DNA from: an uncultured Candidatus Saccharibacteria bacterium
Lineage (GTDB): Bacteria > Patescibacteriota > Minisyncoccia > Phycocordibacterales > UBA3531
Direction: 5' to 3'
DNA: 44,662 nt
Assembly: GCA_964361405.1 (NCBI GenBank)
Contig: CAYIAA010000006.1
Span: forward strand, 1 to 44,662
Part shown: positions 1 through 44,662 of the stretch, in pieces
How positions within the stretch are numbered: the stretch's first letter is position 1
How the letters are laid out: the number at the start of each line of letters is the position of its first letter
Position numbers and translations under genes: made by a program
The notes under the pieces: model-generated
Databases searched by the model: none
The model's input: the letters and a program-made list of their open reading frames with translations, nothing else
Told to the model about the DNA's origin: nothing

Positions 1-2
1 CC

Positions 3-107
3 GCCTCTTTGGGTACAGACCAAGGAACCACTTTCACGGTAACTCTGCCCGATCCAACCTACAATGATCGACGGAGAGAGATTAAGGGTTTCCTTCTTGG
101 CCTCTAA
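3..107 (+). CDS. 3' end of a sensor histidine kinase (HATPase_c), partial at window edge
   Basis: Hand translation gives ASLGTDQGTTFTVTLPDPTYNDRRREIKGFLLGL*. GxxxGTTFxVTLP matches the G2 box at the HATPase_c C-terminus. Confidence 0.7.
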   Translation, partial: ASLGTDQGTTFTVTLPDPTYNDRRREIKGFLLGL

Positions 108-128
108 AGCCCCATTCACGGCCATATT

Positions 129-157
129 TTGCAAAACCGCTTTCTTCGTGGCATACT
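129..157 (+). promoter_or_regulatory. sigma70-type promoter for trpS operon
   Basis: TTGCAA-N17-CATACT with extended -10 TG. Confidence 0.55.
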
Positions 158-178
158 TTGAGCCACGGGTTATCCCAT

Positions 179-1222
179 ATGGCGGAAAATGCAGAAAAAC
201 GAAGAGGGGAAGATACAAGGGCTACAATCGTACTCTCAGGCGACCGCCCGACAGGAAAACTTCATCTTGGTCATTTCGTAGGCACCATACAGGGACGCTT
301 GAAACTCCAAGAGAAGTACCGCCAGTTTGTCATGGTTGCGGATATTCAAGCTCTCACCGATAACGCCGAAAATCCAGAAAAAATCAGGGAAAACGTGCTT
401 GAGGTAACACTCGATAACCTCGCCTCTGGAATTGATCCAAAACACTCAACATTTTTCATACAGTCCTTGGTGCCTGAAATCGCAGAACTGACCGTTTTAT
501 TTTTAAACCTGGTCACCGTGGCCCGTCTTGAACGAAATCCAACCGTCAAAGACGAAATGCGACAGAAGGGCTACGGGGGGAATGTGCCGGCGGGATTTCT
601 CACGTATCCGGTCTCGCAGGCGGCAGACATCCTGGCTCCTCGCGCCACCCTTATACCAGTCGGGAAAGACCAAATGCCGATGATTGAACAGACGAATGAA
701 ATCGTGGAAAAATTCAATCGATTGTACCCGTTGAATCCACCTGTTTTCGAACGTGTCGAAGTATTTGCGTCCGACATACCGCTCTTACCGGGAATCGACG
801 GGAAAGCGAAGATGAGTAAATCTCTCAATAACGCCATCTATCTCTCTGATTCCAACGACACAATCCGAGAAAAAGTTATGCAGATGTATACCGACCCAAA
901 CCACATTCATGAAACTGATCCCGGCACCGTGAAAGACAATGTCGTTTTCACGTATCTCGATTTATTCGACACCGACCAGAATCAAGTCCGCGACTTAAAA
1001 AACCGTTACGAAAAAGGGGGATTCGGCGACGTCGCGCTAAAAAATCATCTTATTGAAATATTGACCGCCTTCATCTCTCCTATTAGAGAGCGGAGGGAAT
1101 ATCTCGCAAAACGCCCCGACGACGTGATGGACATACTCCGAAGCGGGACGGAAATCGCGCGCACCGTAGCCGGAAAAACACTCTCCGACGTGAGACGCGC
1201 CATGAACATAAACTATTTCTAG
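179..1222 (+). CDS. trpS: tryptophanyl-tRNA synthetase
   Basis: SGDRPTGKLHLGH (HIGH), YPVSQAADI, PVGKDQ, KMSKS. ATG 179 preferred over TTG 158. Confidence 0.97.
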   Translation: MAENAEKRRGEDTRATIVLSGDRPTGKLHLGHFVGTIQGRLKLQEKYRQFVMVADIQALTDNAENPEKIRENVLEVTLDNLASGIDPKHSTFFIQSLVPEIAELTVLFLNLVTVARLERNPTVKDEMRQKGYGGNVPAGFLTYPVSQAADILAPRATLIPVGKDQMPMIEQTNEIVEKFNRLYPLNPPVFERVEVFASDIPLLPGIDGKAKMSKSLNNAIYLSDSNDTIREKVMQMYTDPNHIHETDPGTVKDNVVFTYLDLFDTDQNQVRDLKNRYEKGGFGDVALKNHLIEILTAFISPIRERREYLAKRPDDVMDILRSGTEIARTVAGKTLSDVRRAMNINYF

Positions 1223-1230
1223 TAACGGCG

Positions 1231-2616
1231 ATGAAACGATCTTTGATTAAGGTGCTCAATGACCAGATTGGAAAAGAGGTATCTATTGCCGGTTGGGTAG
1301 ATGCGCGAAGAGATCATGGAAAGCTCATTTTCATCGAGCTTAGAGACAATGGGGGAATAATCCAAGTGGTCGTGACGCCCGAGCACCCCGAGGCGCATAA
1401 AGCTGCGGGATCTCTCCGGAGTGAGTGGGTTATCGCGGTCACTGGCATCGTTAAAAAAAGGCCTGAAAAAATGGTACAGGGGAACAAAAAAAATGGCGAC
1501 CTTGAAATGGAAGCGGTGGGGATCGAGGTCATCACTATGGCGGAGGAACTACCTTTTGAGAAAGATACTGAACTCAACCTTGACACCTATCTTGACCATC
1601 TCCCGCTCACGCTCCGGAGTGAACGTTCGCGCGATATCTTCACCGTACAGGCCGCGATCGTGAGAGCATTTCGCGAAAGCATGCACTCACAAGGCTTCAT
1701 TGAATACCAAAACCCAGTACTCGTCGGCAGTGATGGAGAGGGTGGCGCGGCTGCATTCTCCGTCAACTATTACGAAGGGCATAAAGCCCTGCTTGCAACG
1801 AGCCCACAACTCTACAAGCAGATCATGGTCGGAGTATTTGAGCGCGTATACACGACTGCGAAAGTGTTCCGGGCTGAAAAACACGCAACGACACGGCACT
1901 TGAGTGAAGTCCTCCAGATGGACTTCGAAATGGGGTTCATCGAGAGTCATCGGGATGTGATGGAGGTGCTTGAGGCCACGATGCGGAGTATTACCACCGT
2001 AGTTTCAAATGAGTGCGCACCCATACTTGTACGCTTCAATATACCCGCTCCGCTTATCCCAGAATCCTTTCCCGTGCTCACGCTTGGGGAGGCCCAGAAT
2101 ATTCTTGAGAATGAATTCGGAATCACGTGTGCCGGTGAACCCGACCTCGACCCGGAGCAAGAACGAACGCTCTCCGAGTGGGCCCGGCAGAAACACCAGT
2201 CGGATTTTCTCTTTATCACGCACTTTCCGAATGAAAAACGCCCCTTCTATACCTACCATGAGCCGGACCAACCCGGGTTTAGCAGAAGCTTCGACCTCCT
2301 CTTTCGGGGGGTGGAGATAAACAGCGGAAGCCAGAGGGTTCACGACTACCACGAACTTGTGGAAAGAATGAAAGAACGAGGACTCGACCCAAACGTATTC
2401 TCATTTTATCTGGAAGCGTTCCGAAGCGGCATGCCGCCGCACGGGGGATGCTCGACCGGACTTGAACGCTTGACCGCAAAAATGCTCGGACTTAAAAACG
2501 TGAAAGAGGCAACGCTTTTTCCGCGGGATATCAATAGGATTGATCGACTTTTGAGTGACTCGCCTATAGCATCGCCCACAGAGCTACTGCCGAGGGGGCT
2601 ACGCCCGAGGGAGTAG
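1231..2616 (+). CDS. aspS: aspartyl-tRNA synthetase, short archaeal-like type without GAD insert (probably non-discriminating)
   Basis: OB-fold GWVDARRDHGKLIFIELRD, LATSPQLYKQ, motif 2 FRAEKH, motif 3 GMPPHGG..GLERL, FPRD. Confidence 0.92.
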   Translation: MKRSLIKVLNDQIGKEVSIAGWVDARRDHGKLIFIELRDNGGIIQVVVTPEHPEAHKAAGSLRSEWVIAVTGIVKKRPEKMVQGNKKNGDLEMEAVGIEVITMAEELPFEKDTELNLDTYLDHLPLTLRSERSRDIFTVQAAIVRAFRESMHSQGFIEYQNPVLVGSDGEGGAAAFSVNYYEGHKALLATSPQLYKQIMVGVFERVYTTAKVFRAEKHATTRHLSEVLQMDFEMGFIESHRDVMEVLEATMRSITTVVSNECAPILVRFNIPAPLIPESFPVLTLGEAQNILENEFGITCAGEPDLDPEQERTLSEWARQKHQSDFLFITHFPNEKRPFYTYHEPDQPGFSRSFDLLFRGVEINSGSQRVHDYHELVERMKERGLDPNVFSFYLEAFRSGMPPHGGCSTGLERLTAKMLGLKNVKEATLFPRDINRIDRLLSDSPIASPTELLPRGLRPRE

Positions 2617-2624
2617 CGCTGTGG
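2576..2624. repeat. REP-like imperfect palindrome spanning the aspS stop and scpA start
   Basis: CCACAGAGCTACT / AGTAGCGCTGTGG 13-bp stem with 1 mismatch, inner GGGC-TAC-GCCC hairpin, CTAC...GTAG feet. Confidence 0.7.
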
Positions 2625-3367
2625 TTAATACACTTTCGGTCGAATCGCATACACATCCACCCTACCGGATTAAAACTCCAGAGTTCGAAGGCCCCATTGA
2701 GCTTCTCCTCAATCTCATTGAAGAGAAAAAGCTTGCGGTCTCCAAGGTCTCGCTCGCAGAGGTTGCCGACGGGTTCATTCACCATCTCGAAACCAGGACA
2801 ACACTTCCACTTGCCGAAGTCGCCGGGTTTATCTATGTTGCCTCTATTCTTATCCTTATAAAGTCACACGCACTCCTGCCGACGCTTCCAATTACCCCCC
2901 TAGAGGAGGGGAGTATCTATGAACTTGAAAAACGACTTATACAGTATAAAAAAATTCGAGACCTCGGAGTCCTTTTCAGCGAACGCTTCGACCGAGAGAT
3001 AATCAGCGGACGAAACCATGAAGAATATCCGGAACCGCTCTTCTCTCCGGGGAGTACGCTTACCCAGGAATTCCTTCGTGACGGACTCCGTACACTTCTC
3101 GGCAACTTTGAAAAACCTGAAACACCTCGCACGGTCGTGATAGAGAATATCATCTCACTCAAAGAGTTAATTGAGCGCATGACCGAAAGGATACAGGAAC
3201 ATGCGGTGTTGAGCTTTCGCGAGACCTCGGCGGGCACCGGACTCGGGAGAGAACAAAAATTGAACATTATCGTACATCTCCTCGCAGTGCTCGAACTCGT
3301 AAAACAGGGCGTCGTGACGGTAACCCAAGGCCGTGAATTTGAAGATATTAGCATCCATCGCGTATGA
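2621..3367 (+). CDS. scpA: segregation and condensation protein A
   Basis: FEGPIELLLNLI N-terminal motif, LLAVLELVKQG C-terminal motif, directly upstream of scpB. Confidence 0.93.
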   Translation: MVNTLSVESHTHPPYRIKTPEFEGPIELLLNLIEEKKLAVSKVSLAEVADGFIHHLETRTTLPLAEVAGFIYVASILILIKSHALLPTLPITPLEEGSIYELEKRLIQYKKIRDLGVLFSERFDREIISGRNHEEYPEPLFSPGSTLTQEFLRDGLRTLLGNFEKPETPRTVVIENIISLKELIERMTERIQEHAVLSFRETSAGTGLGREQKLNIIVHLLAVLELVKQGVVTVTQGREFEDISIHRV

Positions 3368-3909
3368 ACCTCGAAAAACGCATTGAAGCCGTACTTTTTT
3401 CCCGTGGTGAGCCGCTCACTCTCGACGATCTCGCCGGAATACTTGAGAGCGACAAAGAAAGTGTCCGAAGCGCCATCCGAGACCTCTCCCAATCTCTCAA
3501 AGAGAGAGGAGTGACGATACTCGAACATGACGACACCGTTATGATGGGGACTTCGCCCCTCGCATCAGATGACATACGAAAAGCCCTTGCAATCGATTTC
3601 ACGGATGAACTCACCAAAGCGGCGCTCGAAACACTCACGCTCGTCGCGTATCGCGGTCCACTTGGGAAAAGTGAAATCGATTTTATCCGCGGGGTTAATT
3701 CGCATTTCATTTTACGAAACTTGATGGTACGAGGACTGATTAACCGCGTGGAAAATCCAACCGACAAAAGAGGGTATCTCTACCAGATAACGCTTGAACT
3801 TTTAGCGCACCTCGGCATATCGAAGGTAGAAGAACTACCCGAGTACGAAAACTATCGGAAAGAACTTAAGGAATCTCTCGAACACGCATCTCAACATGGA
3901 ACGCTCTAA
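3364..3909 (+). CDS. scpB: segregation and condensation protein B
   Basis: IEAVLFSRGEPL, LTKAALETLTLVAY, IDFIRGVNS. Confidence 0.95.
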   Translation: MNLEKRIEAVLFSRGEPLTLDDLAGILESDKESVRSAIRDLSQSLKERGVTILEHDDTVMMGTSPLASDDIRKALAIDFTDELTKAALETLTLVAYRGPLGKSEIDFIRGVNSHFILRNLMVRGLINRVENPTDKRGYLYQITLELLAHLGISKVEELPEYENYRKELKESLEHASQHGTL

Positions 3910-4828
3910 AATCATATCGATTATTTCGCCTCTCGTACTCGTCGCTTCGGTATATGGGGTTGTGTATGCCAGCACTCATTTTTTGGAACCAAAACCTGTT
4001 GCCACCCCTTCCATAGAGCCGAGCACCCCGAGAGAGACCGCGGAAGGGCTTCATCGAAACGTATTCGATGGCATTGTGCTTTCCGCAAAAAGCGCGGCTG
4101 TCGTAGACCTCCGGGACGGTGCGCTTATTTTTGGACACAACGAAAAAGCACAGCTTCCACTCGCATCACTCGTAAAATTAATGACGCTTGCTACATTCCC
4201 GAGCGACCAAGAAGAAAGTACGATTACCATAGTGGAGAATTCGCTCGCTCAAGAAGGCAATAGCGGTCTCTCTCTGGGGGAGAGGTGGGACCCAAAAAAT
4301 TTAATGGCCTTAACACTTCTTAGTTCTTCGAATGATGGGGCACACGCTCTTGCCAAGAAGGGGGAGTCTGAAGAGGGTAATTTTACCCTGCGCATGAATG
4401 AAAAGGCGAAAGAGCTTAGTCTCGAACAAACCTATTTCCTGAATCCTACCGGTCTTGACCAGGGATTAGAGCTCGGTGGCGCTTATGGGTCGGCTCTCGA
4501 TATGGTGAAGCTCATGAAAGAAGTTCTTATCATGCGTCCTAAAATCCTTGAGGCAACGCGCTATGCGTCTATCGCTATTCCGAGAGAAAGAAATACCGAT
4601 ATAGTGGTAAGAAATACGAATGCGGCGGTTGAGAGTCTCCCCGGCATTATCGCGTCAAAGACAGGGTTCACGGATGCCGCGGGAGGGAATTTGGTCGTGG
4701 TAATTGAAGTGGGGCCGGGAAGACCTGTCGGAATCGCCGTCCTCGGTGCATCTCTCGAGGGCAGGTTTAGTGATGTGGAATCGCTCGCCTGGGCCCTTCT
4801 AAAGTACGTAGGAGAAGAGGGTAAGTGA
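3896..4828 (+). CDS. D-alanyl-D-alanine carboxypeptidase (peptidase S11)
   Basis: SxxK (ASLVK), SxN (SSN), NPTGL, KTGFT; N-terminal TM. Confidence 0.9.
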   Translation: MERSKIISIISPLVLVASVYGVVYASTHFLEPKPVATPSIEPSTPRETAEGLHRNVFDGIVLSAKSAAVVDLRDGALIFGHNEKAQLPLASLVKLMTLATFPSDQEESTITIVENSLAQEGNSGLSLGERWDPKNLMALTLLSSSNDGAHALAKKGESEEGNFTLRMNEKAKELSLEQTYFLNPTGLDQGLELGGAYGSALDMVKLMKEVLIMRPKILEATRYASIAIPRERNTDIVVRNTNAAVESLPGIIASKTGFTDAAGGNLVVVIEVGPGRPVGIAVLGASLEGRFSDVESLAWALLKYVGEEGK

Positions 4829-4837
4829 TAGGATAGT

Positions 4838-5902
4838 ATGGTGCCACTCAACCTCATCAAAATTTTTATCCCCGCTACGGTAGCGTTCATGATTGGCATC
4901 GGAATCACGCCCTTTGTCACCCACTATCTCTATAAGTACCGGATGTGGAAAAAAAAGGCCCGAACGGAAGCCTTGGGCGGGGGAGGGACTCCTATTTTTA
5001 ACGCCCTTCATCGCGATAAAGAAGTTGGCACACCACGTATGGGCGGCATCATTATCTGGGTAAGCGTACTCTTCACCACGCTTTTTTTCTTTATCATCGC
5101 AAAGGTGTTCCCTTCAGTCACATCTGAGAAAATTAACTTTCTTTCCGTAAACCAAACCTTACTCCCGCTTGCGACCCTTCTTGCGGCTGCGACAGTCGGG
5201 TTAATCGATGACTTTCTGCAAGTGTACGGCAAAGGCACCTATGTCGCAGGCGGTCTCTCACTTTCGCGAAGAATACTTCTTGTTGCAATAATTGCGTTCA
5301 TCGGAGCATGGTGGTTTTATGTCAAACTCGAGGTGAGCGCGGTTATGGTCCCATTTGTTGGAGAAATTGAACTCGGATTTTTCTTTATTCCGTTTTTTAT
5401 CACCGTCATGGTTGCTCTTTTTTCTGGAGGAGTGATTGACGGGATTGATGGCCTCGCAGGGGGCATTATGTCGGCAATTTTTGCTGCCTACGCCGGTATC
5501 GCCTTTTTCCAAAACCAGATGGACATCGCGGCTTTCTCGAGCGTCATTGCGGGTGGTATTCTGGCATTTCTCTGGTTCAACATCCCTCCGGCGCGTTTCT
5601 ATATGGGCGAGACGGGGATGATGGGCCTCACCTCCGTCCTTGCAGTGATTGCATTCTTAACCGACGCCGTGCCAGCCCTCCTTATCATTGCATTCCCACT
5701 CTTTCTTGCTTCTGCCTCCGTCATCCTGCAACTCATTTCAAAAAAACTTCGTAACGGAAAAAAAATATTCCTTGTAGCGCCGATCCACCACCACTTCGAA
5801 GCCCTCGGGTGGCCACCGTATAAAGTGAGCATGCGGTTTTGGGTCATCAGTATCGTCTCAGCAATCGTTGGCATGGCCATCACGGTATCGGGACTTCCTT
5901 AA
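4838..5902 (+). CDS. mraY: phospho-N-acetylmuramoyl-pentapeptide transferase
   Basis: GTPRMGG, GLIDD, DGIDGLA, YMGETG, APIHHHFE; multi-TM. Confidence 0.95.
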   Translation: MVPLNLIKIFIPATVAFMIGIGITPFVTHYLYKYRMWKKKARTEALGGGGTPIFNALHRDKEVGTPRMGGIIIWVSVLFTTLFFFIIAKVFPSVTSEKINFLSVNQTLLPLATLLAAATVGLIDDFLQVYGKGTYVAGGLSLSRRILLVAIIAFIGAWWFYVKLEVSAVMVPFVGEIELGFFFIPFFITVMVALFSGGVIDGIDGLAGGIMSAIFAAYAGIAFFQNQMDIAAFSSVIAGGILAFLWFNIPPARFYMGETGMMGLTSVLAVIAFLTDAVPALLIIAFPLFLASASVILQLISKKLRNGKKIFLVAPIHHHFEALGWPPYKVSMRFWVISIVSAIVGMAITVSGLP

Positions 5903-5908
5903 ATAATC

Positions 5909-6994
5909 ATGAGGAATTTCAATCGTCCCCTCCTTGTAACGCTCATTATCCTTATCCTCGGGGGCTTTTTCATCTTTACCTCCGCATCCCTCGGCCTTCT
6001 TGCCCGAGAAGACGCCAGCGTAGTGCCTAATCTCATTTACCAACTCACTGCCGCACTCCTCGGCACCGCTTTTCTCATCGGCGCATCAAAGCTGAACTAT
6101 CATCTGTGGCAAAAGTATTCGATTTTCATTTTCGTTTTAGCCCTCCTCCTCACCGCAAGTGTATTCATTCCCGGTTTTGGGATTGAACACGGAGGAGCCC
6201 GACGATGGATTCCCATAGGACCCCTTTCATTTCAACCGGCTGAATTCCTCAAACTCGGTTTCGTCCTCTACTTCGCGGCGTGCGCCGCTAAAGGAATGGA
6301 AAGGCCCTTGGGCAGTGGACCTTCTCTCATAGCACTCCTCGCGCTTGCGGGGGTTGTGCTTCTCTTCCAGCCAAACACCAGTATTCTTGTCATCATGTCA
6401 CTTGCGGGACTTGCGATGTTTTTCGTAAGCGGAGCAAAAAAAAGACATTTAGCGATACTGTGTTGTATCGGACTACTTGGTTTTCTCCTCCTTGCCTATG
6501 AGCGGCCCTACATCAAAGACCGCATCCTGACATTTTGGAAATTTGAAGAATCAAACCTCCTCGACGAAGGTTACCAAATTGATCAGTCACTCATCGCAAT
6601 CGGTTCCGGCGGTTTTATGGGACGGGGGTTTGGACAAAGCATCCAAAAATTCGGCTACTTGCCAGAGCCGATTGGAGACTCCATATTCGCCGTTGCCGCT
6701 GAAGAATTCGGATTTATTGGGAGTGCACTTATCGTCATTGTACTTACTGTCTTTGCCGTGATTGGACTTCGGATAGCATCTCACGCGACCGACGCATACG
6801 GTAGACTCGTTGTTATAGGGATTGTTATACTGATTACATCGCAGTCCCTCTTAAATATCGCCGCAATGACGGGACTTGCGCCGCTCTCCGGTATTCCTAT
6901 TGTGTTTATGAGTAAAGGCGGGACGGCGCTCGTTTTTGCTCTTCTTGAGGTCGGTATTATGCTCAATGTTTCGAAATATCAAAAGCTGACATGA
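5909..6994 (+). CDS. ftsW: SEDS family peptidoglycan polymerase FtsW
   Basis: GARRWI, FQPAEFLK, GYQIDQSLIAIGSGG, YLPEPIGDSIF; between mraY and murG. Confidence 0.9.
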   Translation: MRNFNRPLLVTLIILILGGFFIFTSASLGLLAREDASVVPNLIYQLTAALLGTAFLIGASKLNYHLWQKYSIFIFVLALLLTASVFIPGFGIEHGGARRWIPIGPLSFQPAEFLKLGFVLYFAACAAKGMERPLGSGPSLIALLALAGVVLLFQPNTSILVIMSLAGLAMFFVSGAKKRHLAILCCIGLLGFLLLAYERPYIKDRILTFWKFEESNLLDEGYQIDQSLIAIGSGGFMGRGFGQSIQKFGYLPEPIGDSIFAVAAEEFGFIGSALIVIVLTVFAVIGLRIASHATDAYGRLVVIGIVILITSQSLLNIAAMTGLAPLSGIPIVFMSKGGTALVFALLEVGIMLNVSKYQKLT

Positions 6995-8124
6995 GAATAC
7001 TATTCACGGGCGGAGGATCCGGCGGGCATTTTTATCCTATTATCGCCATCGCCGAAGCACTTCGTGCGAAAGTCGAAGAGGAGAAAATCACTGGGCTGAA
7101 ACTTTATTTTATGTCGACGAGCCCTTATGACCCGGAACAGCTCTTGCGTCACCAAATTATCTACAAAAGAAATACCGCAGGGAAAATGCGCCTCTATTTC
7201 TCACTTTTGAATTTCACAGATTTTTTCAGAATGGTGTGGGGAACTCTTACCGCGCTCGTCTCGGTTTTTCTTCTTTACCCCGATGTCGTTGTCGGAAAAG
7301 GAGGATATGCAAGTTTTCCGGCACTATTTGCAGCTCGAATTTTTGGGATTCCTGTTGTAATTCACGAGTCGGATACTGTGCCAGGAAAGGTCAATCGGTG
7401 GGCGGGAAAATTCGCGGAGAGAATCGCACTCTCTTACAAAGCGGCATATCGATATTTCCCCGAAAAAAAGACGGCGGTAACTGGGCACCCAATACGACTC
7501 GCGCTCCGAGAAGGAATAGATCGCGCGAGCGCTCTCCACCTATTCAGTGAAAGCGGAAATACGACACCCGTCATCCTTGTTATCGGAGGTTCGCAAGGAT
7601 CTCAACTCATAAACGATATTATGCTTGATATACTTCCACGGCTTCTCGAGCATTACGTCATTATACACCAGACAGGGAGAGCGCATTTTAACTCGATAAA
7701 AAGCCGCGCCCGAGTGGTTCTCGAAAACGTCAAAGCCGCTCCACATTATCATCTGTACCCGTATTTAAATGATGAGGTGTACCGAGCCGCGGGCAGCGCG
7801 GCCTCTCTCGCGATATCCCGGGCCGGTTCAGGGCTCTTCGAGCTTGCAAACTTCGGAATCCCAACTATCGTGGTGCCGATTACCGTCTCTGCGGGTAACC
7901 ACCAGCAAAAAAACGCTCTTTCGTTTGCGGAGGACGGCGCAAGCATTATTATCGAAGAACCAAACTTTACCGGGAACCTGCTTCTTTCCGAAATTGATCG
8001 GATATTTAAGGATACAAAGGAATATGTGCGCATGAAGGATGCGGCTCGTTTAAGGGTAAACCCCGGTGCGGCAACGCAGATCGCGGACGAAATCGTTTCT
8101 TTGGCACTTCTGCATGAAAACTGA
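6991..8124 (+). CDS. murG: undecaprenyl-PP-MurNAc-pentapeptide GlcNAc transferase
   Basis: TGGGSGGHFYP, GGYASFP, HESD, GGSQGS, SRAG, HQQKNA. Confidence 0.96.
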   Translation: MRILFTGGGSGGHFYPIIAIAEALRAKVEEEKITGLKLYFMSTSPYDPEQLLRHQIIYKRNTAGKMRLYFSLLNFTDFFRMVWGTLTALVSVFLLYPDVVVGKGGYASFPALFAARIFGIPVVIHESDTVPGKVNRWAGKFAERIALSYKAAYRYFPEKKTAVTGHPIRLALREGIDRASALHLFSESGNTTPVILVIGGSQGSQLINDIMLDILPRLLEHYVIIHQTGRAHFNSIKSRARVVLENVKAAPHYHLYPYLNDEVYRAAGSAASLAISRAGSGLFELANFGIPTIVVPITVSAGNHQQKNALSFAEDGASIIIEEPNFTGNLLLSEIDRIFKDTKEYVRMKDAARLRVNPGAATQIADEIVSLALLHEN

Positions 8125-9487
8125 TTCAGCCTGCCTGCCGGCCAGGCAGGCCATGCCTACCGGCAGGCAGGTCGTTGTCCGCTTTGCCCCGAGTCCGACG
8201 GGCAATCTGCATATTGGGGGAGTTCGAACCGCACTTTACAATTTTCTCCACGCCCGAAAACACGGCGGCACGTTTATTCTTCGAATCGAGGATACCGACC
8301 GCGCGCGGTCACGCCCGGAATACGAGCGTGATATTTTAGAAAGCCTCGCATGGCTTGGCCTTTCTCACGATGCACTCTTTCGACAATCCGAGCGGCAAGC
8401 GATATACCGTAGCCATATCGAACGGCTCCTCGGCAAAGATATGGCATACGTAAGCGAGGAATTAAAGGATGGCATAGCGAGCTCGGTCATACGGTTCAGA
8501 AACCCTAAAAAGAGTGTTACCTTTGAGGACACTTTGCGCGGTCCCATAGCAGAAGATACAGAAGATCTGGGTGACTTTGTCATTGCTCGGGACCTTGATC
8601 AACCACTCTATCACCTTGCCGCCGTAATCGACGACTTTGAGACAGGGGTTACCCATGTAATCCGCGGTGAAGACGGCATATCGAATACCGCTCGTCAGAT
8701 ACTTCTCCAAGAGTCCCTTCAAGCCCCGCGGCCAATCTATACGCATATACCCTTAATTCTTGCCAAAGATCGCTCTAAACTCTCCAAACGCCATGGTGCC
8801 GTCTCGGCGAGTGAGTTGAAAAAAGAAGGATATTTACCTGAAGCGGTCATAAATTTTTTGGCGCTCCTCGGATGGCATCCGAAAGGGGATATGGAGTTAT
8901 TCTCAATCAATGAACTTATAGAAGAGTTTTCGCTTGAGCGAGTTCAAAAAGGAGGAGCGGTATTCGACACAGAGAAACTCAAGTGGCTTAACCGTGAATA
9001 CCTCCGTAAACTCGACCCTACGACGTTCCGAAAAGAGGCAATCGAGTACGTGCCGAAGAGTCTGCGAGAAAGCGCCAAGGCTGACCGACTCTCGGCCCTA
9101 CTTGACTCCCTCCGAGAGAGAATCAGCGTCTTTAGCGAGATAACCACTATGGGCGAGGCAGGAGAGCTTACCTACTACGTTCAAAAACCAGTCTATGACA
9201 AATCCATACTCCTTCGCGAAAGTGAAGAAGTTAAGAAAGTGACCCTCCATTTAGAAAAACTTGGGAAAATTCTCGGCTCAATCACTCCGGAACAATTTAA
9301 CGCAAAGAATATCCGTGAGTCCGTAATGCCATATGCTGAACAAGAAGGAAGAGGGAAGGTGTTGTGGCCTTTTCGTGTTGCGCTCACGGGAAAGATTCAA
9401 TCACCCGACCCATTCAGCATCTGTGAAATCCTTGGTAAGGAGGAGTCCCTTCTACGCCTCAATGAAGCACAAACATATATCGAGTAG
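8114..9487 (+). CDS. gltX: glutamyl-tRNA synthetase
   Basis: RFAPSPTGNLHIGG, LRIEDTD, VIRGED, KLSKR. Start is ATG 8114 (overlapping the murG stop) or ATG 8153. Confidence 0.96.
   Translation: MKTDSACLPARQAMPTGRQVVVRFAPSPTGNLHIGGVRTALYNFLHARKHGGTFILRIEDTDRARSRPEYERDILESLAWLGLSHDALFRQSERQAIYRSHIERLLGKDMAYVSEELKDGIASSVIRFRNPKKSVTFEDTLRGPIAEDTEDLGDFVIARDLDQPLYHLAAVIDDFETGVTHVIRGEDGISNTARQILLQESLQAPRPIYTHIPLILAKDRSKLSKRHGAVSASELKKEGYLPEAVINFLALLGWHPKGDMELFSINELIEEFSLERVQKGGAVFDTEKLKWLNREYLRKLDPTTFRKEAIEYVPKSLRESAKADRLSALLDSLRERISVFSEITTMGEAGELTYYVQKPVYDKSILLRESEEVKKVTLHLEKLGKILGSITPEQFNAKNIRESVMPYAEQEGRGKVLWPFRVALTGKIQSPDPFSICEILGKEESLLRLNEAQTYIE
8130..8171. repeat. two tandem 21-nt variants of the CCTGCCTGCCGGCAGGCAGG palindrome at the gltX N-terminus
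   Basis: CCTGCCTGCCGGCCAGGCAGG (8130-8150) plus CCATGCCTACCGGCAGGCAGG (8151-8171), compared with the perfect copy at 22599-22618. Confidence 0.85.
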
Positions 9488-10769
9488 CCTATCTCTACTC
9501 GGCTTCGCCACTCTACTACTCCTTCAGACAATACTCCCTGAAGCAGTCTTTGGTATAACCGCCGAAGAACTCCGTTCCACGATTGCAAAAAAAAATGAAG
9601 ATATTGGAAAACTTGAGAAAGAGATACGCCTCTACGAAAGCGAAATTGCAGCTACAAAACTTGAGACAGCAACGCTTGAAAGCACGGTTCGGGAAATCGA
9701 TATCACGAGAAAAAAACTCGCCGCCGACTTAAACGTCACCGCACGAAAGATTGAAACAATAACCCTCACCATTGAAAAACTTGGCCTTGAGATTACCGAT
9801 AAGGAGGGGCGGATTAAATTATTGAGAGAGACTGTCGCGGAAAATATTCGCAATCTTCAAGGAATAGAAGATCGCTCTCTTGTGGAAGCAGTGTTTTCAA
9901 CCAGTTCGATTTCAGAGTTTTGGAGTGAACTTGATACTTTGGAGGCCCTCCAAGAGGGGATACACACCCGCCTTGCCAATCTGCGGAGCGTAAAAACTGA
10001 ACTCGAAACATCAAAAGACGAAAGTGAACACTATCGGCTGGACCTCGTGAAGACGAAAACACTGCTTGCCGACCAAAAATATCTGGCAGACCTGAATCAG
10101 AAAAAAAAGACGGAACTTCTTCGAGAGACGAATAATAAACAATCAAACTTCCAAAAGCTCCTCAATGAAAAGATGGCACGGAAACGGGCATTCGAAGCGG
10201 AGCTCACCGAGGCCGAAACAGCCCTCAAGAGCGTACTCGACCCCGCAAATATCCCAGTCCAAGGAGTTGGTATTCTCCTATGGCCTGTCGACTCGGTCAG
10301 GGTCACACAGGAATTTGGAAATACTCCTTTCGCTCGCGCAAACCCAGGGGTCTATAGCAGTGGAGGCCACAATGGAGTTGATTTTGGGGGTTCCCGCGGA
10401 TCCCTTATTCACGCAGCGAGAAGTGGAACTGTTATTGGGACGGGCAATACCGATACCGCTTGCCTACGAGCTTCCTATGGAAAATGGATATTACTAGCAC
10501 ACGATAATGCTCTCTCAACGCTCTATGCCCACCTTGACCTTGTCCGTGCAGAGGTTGGGCAGGTGGTGAAAACGGGTGATATACTGGGGTATATGGGCGA
10601 TACAGGATATGCAACTGGACCACATCTCCATTTTACGCTCTTTGTTTCTTCGGCGGTTGAAATAGGTCCGTTTAAAAGCAAGGTGTGTCCGGGTGCCGTC
10701 TATACAATCCCGCTTCTCACCAAACAAGGAGGATACTTGAATCCGCTCGATTATCTTCCAAAATTATGA
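9462..10769 (+). CDS. secreted coiled-coil plus M23 peptidase (murein hydrolase / EnvC-like architecture)
   Basis: Signal/TM after ATG 9462, long coiled coil, HNGVD (HxxxD), YAHL, TGPHLH (HxH). Confidence 0.9.
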   Translation: MKHKHISSSLSLLGFATLLLLQTILPEAVFGITAEELRSTIAKKNEDIGKLEKEIRLYESEIAATKLETATLESTVREIDITRKKLAADLNVTARKIETITLTIEKLGLEITDKEGRIKLLRETVAENIRNLQGIEDRSLVEAVFSTSSISEFWSELDTLEALQEGIHTRLANLRSVKTELETSKDESEHYRLDLVKTKTLLADQKYLADLNQKKKTELLRETNNKQSNFQKLLNEKMARKRAFEAELTEAETALKSVLDPANIPVQGVGILLWPVDSVRVTQEFGNTPFARANPGVYSSGGHNGVDFGGSRGSLIHAARSGTVIGTGNTDTACLRASYGKWILLAHDNALSTLYAHLDLVRAEVGQVVKTGDILGYMGDTGYATGPHLHFTLFVSSAVEIGPFKSKVCPGAVYTIPLLTKQGGYLNPLDYLPKL

Positions 10770-10993
10770 ACACATTTTTTCATAAAAAAGGGGAGTGGGG
10801 TTTCTTCAAAACCGTCATTCTTGTCATCGCTGGCATTCTAGTCCTCGCCTATTTCGGCATTGATTTGAGTAAAATGCCTCCGAGGGAAAACCTTCCCGGG
10901 TGGCTTATTTCTACGCTCGATCTCCTAAAAAATGTCTGGCAAGGGCTTCTTGAACCATTGTTCCGGTCATTGAAGGGAGTGTTCAAAAACTGA
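10766..10993 (+). CDS. small membrane protein with prepilin-like N-terminus
   Basis: ATGA overlap with the upstream stop; KKGEWG-FFKTVILVIAGILVLAYFG hydrophobic stretch. Confidence 0.7.
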   Translation: MNTFFHKKGEWGFFKTVILVIAGILVLAYFGIDLSKMPPRENLPGWLISTLDLLKNVWQGLLEPLFRSLKGVFKN

Positions 10994-11050
10994 TACAATA
11001 CCAATAAATAAAGGTCGAATCGTTTATCAAGTAATAAACGAGATGCCTCT

Positions 11051-11323
11051 ATGGGGAAGATTCACATGCTTCTGTTCCTCATCCTCATCGTCGGTGGCTT
11101 AAACTGGCTTACGCTTGGAGTCACTGGTTCGTGGGATGTCGTCGGCAGACTCCTCGGAGGTCAAGACACTCCGCTCGCGCGCGCGGTTTATATTGTCGTT
11201 GGAGTTGCTGCGGTTTTTGAACTCACGACACACCGCTGGCGCTGTAAGGATTGCGCGGCATTGCGAGGCCAGAGTCAGAACAGCCGTCCCGGAGGAATGC
11301 AACCAAACGGCACCGGTTACTAA
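11051..11323 (+). CDS. DUF378-family small membrane protein
   Basis: LIVGGLNWLTLG...D.V..L.G...RAVYIVVG.AA pattern; upstream TGATACAAT extended -10. Confidence 0.8.
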   Translation: MGKIHMLLFLILIVGGLNWLTLGVTGSWDVVGRLLGGQDTPLARAVYIVVGVAAVFELTTHRWRCKDCAALRGQSQNSRPGGMQPNGTGY

Positions 11324-11347
11324 TTTTTATGATAGTAGTGCTGATGC

Positions 11348-11380
11348 CACCGCTCACTTGTGGAACCCAAGTGGGCGGTG
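11348..11380. repeat. 13-bp inverted repeat without U-tract
   Basis: CACCGCTCACTTG-N7-CAAGTGGGCGGTG. Confidence 0.6.
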
Positions 11381-11464
11381 ATGTATACGTCTACAAGAAG
11401 TACGCTTGCATGTACCAGTTTTGTATAGTATAAAAATCTTAGATTCGACAGGGGAGGAGGGAGA

Positions 11465-11929
11465 ATGTATCGGGTGTGTACGATTGTTCTAGTGGCGCTT
11501 CTGGGTGCCTCCAGGCCAGATTCAAGATCAGATTCAAATCCAGCGTGTCCGTGGGAAGAAAAAACCTATACGGGTCAAGTCATTTGGATTCAGAAGGTCA
11601 GCAACCTCAAGGCGGTGGTCACCATTCGCTTCACTGATGGGATTCTAGGAGCTATTACAGTAACCCTGGAAGACATCCGGCTCCAGTCCATCCAGAAAGG
11701 AACTTCTGTTCAATGCAAGGTTGACCAGGTTCGTTCATGCGTCGAGGGAAAAGAAGCCGTTATGTGCAAGTTAGCTCCGGCTTCCATGAACACAAACCAA
11801 AACAAGCCACTAGACTCGGATTGGGGCAGGCCATTTTCTACAATAAGTGGGGAAACGGCCTGCCCCAACAAAACAAAGAGAGGGTCAAGCACTAGAACAA
11901 CTCTAGTGCTTTTTTGTTTTTTTCTGTAG
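11465..11929 (+). CDS. orphan secreted Cys-containing beta-rich protein; C-terminal tail doubtful
   Basis: Strong SD (GGAGG), signal-peptide-like N-terminus; last ~35 codons cross hairpins and a terminator. Confidence 0.6.
   Translation: MYRVCTIVLVALLGASRPDSRSDSNPACPWEEKTYTGQVIWIQKVSNLKAVVTIRFTDGILGAITVTLEDIRLQSIQKGTSVQCKVDQVRSCVEGKEAVMCKLAPASMNTNQNKPLDSDWGRPFSTISGETACPNKTKRGSSTRTTLVLFCFFL
11887..11923 (+). terminator. intrinsic terminator inside the 3' end of ORF 11465
   Basis: AAGCACTAGA-ACAAC-TCTAGTGCTT followed by TTTTGTTTTTTT. Confidence 0.75.
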
Positions 11930-12038
11930 GAGGGGAGTTCATCACAGTATGTACTACGTCGTAAAATCTATATTGTGCGACACATAGAGTATGGAGCTCA
12001 AACCTCTTTCAGAGCACTCCCCCTTGACACTCATCCAT

Positions 12039-12081
12039 AAAAAAGATGAACGGGGCAAGAAAGATTGTTTCTTGCCCCGTT
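12039..12081 (-). terminator. intrinsic terminator after ORF 12101-12400
   Basis: Perfect 14-bp IR AACGGGGCAAGAAA / TTTCTTGCCCCGTT, then CATCTTTTTT on the minus strand. Confidence 0.7.
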
Positions 12082-12100
12082 GCTATGGAGGACTCCTCAA

Positions 12101-12400
12101 TTAAAAGGACCCTTCATTGTCTTTATTCACCAGGACGGTCTCGACGATCCGATGGTGGTTTCTCTCTCTTCGAGGGGTGGGGTCCTTCCCCCACTGAAAA
12201 GCCTCAGGGCCGAACTGCTCTTGAGAGAACTGGTGTTTTCGTCTCACCTTGTACCGAACCATGTTCGCAAGGTCTCTCGCGTCATCCGGAGTGATACCGA
12301 GCGCGAGGATTGCATCATAGATCGTGTTGAGGGCAATCTTGAGATCCCCAAGATGAAGCTCCTTGGGAGGGTTGCCGTTTGGTGGGCTACCTAAAGCCAT
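12101..12400 (-). CDS. orphan hypothetical protein (99 aa)
   Basis: SD AAGGAG 9 nt before ATG, promoter upstream and terminator downstream, so a complete transcription unit. Confidence 0.65.
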   Translation of the reverse strand: MALGSPPNGNPPKELHLGDLKIALNTIYDAILALGITPDDARDLANMVRYKVRRKHQFSQEQFGPEAFQWGKDPTPRRERNHHRIVETVLVNKDNEGSF

Positions 12401-12437
12401 GGACTTCTTCTCCTTGGAGAAAAACTACTCCACTTCA

Positions 12438-12465
12438 ATTGTATATGGATTGATGTAGGTGTAAA
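12438..12465 (-). promoter_or_regulatory. sigma70-type promoter
   Basis: TTTACA-N16-TACAAT on the minus strand. Confidence 0.55.
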
Positions 12466-12529
12466 GAGAAAAAAGAGCTTTTAAAAACATACCTGTTGAT
12501 AAAGCCGCGCATTACATTTTTTTGATTCT

Positions 12530-12572
12530 AAAAAAAAGAGGCTTGGCATCATCGAGTAACGACACCGAGCCT
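12530..12572 (-). terminator. intrinsic terminator downstream of the Ada-domain gene
   Basis: Minus strand AGGCTCGGTGTCGTT-ACTC-GATGATGCCAAGCCT with G-U pairs, then CTTTTTTTT. Confidence 0.65.
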
Positions 12573-12676
12573 TAAATTACCCACGATTTTTTATCCCTCT
12601 GCCTTCCTATTTTTAAAAGAGAAAAAGTCTACGGAAAATATACAATGAAATGAGTAGTAAGCGCCGTCAACTCTGA

Positions 12677-13087
12677 TCAGAGTCCTTTGCAGTTTGCCGC
12701 AGGTTCGTATCCAGCTTTCTCTGCTTGCTCTTCTGATTGAAACCAAATTTTATTTGCTTCACTGATTTGGAGAGCGCCGGGACACCATGGAAAATGATAT
12801 TTTGAACCATTTCTGGATGCCACGAGAAGTCCTACACTGGGCGGAAACTCTTCCAAGGAAATGGCGCCCTCCCCTATTACTCCCTTGGAAGAGTTGAGAG
12901 AGTTTGGTATCTCTATCTTAACGGGTATTTTCCCACCCTCTATCTTCGAAAGTCTGCCGAGACCGAAGGCAAGCGTTCCAAAAATGAACACTCCGGCAAG
13001 TATAAAAATCTCCCGTTCATACTGTTTAAGGGCCTTGATTTTTTCAACCTCCCGTCGTATACTACCTACTAAATTAAAATCAATCAT
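12677..13087 (-). CDS. membrane-anchored protein with Ada metal-binding-like C-terminal domain
   Basis: TM helix, then VASRNGSKYHFPWC...WFQSEEQAEKAGYEPAANC. Start uncertain. Confidence 0.8.
   Translation of the reverse strand: MIDFNLVGSIRREVEKIKALKQYEREIFILAGVFIFGTLAFGLGRLSKIEGGKIPVKIEIPNSLNSSKGVIGEGAISLEEFPPSVGLLVASRNGSKYHFPWCPGALQISEANKIWFQSEEQAEKAGYEPAANCKGL
13035..13063 (+). promoter_or_regulatory. sigma70 promoter for rpmA
   Basis: TTGATT-N17-TATACT, 44 nt upstream of the rpmA ATG. Confidence 0.65.
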
Positions 13088-13107
13088 AAAAAAGAAAAGA
13101 AGGGCGT

Positions 13108-13380
13108 ATGGCACATAAGAAATCAGGCGGATCAACAAAAAACCTTCGGGATTCACAGCCGAAGTACTTGGGCGTGAAACTCGGCGCAGGAGCACTCGCC
13201 CGCCCCGGGGCCATTATTGTCCGCCAAAGAGGGACACGTATCGTGCCGGGGGTGAATGTCCGCCTCGGAAAAGACCACACCATTTTTTCTGTCGCAAACG
13301 GAAAAGTTTCCTTCACTAAAGGAAGAAAACGGGGATTCGACGGAAAAATCCGCGTAATCACTATAGCAAACGTACGTTAG
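13108..13380 (+). CDS. rpmA: 50S ribosomal protein L27
   Basis: [38 protein letters not shown]. Confidence 0.98.
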
Positions 13381-13847
13381 GTTTTCTCTTCTTTCTCTTC
13401 CGCTTCGGATTGAGAAATGTGCACCGTAAAAGATGTACCTCTCTCCCCTCGCCGAGCATTGATTGTATGTGCCCCCAGAGCCTTAATCGGCTTTTCGATT
13501 TTAAGGAATTTCGGTTCAACTTCAATACCGTGTCCGCGTTTGAGCTCACCCACAATATCTTCCGCGTTAACCATGGCGAAAAGATGTCCTTCATCATTTG
13601 CGCGCCGTGAAATCTCTACTGTTATACCTCCGAGAACATTGAGGTCTCTAGACCATTTCTCTTCATCTGCGACATGAGTTTTCTCCTCCCGTTCCCTCCG
13701 GAGACTGAGTTCCTTGAGTCCTTCAGGTGTCGCGAGGCGAGCAATATTATTCGGGATTAAAAAGTTTCTTGCATAGCCAGGAGAAACGTCTTTTACATCA
13801 TATTTTTTGGCAACCCGCGGTACGTCTTTCTCAAAAATAACACGCAT
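13377..13847 (-). CDS. rplI: 50S ribosomal protein L9
   Basis: [34 protein letters not shown]. Confidence 0.95.
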
Positions 13848-13852
13848 AGATT

Positions 13853-15058
13853 TTAATGTCCTTCGTTCAAGAACGTAATGGCCCGCTCAAGTTGGGGGTC
13901 CTTTTTTGTCTCGAGATCTTTTTCGGTCATGGGAATGGTGATATCTGGTTTGAGTCCATCCATTGAAATTGACACGCCTTTCGGTGTGAGCCATTTCGCA
14001 ATAGTGAGTTTGATAAACGTATCGTCAGTTACTGAAATGAGCTCTTGAACTGATGCTTTTCCGAACGTTTTTTCGCCGATAAGCGTTGCCACCCCATATT
14101 CTGAAAGTGCTCCTGCCATAATTTCTGATGCTGAAGCGCTTCCTTGATTCACCAAGATAACAATCTTCAGGTCGTCGTTAAAAACGTCATACCCACGGCT
14201 CCGATGCACCCGTTCTTCCTTCCCCTCCCCTAGGTCTTCGCGCACAATCGGTTCCCCCACGGGTACAAACCAGCTGGTAAGGTCAATCGCCGCTTCAAGA
14301 AATCCTCCCGGGTTATTCCGAAGGTCAATCACGAGTTTTTTTGAATTTGAAATCACAAATCCCCGAAGCGCCTCACGAAAAAGAGATGGAGAGTTTCCGG
14401 AAAAATGGTGGAGGGTCAGAATAAATACTCCGTCTTTTATCTCCGTCTCAAGCGTGGGTATTTCAATCTTCTGACGGCTCACATCGAATTCAAGCTCTTT
14501 TCCCTCTCGGAATATTTTCAAATGAACGCTCGTCCCCGCCGATCCTCGAATTTTTCGAACTGCTTCATTGATTGAGAGCACTCCGGTCTCCACGCCATCA
14601 ATCGTCATAATTTTATCTCCGGCGAGAATCCCCGCTTTTTCCGCGGGTGTACCGTGGAGCGGCGCAATCACCGTTAAAATATCGTCTTTAACGGCAATTT
14701 CCATCCCAACACCCTCAAAGTTTCCGCTGATATCTTCCTCAAAAGTTTCTGCCTCTTCCGGTGGAAGAAAAACCGAATAAGGGTCGCCGATACTCCCCAC
14801 AAGACCACTAATGGCCCCCCAGAGACGTTCTTCTTCCGTCGGTTTATCCGAGAACACATATTCCTCATCGAGGATCTTCCAACTCTTCCAGAAGGGAGAA
14901 AAGTCGACAGATGGAGCTATTCCTTGGGGCAAGAGAGCGCTCTCCCCGAAAAACCCCATTTCTCCTCCTTCACTCGCGACATAGATACCTCCAAAAAAAG
15001 AGGCCGCAAGCATGGCGGCGAAGAGAACGGTAATTCCAAGAAGTTTTTTTCTATCCAC
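13853..15058 (-). CDS. C-terminal processing protease (S41, CtpA-like) with PDZ domain
   Basis: DPYS, FEGVGMEI, DLRNNPGG, SASASE, TFGK. GTG 15058 lies 7 nt after TGcCATACT. Confidence 0.92.
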   Translation of the reverse strand: MDRKKLLGITVLFAAMLAASFFGGIYVASEGGEMGFFGESALLPQGIAPSVDFSPFWKSWKILDEEYVFSDKPTEEERLWGAISGLVGSIGDPYSVFLPPEEAETFEEDISGNFEGVGMEIAVKDDILTVIAPLHGTPAEKAGILAGDKIMTIDGVETGVLSINEAVRKIRGSAGTSVHLKIFREGKELEFDVSRQKIEIPTLETEIKDGVFILTLHHFSGNSPSLFREALRGFVISNSKKLVIDLRNNPGGFLEAAIDLTSWFVPVGEPIVREDLGEGKEERVHRSRGYDVFNDDLKIVILVNQGSASASEIMAGALSEYGVATLIGEKTFGKASVQELISVTDDTFIKLTIAKWLTPKGVSISMDGLKPDITIPMTEKDLETKKDPQLERAITFLNEGH

Positions 15059-15084
15059 AAGAATTAGTATGGCAGAGCATCTAC

Positions 15085-15113
15085 TTGTGGTCAATCGGCG
15101 CGAGCACTATAAT
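15085..15113 (+). promoter_or_regulatory. sigma70 promoter for corA-cysS
   Basis: TTGTGG-N17-TATAAT. Confidence 0.55.
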
Positions 15114-15132
15114 GAGCATAAGAAACCTGTCT

Positions 15133-16041
15133 ATGCTCAAGAAATATAGCTATCGCGGCGTTGAGTGGTATGACGCAGAAGCCCCAACACCCGACGATTT
15201 AGCACAACTCGCTCGTACATACCATTTAAGCGAGGAGATTGTTCACGACATAAGTCAAGGCAGTCCGACGCAAAAAATAGAACTCCATGACTCCTGTATT
15301 TATATCGCTGTTCGCTTCCCTCTTCTCGGCCCGGACAGTACGAACGATCTTCGGGAAGTCGTCTTTATTATCGGCAAGGATTTTCTGATTTCAGTCCATA
15401 GCGGCACCTATAAGCCAATCCATGAAATATCGAAAATTTTTGATGTCAGTCCGAAAGAATCTAAAAAAACCACCATACATGCCGGAATGCTCCTTTTTTT
15501 CATCATGCGACACCTCTATGCCTCGCTTGAAGAAAGTTTGAGTATACTTTCGGCAGAACTTGGACAAATCGAGAAACGCATCTTTAGCGGCGAAGAGCAC
15601 AGCATGGTCGAACGCATTTCCCGCACCAATCGCCGCTTACTTCATCTCCGCGGGTCACTCAAACCTCACGAAAATCTTCTTTCTTCTCTTGAGAGCGCGG
15701 GAAAGATTTTTTTTGGTGAGAAGTATCTCTACTACCTAAGCTCAATCAAAAGTGAGTGGCATAAAGTCTGGAGTACAGTTGAAGACATCGGTGAAGCCCT
15801 CAATCTTCTGAAGCAAACGAATGATTCCTTGCTCTCGACAAAAACATCGGATACGATGCGCGCACTCACCCTTATGGCGCTCGTCACTTTTCCTCTGACC
15901 CTCCTCGCTGGAATTTTTGGAATGAATGTAACAGCTCTTCCTATCGTGGGGAGGGACAATGATTTTTGGATTATTTTAAGCATTATGGCGGCGGGAACTC
16001 TTGGGATGGTCGCATACTTTAAGCATCGGAAATGGTTCTAA
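15133..16041 (+). CDS. corA: CorA-family magnesium transporter
   Basis: GIFGMN signature between two C-terminal TM helices. Confidence 0.9.
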   Translation: MLKKYSYRGVEWYDAEAPTPDDLAQLARTYHLSEEIVHDISQGSPTQKIELHDSCIYIAVRFPLLGPDSTNDLREVVFIIGKDFLISVHSGTYKPIHEISKIFDVSPKESKKTTIHAGMLLFFIMRHLYASLEESLSILSAELGQIEKRIFSGEEHSMVERISRTNRRLLHLRGSLKPHENLLSSLESAGKIFFGEKYLYYLSSIKSEWHKVWSTVEDIGEALNLLKQTNDSLLSTKTSDTMRALTLMALVTFPLTLLAGIFGMNVTALPIVGRDNDFWIILSIMAAGTLGMVAYFKHRKWF

Positions 16042-17480
16042 CAACTCCACTTACTCTCTATAATTCGCTCACGAAGCGTAAAGAGCGTTTTGAACCCCAG
16101 AAACGGGGTCATGTAAGAATTTATGTGTGCGGCCCGACGGTCTATGAATACGCGCATATTGGCAATTTCAGAGCATTCCTTGCGGCAGACACCTTAGTTC
16201 GCACACTCCGATACCGAGGGTATAAAACGACGTATATTCGGAACATTACGGATGTTGGTCATCTCACCGATGATGCCGACCAAGGAGAAGATAAGGTTGA
16301 AAAATCTGCCGTTTCAAAAGGCATCAGCGCGCTTGAAGTCGGGGATATGTTCACCAAAGTTTTCCAGGGTGATGCGCTTGCGCTCAATCTGCTCACGCCG
16401 GACAAAGAACCTCGTGCGAGCGAGCATATTGAAGAGCAAATACTGATGATTCGCGAGCTCGAGAAGCGAGGTTTTACATATCGTGCCAAGGATGGAATCT
16501 ATTTTGACACGGCAAAAATGAAAGGGTACGGGAAACTCGCCTCGCTCGACCTACATACCTCGAGTGAGGGGCGCATCGCCTCCAATCCGGAGAAAAAAAA
16601 TCCTCGGGATTTCGCTCTATGGAAATTCTCGCCAGAGGAAACAAAACGCCAGATGGAGTGGCCATCGCCCTGGGGCGTCGGGTTCCCTGGCTGGCACATT
16701 GAATGCTCGGCGATGTCGCGTAAATATCTCGGATTCCCTTTTGATATTCACATGGGCGGCATTGATCATGCGAGCGTCCACCACACGAATGAGATTGCAC
16801 AGAATGAAGGCGTGTTCGGGGGACAAACAGTTAAATTTTGGCTCCACTCGGAATTCGTTCTCATTGACGGAAAAAAGATGAGTAAGAGTCTCGGGAATAC
16901 GTATACTTTGAAAGACGTCGCTGGGCGAGGAATATCTTTGCTTGCTTTCCGATATATGACGCTAAATACCCACTACCGCCAAAAACTTAACTTCACCTGG
17001 GATGCTCTTATCGCGGCTGAAAACAGTTTGAACGCGCTCTATGACTCGGTGGAACATCTGACACAAGAAAGGAACAAAGTTCGGATAGGAAGGAGACTCT
17101 TGAGCGCCGTCGGATCACTTCGAAATATTGCTGTGAGGGGAAATAAAATCCAAAGTTCATTCGAGAACTCCGTTGCCGACGACTTAAATACCCCGCAAGC
17201 GCTGGCCGCGCTCTGGGAACTCATTAAATCGCCTTCCCTCTCCCCTTCTGTGAAACTTTCTTATGTTCGACGATTTGATCAAGTTCTCGGATTAAATCTC
17301 ACTCTGTATGAAGACGTGGTGATTCCGCCGCGCATACAAGATCTTATTCGCGAAAGAGAAGTTGCCCGAAAAAAGACTGATTGGCCGGAAGCCGACAGAC
17401 TGCGGGACGAGATCGCCAAGCTCGGATATGCACTTCGTGACACGGAAAAAGGGCCGATTATAACGAAAATTAAGAAGTAA
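16032..17480 (+). CDS. cysS: cysteinyl-tRNA synthetase
   Basis: YVCGPTVY, HIGN, NITDVGH, DFALWK, GFPGWHIECSAM, KMSKS. Confidence 0.98.
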   Translation: MVLTTPLTLYNSLTKRKERFEPQKRGHVRIYVCGPTVYEYAHIGNFRAFLAADTLVRTLRYRGYKTTYIRNITDVGHLTDDADQGEDKVEKSAVSKGISALEVGDMFTKVFQGDALALNLLTPDKEPRASEHIEEQILMIRELEKRGFTYRAKDGIYFDTAKMKGYGKLASLDLHTSSEGRIASNPEKKNPRDFALWKFSPEETKRQMEWPSPWGVGFPGWHIECSAMSRKYLGFPFDIHMGGIDHASVHHTNEIAQNEGVFGGQTVKFWLHSEFVLIDGKKMSKSLGNTYTLKDVAGRGISLLAFRYMTLNTHYRQKLNFTWDALIAAENSLNALYDSVEHLTQERNKVRIGRRLLSAVGSLRNIAVRGNKIQSSFENSVADDLNTPQALAALWELIKSPSLSPSVKLSYVRRFDQVLGLNLTLYEDVVIPPRIQDLIREREVARKKTDWPEADRLRDEIAKLGYALRDTEKGPIITKIKK

Positions 17481-17517
17481 AATAAAGGGAAAATAGACGC
17501 CCTCGGCTTACCCTCCT

Positions 17518-17526
17518 TTGTCCACA
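17518..17526 (+). promoter_or_regulatory. putative DnaA box upstream of dnaB
   Basis: TTGTCCACA, 1 mismatch to TTATCCACA, intergenic. Confidence 0.4.
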
Positions 17527-17593
17527 CTTTAAGAACAAAGTCTTTGCCTTTGACACCTCTCCCGACACTCCGGGCTATGGTAAAGTAGCCACT

Positions 17594-18940
17594 ATGGCGC
17601 CGAAACATATGCCCGTTCCTCCGCAGGACATCGAAGCCGAGAAAGCGCTCTTAGGCTCGATAATGTTGAAGCCCAACGGGCTCAACCAGATTGTTGACTA
17701 TATCAAAGAAGAAAGCTTCTACTCCGAAAAGCATCGCCTGATTTACCAAGCCATGCTCGACCTCTACCAAAGAAATGACCCCATAGATCTCTTATCCCTC
17801 GCCACACGGCTCAAAGAACACAAACTCCTTGAATCCGTTGGGGGGTCGAGCTATCTAACCGATCTCGTCGAAATGGTTCCGTCATCGGCGAACCTCGGAC
17901 ACTATGCTTCCATTATTGAGCACAAACATGCGCTCCGAAGCTTGATTGACGCGGCAAGTCACATCCTCGAACTCGGATACAACGAAGGAAAAGACATCGA
18001 TGAGGTATTCGATGAAGCAGAAAAAAGTATCTATGGCGTCAAAAATGTCTCCCTCCAACAGAAATTCAATAACATCAAAGATGGGCTGGCTGAAGCATGG
18101 GATAGACTCGATCTCCTTCACAAACAAAGCGGCACGCTCCGGGGCATCCCAACCGGCTTCACTGATCTTGACTCAAGACTTGCGGGACTCCAGAAATCAG
18201 ATCTTGTTATCTTAGCTTCGCGCCCTTCTATGGGAAAAACGTCCCTTGCTTTAGATATTGCGCGGCAAGCCGCAATGAAACACAAACACACCGTCGGCAT
18301 CTTCTCACTTGAAATGAGCTCGCAACAGCTCGTCGACCGTCTCCTTGCCGCCGATTCCCGCGTAGATGCTTGGAAACTCCGCACCGGGAAACTCTCCACC
18401 GACGAAGAGTTTTCTCGCATTCGGGACTCCCTCGACCGCTTGTCGCAAACACCAATATTTATCGACGACGAGGCAAGTAATACCATCATCAAAATGCGCG
18501 CTATGGCTCGGCGCCTCGCGAGCGAGCGTACTCTCGATCTTATTATCGTAGATTACCTCCAGCTCATGGTCCCCCACCGGCAGAGTGATTCCCTTGTCCA
18601 ACAAGTGACGGAAATATCGCGCTCACTCAAAGCCTTGGCGCGAGAACTTAAAGTTCCAGTTCTCGCCCTCTCACAACTCTCACGCGCAGTAGAACAACGC
18701 CGTGGCGCCCCGCGCCTCTCCGACCTCCGCGACTCCGGTTCCATTGAACAGGACGCTGATGTCGTCATATTCATCCACCGCGAAGACAAATACGAGGCTT
18801 CGCAGGCAAAACCGAATATCGCGCGCATTATTATCGCGAAACACCGTAATGGTCCCACCGGAGAGTTCGAGCTCTACTTTGATGAAAAGCGCGCAAGCTT
18901 CTCATCTATCGAGCGCGGGAGTTTTGCCGCAATCGTATGA
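17594..18940 (+). CDS. dnaB: replicative DNA helicase
   Basis: PPQDIEAEKALLG, ASRPSMGKT, FSLEMS, VDYLQL, LSQLSR, DLRDSGSIEQDAD, KHRNG; no intein. Confidence 0.98.
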   Translation: MAPKHMPVPPQDIEAEKALLGSIMLKPNGLNQIVDYIKEESFYSEKHRLIYQAMLDLYQRNDPIDLLSLATRLKEHKLLESVGGSSYLTDLVEMVPSSANLGHYASIIEHKHALRSLIDAASHILELGYNEGKDIDEVFDEAEKSIYGVKNVSLQQKFNNIKDGLAEAWDRLDLLHKQSGTLRGIPTGFTDLDSRLAGLQKSDLVILASRPSMGKTSLALDIARQAAMKHKHTVGIFSLEMSSQQLVDRLLAADSRVDAWKLRTGKLSTDEEFSRIRDSLDRLSQTPIFIDDEASNTIIKMRAMARRLASERTLDLIIVDYLQLMVPHRQSDSLVQQVTEISRSLKALARELKVPVLALSQLSRAVEQRRGAPRLSDLRDSGSIEQDADVVIFIHREDKYEASQAKPNIARIIIAKHRNGPTGEFELYFDEKRASFSSIERGSFAAIV

Positions 18941-19557
18941 GTGGAAATACCTTCGACCGACTCGCGGAACTTCTCACGCGTTTTCCCGGCGTCGGCCCGC
19001 GCCAAGCGAAACGCTTCGTTTATTTTCTCTTAGGTGCGAGTGAGTCATCCACAAGAGAACTTGTTGAAAGTATTCTTGCTCTGAAAAAAAGATTTTCGCA
19101 GTGTGGACAATGCTTCCGATACTTTGAGCGAGGAAACAGTGAGTCCATGTGCAACCTCTGCGCCGATCCAGAGAGAGATCACCGTATGTTAATGATTGTC
19201 GCGCGGGATATTGATTTGGAAAATATACGGAGAAGCGGTACCTACACCGGAGGATTCTTCGTCTTAGGCGGTACCGTACCAGTTCTCGGTGATAAGGAAA
19301 CTAAGCGGCTCCGCACCGTCGAGTTGAAAGAGGTGCTTCAAAGCGAGCGGAGTGCCTTAATAGAAGAGATAATCATCGCCCTTCCTGCAAACCCGGATGG
19401 CGATACGACGGCAGGATTCGTGCGTTCCGAACTGGAACCAATCATTAAAAAAAAGAATGTCATCTGCACTGTCCTCGGGCGCGGGCTCTCAACGGGTACC
19501 GAGCTTGAATACTCTGACGCGGATACTATTAGAAACGCCTTGAAAAATCGCGCCTAA
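18937..19557 (+). CDS. recR: recombination mediator RecR
   Basis: FPGVGPRQA HhH, CGQC...CNLC Zn finger, TOPRIM, GTELEYSD. Confidence 0.95.
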   Translation: MSGNTFDRLAELLTRFPGVGPRQAKRFVYFLLGASESSTRELVESILALKKRFSQCGQCFRYFERGNSESMCNLCADPERDHRMLMIVARDIDLENIRRSGTYTGGFFVLGGTVPVLGDKETKRLRTVELKEVLQSERSALIEEIIIALPANPDGDTTAGFVRSELEPIIKKKNVICTVLGRGLSTGTELEYSDADTIRNALKNRA

Positions 19558-19577
19558 TTCTACAAGGCAATACTAGA

Positions 19578-19889
19578 CTAGGAAATTTTTGTAATCTCGA
19601 TTCTTGTGAAAGGTTGGCGATGGCCACGCTTCACACGGTAGCGAACTTTCGATTTATATTTAAGAACGAGAATCTTTTTTCCCTTCCCTGTCTCGAGAAT
19701 CGTCCCTGTCACTTTTTTCCCGACGAGATACGGCATTCCGACATCCGTCTTCTTCCCATCATCAAAAAGGAGAACCATATCAAACGTCACCGAAGCACCC
19801 TTCTCACCGGGGAGTTTTTCAACCAAGAGTTTTGTACCTTCCGATACGAGGTATTGCTTCCCGCCTGTTTGAATCACTGCAAATGGCAT
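19578..19889 (-). CDS. rplU: 50S ribosomal protein L21
   Basis: FAVIQTGGKQYLV, KRGHRQPFT. Confidence 0.98.
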   Translation of the reverse strand: MPFAVIQTGGKQYLVSEGTKLLVEKLPGEKGASVTFDMVLLFDDGKKTDVGMPYLVGKKVTGTILETGKGKKILVLKYKSKVRYRVKRGHRQPFTRIEITKIS

Positions 19890-19897
19890 AGATTCTC

Positions 19898-19925
19898 ATT
19901 CTACCTAAAATTGCCCTCTTGGCAA
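19898..19925 (-). promoter_or_regulatory. promoter for rplU (near-leaderless)
   Basis: TTGCCA-N16-TAGAAT, 8 nt before ATG. Confidence 0.6.
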
Positions 19926-20540
19926 GGAAAAAACAAGTAAAAGAAAGACCCGCATGGATAAGGAAACCATGCGGGTCTGAACGTCTTTCTGTGCCCCCGA
20001 TTGTGCTAATCGGGTACCTTTCACCAAAGGTATGGGAGCCTTTGGCTGAGGGGTTCTAGCGGCTCCACATGCGGCCTTTTCTATACTGCTCGCCACCTCT
20101 TCTCCTTTGTCAATGGTTGCCTTCCGGGAAGCTGCCACTTCCCCCTTGGTGATGCCTCTTGAAGCAGTGAGGCCAATCTCCATTTGGAGTTTGACCCGAT
20201 TGTAGAGCGTTGTGCAGGCACTTCTAATGTTGTCCCACTTTTCCTTGCACTCTTGAAACTCCACCCGGGATCCCTCGGTACATCCACGCTTGTGATCATC
20301 GGCCGCACGTTCACACTCTTCTTTAACACTCTTGAGTCTTTGGAGCACATCTCCCAGCTCCCACTGTGTCTTCCTTTTCCAGTAGTCAAACCAGCTCCAT
20401 GTATTGTGTGCTTCTTCCTTCGCGCGCTCACGAATCCGATTGCCTTCCACTCTTGCTTGGACACATTCCGCCTCATCCGCATATACGGAAAGAGGAATCA
20501 GTGTCAGAGAGCACAAAGCTATCAACACCAAGAAATGCAT
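19905..20540 (-). CDS. orphan secreted helical Cys-rich protein; C-terminal tail doubtful
   Basis: SD GGAG before ATG 20540, signal peptide ending VYA|D, C-X10-C-X10-C-X10-C. Confidence 0.7.
   Translation of the reverse strand: MHFLVLIALCSLTLIPLSVYADEAECVQARVEGNRIRERAKEEAHNTWSWFDYWKRKTQWELGDVLQRLKSVKEECERAADDHKRGCTEGSRVEFQECKEKWDNIRSACTTLYNRVKLQMEIGLTASRGITKGEVAASRKATIDKGEEVASSIEKAACGAARTPQPKAPIPLVKGTRLAQSGAQKDVQTRMVSLSMRVFLLLVFSLPRGQF
19928..19978 (-). terminator. intrinsic terminator inside the 3' end of ORF 19905-20540
   Basis: Perfect 12-bp IR AGACCCGCATGG / CCATGCGGGTCT, then TTCTTTTACTTGTTTTTT on the minus strand. Confidence 0.75.
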
Positions 20541-20629
20541 TTCTTTTTTCTCCCTGTTCGGTTTGGTGTTCTCTGTCAAAAAAAAGCCGCTTATAGCTAG
20601 CGACATCCAATCAAGTAACTTCTAGGCCC

Positions 20630-20657
20630 ACTCTACGCCTGGAAGAGGCGCTGTCAA
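20630..20657 (-). promoter_or_regulatory. sigma70 promoter for the orphan secreted gene
   Basis: TTGACA-N16-TAGAGT on the minus strand. Confidence 0.65.
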
Positions 20658-20661
20658 GCAC

Positions 20662-21720
20662 TCATAAATCCTCCATGTCGGGCCGTGAGAGTACCATTGG
20701 TTCTATACCTGATGAGGTACCAGTAATACGCAAAACATCCTTATCAATTTTTCCAAACTCTTTATGGGCGGTATTGTAGTGACTCACCGTCGTACCAAGG
20801 GCCGTTCCCACTTTCCTGATGTATTCGTTATAGCTCCGGAGGTGGCGGTCGAGCATGCCTACATTCTGTCTAATCTCCTTCGCTGACTCTTCAATCTGGA
20901 GCGCCTTGAGCCCTTGGAGCACAGTCTGGAGATACGCGTGAAAGGATGTCGGCGAAACGATAATGACCTTCTTTTCCTTGAATGCATATTCAATCAAGTC
21001 GCGGGTATTTACCTTGACGGCCCCCACCTGTGCCACAAGGAGGTCGTAGTAGATGGCTTCATGTGGGATAAACATAAAGGCGAAATCCATTGTCCCCTCT
21101 TCGGGCTTGATATACTTCGACGTCTCATCAATGCGGGCCTTCAAATCCGTCTTGAACGCCTTCTCAAGCCGCTCTCGCTCTACCGGATCTCGTTCTTCGG
21201 AGAGTCGATTATAATTCTCGAGTGAGAATTTTGAATCAATCGGGATAATTTTATCTTTCACGAAAACAGCTGCATCAACAATGGTGCCGTCTTTGAATGG
21301 GTATTGCATTTGGTAGGAACCAGGCGGGAGAATGTTTTTTAAGAGTGTTTCGAGATAGTATTCACCCAAAATCCCGCGCTGTTTCGGATTTTTCAAAATA
21401 TCCTGAAGCGATTGGAGTTGATCAGCGAATGAAATGACCTGCCGGTTTGTCTCGTCGAGTTTGGTGAGTCCTTCCGTCACATCGCGGATAATCTTTGCCG
21501 ACTCCGAAAACTGGTGCCGAATTGCCTCGCTCGTTTGCTTTGTTGCCTCCCCTACCTTCTGATCAATCACCCGCGTAAGCTCATTGATCTGGTTCTGGAT
21601 GAGCGTAAATCCCTCACTATGCGTCCCTTGCCCCATCTGCGGCCGACGGATGAGCCACACGATAAGCGCGATAACTAGACCACCTCCCACACCAAGAATT
21701 ATCAATACGAGGTCTGACAT
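20662..21720 (-). CDS. rmuC: DNA recombination protein RmuC family
   Basis: N-terminal TM plus coiled coil, KQRGILGE, IDSKFSL, FMFIPHE, IVSPT. Confidence 0.92.
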   Translation of the reverse strand: MSDLVLIILGVGGGLVIALIVWLIRRPQMGQGTHSEGFTLIQNQINELTRVIDQKVGEATKQTSEAIRHQFSESAKIIRDVTEGLTKLDETNRQVISFADQLQSLQDILKNPKQRGILGEYYLETLLKNILPPGSYQMQYPFKDGTIVDAAVFVKDKIIPIDSKFSLENYNRLSEERDPVERERLEKAFKTDLKARIDETSKYIKPEEGTMDFAFMFIPHEAIYYDLLVAQVGAVKVNTRDLIEYAFKEKKVIIVSPTSFHAYLQTVLQGLKALQIEESAKEIRQNVGMLDRHLRSYNEYIRKVGTALGTTVSHYNTAHKEFGKIDKDVLRITGTSSGIEPMVLSRPDMEDL

Positions 21721-21763
21721 GGGGATATTTTAGCACAAAAAAAATATGAGACCCCCGACCTGC

Positions 21764-22183
21764 CTATAATTTCCTATACACGAAAAGGAGTAATAATACG
21801 GCAATAATTCCCACTATTATTAGAGCTGAAATTAAGAATGGTTTAGAACTTAAGTATGAGTTTGTAGATACCTCTTGAAGTTCCTCGAGAGAAAAATCTT
21901 CACTTCCATCTTTAGGGAAAATGGGTGTGTATCCTTCGGGACACAACATTCGCAATTGATCACTTCGGCTACTCTTCTCCCACATCTCTGCCTTCAAGGT
22001 GTCAGAATTATTTGCGCCAATTCCCTCTATATCAGAGGTTGATACAGGAAGGAAAGAAAAATTCCTGAGGTCTATCGTTTCCCAACCCGATGGGGGATAA
22101 ATTGAGGAGTGTTCGTCACCAGAAAACATGACAGCGCACTGATGCGTCTTATTGTTGATTATCCATTCAATCCTGGGAGCCAT
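21764..22183 (-). CDS. hypothetical protein with C-terminal TM anchor, AT-rich
   Basis: 139-aa ORF ending FLISALIIVGIIAVLLLLFVYRKL; TATAAT upstream. Confidence 0.6.
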   Translation of the reverse strand: MAPRIEWIINNKTHQCAVMFSGDEHSSIYPPSGWETIDLRNFSFLPVSTSDIEGIGANNSDTLKAEMWEKSSRSDQLRMLCPEGYTPIFPKDGSEDFSLEELQEVSTNSYLSSKPFLISALIIVGIIAVLLLLFVYRKL

Positions 22184-22235
22184 AGGTTTAATTCTATTAT
22201 ATTTTTTTGGTATTGAATATCAAAGAAAACTAAAT

Positions 22236-22571
22236 CTACCTCTTTTTTGTTTTTTGAGCTTCTGTCACTGCGTTTTCAACCCATTCAGAAAGAACGTCTC
22301 GGTTTTCGAGGATTTCCTCCGGTACAAGCCAATAACTCAATGTGATGTTCTTTCTCTCCGAATAGTAGGCAAATGGCTCACTTCCCATTTTCTCATACTC
22401 CGCACGATTTCCGTTCCCCACTTTGAAATATAGTGCTCCGTCAGAAATTAGACCAAAGAACATACGATTCTTATAAATCCCCCATCCGCCAAACATAGTA
22501 CGCGACGTAATCCCCGGCACGTCTGCCAAAAGGTCCATAACATACTCATGAAAACTTGTATCCCGAGACAT
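22236..22571 (-). CDS. TfoX/Sxy N-terminal domain protein
   Basis: RTMFGGWGIY...FGLI...LYFK...PF.Y...SYWLVP..ILE. Confidence 0.88.
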   Translation of the reverse strand: MSRDTSFHEYVMDLLADVPGITSRTMFGGWGIYKNRMFFGLISDGALYFKVGNGNRAEYEKMGSEPFAYYSERKNITLSYWLVPEEILENRDVLSEWVENAVTEAQKTKKR

Positions 22572-22586
22572 TTATTTTTTTACCCA

Positions 22587-22624
22587 TGACCTTACGGGCC
22601 TGCCTGCCGGCAGGCAGGGATTCG
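22587..22624 (-). repeat. duplicated tRNA-Glu 3' end (17/18 nt identical) interrupted by a 20-bp palindrome
   Basis: TGACCTTACGGG[CCTGCCTGCCGGCAGGCAGG]GATTCG versus tRNA TGACCCTACGGGGATTCG at 22828-22845. Confidence 0.85.
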
Positions 22625-22830
22625 GTCACAACTTCCCGCTACGCGGGAGCCGCGACCCCACCATAAGGAATGCTGCCGCATGCAAGTCTAACTTATGTCA
22701 CGAATCACTAAGTCGCTTCGCTCCTAAGTGTTCGCGACCCCGGCTCGCGGTCCCACTTTTAGTGGGACATTGCTCCGCCTTCAAAAAGCTAAAAAAGTAA
22801 AGTAGTTTACTTTTTTTAATCGCTTTTTGA
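22624..22830 (-). repeat. cluster of REP-like hairpins between tRNA-Glu and its duplicated 3' end
   Basis: Hairpins at 22624-22657, 22697-22738, 22750-22768 and 22781-22830. Confidence 0.7.
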
Positions 22831-22899
22831 CCCTACGGGGATTCGAACCCCGATTCCCACCGTGAGAGGGTGATGTCCTAACCATTAGACGATAGGGCC
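22828..22899 (-). tRNA. tRNA-Glu (anticodon CTC), no encoded CCA
   Basis: GGCCCTATCGTCTAATGGTTAGGACATCACCCTCTCACGGTGGGAATCGGGGTTCGAATCCCCGTAGGGTCA folds as a cloverleaf. Confidence 0.95.
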
Positions 22900-22903
22900 C
22901 TAA

Positions 22904-22920
22904 ATCCCGCAGTGCGGGAT
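22904..22920. repeat. short perfect palindrome just upstream of tRNA-Glu
   Basis: ATCCCGCA-G-TGCGGGAT. Confidence 0.6.
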
Positions 22921-22949
22921 AGACTAATGACAAAAATAGTACCAATGCT

Positions 22950-24257
22950 CTAGCGCTTTGTCCATTCAAATTCTTGGCGGACGAGGAGTTCATGTGCGCG
23001 CTCGGGCTCCGCCATAAGCGCTTCTACTACCCGCTCCATGCGAATTATCTGCGAACCCTTCACAAGGATACTATCTCCGGACTTGAGTTCTTCCGCCGCC
23101 TTCTCCCCTGCTTCTTCAGAGCTCGCCATAAAATGAACGGAGTGTATTTTCATACCTCTCTGCACTGCCGCTTCGCCGATGAATGTCCCGCGCTGACCGA
23201 CAACGTAGAGTTCATCCAAAAAATCTGCCACAGTAGTTCCCACTTTCTCGTGTTCCGGTTTCGTATACTTGCCGAGCTCGGTCATATCTCCGAGAATGGC
23301 GATTTTTCTGCCCGTCGTTTTGAGACCACGAAGAACCTCAAGTGCATCCTCCATCGCTATGGGCGAGGCATTGTAGCTGTCGTCGAGAATTAAACTACTC
23401 TGTTTCCCGGAGATGAGTTTAAGTCGTCCGGGTGGTGCTTCGTACTTTCTAAGCGATTCAACAATAGACAAAATATCGATCCCCTCTGAAATGCCTACGG
23501 TAATCGCCGCAAGCGCCGCGTAAGCTGTACCAATTCCGAGCGCGCCGGTGATTTTAACGGGAATACTCTTTCCGTCATAGTCGACACGGAACGATATACC
23601 AGTAGGAAAAGATATGCCTGCACGCTTCGAATATGTTGTCCGTGTACCAGAACCATGAATCATGGAGTATTCCCCAAATCCATAACTCATAATATTCAAA
23701 TTATCCTGCGACTGTGCCAAATCCATTGCTCGCTCGGAGTCGGCGTTAATGACTAGAAGTCCGCCGGGCTTGAGCGCGCGTAGCAAATACCCCTTCTCCT
23801 CGTAGAGCTTCTCCGGAGACTCAAAAAATTCAACATGCACCGGGACTTCTGGAAGAAAAGTCACTACGACTGTATCGGGCTTAAGCCATCTTGATATTCG
23901 GGCAATATCGCCGGGACGATCAGCCCCTACTTCAAGCACGAGTATTTTTGGATAGTGGGTTTTCAGTATGATGAGCCCGATTCCTTCCCAAAAGACGCGG
24001 AGCCAGCGTCCAACACTCCCCCATCCGCTCTCTTCCCCAAGGATGGTGAGAGGCATGCCGAGTTCGCTGTTATAGCTCTTCCGGCTAGATCTTACGAACC
24101 GTGCCTCCGAGAGCACCTGGGCTATGGCATCTTTGGTCCCCGTCTTTCCAACGCTCCCCGTAACAGCAATAATCCTCGGCTGATATTTCCGTAACACAAG
24201 ACGGGCAAGCAATGTAAGCACGCCTTGAACTGCGATTTTGAGTACTCTTTTAAACAC
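22950..24257 (-). CDS. murF: UDP-MurNAc-tripeptide:D-Ala-D-Ala ligase
   Basis: AVTGSVGKTGTK, SYNSELGMP, LEVG, DDSYNASP, ILGDMTELG, LVKGS. Confidence 0.9.
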   Translation of the reverse strand: MFKRVLKIAVQGVLTLLARLVLRKYQPRIIAVTGSVGKTGTKDAIAQVLSEARFVRSSRKSYNSELGMPLTILGEESGWGSVGRWLRVFWEGIGLIILKTHYPKILVLEVGADRPGDIARISRWLKPDTVVVTFLPEVPVHVEFFESPEKLYEEKGYLLRALKPGGLLVINADSERAMDLAQSQDNLNIMSYGFGEYSMIHGSGTRTTYSKRAGISFPTGISFRVDYDGKSIPVKITGALGIGTAYAALAAITVGISEGIDILSIVESLRKYEAPPGRLKLISGKQSSLILDDSYNASPIAMEDALEVLRGLKTTGRKIAILGDMTELGKYTKPEHEKVGTTVADFLDELYVVGQRGTFIGEAAVQRGMKIHSVHFMASSEEAGEKAAEELKSGDSILVKGSQIIRMERVVEALMAEPERAHELLVRQEFEWTKR

Positions 24258-24266
24258 CGGGTGGTG

Positions 24267-25979
24267 CTACCGATCAGGCGGCACCTCGTAGTAGCTTAGC
24301 AAAAAACTGGCCATGCGCATAAAGGGGTCGGTGAGCGTCTGCGACGAATAACGAACTTCTTTGGGTTCATTGAGGAATAAAAAGACAAGGAAACGTGGTT
24401 CATAGGCAGGATAGTAGCCAAAAAATGAGTGGAGGTAGCGATCATCATAATATCCGCCCGTCGGATTTGGGATCTGGGCCGTGCCCGTCTTTGCGGCAAT
24501 GCTATAGTGCAGCATTTTCGCTCCACCTCCAACGAGCGCCTTGTCCACTGTTTCGACAAGCATGCGGGTAACGATTTCTGTCGTCGCCTCCGAAAGCACT
24601 TTTCTCTGTTCTTCGATTTTCACTTCCCGTCTCGGGAAGCCGCGGTAATCAAAAGCGCCGACGACGTGAGGGCGAATAAGATATCCACCATTCGCAAGAG
24701 CTCCGAGGGCACGCACCATTGCAATTGGAGTTACCGCAATACCCTGTCCAAAAGATGCGGTCGCGTACTCGATGTCACGACTTGATTCCAGGTTGTCCAT
24801 TAAGCCAACTGCCTCATCGGGAAGGTCAACTCGCGTCCGCTCGCCGAGTCCGTAGTTAAACATATATTCTCTGAACTTCTCTCTTCCGAGCTCTTGCATC
24901 GCGAACACAGCTCCGGTGTTCAAAGAATTATTGAGAACTTCCTGCATCGGTACCACTCCCCTGCCCTTTTTATCGAAATTTTCAATTCGCTTATCACCAA
25001 CGACAACGAACCCTTTGTCGTCGTACGTGGTATCTTCCGTAATTGCGCCGGCATCAATTGCTGCCGCAATCGTGAGAGGTTTCATAATGGAACCCATTTC
25101 ATACACATTCTCGACGAGCGGGTTCGTGAATACCGAGACATCATTTTCTTCACCATAGAGACCTGGGTCAAATGATGGGTCTGCCGCCATCGCTAAAATC
25201 TCTCCCGTTTTCGGATCAATCACGATACCTCCAGCGGCAGACGCATTCCATTTATCGCGTACGCTCGCAAGTTCCTTCTCAAGTTCTCCTTGGACACGCG
25301 ACTCAATCGTCAAAACAAGATCCGCTTCCTGTTTTGTTTTCTGGCTCGTGAGAAGTCCTCCGAGCTCGCTAAAAACTTGTACAAAGAAATTCTGTGCCAT
25401 CCCTTCGATATTTCGCTCGAGGATATCGTTATAGTATCGCTCGAGACCGTAACGTCCAGCGAGTTCGTCACCTTGATAGCCAACGAAGCCGAGAACGTGC
25501 GCGGCTCGCTTGCCTCCCGGATACGTCCGCCAGCGAGCGGACGCAATCTCGATGCCCAAAAGACCGAGCTTTTTGATGGAGCGTACTTCATCTTCGGTTA
25601 AACGATCTTTAATTCTCTCATATGGATCATCCGCCTTCATGGCTTTTTTTAAAAAGTCGTCAGGTGAAATCGCCACTACGGAGTTCAAAGCCTCATACGT
25701 GGCCACCGGATCGCCGAGTTTGCTCGGATTGATACCAAGCGTGTATCCGCTTGCTGTGATTCCAGCTGAAGGCGATGTTCCACTTTTTTCCCGAAATGAA
25801 ATAGAACCACGGAAAAAATCAGGTTCGACGGCTCCAAGCACCCGCGCTTCAGCTCTTCCTTGGTAGTATTCCCACCGGATGATTTGGAGGTCAAAGAGTC
25901 GCCCAAGAAGGAGGAGAGAGGTCGCGAGAATGGCGAGCGCGACAAACTGTATCCTTCGCCGTCCGTTATAGTCCCGCAT
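24267..25979 (-). CDS. ftsI: class B penicillin-binding protein (FtsI/PBP3)
   Basis: YEMGSIMK (SxxK), SLN, KTGT; follows mraZ-rsmH-ftsL. Confidence 0.9.
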   Translation of the reverse strand: MRDYNGRRRIQFVALAILATSLLLLGRLFDLQIIRWEYYQGRAEARVLGAVEPDFFRGSISFREKSGTSPSAGITASGYTLGINPSKLGDPVATYEALNSVVAISPDDFLKKAMKADDPYERIKDRLTEDEVRSIKKLGLLGIEIASARWRTYPGGKRAAHVLGFVGYQGDELAGRYGLERYYNDILERNIEGMAQNFFVQVFSELGGLLTSQKTKQEADLVLTIESRVQGELEKELASVRDKWNASAAGGIVIDPKTGEILAMAADPSFDPGLYGEENDVSVFTNPLVENVYEMGSIMKPLTIAAAIDAGAITEDTTYDDKGFVVVGDKRIENFDKKGRGVVPMQEVLNNSLNTGAVFAMQELGREKFREYMFNYGLGERTRVDLPDEAVGLMDNLESSRDIEYATASFGQGIAVTPIAMVRALGALANGGYLIRPHVVGAFDYRGFPRREVKIEEQRKVLSEATTEIVTRMLVETVDKALVGGGAKMLHYSIAAKTGTAQIPNPTGGYYDDRYLHSFFGYYPAYEPRFLVFLFLNEPKEVRYSSQTLTDPFMRMASFLLSYYEVPPDR

Positions 25980-26304
25980 TACCCACGCTGAGGCGTGCTG
26001 TTACGGCATGCGCTCTAGAAACATAGGTCGTATCTTCGGATGTATTTCGGTACCCGAGTGTATACGCACGTGTGAGGTCGATTCCGCTTATGATCTTAAA
26101 ATATTCAGACTCAATAGCCGAGAGATGCGTCTGAGTCTCTCCGAGTCTTTTCTCGGTTTCTTTCCAGTTCGCGGCGGCAAAAGTTGCTGCGCTTACAAAA
26201 TAAATATAGAGAGCGAAGAGCACGAATGCGATACATGAAAGGAACCGGGTAGATTTTCCGGTTTGAATCACACGCGCCATTGATTTAATATTTTTGATAC
26301 TCAT
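25966..26304 (-). CDS. ftsL: FtsL-like bitopic protein
   Basis: TM plus short coiled coil, A..LG motif, lies between rsmH and ftsI. Confidence 0.6.
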   Translation of the reverse strand: MSIKNIKSMARVIQTGKSTRFLSCIAFVLFALYIYFVSAATFAAANWKETEKRLGETQTHLSAIESEYFKIISGIDLTRAYTLGYRNTSEDTTYVSRAHAVTARLSVGNAGL

Positions 26305-27185
26305 CGCAATTTCTCAATAATCCGCAGTTTTGCACTTCGTGCGCGAGGATTTGAAATTCCTTCCTCACGACTTGCTCGTATAACTTTTTTATTGATACGT
26401 TTTCCGTCCTCATTCGACTCCGATATTTTCATAAATCGTTTTACGATACGGTCGGTAATACTCTCGAAACTAATCACCGCAAGTCGTCCTTTTGGACGAA
26501 GATATGACCAAACGCCGGGAAGCACTCGCTCGAGTTCCCCGACTTCATCGTTTACCGCCATGCGGAGCGCTTGAAATGTTTTAGTCGCTGGATGGATCTT
26601 CCCGCGCCGGGGGTGAACACTCTCTACCACTTCGACAAGATCTTTCGTCGTCTCAATCGAACTCTCGGCGCGTCTCGCGACGATTGCTTTCGCAATGCGA
26701 CCGGCACTCTTTTCTTCACCATAACCGAGAAGAATATCTCTTAGATGTTCTTCATCCCAGGAATTCACAATGTCTCTCGCAGTAAAAAGGGCTTCGGCAG
26801 GATCGCCGTATGTCATCTGGAGCGGCTCACTCTTTTGGAATGAAAATCCTTTCCCCGATTCTTCAAGCTCGAAGGAGGACATACCAAGATCAAGGAGTGC
26901 ACTATCAATCATGCTCTCGCCTGCTTCTTTCAATACGGCACCGAGTTCTTTCCACGAAGCCGTTTTGAATGTCACCCGCGACTCTAGAGAAACGAGAAGT
27001 GCCTGCGATCTCGTAACTGCATTTTTATCTCGATCGAGGCCGATTATATGTCCCCGGGGCCCTATCCGCTTTGAAACGGCTTCCGCATGGCCTCCATCGC
27101 CAAGCGTTAGATCAAGGTATACACTGCCCTCCTTCGGCTCTAGTCCCGACAGTACTTCTTGTAAAAGAACACTCTGGTGTCTCAT
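26301..27185 (-). CDS. rsmH: 16S rRNA m4C1402 methyltransferase
   Basis: HQSVLLQE, DLTLGDGGH, DLGMSS, HPATKTFQALR, NPRARSAKLR. Confidence 0.97.
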   Translation of the reverse strand: MRHQSVLLQEVLSGLEPKEGSVYLDLTLGDGGHAEAVSKRIGPRGHIIGLDRDKNAVTRSQALLVSLESRVTFKTASWKELGAVLKEAGESMIDSALLDLGMSSFELEESGKGFSFQKSEPLQMTYGDPAEALFTARDIVNSWDEEHLRDILLGYGEEKSAGRIAKAIVARRAESSIETTKDLVEVVESVHPRRGKIHPATKTFQALRMAVNDEVGELERVLPGVWSYLRPKGRLAVISFESITDRIVKRFMKISESNEDGKRINKKVIRASREEGISNPRARSAKLRIIEKLR

Positions 27186-27194
27186 GGGTATGCC

Positions 27195-27629
27195 CTAGAG
27201 CACGCCGATTTTCCCCAATTCTTCCGCAAGCGCGTCCGCCTTCCGATCGATACTCTCTTTATAGGTTCTCCACGTGCGTTCATCCCAGATTTCTACACGA
27301 TCATTGACACCAATGACGGAAACCCGAGTTTTCAATCCCGCGAAAGACTTGAGAAATTCCGGGACGAGAACCCTTCCAAGAGAATCAACGTCGGTCTCAA
27401 CGGCACCCCCCAAAAGAAAACGGTTGAGTCCTCGGCTCTCTCGCTTTCCCATTGAGAGCGTCGAGAGTTTTCCCAAAACATTTCTCCACGCCGCCGCCGG
27501 GTAAACAAAGAGACACTTGTCAAATCCGTGGGTGATGACTATATTTTTTCCGAGTTCTTTTCTGAACTTGGCCGGCAATGCAACACGACGCTTCGTGTCG
27601 AGCGTATGCGTGAACTCACCGATTAACAT
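27195..27629 (-). CDS. mraZ: dcw cluster transcriptional regulator MraZ
   Basis: MLIGEFTHTLDTKRRVALP, DSLGRVLVP, GVNDRVEIW. Confidence 0.97.
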   Translation of the reverse strand: MLIGEFTHTLDTKRRVALPAKFRKELGKNIVITHGFDKCLFVYPAAAWRNVLGKLSTLSMGKRESRGLNRFLLGGAVETDVDSLGRVLVPEFLKSFAGLKTRVSVIGVNDRVEIWDERTWRTYKESIDRKADALAEELGKIGVL

Positions 27630-27645
27630 ATGATTTTCATCAACC

Positions 27646-27703
27646 CCACTTTATACCACTACTGTGACACTATATACCATAGTTTCCCACCATCACTAAC
27701 CAC
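27646..27703 (-). promoter_or_regulatory. MraZ-box array (GTGG-like repeats with ~10-nt period)
   Basis: Plus-strand CCAC 27646, CCAC 27656, ACAC 27667, CCAT 27677, CCAC 27687, CCAC 27700. Confidence 0.75.
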
Positions 27704-27712
27704 TTATCCACA
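27704..27712 (+). promoter_or_regulatory. perfect DnaA box upstream of mraZ
   Basis: TTATCCACA. Confidence 0.65.
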
Positions 27713-27713
27713 G

Positions 27714-27747
27714 AAAAAATCCCGCTCTTGGCGGGATTTCTCTTTTT
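27714..27747 (-). terminator. terminator after lysS (possibly bidirectional)
   Basis: AAATCCCGC-TCTTG-GCGGGATTT flanked by A and T runs. Confidence 0.7.
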
Positions 27748-27768
27748 CCCCGAAAACTCCTATTTTTC

Positions 27769-29247
27769 CTAGTCTTTCTCTCCTTTCGGCTTTAGCGTGG
27801 GAAAGAAAAGTACCTCGCGGATATTCTCCGCATCGGTGAAAAGCATCGCGAGTCGGTCGAGCCCGATGCCGACGCCGCCCGAGGGTGGCATCCCGTATTC
27901 GAGTGCCTCGATAAAATCGGTATCGAGTGGTTGTGTTTCTTCGTCGCCAGATTTTTTCGCGGTTTCTTCTTTTTTCATTCGTTCAAGTTGATCAAGCGGG
28001 TCGTTCAACTCCGAATATCCTTTGACGATTTCGATTCCTCCGATAACAAGTTGGAACGCGTCCACGAGATCCGGATTTTTCTCCGTTCGTTTCGCAAGCG
28101 GGAGATACCCGACGGGGTAATCAATCACAAATGTCGGTTCAATAAGTTTTGGTCTGCAAACTTTTTTATAGATTGCATCCATCACTTTCTCTCTCCCTGC
28201 GCCCTGGGGCACCAGGACACCCAGCTGTTCGGCCTTGAGCATAAGCTCTTCACGAGAAGCTTTCTCCGGCGAGAGAATGAGCGCATGTCGACGGAGAAGA
28301 TCGTAAAAGGCAGTCGTTCGAAACTTTTTTGATAAATCAATCGCTTTACCGCCATGGGAAAATGTAAGCTTCCCCACAACCTTGCGAGCGAGGGTTTTCA
28401 TCATTTTCTCGACAAATACGCGGCTTTTTTTCGCATCACTCCACGCGGCATAGAATTCAAGCATAGTAAATTCCGGATTATGAACCGCGTCAATTCCTTC
28501 GTTCCGGAAATCTTTGCTAATCTCATAAACTTTCGGGAACCCGCCGATAAGCAGGCGCTTCAAATAGAGCTCGTCTGAAATACGCAGGTAAAGAGTCAGG
28601 TCGAGTGCGTTGTGTATTGTCGTAAACGCTTCCGCATTCGCTCCACCATAGATTGACTGGAGGATTGGTGTTTCAACTTCAAGGTACCCCGCCTTGTCGA
28701 GATATTTTCTTGTCTCGGTGATGAGTGTCGAGCGCGCTATGAAACGCTCGCGAACAATTTCATTCTGGAGGGTATCGAGATAGCGTTTACGAAATCGTTC
28801 CTCAACATTCTCAAGACCGTGCCACTTGTCCGGGAGTGGGCGGAGACTCTTTACAAGCATGTGCCATGAGTTAGCAAGAAGTGTTTTTTCTTTCCGCTTT
28901 GTCAAAAAAAGTTTTCCCTTCACCTCGATGAAATCTCCGATGTCGACATTCCCGGTAAAAAGTTCGAATGCCTGATCTCCCGCTATATCGCGTTTGAAAA
29001 ATAATTGAATGCGTCCAGTCCCGTCATCGAGATCGGCGAATACGGACCCGCCGTGCGCTCTGACTCCGCGAACACGCCCCACGAGTGTGATTGGCTTCGC
29101 GCGTTTTTTAAGTTTTGAAAAACGTCCGAGCACATTTTGAATCTGATCGCTCGGGTGCGATTCGATTGGATATGGATTAATTCCCTGCGAACGAAGAGAT
29201 TCCAGTTTCCGTAGTCTCCCTGATCGCAATTCATCAAGCGATGCCAT
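27769..29247 (-). CDS. lysS: lysyl-tRNA synthetase, class II
   Basis: LPDKWHGL, RFRKRYLD, LRISDELYLKRL, FRNEG, HNPEFTMLE, GMPPSGGVGIGLDRL. Confidence 0.98.
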   Translation of the reverse strand: MASLDELRSGRLRKLESLRSQGINPYPIESHPSDQIQNVLGRFSKLKKRAKPITLVGRVRGVRAHGGSVFADLDDGTGRIQLFFKRDIAGDQAFELFTGNVDIGDFIEVKGKLFLTKRKEKTLLANSWHMLVKSLRPLPDKWHGLENVEERFRKRYLDTLQNEIVRERFIARSTLITETRKYLDKAGYLEVETPILQSIYGGANAEAFTTIHNALDLTLYLRISDELYLKRLLIGGFPKVYEISKDFRNEGIDAVHNPEFTMLEFYAAWSDAKKSRVFVEKMMKTLARKVVGKLTFSHGGKAIDLSKKFRTTAFYDLLRRHALILSPEKASREELMLKAEQLGVLVPQGAGREKVMDAIYKKVCRPKLIEPTFVIDYPVGYLPLAKRTEKNPDLVDAFQLVIGGIEIVKGYSELNDPLDQLERMKKEETAKKSGDEETQPLDTDFIEALEYGMPPSGGVGIGLDRLAMLFTDAENIREVLFFPTLKPKGEKD

Positions 29248-29259
29248 CTCTATCGAATG

Positions 29260-29727
29260 CTATCGAATTTCTATAATAGAGCAACGAATTTCTCCGCCAG
29301 GGGTACGCGCAGTTACTTCATCACCTTTTTTCTTTCCCATGAGCGCGGCCCCAAGTGGACTTTCGTTTGAAAGTTTCCGGAGGCCAACATCCGCTTCTTC
29401 GCTTCCCACCATGGCCCATTCTTCCTTTATTTTTGAGCCTACTTTCTGGAGTACAACCGTTGATCCGACCGAGACGGATGAGTGTTTTCGGCTGTCAACG
29501 ATGGTCGCACGGCGAAGAATATCTTCGAGCTTTGAAATCCTTTCTTCGAGGGCCGCCTGAGCTTCCCGCGCGTCATGATATTCGGCGTTTTCCGAGAGAT
29601 CTCCGAGTGATTTGGCGTATTCGAGCTGTTCGGCGATTTCTTTTCTCCGAACGCTCTTTAAGCTCTTGAGCTCCGCTTCAAGCTCGGTATGCTTCTCACG
29701 ACTCAAGTAGGCTTCAGGCGAACTCAT
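29260..29727 (-). CDS. greA: transcription elongation factor GreA
   Basis: GDLSENAEY, SNESPLGAALMG. Confidence 0.96.
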   Translation of the reverse strand: MSSPEAYLSREKHTELEAELKSLKSVRRKEIAEQLEYAKSLGDLSENAEYHDAREAQAALEERISKLEDILRRATIVDSRKHSSVSVGSTVVLQKVGSKIKEEWAMVGSEEADVGLRKLSNESPLGAALMGKKKGDEVTARTPGGEIRCSIIEIR

Positions 29728-29740
29728 ATGCCGAATCATT

Positions 29741-31462
29741 CTATGTCCCTCCTACTTCATTGTCAACGAAAGAGGAAAAATAGTCGCTCGCATAGATTCC
29801 CATCCAATCAAAGAGCTGTCGTGCGGCAAAAACACCTCCGATATAGTTGTCCCGTGGTCCGCGCTCCATCACAATTGCAAAGGCATACCGAGGGTCTTCG
29901 TATGGAAAAAATCCGATAACCCATGAGTTGACGTAACGCTTTCCGGGGTCTACCTCTGCTGTTCCGGTCTTTGCTGCAATCTCGACAGTATCAATGTTAA
30001 GACCCGCCGCCGTTCCATAGAGCGCGCTTCGGCGCATACCTTCCTTAACTACCTCAAAGTATTCGGGCGCTATATCAATTGAAATAGATTCATCGTTTGC
30101 ATTCACTTTCGTACTAATACTCCGTATCATCGTCGGTTGAACCAATCTCCCATTTTCAGCAATCGCGGCAATGGCTCGTACCACCTGAACTGGTGTAACC
30201 TGAAACCCGTACTGACCGATTGATGTGTTATAGGTGTCACCCACTCTCCATGGCTCACCCGATGTCACTTTTTCTTTCCACTCCGGAGACGGAATAACAC
30301 CGGCGGGCTCTCCGAGAAAGCCGAGTCCCGCCGGTTCCCCAAATCCAAATCGTCGCGCGTACCGCTCGATATTTTTTATCCCGATTCCTTTCTGCGAGCC
30401 GAATCCTCCGCCGATTTCAAAAAAATAAACATTTGATGAATATGCGAGTGCATTACGCATATCAACAAGGCCGTGCACCTTCCAATCGCGAAATATTGAC
30501 GGATGTTCCGGATCGAATGGATTTGGGAGAGATAGTTGTCCGTTCGCGAGAATTTCCGTCTCCGGGTTAATGACTCCCTGATCGAGTGCCCCAATCGCGA
30601 CAAAAGGTTTAAAGATCGAACCGGGTGTATAGAGCCCTTGAACCGCCCTGTTCAAAAATGGTTTACGCGAATCAAGACGATACTCTTCAATTGCCTCGGT
30701 ATCTTCTCCGTGTGAGAGTATTGTCGGATTATATTCAGGAAAATTCGTGAGCGCGATTATTTCTCCTGTATCGGTATCCATAATAATACCGCTTCCTCCG
30801 AGAAATCCACGATCGAGGGCAAGTGAACGGATTACTTGATAAAGTTTTTCTTGCACCTCTGAATCAATAGAGAGAGTCACGGACTCCCCCGCGAGTGGCG
30901 TGGTAAGCAGATTCTCGGAAATAACTGTTCCTGATACATCGGTCTCAACAATCTGAATACCGCTCCTGCCACCGAGCTTCCGTTCGTAACTCTCCTCAAC
31001 ACCTTCTTTTCCGATGAGTACGTCTGGATTGAGCGATTTTGATTTTACTTCTTCTTCATTTGGATAACCGATAAAACCAAGCACGTGTCCGAATCCTTCT
31101 TCTTCAATATATGCACGCCCGAGATCGGTATTCCATGCAAGCTCCACGGCGTTTCGATCGTAAATGAGGCCACGTTCGGCAGGAATAAGTATATGTTTTA
31201 AGCTGTTTTGCTCACTTCGCTCACGATAATTCTCTCCCGAAATAACCTGTAAACCAAAGGCTCGGCTGGCAAAAATGGCAAGGAGAATGACATAAAGCCC
31301 CGCAACAAGAAAAAATGTCCTGGTAGTAATCGGTTTCTCAAGAACGCCCTCCAACCGTTCGGTCTCGAATTGAGGTAAGTTTTTTGAATCAAGGAATATT
31401 TCATCCGGATAAATAGAATCGATATTTGCTCTAATGTTTCGTTTCAAAATTCTCAGTTTCAT
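29741..31462 (-). CDS. mrdA: penicillin-binding protein 2 (class B, elongation)
   Basis: PAERGLIYDRN, PGSIFK, SSNVYF, KTGTAE; follows mreBCD. Confidence 0.9.
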   Translation of the reverse strand: MKLRILKRNIRANIDSIYPDEIFLDSKNLPQFETERLEGVLEKPITTRTFFLVAGLYVILLAIFASRAFGLQVISGENYRERSEQNSLKHILIPAERGLIYDRNAVELAWNTDLGRAYIEEEGFGHVLGFIGYPNEEEVKSKSLNPDVLIGKEGVEESYERKLGGRSGIQIVETDVSGTVISENLLTTPLAGESVTLSIDSEVQEKLYQVIRSLALDRGFLGGSGIIMDTDTGEIIALTNFPEYNPTILSHGEDTEAIEEYRLDSRKPFLNRAVQGLYTPGSIFKPFVAIGALDQGVINPETEILANGQLSLPNPFDPEHPSIFRDWKVHGLVDMRNALAYSSNVYFFEIGGGFGSQKGIGIKNIERYARRFGFGEPAGLGFLGEPAGVIPSPEWKEKVTSGEPWRVGDTYNTSIGQYGFQVTPVQVVRAIAAIAENGRLVQPTMIRSISTKVNANDESISIDIAPEYFEVVKEGMRRSALYGTAAGLNIDTVEIAAKTGTAEVDPGKRYVNSWVIGFFPYEDPRYAFAIVMERGPRDNYIGGVFAARQLFDWMGIYASDYFSSFVDNEVGGT

Positions 31463-31466
31463 AATT

Positions 31467-31799
31467 TTACCTGCCTATGACAATTGCCTTCCAGCGTGTT
31501 CTCTGCCAAAGGACATGTGAGGAAAGAATGATACCCGCCATACCGAGGGTCACGATGAAATGATCAAGGATAAAAAAAGAGAAATCGAGTCCTTCCGGGT
31601 TGAAGTCCGCGTAGATGAGATCGGAGAGAAAACCAAAAATAAGAATCTCATAAGGGCGCTCGGTAGCGAGACCTGCACATACCGCAATCAGAAGAGAGGC
31701 CCACCACGGCAGAAAAATAACAGAAGCGAGAAGTATGACTCCGAGGAGGATACGTACTATTCTTGTTCTTCCAGAGTGTGTACTATTTCCACCAACCAT
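31467..31799 (-). CDS. short multi-TM protein in the MreD position
   Basis: Hydrophobic, GFLSDL motif, between mreC and mrdA. Confidence 0.55.
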   Translation of the reverse strand: MVGGNSTHSGRTRIVRILLGVILLASVIFLPWWASLLIAVCAGLATERPYEILIFGFLSDLIYADFNPEGLDFSFFILDHFIVTLGMAGIILSSHVLWQRTRWKAIVIGR

Positions 31800-32575
31800 A
31801 CTTCTTGAATATTAATGGGGCTCTTGAAACGAACTCTGTCGAATACATCGCTCGATCGTGCTTCGATTTCACCGACAACACCTAAAACCCGCGGCTCTCC
31901 TTCTCCTGTCACCACCCGATCCCCCTCTCTTACATCAACACCCCGCGGTAACTCAACGATAAAGTTACTGCCGCCTTGTCCATGCGCAACCCCGGGTGTA
32001 TTCCCGTCTCCAACAAGGACGGATATTTCTGTCCCGTCTGACGAATAAAGTTTCGACTTCGACCCTGTGGCGGATGTTTCTATAATCGTGCCGAGTATAA
32101 TCTGACCTCCTTCCATCGTGACAAAGTCGCCAACGCTAACCCCATCGAGAGATCCACGATCTAAAATCAGTGTGTCGTAAGGAGAACGATTGGGACGGAC
32201 AAGTACAGCGGCAAAAATAAGATCAATGTCCGTTGCTCTTCCGAGAAATGCGCGCAATTTTTCATTTTCAAGGCGCAAAAGATCGTTTGCTGTACGAAGC
32301 GCAAGAGAGGTCGCGAGTTGGTGTTTCAGAAATTCATTCTCCATAATGAGAGCGCTTTTTGAAAAAAGAAGATGCGTCGGCCGAGGTAAGGCTTCTTGAA
32401 GAGACTCTTCTCTGGCCCAGAGTGGCTCTAGGATGGCACCCACTCCTCGCGACAAAAACGCGAGTGCTCCTATACTCGCGAGAAAAATAATCCCGCCCAC
32501 AAGGATAAGGATGGTAAAAAACCATCTCAAGAGTTTTTTTCTCCTGGTATCAGGTCGGCGGAAGGTCGTCTTCAT
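31757..32575 (-). CDS. mreC: rod shape-determining protein MreC
   Basis: TM, ENEKLRAFLG, LILDRGSLDGV, GDRVVT. Confidence 0.92.
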   Translation of the reverse strand: MKTTFRRPDTRRKKLLRWFFTILILVGGIIFLASIGALAFLSRGVGAILEPLWAREESLQEALPRPTHLLFSKSALIMENEFLKHQLATSLALRTANDLLRLENEKLRAFLGRATDIDLIFAAVLVRPNRSPYDTLILDRGSLDGVSVGDFVTMEGGQIILGTIIETSATGSKSKLYSSDGTEISVLVGDGNTPGVAHGQGGSNFIVELPRGVDVREGDRVVTGEGEPRVLGVVGEIEARSSDVFDRVRFKSPINIQEVWLVEIVHTLEEQE

Positions 32576-33599
32576 TTCCTAAAAGAAGATCAGTGTGAGC
32601 GTCGAAGTCCTCGAGAACAACACCCATGCCGCGGACAACGGCAGTTTGAGGGTCTTCAGCGGTTTCCACGTTGATTTTAAGCTCTTTTCTAAAAAGCGCC
32701 TCTATTCCCCGAATGAGGGACCCTCCCCCCACCAATATAATGCCGCGATGCATGATGTCCGATATAACCTCCGGCGGAGTTGATTCGATTACTTCCTTTA
32801 CCCCGTCGACGATTGCCGAGACGGATCCTTTGATGGCCTCCCGAACATCAGCGTCGGTCATCACCACTTCACGTGGTAATCCCGTCACAATGTCTTTTCC
32901 TCGAACCGTGGCTTCGAGTGTCTCGCCGTCATCGGTTACGGAACCGATGACTGTTTTCACTTCCTCGGCGGTCTTTTCTCCAAGAAGAAGTTTAAACTCA
33001 TCTTTAACGTAGTTCACGATGTCTTCATTGAATCGATCTCCCGCAATGCGAAGATTTTTTGACGTGACAATCCCCGAAAGCGAAATAACGGCAATATCGG
33101 TCGTCCCTCCTCCGATGTCGACAATCATGGTCCCGACGGGCTCATGTATCGGCAGGCGGATGCCGAGCGCTGCGGACATTGGCTCCTCGATCAAGTGCAC
33201 CTCGCGCGCGCCGGCGTTTTCTGCCGCATCACGCACCGCTCGCCGCTCAACGTTCGTAATGCCCGTCGGGATGCCGAGAACGACCCGGGGATGAAGAAAC
33301 TGCCGTGAACGCTGTTCTGCCTTCCGGAGAAAGTATGTGAGCATTTCCTCCGTGACCTCGAAGTTCGAAATCACGCCATCAACGAGCGGTCGCACCGTTT
33401 GAATATGAAGCGGGGTTCTCCCGAGCATCTGTTTCGCATCTCCCCCAATAGCGACAATCCGCCCCGTCTTCTGGTTCAGAGCGACTACGGAAGGCTCGTT
33501 GATGATAATCCCCTGCCCCTTAACATAGACGAGGGTATAGGCAGTTCCCAGGTCAATACCGATGTCGTTCGAAAAAAGTTCGTAGATTCTTTTTTTCAT
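32550..33599 (-). CDS. mreB: rod shape-determining protein MreB (copy 1)
   Basis: IGIDLGT, EPSVVA, IEEPMSAA, DIGGGTT, GGGS. ATG 33599 follows the proS stop. Confidence 0.96.
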   Translation of the reverse strand: MKKRIYELFSNDIGIDLGTAYTLVYVKGQGIIINEPSVVALNQKTGRIVAIGGDAKQMLGRTPLHIQTVRPLVDGVISNFEVTEEMLTYFLRKAEQRSRQFLHPRVVLGIPTGITNVERRAVRDAAENAGAREVHLIEEPMSAALGIRLPIHEPVGTMIVDIGGGTTDIAVISLSGIVTSKNLRIAGDRFNEDIVNYVKDEFKLLLGEKTAEEVKTVIGSVTDDGETLEATVRGKDIVTGLPREVVMTDADVREAIKGSVSAIVDGVKEVIESTPPEVISDIMHRGIILVGGGSLIRGIEALFRKELKINVETAEDPQTAVVRGMGVVLEDFDAHTDLLLGNEDDLPPT

Positions 33600-33603
33600 A
33601 TTT

Positions 33604-34839
33604 TTACGCGAGAATAGCGCCATTGAGTTTCACCATCTCGACCATATCTCCCGAACGCAATTTTTTCTCAACCTCTCCCGCGAGAAGTGTTTTCTCCGAG
33701 AGAACGAGCCGCACCGGGATACCGATAAGATCGGCGTCGTTAAATTTCTCGCCGATTCGGATATCCCTATCGTCGTAAAGAATTCGTGAACCACCCGATT
33801 TCAATTTTTCATAGAGCTGGTCCGTTGCATGGGAAACTTCTTTATTCTCGGGAGACGCGGAAATAAGATGCGCCTGATACGGTGCGACGCTCTCGGGCCA
33901 TAGAATCCCTTTATCGTTGGAGTGAATCTCTACGATTGTTCCCAAAAGTCTTCCAATTCCGATGCCGAAACATCCCATGAGGGGGTAGTGCTTCGCGCCG
34001 TCACTCCCAGCGAAGGTGAGCTCGAATGGCTCGGTAAACTTAGTCTTGAGCTTGAAAATATTCCCGACTTCAATCGCTTTTTTTTCCTCGAATTCCTTGC
34101 CGCCGCAACCGGGGCACACTTGGCCGGTCTTGAAAATCTCCTTATTTATAGCCTCGGAACAACCTTTGCAAAGATAAATAATATCCTCACCTGCCTCACA
34201 AAGCGCTTGAAATTCATGGGAAAATTCACTGAATGTTCCTCCCGACGCATACGTAAAATGGGTGTGAGCGCCGAGACCAACACGCTTAAAAATCGTTTCG
34301 TATGCCCGGCGCACGCGTTCATAAAAAGAATCGAGGTCGGCTTCATCCGCGTGAAAAGAGTATAAGTCTTTCATCAGAAACTCTCTCCCCCGAAGGAGTC
34401 CGCTTTTCGCCCGGAGTTCCATCCTGAATTTATTCTGGATTTGATAAAGCGCTTTCGGAAGATCCCGATATGATGAGATGAATTGTTTTGCAAGCGGGAC
34501 GATAACCTCTTCATGTGTCCCTCCAAGAGCAAATTCTCTTTCGGATGCATCTTTCAATTTGTATAGGTCGTCAACACTCTCCCATCGTCCGGTCGTCACC
34601 CAATTTTCCTTTGGATGAAGTGAGGGAAGTAGAACTTCTTGCGCGCCGAGCGAATTCATTTCTTCGCGGACGATGGTTTCGATATTGCGGAGAACAGCAA
34701 GTCCGAGCGGGAGATATGAATAAATACCGGCGGAAAGCTTGTCAACAAAACCTCCTCGGATAAGGAGTGTGGCATTTCGCGCCAATTCATCCTTCGGTGC
34801 CTCCCGACGGCTCTTTCCAAATAAGGCGCTCATTCGCAT
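33604..34839 (-). CDS. proS: prolyl-tRNA synthetase, short form without INS editing domain
   Basis: THEE, QIQNKFRMELR, LRGREFLMKDLYSF, EVGNIFKL, MGCFGIGIGR. Confidence 0.95.
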   Translation of the reverse strand: MRMSALFGKSRREAPKDELARNATLLIRGGFVDKLSAGIYSYLPLGLAVLRNIETIVREEMNSLGAQEVLLPSLHPKENWVTTGRWESVDDLYKLKDASEREFALGGTHEEVIVPLAKQFISSYRDLPKALYQIQNKFRMELRAKSGLLRGREFLMKDLYSFHADEADLDSFYERVRRAYETIFKRVGLGAHTHFTYASGGTFSEFSHEFQALCEAGEDIIYLCKGCSEAINKEIFKTGQVCPGCGGKEFEEKKAIEVGNIFKLKTKFTEPFELTFAGSDGAKHYPLMGCFGIGIGRLLGTIVEIHSNDKGILWPESVAPYQAHLISASPENKEVSHATDQLYEKLKSGGSRILYDDRDIRIGEKFNDADLIGIPVRLVLSEKTLLAGEVEKKLRSGDMVEMVKLNGAILA

Positions 34840-34922
34840 GAGACCCATCTTACCCAAAAGGCAAACGTTTTACCACTCGGGGATTCTACCGAGGGCAGAG
34901 GATAAGGAAGGAAGGTAGCCCG

Positions 34923-36032
34923 CTAAGTGCCGAGAAAACCGAGGCGGACGAAGTCGTGGTAAGAAATCAAAACCATGATGAGAAGAAGAAGTCCAAAGCC
35001 GAAAAGATTCGATATTTTTACGAAACGAGGATTGAGTGGCGCACCCCGGAGTGCTTCAATCAGAAGGAAGAAGAGTCGTCCTCCATCAAGAGCCGGGAAG
35101 GGCAAAATATTGATGAGCGCAATACTAATAGAAAGAAGCGCGGTCAAACTAAGAAGATAAGAAAAACCGAGCCCGCCCGCTTCTCCCACGATGGTGTAAA
35201 TGCCGACCGGTCCGGCAAGCGTTGAAAGGTCGGCTCCGCCCGAGAGAGCTCCGTAAACGAGCCCACCGATTGCGGAAAGCGTTAAGTATGAAAGGTCGAT
35301 TGTCCGGCGAAGCCCTTCCCAGACAGCTAAGTGGAGGGGTAATTTCATCGTTCCTATAGAATCGAGTGTTATTCCAATCGCAAAACGCCCCGGAACAATA
35401 TTCGCCTCGGGCACCACTTCTATCTTAATCTCCTCGCTACCTCGCTTTAAGGTGAGTAATACCTCACCCTCACCCGCCTTGTCGATAAAATCCGCGATCG
35501 CTTTCGTGTCGAGAGACTCTGTAACGCGAATGAGGTCATCCCCTTCCTTGATCGAAATGATGGTGTCGCCTGTTTTTATCCCCACGCCTTCCGCTGGAGT
35601 ATTAATTCCCACATTACTCACGATGATTCTCGCATCATGTATATACGCCGCATATTTCTCATCAAACGAAGCGGGTGCGCCCGTGGCAAATCCCACCGAG
35701 AGAAGTATCCACGCGAGAGCGAGATTAAAGAGAACGCCGGCCGCAATCACGAATGCTTGGGCCGTGAGGGAAAATGCCCCGAAATCGGGATGGCCAGATG
35801 GAGGGTTTTCCTCTGGGCCATCTTCGCCGAGAATCCGCACGAACCCGCCGAAAGGAATCGCGTTTAGTGTATACTCCGTCCCGCGCCGTTTCCATGAAAA
35901 AAGTCTGGGAGGAAATCCGAAACCGAATTCAAGAACGCGCATGCCGACGCGCCGAGCCGTTATGAAATGCCCAAATTCATGCGAAATAATGAGGACACTG
36001 AAAATGAGAAAAAAAATAAGTATCGTTGGCAT
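34923..36032 (-). CDS. rseP: site-2 protease RseP (M50) with PDZ domain
   Basis: HEFGH, FGFGFPP, IPFGGFV, NILPFPALDGG. Confidence 0.93.
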   Translation of the reverse strand: MPTILIFFLIFSVLIISHEFGHFITARRVGMRVLEFGFGFPPRLFSWKRRGTEYTLNAIPFGGFVRILGEDGPEENPPSGHPDFGAFSLTAQAFVIAAGVLFNLALAWILLSVGFATGAPASFDEKYAAYIHDARIIVSNVGINTPAEGVGIKTGDTIISIKEGDDLIRVTESLDTKAIADFIDKAGEGEVLLTLKRGSEEIKIEVVPEANIVPGRFAIGITLDSIGTMKLPLHLAVWEGLRRTIDLSYLTLSAIGGLVYGALSGGADLSTLAGPVGIYTIVGEAGGLGFSYLLSLTALLSISIALINILPFPALDGGRLFFLLIEALRGAPLNPRFVKISNLFGFGLLLLIMVLISYHDFVRLGFLGT

Positions 36033-36040
36033 TGTATTTT

Positions 36041-36589
36041 TTACTCGCCGAGCTCCCGAACTTTCTTAGCAAGCGCTTCCTCGAGTGAATTGCCTGCCTC
36101 ATCAATATAACGTTGAAGTTCGTCCTTAGCACGGAACTTTTCGTCTTCTCCCATACCCCCTTCTTTTTCCCGCTCTTGAATCTCATGCCACACACAGTCG
36201 CGCTCATGGCGAAGTTGTACTTTCGCCCGCTCAAGCCTTTCCTTCGCTGACTTTATAAGCCGTGCGCGACTCTCTCCGGTGAGTTCCGGATACGCCACTC
36301 GAACACCACTCTCGTCGGCCGCGGTCGAGAGACCGAGATTTGCGCGCTCAATCGCGGTTTGGATAGCTTTCACGTGAGTCTTGTCCCACGGAGAAACACG
36401 AAGTGTCCGCGCATTTTCCACCGAAAGCGAAGCGATGTGCTTCATTGGAGTCTCGACACCATATGCTAAGACTGGCATATCCTCAAGTATAAGAGTTGAT
36501 GCATGTCCACTGCGAATCCCGGAGAACTCTTTTTTGAGCCAACTGTATGTCTCTTCGATATTTGTCTTAAGCGACGTAAAGTCGTACAT
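36041..36589 (-). CDS. frr: ribosome recycling factor
   Basis: IRSGHAS, VSPWD, PELTGESR, AKVQLRHER. Confidence 0.93.
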   Translation of the reverse strand: MYDFTSLKTNIEETYSWLKKEFSGIRSGHASTLILEDMPVLAYGVETPMKHIASLSVENARTLRVSPWDKTHVKAIQTAIERANLGLSTAADESGVRVAYPELTGESRARLIKSAKERLERAKVQLRHERDCVWHEIQEREKEGGMGEDEKFRAKDELQRYIDEAGNSLEEALAKKVRELGE

Positions 36590-36645
36590 AATGGTGAATA
36601 AAATAGTATGCTATCACGTACACGCTCTCCTCGACAAACCCCCAG

Positions 36646-37395
36646 TCAAGCGCTTTCACGCACCTTCCCCTCGATTGTCGGACAAACAAGCGCTATGTGC
36701 TCGAGAATCATTTTCAAGTTACTACTCGGCCGCCTCAAATACTCTCCCAATCGAATGAACTCCCGATAGAATGACCCAAGTGATATATCCTTCCCTCTCT
36801 CAATATTCTCTTTAATCGCAACTTCAATGCCACGGAAAAACTCTTCCGCTTGAGTACGGTCTTCGCTCTCAAGAATCTTCCGAACGAGTTTGAATCGCGT
36901 CGCGGGAGCACTCTCTAGAAATAGACGGACCTCCTTTTTCTCTATGTGCTTGGGGAGAGAGTCACGAACAAGGACAAGCCGAGAACGCAGTGTCGGTAAA
37001 AGCGCCTCGGCACTCTCCATATCGGTAATGAAAAAAAAGTGATTTCCGAGACCCGGTTCTTCCATGGTCTTTAAAAGCGCTTGTTGGGCTTCCTCCGTGA
37101 ATGCGTGAATTTTCAGTATAACAAAACGCCTGCCGCTAAAAGCTCTCTGTGAAACGCTTGCGCGAAGTTTACGGGCTTCGTCTATCCCGAAACTTCGAGA
37201 TTCTATCACTAAGATGTCGAGATGCGCTCGCTCCTCCGGTATTTTTCCCAGAAGATTCCTCCGGAGGCGTTCCACGATACCCGGATCGTCACTCACGAGA
37301 TGGTACGCGTGCAAAAGCCCCGCTCCGGAAAAATGTTTCTCCAGAATATCCGGAGACGATTTATCGCTTAGAAATGATGCTTTTTTTATAGACAT
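36646..37395 (-). CDS. holB: DNA polymerase III delta' subunit, reduced form
   Basis: HAY, GIDEARKL, EAQQALLKTMEEP, LLPTLRSR; start uncertain. Confidence 0.8.
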   Translation of the reverse strand: MSIKKASFLSDKSSPDILEKHFSGAGLLHAYHLVSDDPGIVERLRRNLLGKIPEERAHLDILVIESRSFGIDEARKLRASVSQRAFSGRRFVILKIHAFTEEAQQALLKTMEEPGLGNHFFFITDMESAEALLPTLRSRLVLVRDSLPKHIEKKEVRLFLESAPATRFKLVRKILESEDRTQAEEFFRGIEVAIKENIERGKDISLGSFYREFIRLGEYLRRPSSNLKMILEHIALVCPTIEGKVRESA

Positions 37396-38374
37396 CAAGG
37401 TGGTCGAGTGCAACGCCCGTCCCCCGTGCAACGCAGTAGAGTGCATCATCGGCAACTGTTGCATGTACACCGGTCCTTCGGTAGATGAGTTCTGGAAAAT
37501 TTCGGAGGAGTGACGACCCTCCCGTCATCGTAATGCCGCGGTCAATGATATCTGCGGAAAGTTCGGGGGGGGTCGATTGAAGCACGTCTTTGATCGCCTT
37601 CACGATTTTCTTGAGCTCATTTTCAATCGCTCCGACAATTTCATTCGTCCTAATCTCCGCAGTGCGAGGAAGTCCGGTCAAAAAATCCCGTCCCTTCACC
37701 GTCATCGAAAGTTCATCCTCAAGCGGAACCGCTGACCCGATCTGGATTTTTACATCCTCGGCAGTCTTGTCGCCAATGCCGAGGTTAAACGCTTTCTTGA
37801 TGTAGTCAGCTATGGCCTGGTCAATCTTGTCTCCTGCGCACTTAACCGATGTTGAGGCAACAATACCGCCCAAGGAAATGATGGCAACATCGGTCGTCCC
37901 ACCGCCGATATCAACGATCATATTTCCCCGCGCTTCGTAAATCGGTATTCCAGCTCCAATGGCGGCCAAAATGGGTTCCTTCGCGACATATGCCCGCCGC
38001 GCGCCGGCCCGTATCCCCGCCTCAATGACCGCCCGCTGTTCCGTCGAGGTAACTCCCGCAGGCACAGATACAATCACTTCCGGTTTCCAAAAATTCCACT
38101 TCGGTAACGATTTCGCGATAAAATAGCGCAACATCGCTTCTGTTACGCGATAGTCCGCGATGACGCCGTCCTTCATCGGACGATACGCGACAATTGAATC
38201 AGGAGTGCGACCAATCATTTGCTTCGCCTCGTTCCCGACGGCCAAAATTTTATTTTCCTGTTCCGAGACGGCAACCACCGATGGCTCGTTTAACACGATT
38301 CCCCTCCCCGGGGAAAACACGAGTGTGTTCGCCGTCCCTAGGTCAATACCGAGTTTGGTTGAAAAAATACCCAT
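37361..38374 (-). CDS. mreB: MreB/Mbl actin homologue (copy 2)
   Basis: GIDLGTANT, EPSVVA, PMKDGVIAD, DIGGGTT, TGGSSLL. Confidence 0.95.
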   Translation of the reverse strand: MGIFSTKLGIDLGTANTLVFSPGRGIVLNEPSVVAVSEQENKILAVGNEAKQMIGRTPDSIVAYRPMKDGVIADYRVTEAMLRYFIAKSLPKWNFWKPEVIVSVPAGVTSTEQRAVIEAGIRAGARRAYVAKEPILAAIGAGIPIYEARGNMIVDIGGGTTDVAIISLGGIVASTSVKCAGDKIDQAIADYIKKAFNLGIGDKTAEDVKIQIGSAVPLEDELSMTVKGRDFLTGLPRTAEIRTNEIVGAIENELKKIVKAIKDVLQSTPPELSADIIDRGITMTGGSSLLRNFPELIYRRTGVHATVADDALYCVARGTGVALDHLDVYKKSIISKR

Positions 38375-38430
38375 AGATTTAATAGATTCATGCGTTGAAA
38401 AGAATCTACTGCCCGAGAACGAGTGGACTC

Positions 38431-39729
38431 TTAGTCTCGGGCCTCCACCCTCTCGATGTCGAGCCCGAGCGAGGCAAAACGTTTTTCAATTCGCTCGTAT
38501 CCACGGTCAATAGTGTAGACATTATGGATGACGCTTGGGCCTTTTGCAACAATCGCGGCAAGGATATAGGCGAGTCCTGCTCGAACGTCCGGGCTCGTGA
38601 GTTCGGCTCCACGAAGTTCTCGCGGACCGCGTACGATCGCACGGTGCGGATCACAGACAGTGATGTCCGCTCCCATACGAACGAGTTCCGGGATGTAACC
38701 CAACCGGCTCTCAAAAATCGTCTCAAAAATAAGGGATTCTCCTTCGGCCTGCGTCAAGAAAACGGTCATCGGCGCCTGGAGGTCAGTCGGGAATCCCGGA
38801 TACTCATGCGTTCGAACATTGGTCGCGCGAATAGAGGGCGATCGTTTGTTTTTCACTTCGATGCGATTTTTTCCCACGATAATCTCGGCATCTGATGCGT
38901 ACCGTATCATTTCAATCGGCACATCGAGCTCGGAGGAATTGCAGTTTGTAATCACCACATGACTCCCCGCGAGAACACCGAGAATAAGAAATGATCCGGC
39001 TTCAATTCTGTCCGGTGGAACCCGGTAAGGCTCTGGAGCTGGCTTCAAAAGTCCTCCACCCTCTATAGTGAGCGTTGGTGTCCCCTCCCCATCGATCTTC
39101 CCGCCGGAGCGTTTGAGAAACTTCACTAAACTCACAATTTCTGGCTCAAATGCGGCGTTTTTTATGACCGTCGTACCTTTGGCGAGAAGCCCGGCCATGA
39201 CAAGGGCAGTCGTCGCGGTAACACTCTGCTGGCGGAGAATAATCTCGCACCCCGTAAGCCCACGCTTGGGCGCTTCAAGTGTATAGATTCCCGCATGGAT
39301 GGAGAGTCGCGCACCCATATGGACAAAACCTTCGAGAAAAAGATCAATCGGTCGAGCGCCAATTAAATCACCTCCGGGCGCGGGAAATGAAACTCTTCCC
39401 TCTCGCGCGAGAATAGGACCGGTAAGAACGACCGATGCTCTGAATTTTTTCGTAACCTCGACCGGCATATCCGGCACAACTTTGGTGGGAGATGAAATCC
39501 GATATTTCTCCGGAGCGATATGTTCAACCCGGGCTCCGATTGATGAGAGAAGTTCGGCCATTCTTTTTATGTCTTCGATGTCGGGAACATTCTCGAGTTC
39601 GATGCTCTCAGAAAAAAGAAGTGAGCTCGCGAATGCCGGCAGTGCGGCATTCTTTGCGCCGCGAACCGCTATCTCGCCCGAGAGCGTGCGCTTCCCGCCG
39701 AGCCCTTCAATATGAAAGTCTGATGCCAT
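38431..39729 (-). CDS. murA: UDP-GlcNAc 1-carboxyvinyltransferase
   Basis: GAKNAALP, RAS, PGGDLIGARP, EPEI, PDRIEAG, PGFPTDLQ, IDRGYE. Confidence 0.97.
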   Translation of the reverse strand: MASDFHIEGLGGKRTLSGEIAVRGAKNAALPAFASSLLFSESIELENVPDIEDIKRMAELLSSIGARVEHIAPEKYRISSPTKVVPDMPVEVTKKFRASVVLTGPILAREGRVSFPAPGGDLIGARPIDLFLEGFVHMGARLSIHAGIYTLEAPKRGLTGCEIILRQQSVTATTALVMAGLLAKGTTVIKNAAFEPEIVSLVKFLKRSGGKIDGEGTPTLTIEGGGLLKPAPEPYRVPPDRIEAGSFLILGVLAGSHVVITNCNSSELDVPIEMIRYASDAEIIVGKNRIEVKNKRSPSIRATNVRTHEYPGFPTDLQAPMTVFLTQAEGESLIFETIFESRLGYIPELVRMGADITVCDPHRAIVRGPRELRGAELTSPDVRAGLAYILAAIVAKGPSVIHNVYTIDRGYERIEKRFASLGLDIERVEARD

Positions 39730-39805
39730 TTCGCCATTTTACGTGAGCCCGGAGCGGGGCACAAATGTATCCCAATCTTCTCTTCGCTTTTGTTACAATT
39801 CGACT

Positions 39806-41731
39806 ATGTACGTCCTAACCGTGATTCCGATAATGCGGGGGGTATTCCGCGATGAGCTCACCTACTATAGTGAAGCCCGGGTCGACCCGGGGGCAATCGT
39901 CACTATTCCCCTTCGCGGAAAAGAAGTAAGTGCTCTCGTCCTCGGGTCGACCGAGGCGCGCGCGCTTCGTGGAGAACTCCGGTCAAAAGAGTATCAGCTG
40001 AAAAAGATCGGCGTCCTTCGGGCGGAGCGTCTCGTCGGAGCGGAATTTATCCGCGCGGCAATTGCTCTCTCGCGTTTCTATGCGGCGCCGCTTGGCCTCG
40101 TTTTAAAAAACTTAATTCCCCGGGCGCTTCTTGCCCGGGCGGGAAAGCTCGCCCTCCCCGCCGAAGAACCGTTTGATGCTCGTCCGCGCGAGAAAACAAA
40201 ATGGACTCTTGGCCGGGTGGTACAATCCCCTTTGGAAGAACGAATGAGCGCCTATCGGAGCGTAGTGCGGGAAGCGTTTGCCCGGGGAGAATCGGTCTAT
40301 GTAATAGTCCCGAGTATCTACGAGGTTGAGAGCGTGGAGAGTGCGCTCTCGCGCGGCATCGAGGAATTCACCTTCGGCATCCATGCTTCGCTCCCCGCCA
40401 GAAAGTTCGATGAGTTGTGGCGAAAAATACTCGCTCCGGGGCATCCAATACTCGCCGTAGGAACGAGCATGCTTCTTTCTCTCCCGAGGAGAGATTTAAA
40501 AACCATCGTGATAGAACGCGATCACGCCACTATCTATAAGCATTTGACGCGGCCATACCTCGATACTCGCGCCTTCGCCGAGCTTCTTGCACGGGAAATC
40601 TCCGGTGAACTCATCGTAGGCGACGTCACCACCCGTCTCGAGACAATCTATAAAATGGAGCGTGGCCTCTATTCGGAACTCCGTCACGCAACCTCGCACC
40701 CCGCTCGAATCTATCCGGAGGAAGTGATTGATATGCGCACGTACCGCGAAGAAAAACCTTTTCGTATCATAAGTGATCCGCTCCTGAAACTCCTCGAAGG
40801 TGCCGGGCGTATGGGAGAAAAGACGCTTCTCCTTGTCGGGAGGAAAGGTTTCGCTCCGAGTACCGTTTGTAACGACTGCGGCAGTGTGCTCACCTGTGAG
40901 CACTGTACGTCCCCTCTCGTTCTCCACCAAGAAGAGCACACGACAAAATCGGGAAAAAAATTCGAGGAAACCGTCTATGTGTGTCACAAATGCTATGCCC
41001 GCTCGAGGGCGAACACACTCTGCCGTGAGTGTGGCGGTTGGCGTCTCTTTGCGCTCGGCATCGGCATTGACCGCGCCGCCGAAGAAATAAAAAAGAAATT
41101 CCCGAATGCACCGCTTTTTCTCCTTGAGAGTGATGCGGCGAAAAAAGCAGGCGGCGGAGCGGAAATCGTCGGGCAATTCCTCGCTAAAAAGGGCGGCATT
41201 CTTTTGGGAACCGAAGCCGCGCTTTACTACCTCTCTCGCCGCGTCGAGAATACCGCCATTCTTTCTATCGATTCGCTCTTTGCCATACCTGATTTCCGGA
41301 TGGGTGAGCGGACAACAAATCTCATTGCCGAGGTAAAATCACTCGCGGCGCGGCGTTTCTTCGTTCAAACTCGGCGGCCCGATGAACTGATTTTCCCCTT
41401 CCTCACGCAAGGGAATATCGGCGGTTTTTATCGCAGTGAACTCGAGAGCCGCAAAAAATGGAATTATCCTCCGTACTCGGTCTTGGTAAAAATTACGCAA
41501 AAAGGAAATCGCGAGGCCGTCACGGAAGAAATGCGGAAGCTCGAAAAGCTTGCATCAAAGTGGCAACCGATTGTTTTTCCGGCATTCACGGAAACCCTGA
41601 AAGGACTCTATATCCTCCACGCTCTTCTTAAAATTCCGCGGGAGAGTTGGCCCGATGCCGAATTAACGACAATCCTACGCTCCCTTTCTCTCTCCTATAG
41701 CGTTGTCGTCGATCCAGCGGAGATACTATAA
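39806..41731 (+). CDS. priA: primosomal protein N' (PriA) with degenerate helicase motifs
   Basis: N-terminal 3'-binding domain (LTY, VTIPLRG), RKGFA, four CxxC pairs, PDFR, YPPY, VDP C-terminus. Confidence 0.88.
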   Translation: MYVLTVIPIMRGVFRDELTYYSEARVDPGAIVTIPLRGKEVSALVLGSTEARALRGELRSKEYQLKKIGVLRAERLVGAEFIRAAIALSRFYAAPLGLVLKNLIPRALLARAGKLALPAEEPFDARPREKTKWTLGRVVQSPLEERMSAYRSVVREAFARGESVYVIVPSIYEVESVESALSRGIEEFTFGIHASLPARKFDELWRKILAPGHPILAVGTSMLLSLPRRDLKTIVIERDHATIYKHLTRPYLDTRAFAELLAREISGELIVGDVTTRLETIYKMERGLYSELRHATSHPARIYPEEVIDMRTYREEKPFRIISDPLLKLLEGAGRMGEKTLLLVGRKGFAPSTVCNDCGSVLTCEHCTSPLVLHQEEHTTKSGKKFEETVYVCHKCYARSRANTLCRECGGWRLFALGIGIDRAAEEIKKKFPNAPLFLLESDAAKKAGGGAEIVGQFLAKKGGILLGTEAALYYLSRRVENTAILSIDSLFAIPDFRMGERTTNLIAEVKSLAARRFFVQTRRPDELIFPFLTQGNIGGFYRSELESRKKWNYPPYSVLVKITQKGNREAVTEEMRKLEKLASKWQPIVFPAFTETLKGLYILHALLKIPRESWPDAELTTILRSLSLSYSVVVDPAEIL

Positions 41732-41860
41732 ACTTATTTGTGATACAAAAAATAAATCCATTTCAGCTTGAACGGATCCGGCATAACTCATGAGAATAAT
41801 AAAAGCAATACTGACAACAGTAAGAAATACTACCCAGCAAATGGCGGATTGAGGGCTCAT
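41726..41860 (-). CDS. small single-TM protein (44 aa), not in the ORF track
   Basis: Hand translation MSPQSAICWVVFLTVVSIAFIILMSYAGSVQAEMDLFFVSQISL*; fills the gap after hpf. Confidence 0.45.
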   Translation of the reverse strand: MSPQSAICWVVFLTVVSIAFIILMSYAGSVQAEMDLFFVSQISL

Positions 41861-41878
41861 TGAGGAGTAGATATCTGA

Positions 41879-42244
41879 CTAACGATAAAACCGGCGGAGC
41901 GTATCTTTGATAAACCTGCCGCCACGCCTGAGCATGGTCTGGCGGAGCTCTTTCCGGGTTGTTATCTCTTCCAGTATTTCTTCCTGTGCTTTGTCAACTG
42001 CGGCGTAGAGATCTTCTGCTTCACTAACGGCCCGAAGAACCTTGCTTAAATAGTAGACTTGAATCTCCGCACGGTATACGGAGCCGGATTCGTGGTGGAG
42101 GGTGGTCTTGCCCACCTCAACACGGACGACAGGTTTCTCTTCAAGGGCATCAATAAATCGTTCAATCTTTTCAAGTCGCTTCTCGATGTAGCCCCTAATC
42201 TCGGGTGTCAGATCAATCGTTGTCGCCTTGATATTGAGTTTCAT
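41879..42244 (-). CDS. hpf: ribosome hibernation factor HPF/RaiA (short form)
   Basis: IDLTPEIRGYIEKRLEK, AEDLYAAVD. Confidence 0.9.
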   Translation of the reverse strand: MKLNIKATTIDLTPEIRGYIEKRLEKIERFIDALEEKPVVRVEVGKTTLHHESGSVYRAEIQVYYLSKVLRAVSEAEDLYAAVDKAQEEILEEITTRKELRQTMLRRGGRFIKDTLRRFYR

Positions 42245-42287
42245 CGTAAATTGCGAGACGAGATTATATTAAGTATAACACGAGATT

Positions 42288-43424
42288 TTAGCGAATGGCG
42301 TCAGAAACGGCACGGAGAACCCGTTTATCGAAAATATCGGGGATAATTTTCGTCGGAGTGGGGTGGGTAATGCACCCAGCGAGGTTTTTTGCGGTACGCA
42401 AGTACATGGCCTCCGTAAAACACCCGATACGGCGATCGAGAGCTCCGCGGAAAATACCGGGGAATGCCAAGAGATTGTTGATTTGATTGGGGAAATCCGA
42501 TCGCCCAGTCGCGGTGATAAAGGCGCCGGCCGCCTTCGCCTGAAGCGGCAAGATTTCGGGTGTGGGATTCGCGAGTGCAAAGATGACCGGCTTCGGCGCC
42601 ATACTCCGAACCAGTGCTCCGGTAAGAAGATCTCCCTTGCTCACGCCAATAAAAACATCCATCCCGATGAGAGAGTGCGCGAGATTTCCTTTCATACCCT
42701 CGCGATTCGTGAGCTGCGCTAAATCCTTTTTCTCCCCTTCTAGATCGCGCCTCCCGCGATAGAGAGCGCCTTTTGAGTCAAGAACTATAATATGCCGCAC
42801 GCCGTAACGGAGCAAAATTCGTGTAATGGCAGTTCCCGCGGCCCCCGCGCCGTTTATGACGACTCGAGCGCGCGACGGACTAAGCTTTTTTACTTTGAGC
42901 GCATTGATGAAGGCCGCGAGTACGACAACCGCAGTGCCGTGCTGGTCGTCGTGCATCACCGGAATTTTGAGCTCGGCGGAGAGCCGCCGCTCAATCTCAA
43001 AACACCGTGGCGCGGCGATGTCTTCGAGGTTGATACCGCCGAATGCCGGGGCAATATGTTTCACCGTTTGAATGATTTCCTCGGTATCTTGCGTGTCGAG
43101 GCAAATCGGAAATGCATCCACGTTCGCGAACTCCTTAAAAAGGATCGCCTTCCCTTCCATCACCGGGAGCGCGGCCGCGGCTCCTAAATTGCCGAGCCCA
43201 AGAATGGCAGAACCGTCGGAGACTACGGCGACGCTATTTTGCTTCAGCGTATAGTCATACGCTCTCTCCGAATTCTTCCCTATCTCAATGGACGCCTGCG
43301 CGACGCCCGGCGTGTATGCAAGCGAAAGATCGCGGCGAGTTCGCATCGGAACTTTGCTTGAAATGGCAAGCTTTCCTTTATACTTTTTATGATACGCGAG
43401 CGAATCTTTATAGATCCTCTTCAT
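42288..43424 (-). CDS. NAD(P)-dependent malic enzyme
   Basis: LSLAYTPGVA, DGSAILGLG, PVMEGK, INLEDI, HDDQHGT, GAGAAG, ALANP, TGRSD. Confidence 0.95.
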   Translation of the reverse strand: MKRIYKDSLAYHKKYKGKLAISSKVPMRTRRDLSLAYTPGVAQASIEIGKNSERAYDYTLKQNSVAVVSDGSAILGLGNLGAAAALPVMEGKAILFKEFANVDAFPICLDTQDTEEIIQTVKHIAPAFGGINLEDIAAPRCFEIERRLSAELKIPVMHDDQHGTAVVVLAAFINALKVKKLSPSRARVVINGAGAAGTAITRILLRYGVRHIIVLDSKGALYRGRRDLEGEKKDLAQLTNREGMKGNLAHSLIGMDVFIGVSKGDLLTGALVRSMAPKPVIFALANPTPEILPLQAKAAGAFITATGRSDFPNQINNLLAFPGIFRGALDRRIGCFTEAMYLRTAKNLAGCITHPTPTKIIPDIFDKRVLRAVSDAIR

Positions 43425-43528
43425 TGGATGATCAGTGTAACACGGATCGGATGCAAAAACGGCTGTGCTTGCGCGGATTGAAAAAAAAGTTCACACTCAA
43501 TTCGGTTTGTACAAATAATGGGGGTTTT

Positions 43529-43843
43529 ATGGAAAATAGGAGAGGTCTTCTGCATGCCGGAGAAAGGGTCATTCTCATTCCCGATGGGACCCACGAAAGC
43601 GAGAAAATCCAAAGGCTTCTGAACCAGTTCGGCATCGAGTACGCCATCGCGGATGCTCCAGTTGAGCGGTGGGAAGAAAGACCAATGGTGATTTGGGAAT
43701 CGGGTCGGTACGGCGGGTTCGACAGAATTTCTGAGCTGGCACAGCGTCTCCAGGAAGAAGTGGACAAAGAACTCCGACAGGAACACCGGGAAAAACGGCG
43801 CCTGAGAAGAAGACGCAGAAAACCTGAAAAGGCAATAGAATAG
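43529..43843 (+). CDS. cysteine-less glutaredoxin-like protein with Arg-rich tail
   Basis: LLNQFGIEY...PMVIW..GRYGGFD resembles a Grx fold; tail REKRRLRRRRRK; followed by a terminator. Confidence 0.6.
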   Translation: MENRRGLLHAGERVILIPDGTHESEKIQRLLNQFGIEYAIADAPVERWEERPMVIWESGRYGGFDRISELAQRLQEEVDKELRQEHREKRRLRRRRRKPEKAIE

Positions 43844-43863
43844 TATAGATCAGCGAATCCTCT

Positions 43864-43898
43864 AAAAACGCCCTATTCCTCGCGAATAGGGCGTTTTT
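43864..43898. terminator. bidirectional intrinsic terminator
   Basis: AAAAACGCCCTATTC-CTCGC-GAATAGGGCGTTTTT between convergent genes. Confidence 0.85.
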
Positions 43899-43956
43899 CA
43901 ACCCAACGCTAAGTGACCATCCCGCAAGAATACATGCTACTGATGAGCGCCACAAG

Positions 43957-44283
43957 CTACTGCTTCAGGACAGGAATTTTGTAGAACGAAGTTTTGCCGG
44001 TGAGGATTTTAAATAGATTCTCGATAAAGTCGCCACCAGCGTAGCCGATGATGAGTGCGAGAGCTGGTGTGATGGTGGATAGACCCAAAAACGTGACGCC
44101 GAGGTCTTGCGTCACCCAGGCGACGAGAAGCCCCACGACGCCCGAGACAAGAACGCTAAATGCAAAGTAGCTCGGCATGAAAGGAGTGTTTTTATACGAA
44201 TTTCGGTACTTGATGTACCCCACAAGCCCGCGTACAACCCCTCCCCCAAATCCAGCAAGTAAAATCCCGAGATACAATGCCAT
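43957..44283 (-). CDS. small three-TM membrane protein
   Basis: GFGGGVVRGL, ALIIGYAGGDFIENL. ATG 44283 lies 7 nt after TGtTATACT. Confidence 0.75.
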   Translation of the reverse strand: MALYLGILLAGFGGGVVRGLVGYIKYRNSYKNTPFMPSYFAFSVLVSGVVGLLVAWVTQDLGVTFLGLSTITPALALIIGYAGGDFIENLFKILTGKTSFYKIPVLKQ

Positions 44284-44311
44284 AAAATTTAGTATAACAC
44301 TTTCGTATTCA

Positions 44312-44470
44312 CTATGAAATCGAGGCGAATACGCCGAGATAGTATGGCCACAAAACAAGCGCGAGTACACCTTCCCAGAACGTTAGGTGCAAAAATCCAA
44401 TCGTGAAGAGCCATCCCCACACCCACACCGCGCCAAGGGAACTATGCTGTTCGATCTTTATCTTTTGCAT
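44312..44470 (-). CDS. small Trp-rich membrane protein (52 aa), not in the ORF track
   Basis: MQKIKIEQHSSLGAVWVWGWLFTIGFLHLTFWEGVLALVLWPYYLGVFASIS*; TATACT 6 nt before ATG. Confidence 0.75.
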   Translation of the reverse strand: MQKIKIEQHSSLGAVWVWGWLFTIGFLHLTFWEGVLALVLWPYYLGVFASIS

Positions 44471-44503
44471 ATACATAGTATATACCGCCTGGCACTATTA
44501 CTG

Positions 44504-44532
44504 TGGACGATTCTTAAAAAAACCCCTATAGT
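44504..44532 (+). promoter_or_regulatory. promoter for tRNA-Asn
   Basis: TGGACG-N17-TATAGT, 8 nt before the tRNA. Confidence 0.5.
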
Positions 44533-44540
44533 AACGTTAT

Positions 44541-44612
44541 TCCGGTGTAGCTCAATGGTAGAGCAAGCGACTGTTAATCGCTAGGTTCCAGGTTCGAGTC
44601 CTGGCGCCGGAG
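44541..44612 (+). tRNA. tRNA-Asn (anticodon GTT), no encoded CCA
   Basis: TCCGGTG / CGCCGGA acceptor stem, AGCGA-CTGTTAA-TCGCT anticodon arm, GGTTCGAGTCC T-arm. Confidence 0.97.
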
Positions 44613-44662
44613 CAGAGAGTTGGAATCACTAAAATTTTCACGCGACGCGGCTAACGCCGCGT

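Follow-up and report, generated by a model that had tools for sequence, protein, structure and literature searches.

An in-frame doublet of a dispersed palindromic repeat near the start of gltX in a 0.57-Mb bacterial genome

The window analysed here is the whole 44,662-nt stretch of contig CAYIAA010000006.1, in which a murG-like gene is followed by gltX, encoding glutamate--tRNA ligase (GluRS), and two palindromes lie within the 5' end of gltX (Table 1). The gltX product is recognised by TIGR00464 (E 1.9e-128, about 429 bits, above the curated cut-off of 289.95), and the upstream product matches TIGR01133 (E 7.6e-64) with 215.9 bits, under the curated cut-off of 250.25. In 9 of the 11 relatives' loci murG lies immediately upstream of gltX. 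An Rfam search of the window returned two tRNAs only, the palindromes having no match.

Table 1. Features at the murG-gltX locus and a further copy of the repeat in the window
Feature	Position	Strand	Remarks
murG-like gene	6991..8124	+	Open reading frame; stop TGA at 8122-8124; last codons overlap the ancestral gltX start
gltX (glutamate--tRNA ligase)	8114..9487	+	457 codons from ATG 8114, plus stop
Ancestral gltX start	8114..8116	+	ATG within murG's CAT GAA; probably still used
In-frame insertion, 14 codons (ACLPARQAMPTGRQ)	8130..8171	+	Edges possibly 1 nt off (8129-8170)
Palindrome copy 1	8130..8150		21 nt, CCTGCCTGCCGGCCAGGCAGG; the 20-mer plus one C in the loop (CCGG-C-CAGG)
Palindrome copy 2	8151..8171		21 nt, CCATGCCTACCGGCAGGCAGG; includes ATG 8153-8155
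In-frame ATG at the hairpin tip	8153..8155	+	Start picked by gene callers; 444-aa product
Intergenic copy, same family	22599..22618		Exact 20 nt

The two tandem 21-nt copies reported in the initial annotation were found as described; together they make up 42 nt built on the palindrome core CCTGCCTRCCGGYAGGCAGG in the gltX frame, and copy 2 can alternatively be read as the 20-mer at 8152-8171 with two substitutions. Translated from ATG 8114, gltX begins MKTDS-ACLPARQAMPTGRQ-VVVRFAPSPTG, so that the length of 14 codons ahead of VVVRFAPSPTG stands, the peptide as first given having left out its leading A. The insertion sets in 6 nt past the murG stop, and, as the end of murG contains the gltX start, this spot falls between gltX codons 5 and 6. 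Excision of 8130-8171 in silico leaves ACT GAT TCA GTC GTT GTC, encoding TDSVVV. The doublet forms a single long hairpin, and the RNA of 8090-8200 has a computed fold of -46.6 kcal/mol (z -3.7). Over 7998-8269 the window matches a 272-nt contig from a second study without a difference, and the 42-nt allele is therefore real; several contigs with unrelated flanks also align to 8130-8171, with 2-5 differences.

The nearest GluRS homologues, P0003 (78% identity) and P0004 (75%), begin MKTDP-VVVRF and MKTDS-IVVRF, and their alignment with the window's protein opens a 14-column gap opposite the inserted residues. Since both proteins pass directly from MKTD(P/S) to V/IVVRF, the 42 nt were inserted exactly and in frame, and the ancestral start is ATG 8114. 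That an essential gene had taken up an insertion with its frame preserved had been proposed earlier, with homologues that lack the palindrome yet share the same N-terminal peptide named as the evidence that would speak against it; P0003 and P0004 share the MKTD(S/P) start and lack exactly these 14 residues. Their N-termini suggest an empty murG-gltX site, and under the insertion model their junction would be a ATGAAAACTGA-type overlap followed at once by the VVVRF codons. Among 41 species-representative genomes the best GluRS identity is only 57%, and the exact 42-mer, with up to three mismatches allowed, is absent from all 300 other genomes of the same order, the host being the only carrier among 301. 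Across 97 proteins, between 3 and 26 residues precede the RFAPSPTG motif. In an AlphaFold2 model of GluRS (mean pLDDT 90.9), residues 1-16 have pLDDT below 50 and the first strand comprises residues 21-24, placing the insertion in a disordered position.

The palindrome belongs to a repeat family dispersed through the 569,703-bp genome. With up to three mismatches the 20-mer has two matches in the window versus none in each of 100 shuffles, and the genome contains 23 family-like places (each arm with at most one mismatch, spacer of 5-8) versus 5 and 6 for two composition-matched control patterns. Eleven copies have exact arms, six measuring 20 nt and five 21 nt, and the contrast drawn earlier between a 20-nt intergenic copy and 21-nt coding copies holds for the window (Table 1). 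The form of copy 1, CCGGCCAGG, occurs three times in the genome, once in non-coding DNA (C5:27093); another of the three is at C1:117188. The consensus ends are CCTG...CAGG; GTAG is internal only, in variants with T at position 13, and the GTAG/CGTC end tetranucleotide used as a criterion for REPs (Di Nocera et al. 2013) is absent from the repeat ends. Approximately one third of the copies have a stop codon within about 30 nt, and at least seven appear to lie inside open genes. A flank motif, GGATTCGGTCAC, stands beside three copies but is common to only two intergenic ones and was set aside as coincidence.

Two other genes, tatD and murD, each carry an exact 7-aa insert (21 nt) of the family. 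The tatD insert is absent from 18 of the 19 nearest homologues, including one at 82% identity; the murD insert is absent from 17 of 19 homologues and, at the DNA level, from all 15 readable order-level relatives. No target-site duplication was detected at the gltX, murD or tatD junctions, where removal of the element restores homologue-like sequence with no duplicated flank. As a possible shared target motif, the hexamer GATGAG comes after both the murD and the tatD insert, but not after the gltX insert or other copies. The peptide encoded by the repeat varies with the frame (LPAGRQ, PACRQAG or CLPAGR), and the 20-mer core is free of stop codons in every frame, a property which we do not count as an adaptation because it is expected for a GC-rich 20-mer.

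The explanation that we favour, and consider likely as a whole, is that a doublet of this small hairpin-forming repeat, in a form whose length is a multiple of three, landed just behind murG and was tolerated in gltX, with ATG 8114 still serving as the start. The persisting copy would be the 21+21 form of a repeat that usually comes in 20-nt units, frame-shifting variants in the essential single-copy gltX having been lost. Translation would most likely proceed from the ancestral ATG, coupled to murG termination, through the hairpin, and the 14 added residues would extend an unstructured N-terminal tail that precedes the catalytic domain's first strand. The insert appears to be tolerated rather than useful, and may be neutral.

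Gene callers instead place the start at the ATG supplied by copy 2, and with this start the frame of copy 1 is irrelevant. On this view, which we hold possible but doubtful, copy 1 would be a hairpin following murG that is either intergenic or part of a 5' untranslated region, the repeat would contribute only the six codons MPTGRQ, and MKTDS would be a dead remnant. The stored protein is indeed the 444-aa form, MPTGRQVVVRF places 9 residues ahead of RFAPSPTG, which is inside the range seen in other proteins, the hairpin would be partly opened by ribosomes terminating at 8124, and many REPs at predicted N-termini have been argued to be extragenic (Di Nocera et al. 2013). However, the region from -20 to +21 around ATG 8153, at the hairpin tip, folds with -28.4 kcal/mol, whereas the 108 confident starts of the genome average -3.8 and go no lower than -12.1, none being as structured, and the PWM score of its upstream composition is in the 1st percentile of these starts. 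Nor could AGGCAGG mimic a Shine-Dalgarno signal, for which the 108 starts show no enrichment, and the ancestral ATG, the frame and MKTDS are all intact. ATG 8114 has a local fold of -2.9 kcal/mol and a PWM score in the 26th percentile of the same starts, and a relative (G013) begins gltX at the same overlapping ATG within murG's CAT GAA. Local mRNA context thus appears to favour ATG 8114 over ATG 8153, which is probably a by-product of the repeat. There is no in-frame ATG, GTG or TTG between 8153 and the conserved VVVRF, and copy 2 at least is therefore coding under either start.

A role at the RNA level, with any coding effect incidental, seems unlikely to us. The hairpin might protect the 3' end of the murG mRNA, pause transcription or tune the translation of gltX relative to murG, in keeping with its strong fold, its onset so close behind the murG stop and the position of about a third of the genome's copies near stop codons. 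In another genome (G014) the 464-nt murG-gltX spacer is filled by three copies, and published REPs mostly follow closely on the 3' side of ORFs and have been proposed to act as RNA elements (Di Nocera et al. 2013). Against this, the nearest relatives do without the hairpin, the murD and tatD copies cannot act in such a manner, and the hairpin is followed on the + strand by TCGTTGTCCGC, with no T-run of the kind sought for an intrinsic terminator. A terminator scan gave 2 terminator-like sites versus 1.1 expected, neither of them the gltX hairpin on the + strand; at this hairpin the only match is on the minus strand, at 8153-8127.

The favoured insertion of a doublet finds support in the lengths of the copies. 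The initial annotation had asked whether copies within coding sequence are biased to multiples of three, and those in conserved coding sequence are all of this kind (gltX 42 nt, murD and tatD 21 nt each), although an in-frame length has a one in three chance anyway. In five other genomes, 37 exact-arm copies measure 19, 20 or 22 nt, none measuring 21 nt; they are situated mostly at gene borders, only 3 of the 37 having at least 25 open codons on both sides. Doublets are carried by 106 metagenome stretches, and 83 doublets in 80 metagenome loci comprise 64 of 40 nt, 16 of 41 nt, 2 of 42 nt and 1 of 43 nt. Both 42-mers and two of four tested 41-mers, versus none of four tested 40-mers, fall in genes recognised by Pfam. 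Some 20-nt copies do occur inside open genes (L18, DUF192 and the GrpE N-terminus), and because these regions align poorly we limit the length rule to gltX, murD and tatD. With 20-nt units between genes and 21- or 42-nt forms inside conserved coding sequence, the pattern would represent purifying selection sorting repeat variants.

Such a length filter, by which only variants in multiples of three survive inside conserved coding sequence, fits better than the sequence of events first put forward, in which two 20-nt insertions followed one another, each disrupting the frame and each then being repaired by a +1 change, or the extra A of copy 2 created an ATG on the spot. That scheme is very improbable: 20 nt is admittedly the commonest unit (6 of the 11 exact-arm copies here and 26 of the 37 elsewhere) and both gltX copies have 21, but losing the frame at codon 6 in a single-copy gene for an aminoacyl-tRNA synthetase would presumably be lethal before rescue, doublets are a standard form of the family, and the same +1 forms occur elsewhere. 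CCGGCCAGG is also found outside coding sequence, the CCATGCCT junction recurs in 6 of 19 non-40-nt doublets of other organisms, and a metagenome 42-mer in a gene of the poly(A)-polymerase family with an HD domain differs from that of the window at only 2 positions. The presence of these forms elsewhere implies that the form in multiples of three predates its arrival in gltX, and a single doublet insertion appears no less likely than two events.

The 20-mer core is present in 11 of 41 genomes of the same order, a reversed-pattern control being found nowhere, and in at least nine phyla, including cultured Bacteroidota. The identical hairpin is multi-copy in genomes ranging from 0.57-Mb CPR genomes to the 6.5-Mb genome of a cultured Bacteroidota isolate; it is also contained in unrelated, genome-specific longer repeats and nests in the loop of its own copies. 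No RAYT transposase adjoins any palindrome copy examined. The only PF01797 (Y1_Tnp) match in the host genome, at C5:58012-58209, is flanked by a different palindrome, GTCAAGGGTTCCCCTTGAC, and tblastn with five Y1 proteins gave no match in 634 kb around 113 palindrome-carrying loci. PF01797 occurs in 8 of 11 carrier genomes versus 18 of 30 non-carriers, and one genome with 38 copies (G302) has no Y1_Tnp match. Two CPR loci have tRNA-like flanks, but in no tRNA called by ARAGORN is the palindrome included. Mobility is putative and judged from the distribution of the copies, neither a transposase nor a target motif or target-site duplication having turned up. We tentatively suggest, as one possibility among others, that the core is a cosmopolitan micro-element spread or regenerated without RAYT by an enzyme or process not yet recognised. 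If so, its stop-free, length-flexible core would widely supply essential proteins with small peptide insertions. An identical 20-nt hairpin in at least nine phyla with no RAYT nearby does not agree with the species-specific REP/RAYT picture and points to an unrecognised route of spreading.

For annotation, the locus suggests that a repeat-borne ATG misled the gene caller to a start that lies 39 nt past the ancestral ATG, and the same trap may await start calling wherever the family sits at gene starts. For genome evolution, it indicates that a genome as small as 0.57 Mb can accommodate repeat insertions in gltX, murD, tatD and probably rplR. Palindromic repeats within genes are already known from other bacteria, both intragenic REPs and Rickettsia palindromic elements (RPEs) having been published. 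A literature search for the exact 20-mer string gave no match. Among the matches listed, searches for RAYT or REPIN in CPR returned none, those for repetitive extragenic palindromic elements in the candidate phyla radiation nothing on this repeat, and those for palindromic repeats in coding sequence of Patescibacteria no relevant work as judged by title and the start of the abstract.

Bertels and Rainey are said to have described REPIN doublets, mobilised by RAYT transposases, as two adjacent palindromes that form one long hairpin and are copied as a unit. The gltX doublet likewise consists of two adjacent palindromes folding into one long hairpin, but it departs from REPIN-RAYT systems in that the sole Y1_Tnp gene of the genome has another palindrome at its flanks and the 38-copy genome lacks such a gene match. 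The clean junctions in gltX, murD and tatD, free of target-site duplication, distinguish it from MITEs. Intragenic REPs and REP dimers, tagged by GTAG or CGTC, are treated by Di Nocera et al. (2013, PMC3733652), whose supplementary tables may contain closer precedents. As in that account, the present repeats are short dispersed palindromes; the REPs lie mostly near gene ends and in a minority inside genes, a distribution that the present copies may share. Dimers make up more than half of the intragenic REP inserts, the host genes include, as here, those for tRNA synthetases, and N-terminal cases similarly leave the true start in doubt. Unlike the REPs described there, the gltX repeat has no GTAG/CGTC end tag and no RAYT beside the copies examined, its unit is 20-21 nt, and its core is common to phyla rather than species-specific. 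The parallel with RPEs drawn in the initial annotation is apt, gltX having gained 14 aa and murD and tatD 7 aa each: as summarised in a review of MITEs (PMC10969869), RPEs are palindromes lying in frame in unrelated housekeeping genes, where the peptide is tolerated by the fold. RPEs are about 100-150 bp long, encode a conserved peptide of their own and are confined to Rickettsia, whereas the element reported here measures 20-42 nt, adds 7 or 14 residues and is cosmopolitan, its host being of the Patescibacteria type.

Glutamate-tRNA ligase (GluRS), the bacterial type (TIGR00464, 429 bits; cut-off, 290), is the product of the window's gltX gene, and the genome comprises 569,703 bp in nine contigs with a marker completeness of 97.9%, the window being contig C6. 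The initial annotation reported two 21-nt palindrome copies in the gltX start, and both are confirmed (table); at up to three mismatches the 20-mer has two matches in the window and none in each of 100 shuffles. Genome-wide, we found 23 family-like places against five and six for two control patterns, and of the 11 exact-arm copies six measure 20 nt and five 21 nt. We are highly confident that the gltX repeat is a member of a dispersed family. The gltX allele carrying the insert is real, as two contigs show no difference from the window across the insert: one of 21 kb from what is probably the source study and one of 272 nt (covering 7998-8269) from a different study. Near the intergenic 20-mer are a 111-aa open reading frame (ORF; 22236-22571, minus strand), whose start it precedes by 27 nt, and, ∼210 nt away, a tRNA gene (22828-22899, also minus strand).

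Features of the murG-gltX junction and genes of the same genome hosting family copies (hosts identified by Pfam)
Feature	Position	Sequence or peptide	Remarks
murG-like gene	6991-8124		stop TGA 8122-8124
gltX frame	open from 8066		in-frame ATGs 8114 and 8153
ATG 8114	8114		-20..+21 fold -2.9 kcal/mol; context score 26th percentile
ATG 8153	8153		-20..+21 fold -28.4 kcal/mol; context score 1st percentile
Palindrome copy 1	8130-8150	CCTGCCTGCCGGCCAGGCAGG	
Palindrome copy 2	8151-8171	CCATGCCTACCGGCAGGCAGG	alternative reading: 20-mer 8152-8171 with two substitutions
Exact 20-mer copy	22599-22618		intergenic
MurD		NLPAGKAG	internal
TatD		PAYRSGR	internal
Ribosomal protein L18		ALPAGRQE	internal
DUF192		PAYRQTG	internal
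GrpE		GLPADRHG	N-terminus
UDP-glucose dehydrogenase-type			C-terminal tail
RNase H-like			C-terminal tail
SOD			C-terminal tail

The reading of the two copies as a frame-preserving insertion is borne out by the N-terminal alignment. Among GluRS homologues from a 5.8-billion-protein collection, the two nearest, P0003 (78% identity; N-terminus MKTDPVVVRFAPSPTG) and P0004 (75%; MKTDSIVVRFAPSPTG), lack the 14 residues and align by MAFFT with a clean 14-column gap to the window protein, MKTDS-ACLPARQAMPTGRQ-VVVRFAPSPTG. In silico deletion of 8130-8171 leaves ACT GAT TCA GTC GTT GTC, encoding TDSVVV. On this sequence evidence the insertion is almost certainly genuine and in frame. No close relative was found among species representatives, the best GluRS identity being 57%; GluRS, MurD, and TatD homologues carry the source names Parcubacteria or Patescibacteria.

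In 9 of 11 loci from order-level relatives murG lies immediately upstream of gltX, and the conserved C-terminal CAT GAA of murG supplies an out-of-frame ATG, which in G013, another genome of the order, is the gltX start (MKPETDRNIITRF). ATG 8114 is the old gltX start, from which the ancestor of the window genome initiated as G013 does. The doublet begins 6 nt behind the murG stop, and about one-third of the genome's family copies lie within ∼30 nt of a stop codon, so that the usual niche of the element is plausibly just behind a gene; because murG and gltX overlap, this niche is taken up by the first gltX codons in the window genome. The murG-gltX spacer of G014 (464 nt; L052:1592-1784) contains three family copies in 19- and 20-nt forms. 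G014 belongs to another family of the order and has the same gene junction colonized, yet outside coding sequence. A plus-strand terminator role for the gltX hairpin was rejected by a terminator scan.

Gene callers choose ATG 8153, giving a stored product of 444 aa. We compared both candidates with 108 nearly unambiguous reference starts: each heads an ORF of 150 aa or more, is the first ATG within 15 codons of the upstream stop, and has no competing start among the 25 codons that follow. Shine-Dalgarno sequences are not enriched at these reference starts (an SD-like word in 20 of 108 against ∼24 expected), which have A/T-rich, G-poor upstream regions and fold weakly from -20 to +21 (mean -3.8 kcal/mol, minimum -12.1, sd 2.9). 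Of the two candidates, ATG 8153 occupies the hairpin tip. Fold and context favor ATG 8114, and we consider it somewhat the likelier case that this ancestral, murG-coupled start is still used; both palindrome copies would therefore be translated. AlphaFold2 models the 457-aa GluRS with a mean pLDDT of 90.9, residues 1-16 falling below 50 and the first strand spanning 21-24, and homologues carry 3 to 26 residues ahead of RFAPSPTG. The 14-residue N-terminal addition is predicted to be harmless.

Two explanations had been offered for the 21-nt length, namely that two successive insertions were each rescued by a +1 change, or that an extra A in copy 2 created ATG 8153 locally. Both are disfavored by occurrences elsewhere, and +1 rescue is very unlikely. 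The +1 form of copy 1, CCGG-C-CAGG, occurs three times in the genome, once in DNA without a long ORF (C5:27093). The extra-A junction, CCATGCCT, was seen in 6 of the 19 non-40-nt doublets among the matches listed from a scan of JGI metagenome contigs, which yielded 106 doublet stretches; the listed matches (83 places, 80 loci) comprise 64 doublets of 40 nt, 16 of 41, two of 42, and one of 43. One 42-mer (L171) differs from that of the window at two positions and is in frame within a gene whose product has PolyA_pol and HD domains; the second 42-mer (L101) is within miaA. The +1 forms and this near-identical 42-mer indicate that the form divisible by three and its ATG pre-existed. The CCTGCC family, like REPINs, normally includes doublets.

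Length appears to matter where copies enter genes. Exact-arm copies in five further genomes from the order (n = 37) measure 19 nt (10), 20 nt (26), or 22 nt (1), never 21 nt, and only three have at least 25 open codons on both sides. Among the listed metagenome doublets, at least 50 open codons on both sides were found for 7 of 64 40-mers, 7 of 16 41-mers, and both 42-mers, counts that are not independent given that some sequences recur in different samples (L131/L134, L150/L166, L106/L145, L155/L174). A Pfam scan of ten such frames recognized genes for both 42-mers, two of four 41-mers (an integrase and a Mur ligase), and none of four 40-mers. The suggested bias of coding copies toward multiples of three holds for gltX (42 nt), murD, and tatD (21 nt each), and is shown for these three only.

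In TatD (282 aa) the copy is an exact 7-aa insert absent from 18 of the 19 nearest homologues, including one 82% identical (275 aa); that in MurD, also exactly 7 aa, is absent from 17 of 19 homologues and, at the DNA level, from all 15 readable order-level relatives. Removing the element restores AAG ATG AGC in murD and CTG CCA GAT GAG in tatD. The MurD insert site is also occupied in two remoter MurD proteins, by NLPDGKAG (56% identity) and NNLP-AQAG (52%), implying that it was hit more than once or that the insert was lost repeatedly. The TatD homologue P0257 has a different 7-residue insert, PSFAKAT, exactly at the PAYRSGR site, which suggests that this loop repeatedly accepts small inserts. 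L18 (rplR, L024:229-330) has a ∼20-residue insert relative to solved L18 structures, opening with the 20-nt palindrome and continuing Lys/Glu-rich. A second in-frame murD insert of ∼25 residues (L017:430-537; HLGLNRSQKRTVGPRASAPGLARKT), absent from the nearest homologues and related to one in the MurD homologue P0125, consists of three other small hairpins (108-nt fold -50 kcal/mol).

The distribution of the core is much wider than expected and crosses phyla. Within the order, 11 of 41 genomes carry it, all 11 representing different families (reversed-pattern control, 0), and it appears in at least 118 stretches of 185,579 species genomes, where ∼2 would naively be expected in 596 Gb. Carriers among the matches listed (80 records) include Patescibacteria groups, Bacteroidota, Omnitrophota, Planctomycetota/PVC, Gamma- and Deltaproteobacteria/Bdellovibrionales, Ignavibacteria, Nitrospirota/Thermodesulfovibrionales, and Chloroflexi. 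Genomes of cultured isolates hold 38 copies (that behind the Olivibacter oleidegradans record) and seven copies (Flagellimonas) with at most one mismatch, controls giving none. The 38 copies of G302, the cultured Bacteroidota isolate behind L228, are mostly a G/T loop-closing variant and cluster in few regions of contigs C1 and C5, for example 10 within ∼90 kb of C5. In other genomes the core caps inverted repeats that are longer and specific to each genome, and at several loci a second copy is exactly central in a first, as if the element had inserted into its own hairpin loop; at L225:1059-1098, L258:456-495, and L264:2950-2989 a full 20-mer occupies the exact center, CCG^G, of another. In two CPR records (L221:4017-4060, L251:2105-2146) the 20-mer directly follows a tRNA-like 5' acceptor and D-arm (…GTAGCTCAGTGGTAGA); ARAGORN called no tRNA at either site, each possibly a broken or interrupted tRNA gene.

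The genome's sole Y1_Tnp (PF01797) match is bracketed by a palindrome other than the CCTGCC family. The gene region (G000:C5:57706-58510, outside the window) has the perfect palindrome GTCAAGGGTTCCCCTTGAC on either side of the gene, at C5:57753 and C5:58492, with further copies at C1:46449 and C4:61909. Gene and palindrome resemble a REPtron- or TIRtron-like pair, apparently with no relation to the CCTGCC family. Core carriers and noncarriers are not distinguished by Y1_Tnp, which occurs in 8 of 11 and 18 of 30, respectively. A tblastn search for Y1 proteins in 634 kb around 113 palindrome-carrying loci gave no match, nor did PF01797 in the 38-copy G302, and no target-site duplication was seen at the three exact junctions (gltX, murD, tatD).

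In the main texts searched, we found no account of such repeats in CPR bacteria or of the exact 20-mer. The gltX insert adds one more case to a known class, intragenic repeats. One study describes intragenic REPs, mostly dimers, in several bacteria, with tRNA synthetase genes among the hosts and the true start likewise in doubt for those at N-termini (Di Nocera et al. 2013, PMC3733652); Rickettsia genomes carry RPEs of ∼150 bp as in-frame insertions, according to a review (PMC10969869). Unlike REPs, the gltX repeat family has neither a GTAG or CGTC tag nor a RAYT link, and it differs from both REPs and RPEs in its very small unit and its cross-phylum core.

Follow-up and report, generated by a model that had tools for sequence, protein, structure and literature searches.

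The 20-nt perfect palindrome that splits a second copy of the tRNA-Glu 3' end at positions 22587-22624 belongs, with a probability that we put at about 0.75, to a widespread micro-insertion element, palindromic and without genes, of which one copy landed later in a dead copy of the tRNA-Glu 3' end. Such a palindrome would be copied as a single-stranded DNA hairpin and pasted by a trans-acting enzyme at single-stranded or structured DNA. The window, i.e. the whole stretch of 44,662 nucleotides that was analysed, corresponds to contig C6 of a genome of 570 kb (9 contigs, 49% GC). This stretch is best represented in groundwater metagenomes.

On the plus strand, the 3' end of tRNA-Glu(CTC) reads TGACCCTACGGGGATTCG (22828-22845), which provides the uninterrupted reference sequence. 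These last 18 nt of the gene match 22587-22624 with one mismatch, and are split there by CCTGCCTGCCGGCAGGCAGG. The left flank of the insert is TGACCTTACGGG (22587-22598), and the right flank runs on into GGATTCGGTCAC, the reverse complement of GTGACCGAATCC, which is the conserved right end of an element trailing the tRNA gene (see below). Expressed as 11-mers, the downstream copy CCGTAAGGTCA corresponds to the tRNA-Glu 3' end CCGTAGGGTCA. The first-pass annotation had described this recurrence from the sequence, and the tRNA identification by ARAGORN and Rfam agrees with it. Its net gain of 20 nt without obvious target duplication also holds, since the gain at 22599-22618 is exactly 20 nt, without a target duplication; within the flanking G run, the boundary of the insert can be shifted by one or two bases. 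A contig from run X1 spans 22200-22899 and one from run X4, which belongs to a different study, spans 22200-22629, both with 0 differences to the window. The split tRNA-Glu tail with its inserted 20-mer is confirmed as real, and is neither a chance resemblance nor an assembly artefact. Omission of the 20 nt at 22599-22618 was not seen in the contigs of runs X1, X4, X6 and X7, which constitute no evidence either way on polymorphism, because contigs drop rare variants. Coordinates of the features in the window are collected in Table 1.

Table 1. Features of the window that bear on the split tRNA-Glu tail and on the palindrome family
Feature	Position	Strand	Remark
Exact 20-nt perfect palindrome CCTGCCTGCCGGCAGGCAGG, read as an inserted micro-element	22599-22618	.	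Unchanged in contigs of two studies
Distal copy of tRNA-Glu acceptor 3' strand and T-stem end	22587-22598	-	One mismatch to the gene
Right flank GATTCG (22619-22624), running on into GGATTCGGTCAC (22618-22629)	22619-22629	-	
tRNA-Glu(CTC)	22828-22899	-	ARAGORN and Rfam
Body of tRNA-trailing element	22625-22827	-	Fold z-score -5.95; homologues in the order
AT-rich hairpin adjoining tRNA-Glu, within trailing element	22783-22827		
Degenerate left core of trailing element	22768-22782		
Hairpin of trailing element	22750-22768		
Two GGGGTCGCG-hairpin-YGTGAC modules of trailing element	22698-22742 and 22625-22659		
TfoX_N-domain gene	22236-22571	-	Neighbour only; start codon 27 nt from palindrome
21-nt family copy with one extra central base, first of tandem pair	8130-8150	.	
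Second copy of tandem pair (CCATGCC... variant)	8151-8171	+	

Several counts support the assignment of the palindrome to a real dispersed family. Within the window its pattern has 2 matches, where 0.00 are expected (100 shuffles). An edit-distance scan of the 570-kb genome for CCTGCCTRCCGGYAGGCAGG yielded 5, 8, 6, 7 and 2 copies at 0, 1, 2, 3 and 4 edits, i.e. 19 copies at up to 2 edits, with an overall range of 19-26. A regular-expression scan of the genome identified 13 copies when up to 2 edits were allowed and 16 with up to 3, while ten order-3 Markov shuffles, treated identically, contained on average 0.0, 0.3 and 3.6 copies with up to 2, 3 and 4 edits, respectively. The half-site of the palindrome is the commonest 10-mer in the genome that is not A/T-rich. 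On a crude ORF map covering 91% of the genome, 13 of the 19 copies with up to 2 edits fall outside ORFs, 3 lie at gene ends and 3 deep in genes. A copy also occurs in the L18 gene, and the copy at 8151-8171 supplies the start codon (8153) and the first residues, MPTGRQ, of gltX. As read from the sequence, the centre of the palindrome carries palindromes of the restriction-like GCCGGC/CCGG type, and its T variants contain an internal GTAG. A T run follows only some of the copies.

Evidence for the addition of whole units comes from filled and empty versions of the same sequence. In genome G019, a spare 5' fragment of tRNA-Ser reads GGAGAGGTGCCAGAGC, the 20-mer and then GGTCGAATG, and the intact tRNA-Ser, about 245 nt downstream, lacks the 20-mer. 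The D-loop of a tRNA-Leu fragment in G014 holds the 20-mer in the same manner, and each of these fragments has gained 20 nt without duplication. In two unrelated genomes (loci L131 and L188), one tandem-repeat unit is split by exactly the 20-mer and the neighbouring unit is intact. In total, a net gain of exactly 20 nt without duplication was observed at five filled/empty pairs, which shows that the palindrome is added as a unit of exactly 20 nt and that its target is not duplicated. Direct repeats of 7 nt were found at 3 of 82 exact cross-phylum copies, all three in tandem-repeat contexts. The palindrome has also entered itself, with nested copies on the genome's own contig C5 (48649-48690) and at L144 and L168.

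Copies deep in genes that differ from 20 nt were found in MurD and TatD; both are 21 nt long and thus preserve the reading frame. The MurD copy (contig C1, 4030-4050) encodes the seven residues LPAGKAG, which are present in 0 of 9 MurD orthologues (the best 9 of 25 loci aligned), and all nine show a gap there between conserved blocks. The in-frame TatD copy sits in a region that varies among 13 orthologues, so that no clean insertion can be called. An orthologous empty site was not obtained at the level of single bases from a comparison of 16 kb of G146, carrying 4 copies, with the syntenic region of G035 from the same genus, as the spacers could not be aligned; the genes of these two genomes are 70-82% identical. 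Taken together, the family has repeatedly gained sites in intergenic DNA, at gene ends, in dead tRNA loops and within its own copies, and its 21-nt variant has gained sites in frame within genes.

The palindrome is patchily distributed in the order. With at most one mismatch it was found in 11 genomes of a set of 41 and in 105 of a set of 401 (91 of the 362 high-quality genomes of the latter), with a maximum of 39 copies per genome; the reversed control pattern had 0 matches in all genomes of both order sets (41 and 401). Copy numbers vary within genera: 0 in G035 and 20 in G146, the latter as 14 exact and 6 one-mismatch copies on a single 753-kb contig; 0, 6 and 18 in G214, G019 and G134; and 12 in G260 compared to 0 in G105, G192, G311 and G355. 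This shows that the copy number changes fast between related genomes. In a collection of species-representative genomes, at least 117 stretches, belonging to many phyla, contain the exact 20-mer, where about 0.5 sites in 596 Gb are expected by chance (calculated). According to the record titles, the matches listed include several Patescibacteria lineages, Omnitrophota, Planctomycetes, Chloroflexi, Bacteroidota, Gamma- and Deltaproteobacteria, Bdellovibrionales and Thermodesulfovibrionales, and among the Bacteroidota the cultured genera Winogradskyella, Flagellimonas, Longitalea, Flavivirga and Aquiflexum. The exact 20-mer also occurs in 35 viral stretches; one viral contig of 29.5 kb has at least 6 copies and another carries a tandem 21-nt array. 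The suggestion of the first-pass annotation that the palindrome is a self-propagating unit far smaller than a MITE is thus supported by its 19-26 copies, the filled/empty pairs, the MurD insertion, the nesting and the patchy spread.

Alternatively, the identity of the sequence in different phyla could be due to selection on a function and not to continued copying. The palindrome would then be a selected functional site, such as a binding site for a dimeric protein, a DNA-uptake or restriction signal or a bidirectional terminator, which arose by point mutation or recombination. The strong bias to gene boundaries, the sequence identity across phyla and the restriction-like palindromes at the centre would fit such a role, and hairpin repeats of Neisseria that are bound by the nuclease Ssn modulate transformation (PMC11893778). 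We nevertheless consider this origin unlikely, as gains of whole units of 20 or 21 nt, nesting, tandem pairs and copies in coding sequence are unlike the evolution of binding sites. Moreover, the occurrence of T runs after only some copies and the difference between 0 and 20 copies within one genus do not agree with it, and neither does the density of about one copy per 25-30 kb, which is far sparser than that of uptake signals.

The dead tRNA-Glu tail itself exists because a structured element of about 240 nt behind the tRNA-Glu gene has, as its far (right) boundary, a direct repeat of the tRNA tail from T-loop to acceptor. The 255 nt between tRNA-Glu and the TfoX_N gene fold with a z-score of -5.95 relative to 200 shuffles, and a permissive cmscan of 22480-22960 (E up to 10) matched no Rfam family to the element. 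The 12-mer GTGACCGAATCC was found at 17 sites, spread over 12 of the 41 genomes of the order, compared to 1 occurrence of the reversed control. On the tRNA strand it directly precedes the distal tail copy, and most of its sites form the right end of an element of 130-230 nt just 3' of a tRNA gene; in the order, these are genes for tRNA-Tyr, Ser, Val, Arg, Glu, Gln and Asn. The layout starts with a hairpin, often followed by an inverted copy of the tRNA tail joined to GGATTCGAAAGCCGGAG, and by variable hairpins. It ends with GGGGTCGCG-hairpin-YGTGAC, CGAATCC and a direct copy of the T-stem and acceptor 3' strand of its own tRNA. In the genome of the window, the 3' 11-mer of a tRNA gene recurs within 500 nt (at most one mismatch) downstream of 8 of 44 tRNAs and upstream of 1 of 44, so that the recurrence of the tRNA-Glu tail is not due to chance. 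After GTGAC, the repeats that trail tRNA-Arg(CCT), Tyr, Lys and Ala(GGC; two tandem copies) are uninterrupted, as are those of G001 and G016 (Tyr) and of G014 (Ser) among the relatives. The palindrome interrupts the trailing repeats of tRNA-Glu and tRNA-Ser(GCT), and the latter, on contig C5, holds two copies, one nested inside the other. A metagenome contig (L041, Mur ligase 81% identical) contains tRNA-Glu with the start of the element and ends before the right repeat. The filled site is therefore a paralogous, decaying boundary repeat of the tRNA-trailing element and not an allele. Here the first-pass annotation, which saw an empty and a filled allele in the window, has to be revised, since its empty version is the live tRNA gene.

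This setting also accommodates the view that nothing has been inserted, and that the palindrome is a built-in, selected stem-loop of the trailing element, i.e. a processing, terminator or structural RNA hairpin, with the T-stem/acceptor junction serving as a slot for variable hairpins. Different hairpins are indeed found at this junction in L030 and L037 (inverted left copy in both) and in L025 (right copy). In G146 the palindrome occupies the first of the variable hairpin slots in one trailing element and directly follows GTGACCGAATC in another, and the folding of the 255-nt region far better than shuffles is in line with a structural RNA. However, identical 20-mers are found in unrelated settings, namely in MurD and the L18 gene, at the gltX start, in gene tails and in other phyla, and most trailing repeats in the genome have no hairpin at this position. 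Tolerance of such a slot for hairpins accounts for the sites at which copies survive, but not for the origin of the sequence, and a built-in stem-loop appears quite improbable. Very little weight is given to the repeat being the attL/attR pair of a tyrosine-integrase element that entered the tRNA-Glu T-loop, with the palindrome as part or scar of the recombination site. The direct repeat does cover the tRNA from T-loop to 3' end, as known from tRNA-integrating islands, and tandem arrays of the trailing element are present in G033 and G040, but the "island" is a gene-less stretch of about 240 nt, and no integrase lies near it, the single tyrosine recombinase of the genome being located on another contig. 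In addition, the same core lies behind at least 10 different tRNAs, each with its own tail, and the palindrome is mostly found away from tRNAs. Finally, although GC-rich palindromes can break or mis-join short-read assemblies and the X4 contig stops shortly beyond the palindrome, at 22629, a chance resemblance or an assembly or sequencing artefact is virtually eliminated by the identical assemblies of two studies, the lack of matches in shuffles, the occurrence in cultured isolates on large scaffolds and the frame-preserving 21-nt variant in MurD.

The proposed target consensus could not be substantiated: the flanks of 82 exact cross-phylum copies contain neither a conserved target nor an asymmetric head. 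The only biased position is -1, which is A-rich (0.40) and T-poor (0.09). Flanking stems of at least 6 bp are present at 6 of the 82 exact copies, compared to 1.25% of 4000 control positions; targeting of hairpin tips was rejected as a general rule, as it holds for only these 6 copies. Dead tRNA fragments are recurrent hosts of the palindrome. Dead tRNA D-loops contain it in G019, G014, L142, L156, L163 and L285, and it occupies the T-stem/acceptor junction after GTGACCGAATCC on the genome's own contigs C6 and C5 and in G025 and G146.

No transposase or HUH nuclease gene is located in the window, as had been noted before; the single Y1/HUH gene of the genome (Y1_Tnp, RAYT-like) lies on contig C5, which supports the earlier view that any mobiliser would act in trans. 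This gene has a weak, sub-threshold NCBIfam match to the REP-associated tyrosine transposase, and has on either side a palindrome of its own, TGTCAAGGGttcCCCTTGACA, which differs from the 20-mer. The CCTGCC palindrome was absent at 12 Y1 loci in relatives, where other palindromes or none were found. The suggested co-occurrence with RAYT/Y1 nucleases was not observed, as 8 of the 11 genomes with the palindrome and 18 of the 30 without it have a Y1_Tnp match, and G029 has 7 copies of the palindrome without a Y1 match. RAYT was rejected as the cognate enzyme because of the other palindrome at the Y1 gene and the lack of co-occurrence, and a RAYT-type Y1 nuclease is an improbable mobiliser. The suggested link to a reverse transcriptase was likewise rejected (4 of 11 palindrome-bearing and 11 of 30 palindrome-free genomes); the genome of the window has no RVT_1 match.

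Small GIY-YIG nuclease genes are often found beside the palindrome but are not sufficient. In its immediate neighbourhood, the palindrome lies 17-30 nt upstream of small GIY-YIG ORFs on contig C6 of G014, contig C2 of G019 and contig C1 of G260, and the same arrangement is present in WWE3 (L163) and on viral contig L285. A small GIY-YIG gene was found in each of the 18 palindrome-bearing genomes examined and in 28 of 37 palindrome-free genomes, a weak co-occurrence because the genomes are related and were not randomly chosen; the palindrome-free genomes G041 and G150 have 9 and 4 of these genes. At 74 of 80 cross-phylum loci no GIY-YIG gene is present within 8 kb. The genome of the window has three small GIY-YIG genes, each adjoining a tRNA gene and each surrounded by a duplicated tRNA 5' fragment or inverted repeats, and the palindrome flanks none of these three. 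A GIY-YIG clade specific to palindrome-adjacent genes was not apparent among 14 sequences (identities of 23-47%), and the palindrome was never seen on both sides of a GIY-YIG gene. The adjacency may only reflect that both lodge in dead tRNA fragments. An autonomous form, with an ORF between two half-sites, was not found in 2.2 Mb of sequence. We therefore regard a small, tRNA-linked, single-domain GIY-YIG nuclease (Ssn-like) as a tentative candidate for the mobiliser, and favour another protein, or host replication and repair.

Comparison with known systems showed that the palindrome lacks at least one defining feature of each of the REP/RAYT, MITE, IS200-type, RPE, att-site and RtT systems. 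Like REP/REPIN sequences with their RAYTs, it is a short, GC-rich hairpin repeat, mostly extragenic, with tens of copies and no target duplication, and REP/REPIN sequences are thought to be moved in trans as single-stranded DNA hairpins, as proposed here for the palindrome. In contrast to a REP, which is an imperfect palindrome with a GTAG or CGTC head, the 20-mer is perfect and symmetric with no head outside the stem, no Y1 gene is flanked by it in the genome of the window or at the 12 loci of relatives, and one palindrome sequence is common to many phyla. MITEs have terminal inverted repeats and a target-site duplication, whereas no duplication was found at the five palindrome pairs. IS200/IS605 elements share the lack of a duplication, but have a fixed tetra- or pentanucleotide target 5' of the insertion, which is absent here. 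A tRNA-integrating island shares the direct repeat of the tRNA 3' end; here, unlike in such islands, there is neither an integrase nor a gene between the repeats.

Rickettsia palindromic elements (RPEs) are about 100-150 bp long, confined to one lineage, and inserted in frame in housekeeping genes, where they are translated. The MurD copy resembles them as an in-frame, translated insertion, but the palindrome is only 20-21 nt long and cosmopolitan. The RtT repeats of E. coli tyrT (RF00391) are units behind a tRNA gene that each end in a copy of the tRNA 3' end; they are comparable to the trailing element and not to the palindrome, and differ from that element by their core and by its presence behind many different tRNAs, with no RF00391 match at E up to 10. 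The mobile GC clusters of yeast and other organelle palindromic repeats are also very short palindromes rich in GC; they multiply in genomes of higher AT content, where they enter genes as well as one another. Unlike the palindrome these are organellar and lineage-specific, and to our knowledge they share no sequence with it.

The closest published system is Ssn, a group of small single-domain GIY-YIG nucleases that cut single-stranded DNA next to dispersed hairpin repeats, termed NTS/SRM (Chenal et al. 2025, PMC11893778). In that paper, these repeats are 20-50 nt long and often flank the Ssn gene; an IS-like NTS-ssnA-NTS unit was raised by its authors and not demonstrated, and neither was spreading of the repeats by Ssn. 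The palindrome may resemble this system in its position directly upstream of small GIY-YIG ORFs in at least 5 unrelated genomes or contigs, and differs in that the 20-mer has no directional flank. The SRM motif, in its published degenerate form with an HGTCWY head (PMC11893778), overlaps 0 of 19 palindrome copies and is not enriched in the genome, with 1 match compared to 1-7 in five Markov shuffles. In the paper the words tRNA, Patescibacteria and Bacteroid- occur 0 times each. Neither the palindrome nor its halves were found printed in a bacterial context in the article texts searched, and the SRM lists in the supplements of PMC11893778 could hold related motifs. Literature matches to half-site decamers and 12-mers had unrelated titles (mammalian for the 12-mers), and, judged by title, the literature on RAYT/REP in the Candidate Phyla Radiation or on palindromic repeats of Patescibacteria contains nothing on the palindrome element.

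The palindrome family gives a lower bound on the size of DNA that can act as a mobile unit. It stands apart from REPs, NTS/SRM and RPEs as a symmetric 20-mer that has no cargo, no head and no target duplication, and its sequence is the same in ultra-small CPR bacteria, cultured Bacteroidota and phage contigs. More speculatively, and with the odds against it, the 20-mer might be the smallest free-moving genetic element: a bare hairpin without cargo that is cut out, or copied, as a single-stranded oligonucleotide and then joined into structured DNA at nicks or loops, preferably dead tRNA loops, other hairpins and its own tip, by tRNA-dwelling small GIY-YIG nucleases, with phages carrying it between phyla. 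If so, insertion into spare tRNA copies would also protect the nuclease cassettes, because the palindrome breaks up direct repeats that are able to delete them. The palindrome offers a concrete substrate for the question, left open in PMC11893778, of whether small GIY-YIG nucleases acting on single-stranded DNA spread their own hairpins. For its hosts, the palindrome remodels essential genes, as seen in the seven residues of MurD, the start codon of gltX and C-terminal tails, and it marks spare tRNA fragments that stem from two further tRNA-dwelling elements, both undescribed.

The second copy of the tandem pair of palindromes in the window, a CCATGCC variant, contains the ATG of gltX (position 8153). 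This is the sole start codon within the first 40 codons of the frame as read from 8153, so that the encoded protein has the N-terminus MPTGRQ, followed by the conserved VVVRFAPSPTG. Translation from an upstream in-frame ATG would cross both palindrome copies. CATG variants of the palindrome were found again in three genomes of the same order (G031, G001 and G139). The palindrome, as the 20-mer or a 21-nt variant, further occurs inside other reading frames of the 570-kb genome under study (G000; Table). In ribosomal protein L18, an A-rich stretch that is rich in Lys and Glu follows the 20-mer. Matches of the MurD protein to several orthologues are interrupted between residues ~144 and 169, which suggests that residues ~145-168 represent a second lineage-specific insert, besides the 7-residue palindrome insert. 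The palindrome was also seen in viral contigs: in one (L287, ~3935-4140) a 21-nt unit of CCATGCCTACCGGCAGGCAGG type is repeated in tandem at least ten times, and a different contig of 29.5 kb (L274, L281, L282) carries at least six dispersed, exact copies.

Table. Features of the genome G000 (nine contigs; the window is C6)
Feature	Position	Remark
Tandem pair of palindrome copies	window 8130-8171	between two genes
gltX	window 8153-9487	ATG at 8153
Exact 20-mer within ribosomal protein L18 frame	C5:20833-20852	encodes residues LPAGRQ
MurD gene	C1:3392-4813	holds 7-residue palindrome insert
RAYT-like Y1 gene, 242 codons	C5:57749-58512 (L011 1238-2001)	TGTCAAGGGttcCCCTTGACA at both sides
Third palindrome family, CACTTGGAAGC-ttc/gaa-GCTTCCAAGTG	nine sites, e.g. 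C4:62887-62921, C5:35656-35692	9 perfect copies
Spare tRNA-Pro(CGG) 3' fragment	C4:39988-40044	T-loop interrupted by 27-nt imperfect hairpin
Hairpin ATCCCGCAgTGCGGGAT	window 22904-22920	immediately upstream of tRNA-Glu
Trailing elements	window 22625-22827; C5 ~48620-48860; C3 ~70030-70185	structured, 3' of tRNA genes
Three GIY-YIG nuclease genes, ~85-90 codons	C4:32483-32862; C3:70186-70640; C2:92350-92667	each adjoins a tRNA gene (Ala, Lys, Gln)

Other hairpin families could be identified in the same genome. The palindrome that flanks the RAYT-like Y1 gene forms a second family with four perfect copies; in relatives, each Y1 gene has a flanking palindrome of its own or none. Besides the hairpin next to tRNA-Glu, there are four more of the form AATCCCGC...GCGGGATT, the arms of which are reminiscent of the dRS3/NTS core, ATTCCC[N8]GGGAAT, as given in the paper on Ssn, small GIY-YIG nucleases with dispersed hairpin repeats (PMC11893778). 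The hairpin in the tRNA-Pro(CGG) fragment has a sequence unlike those of the other hairpin families.

The trailing elements are bounded by a copy of the 3' tail of their own tRNA, a repeat found at 8 of the 44 tRNAs of this genome. Their stem GGUCGCG/CGUGACC requires a G-U pair in every case, which hints at a structure that is formed at the RNA level or is strand-specific.

The GIY-YIG genes beside tRNA-Ala and tRNA-Lys are preceded by a duplicated tRNA 5' fragment, and the tRNA-Ala cassette is bounded by perfect 21-nt inverted repeats (CCCCTCACTTGGGATGG...). The arms of the third palindrome family are similar to these repeats, and this family may represent an ORF-less form derived from the tRNA-Ala GIY-YIG cassette.
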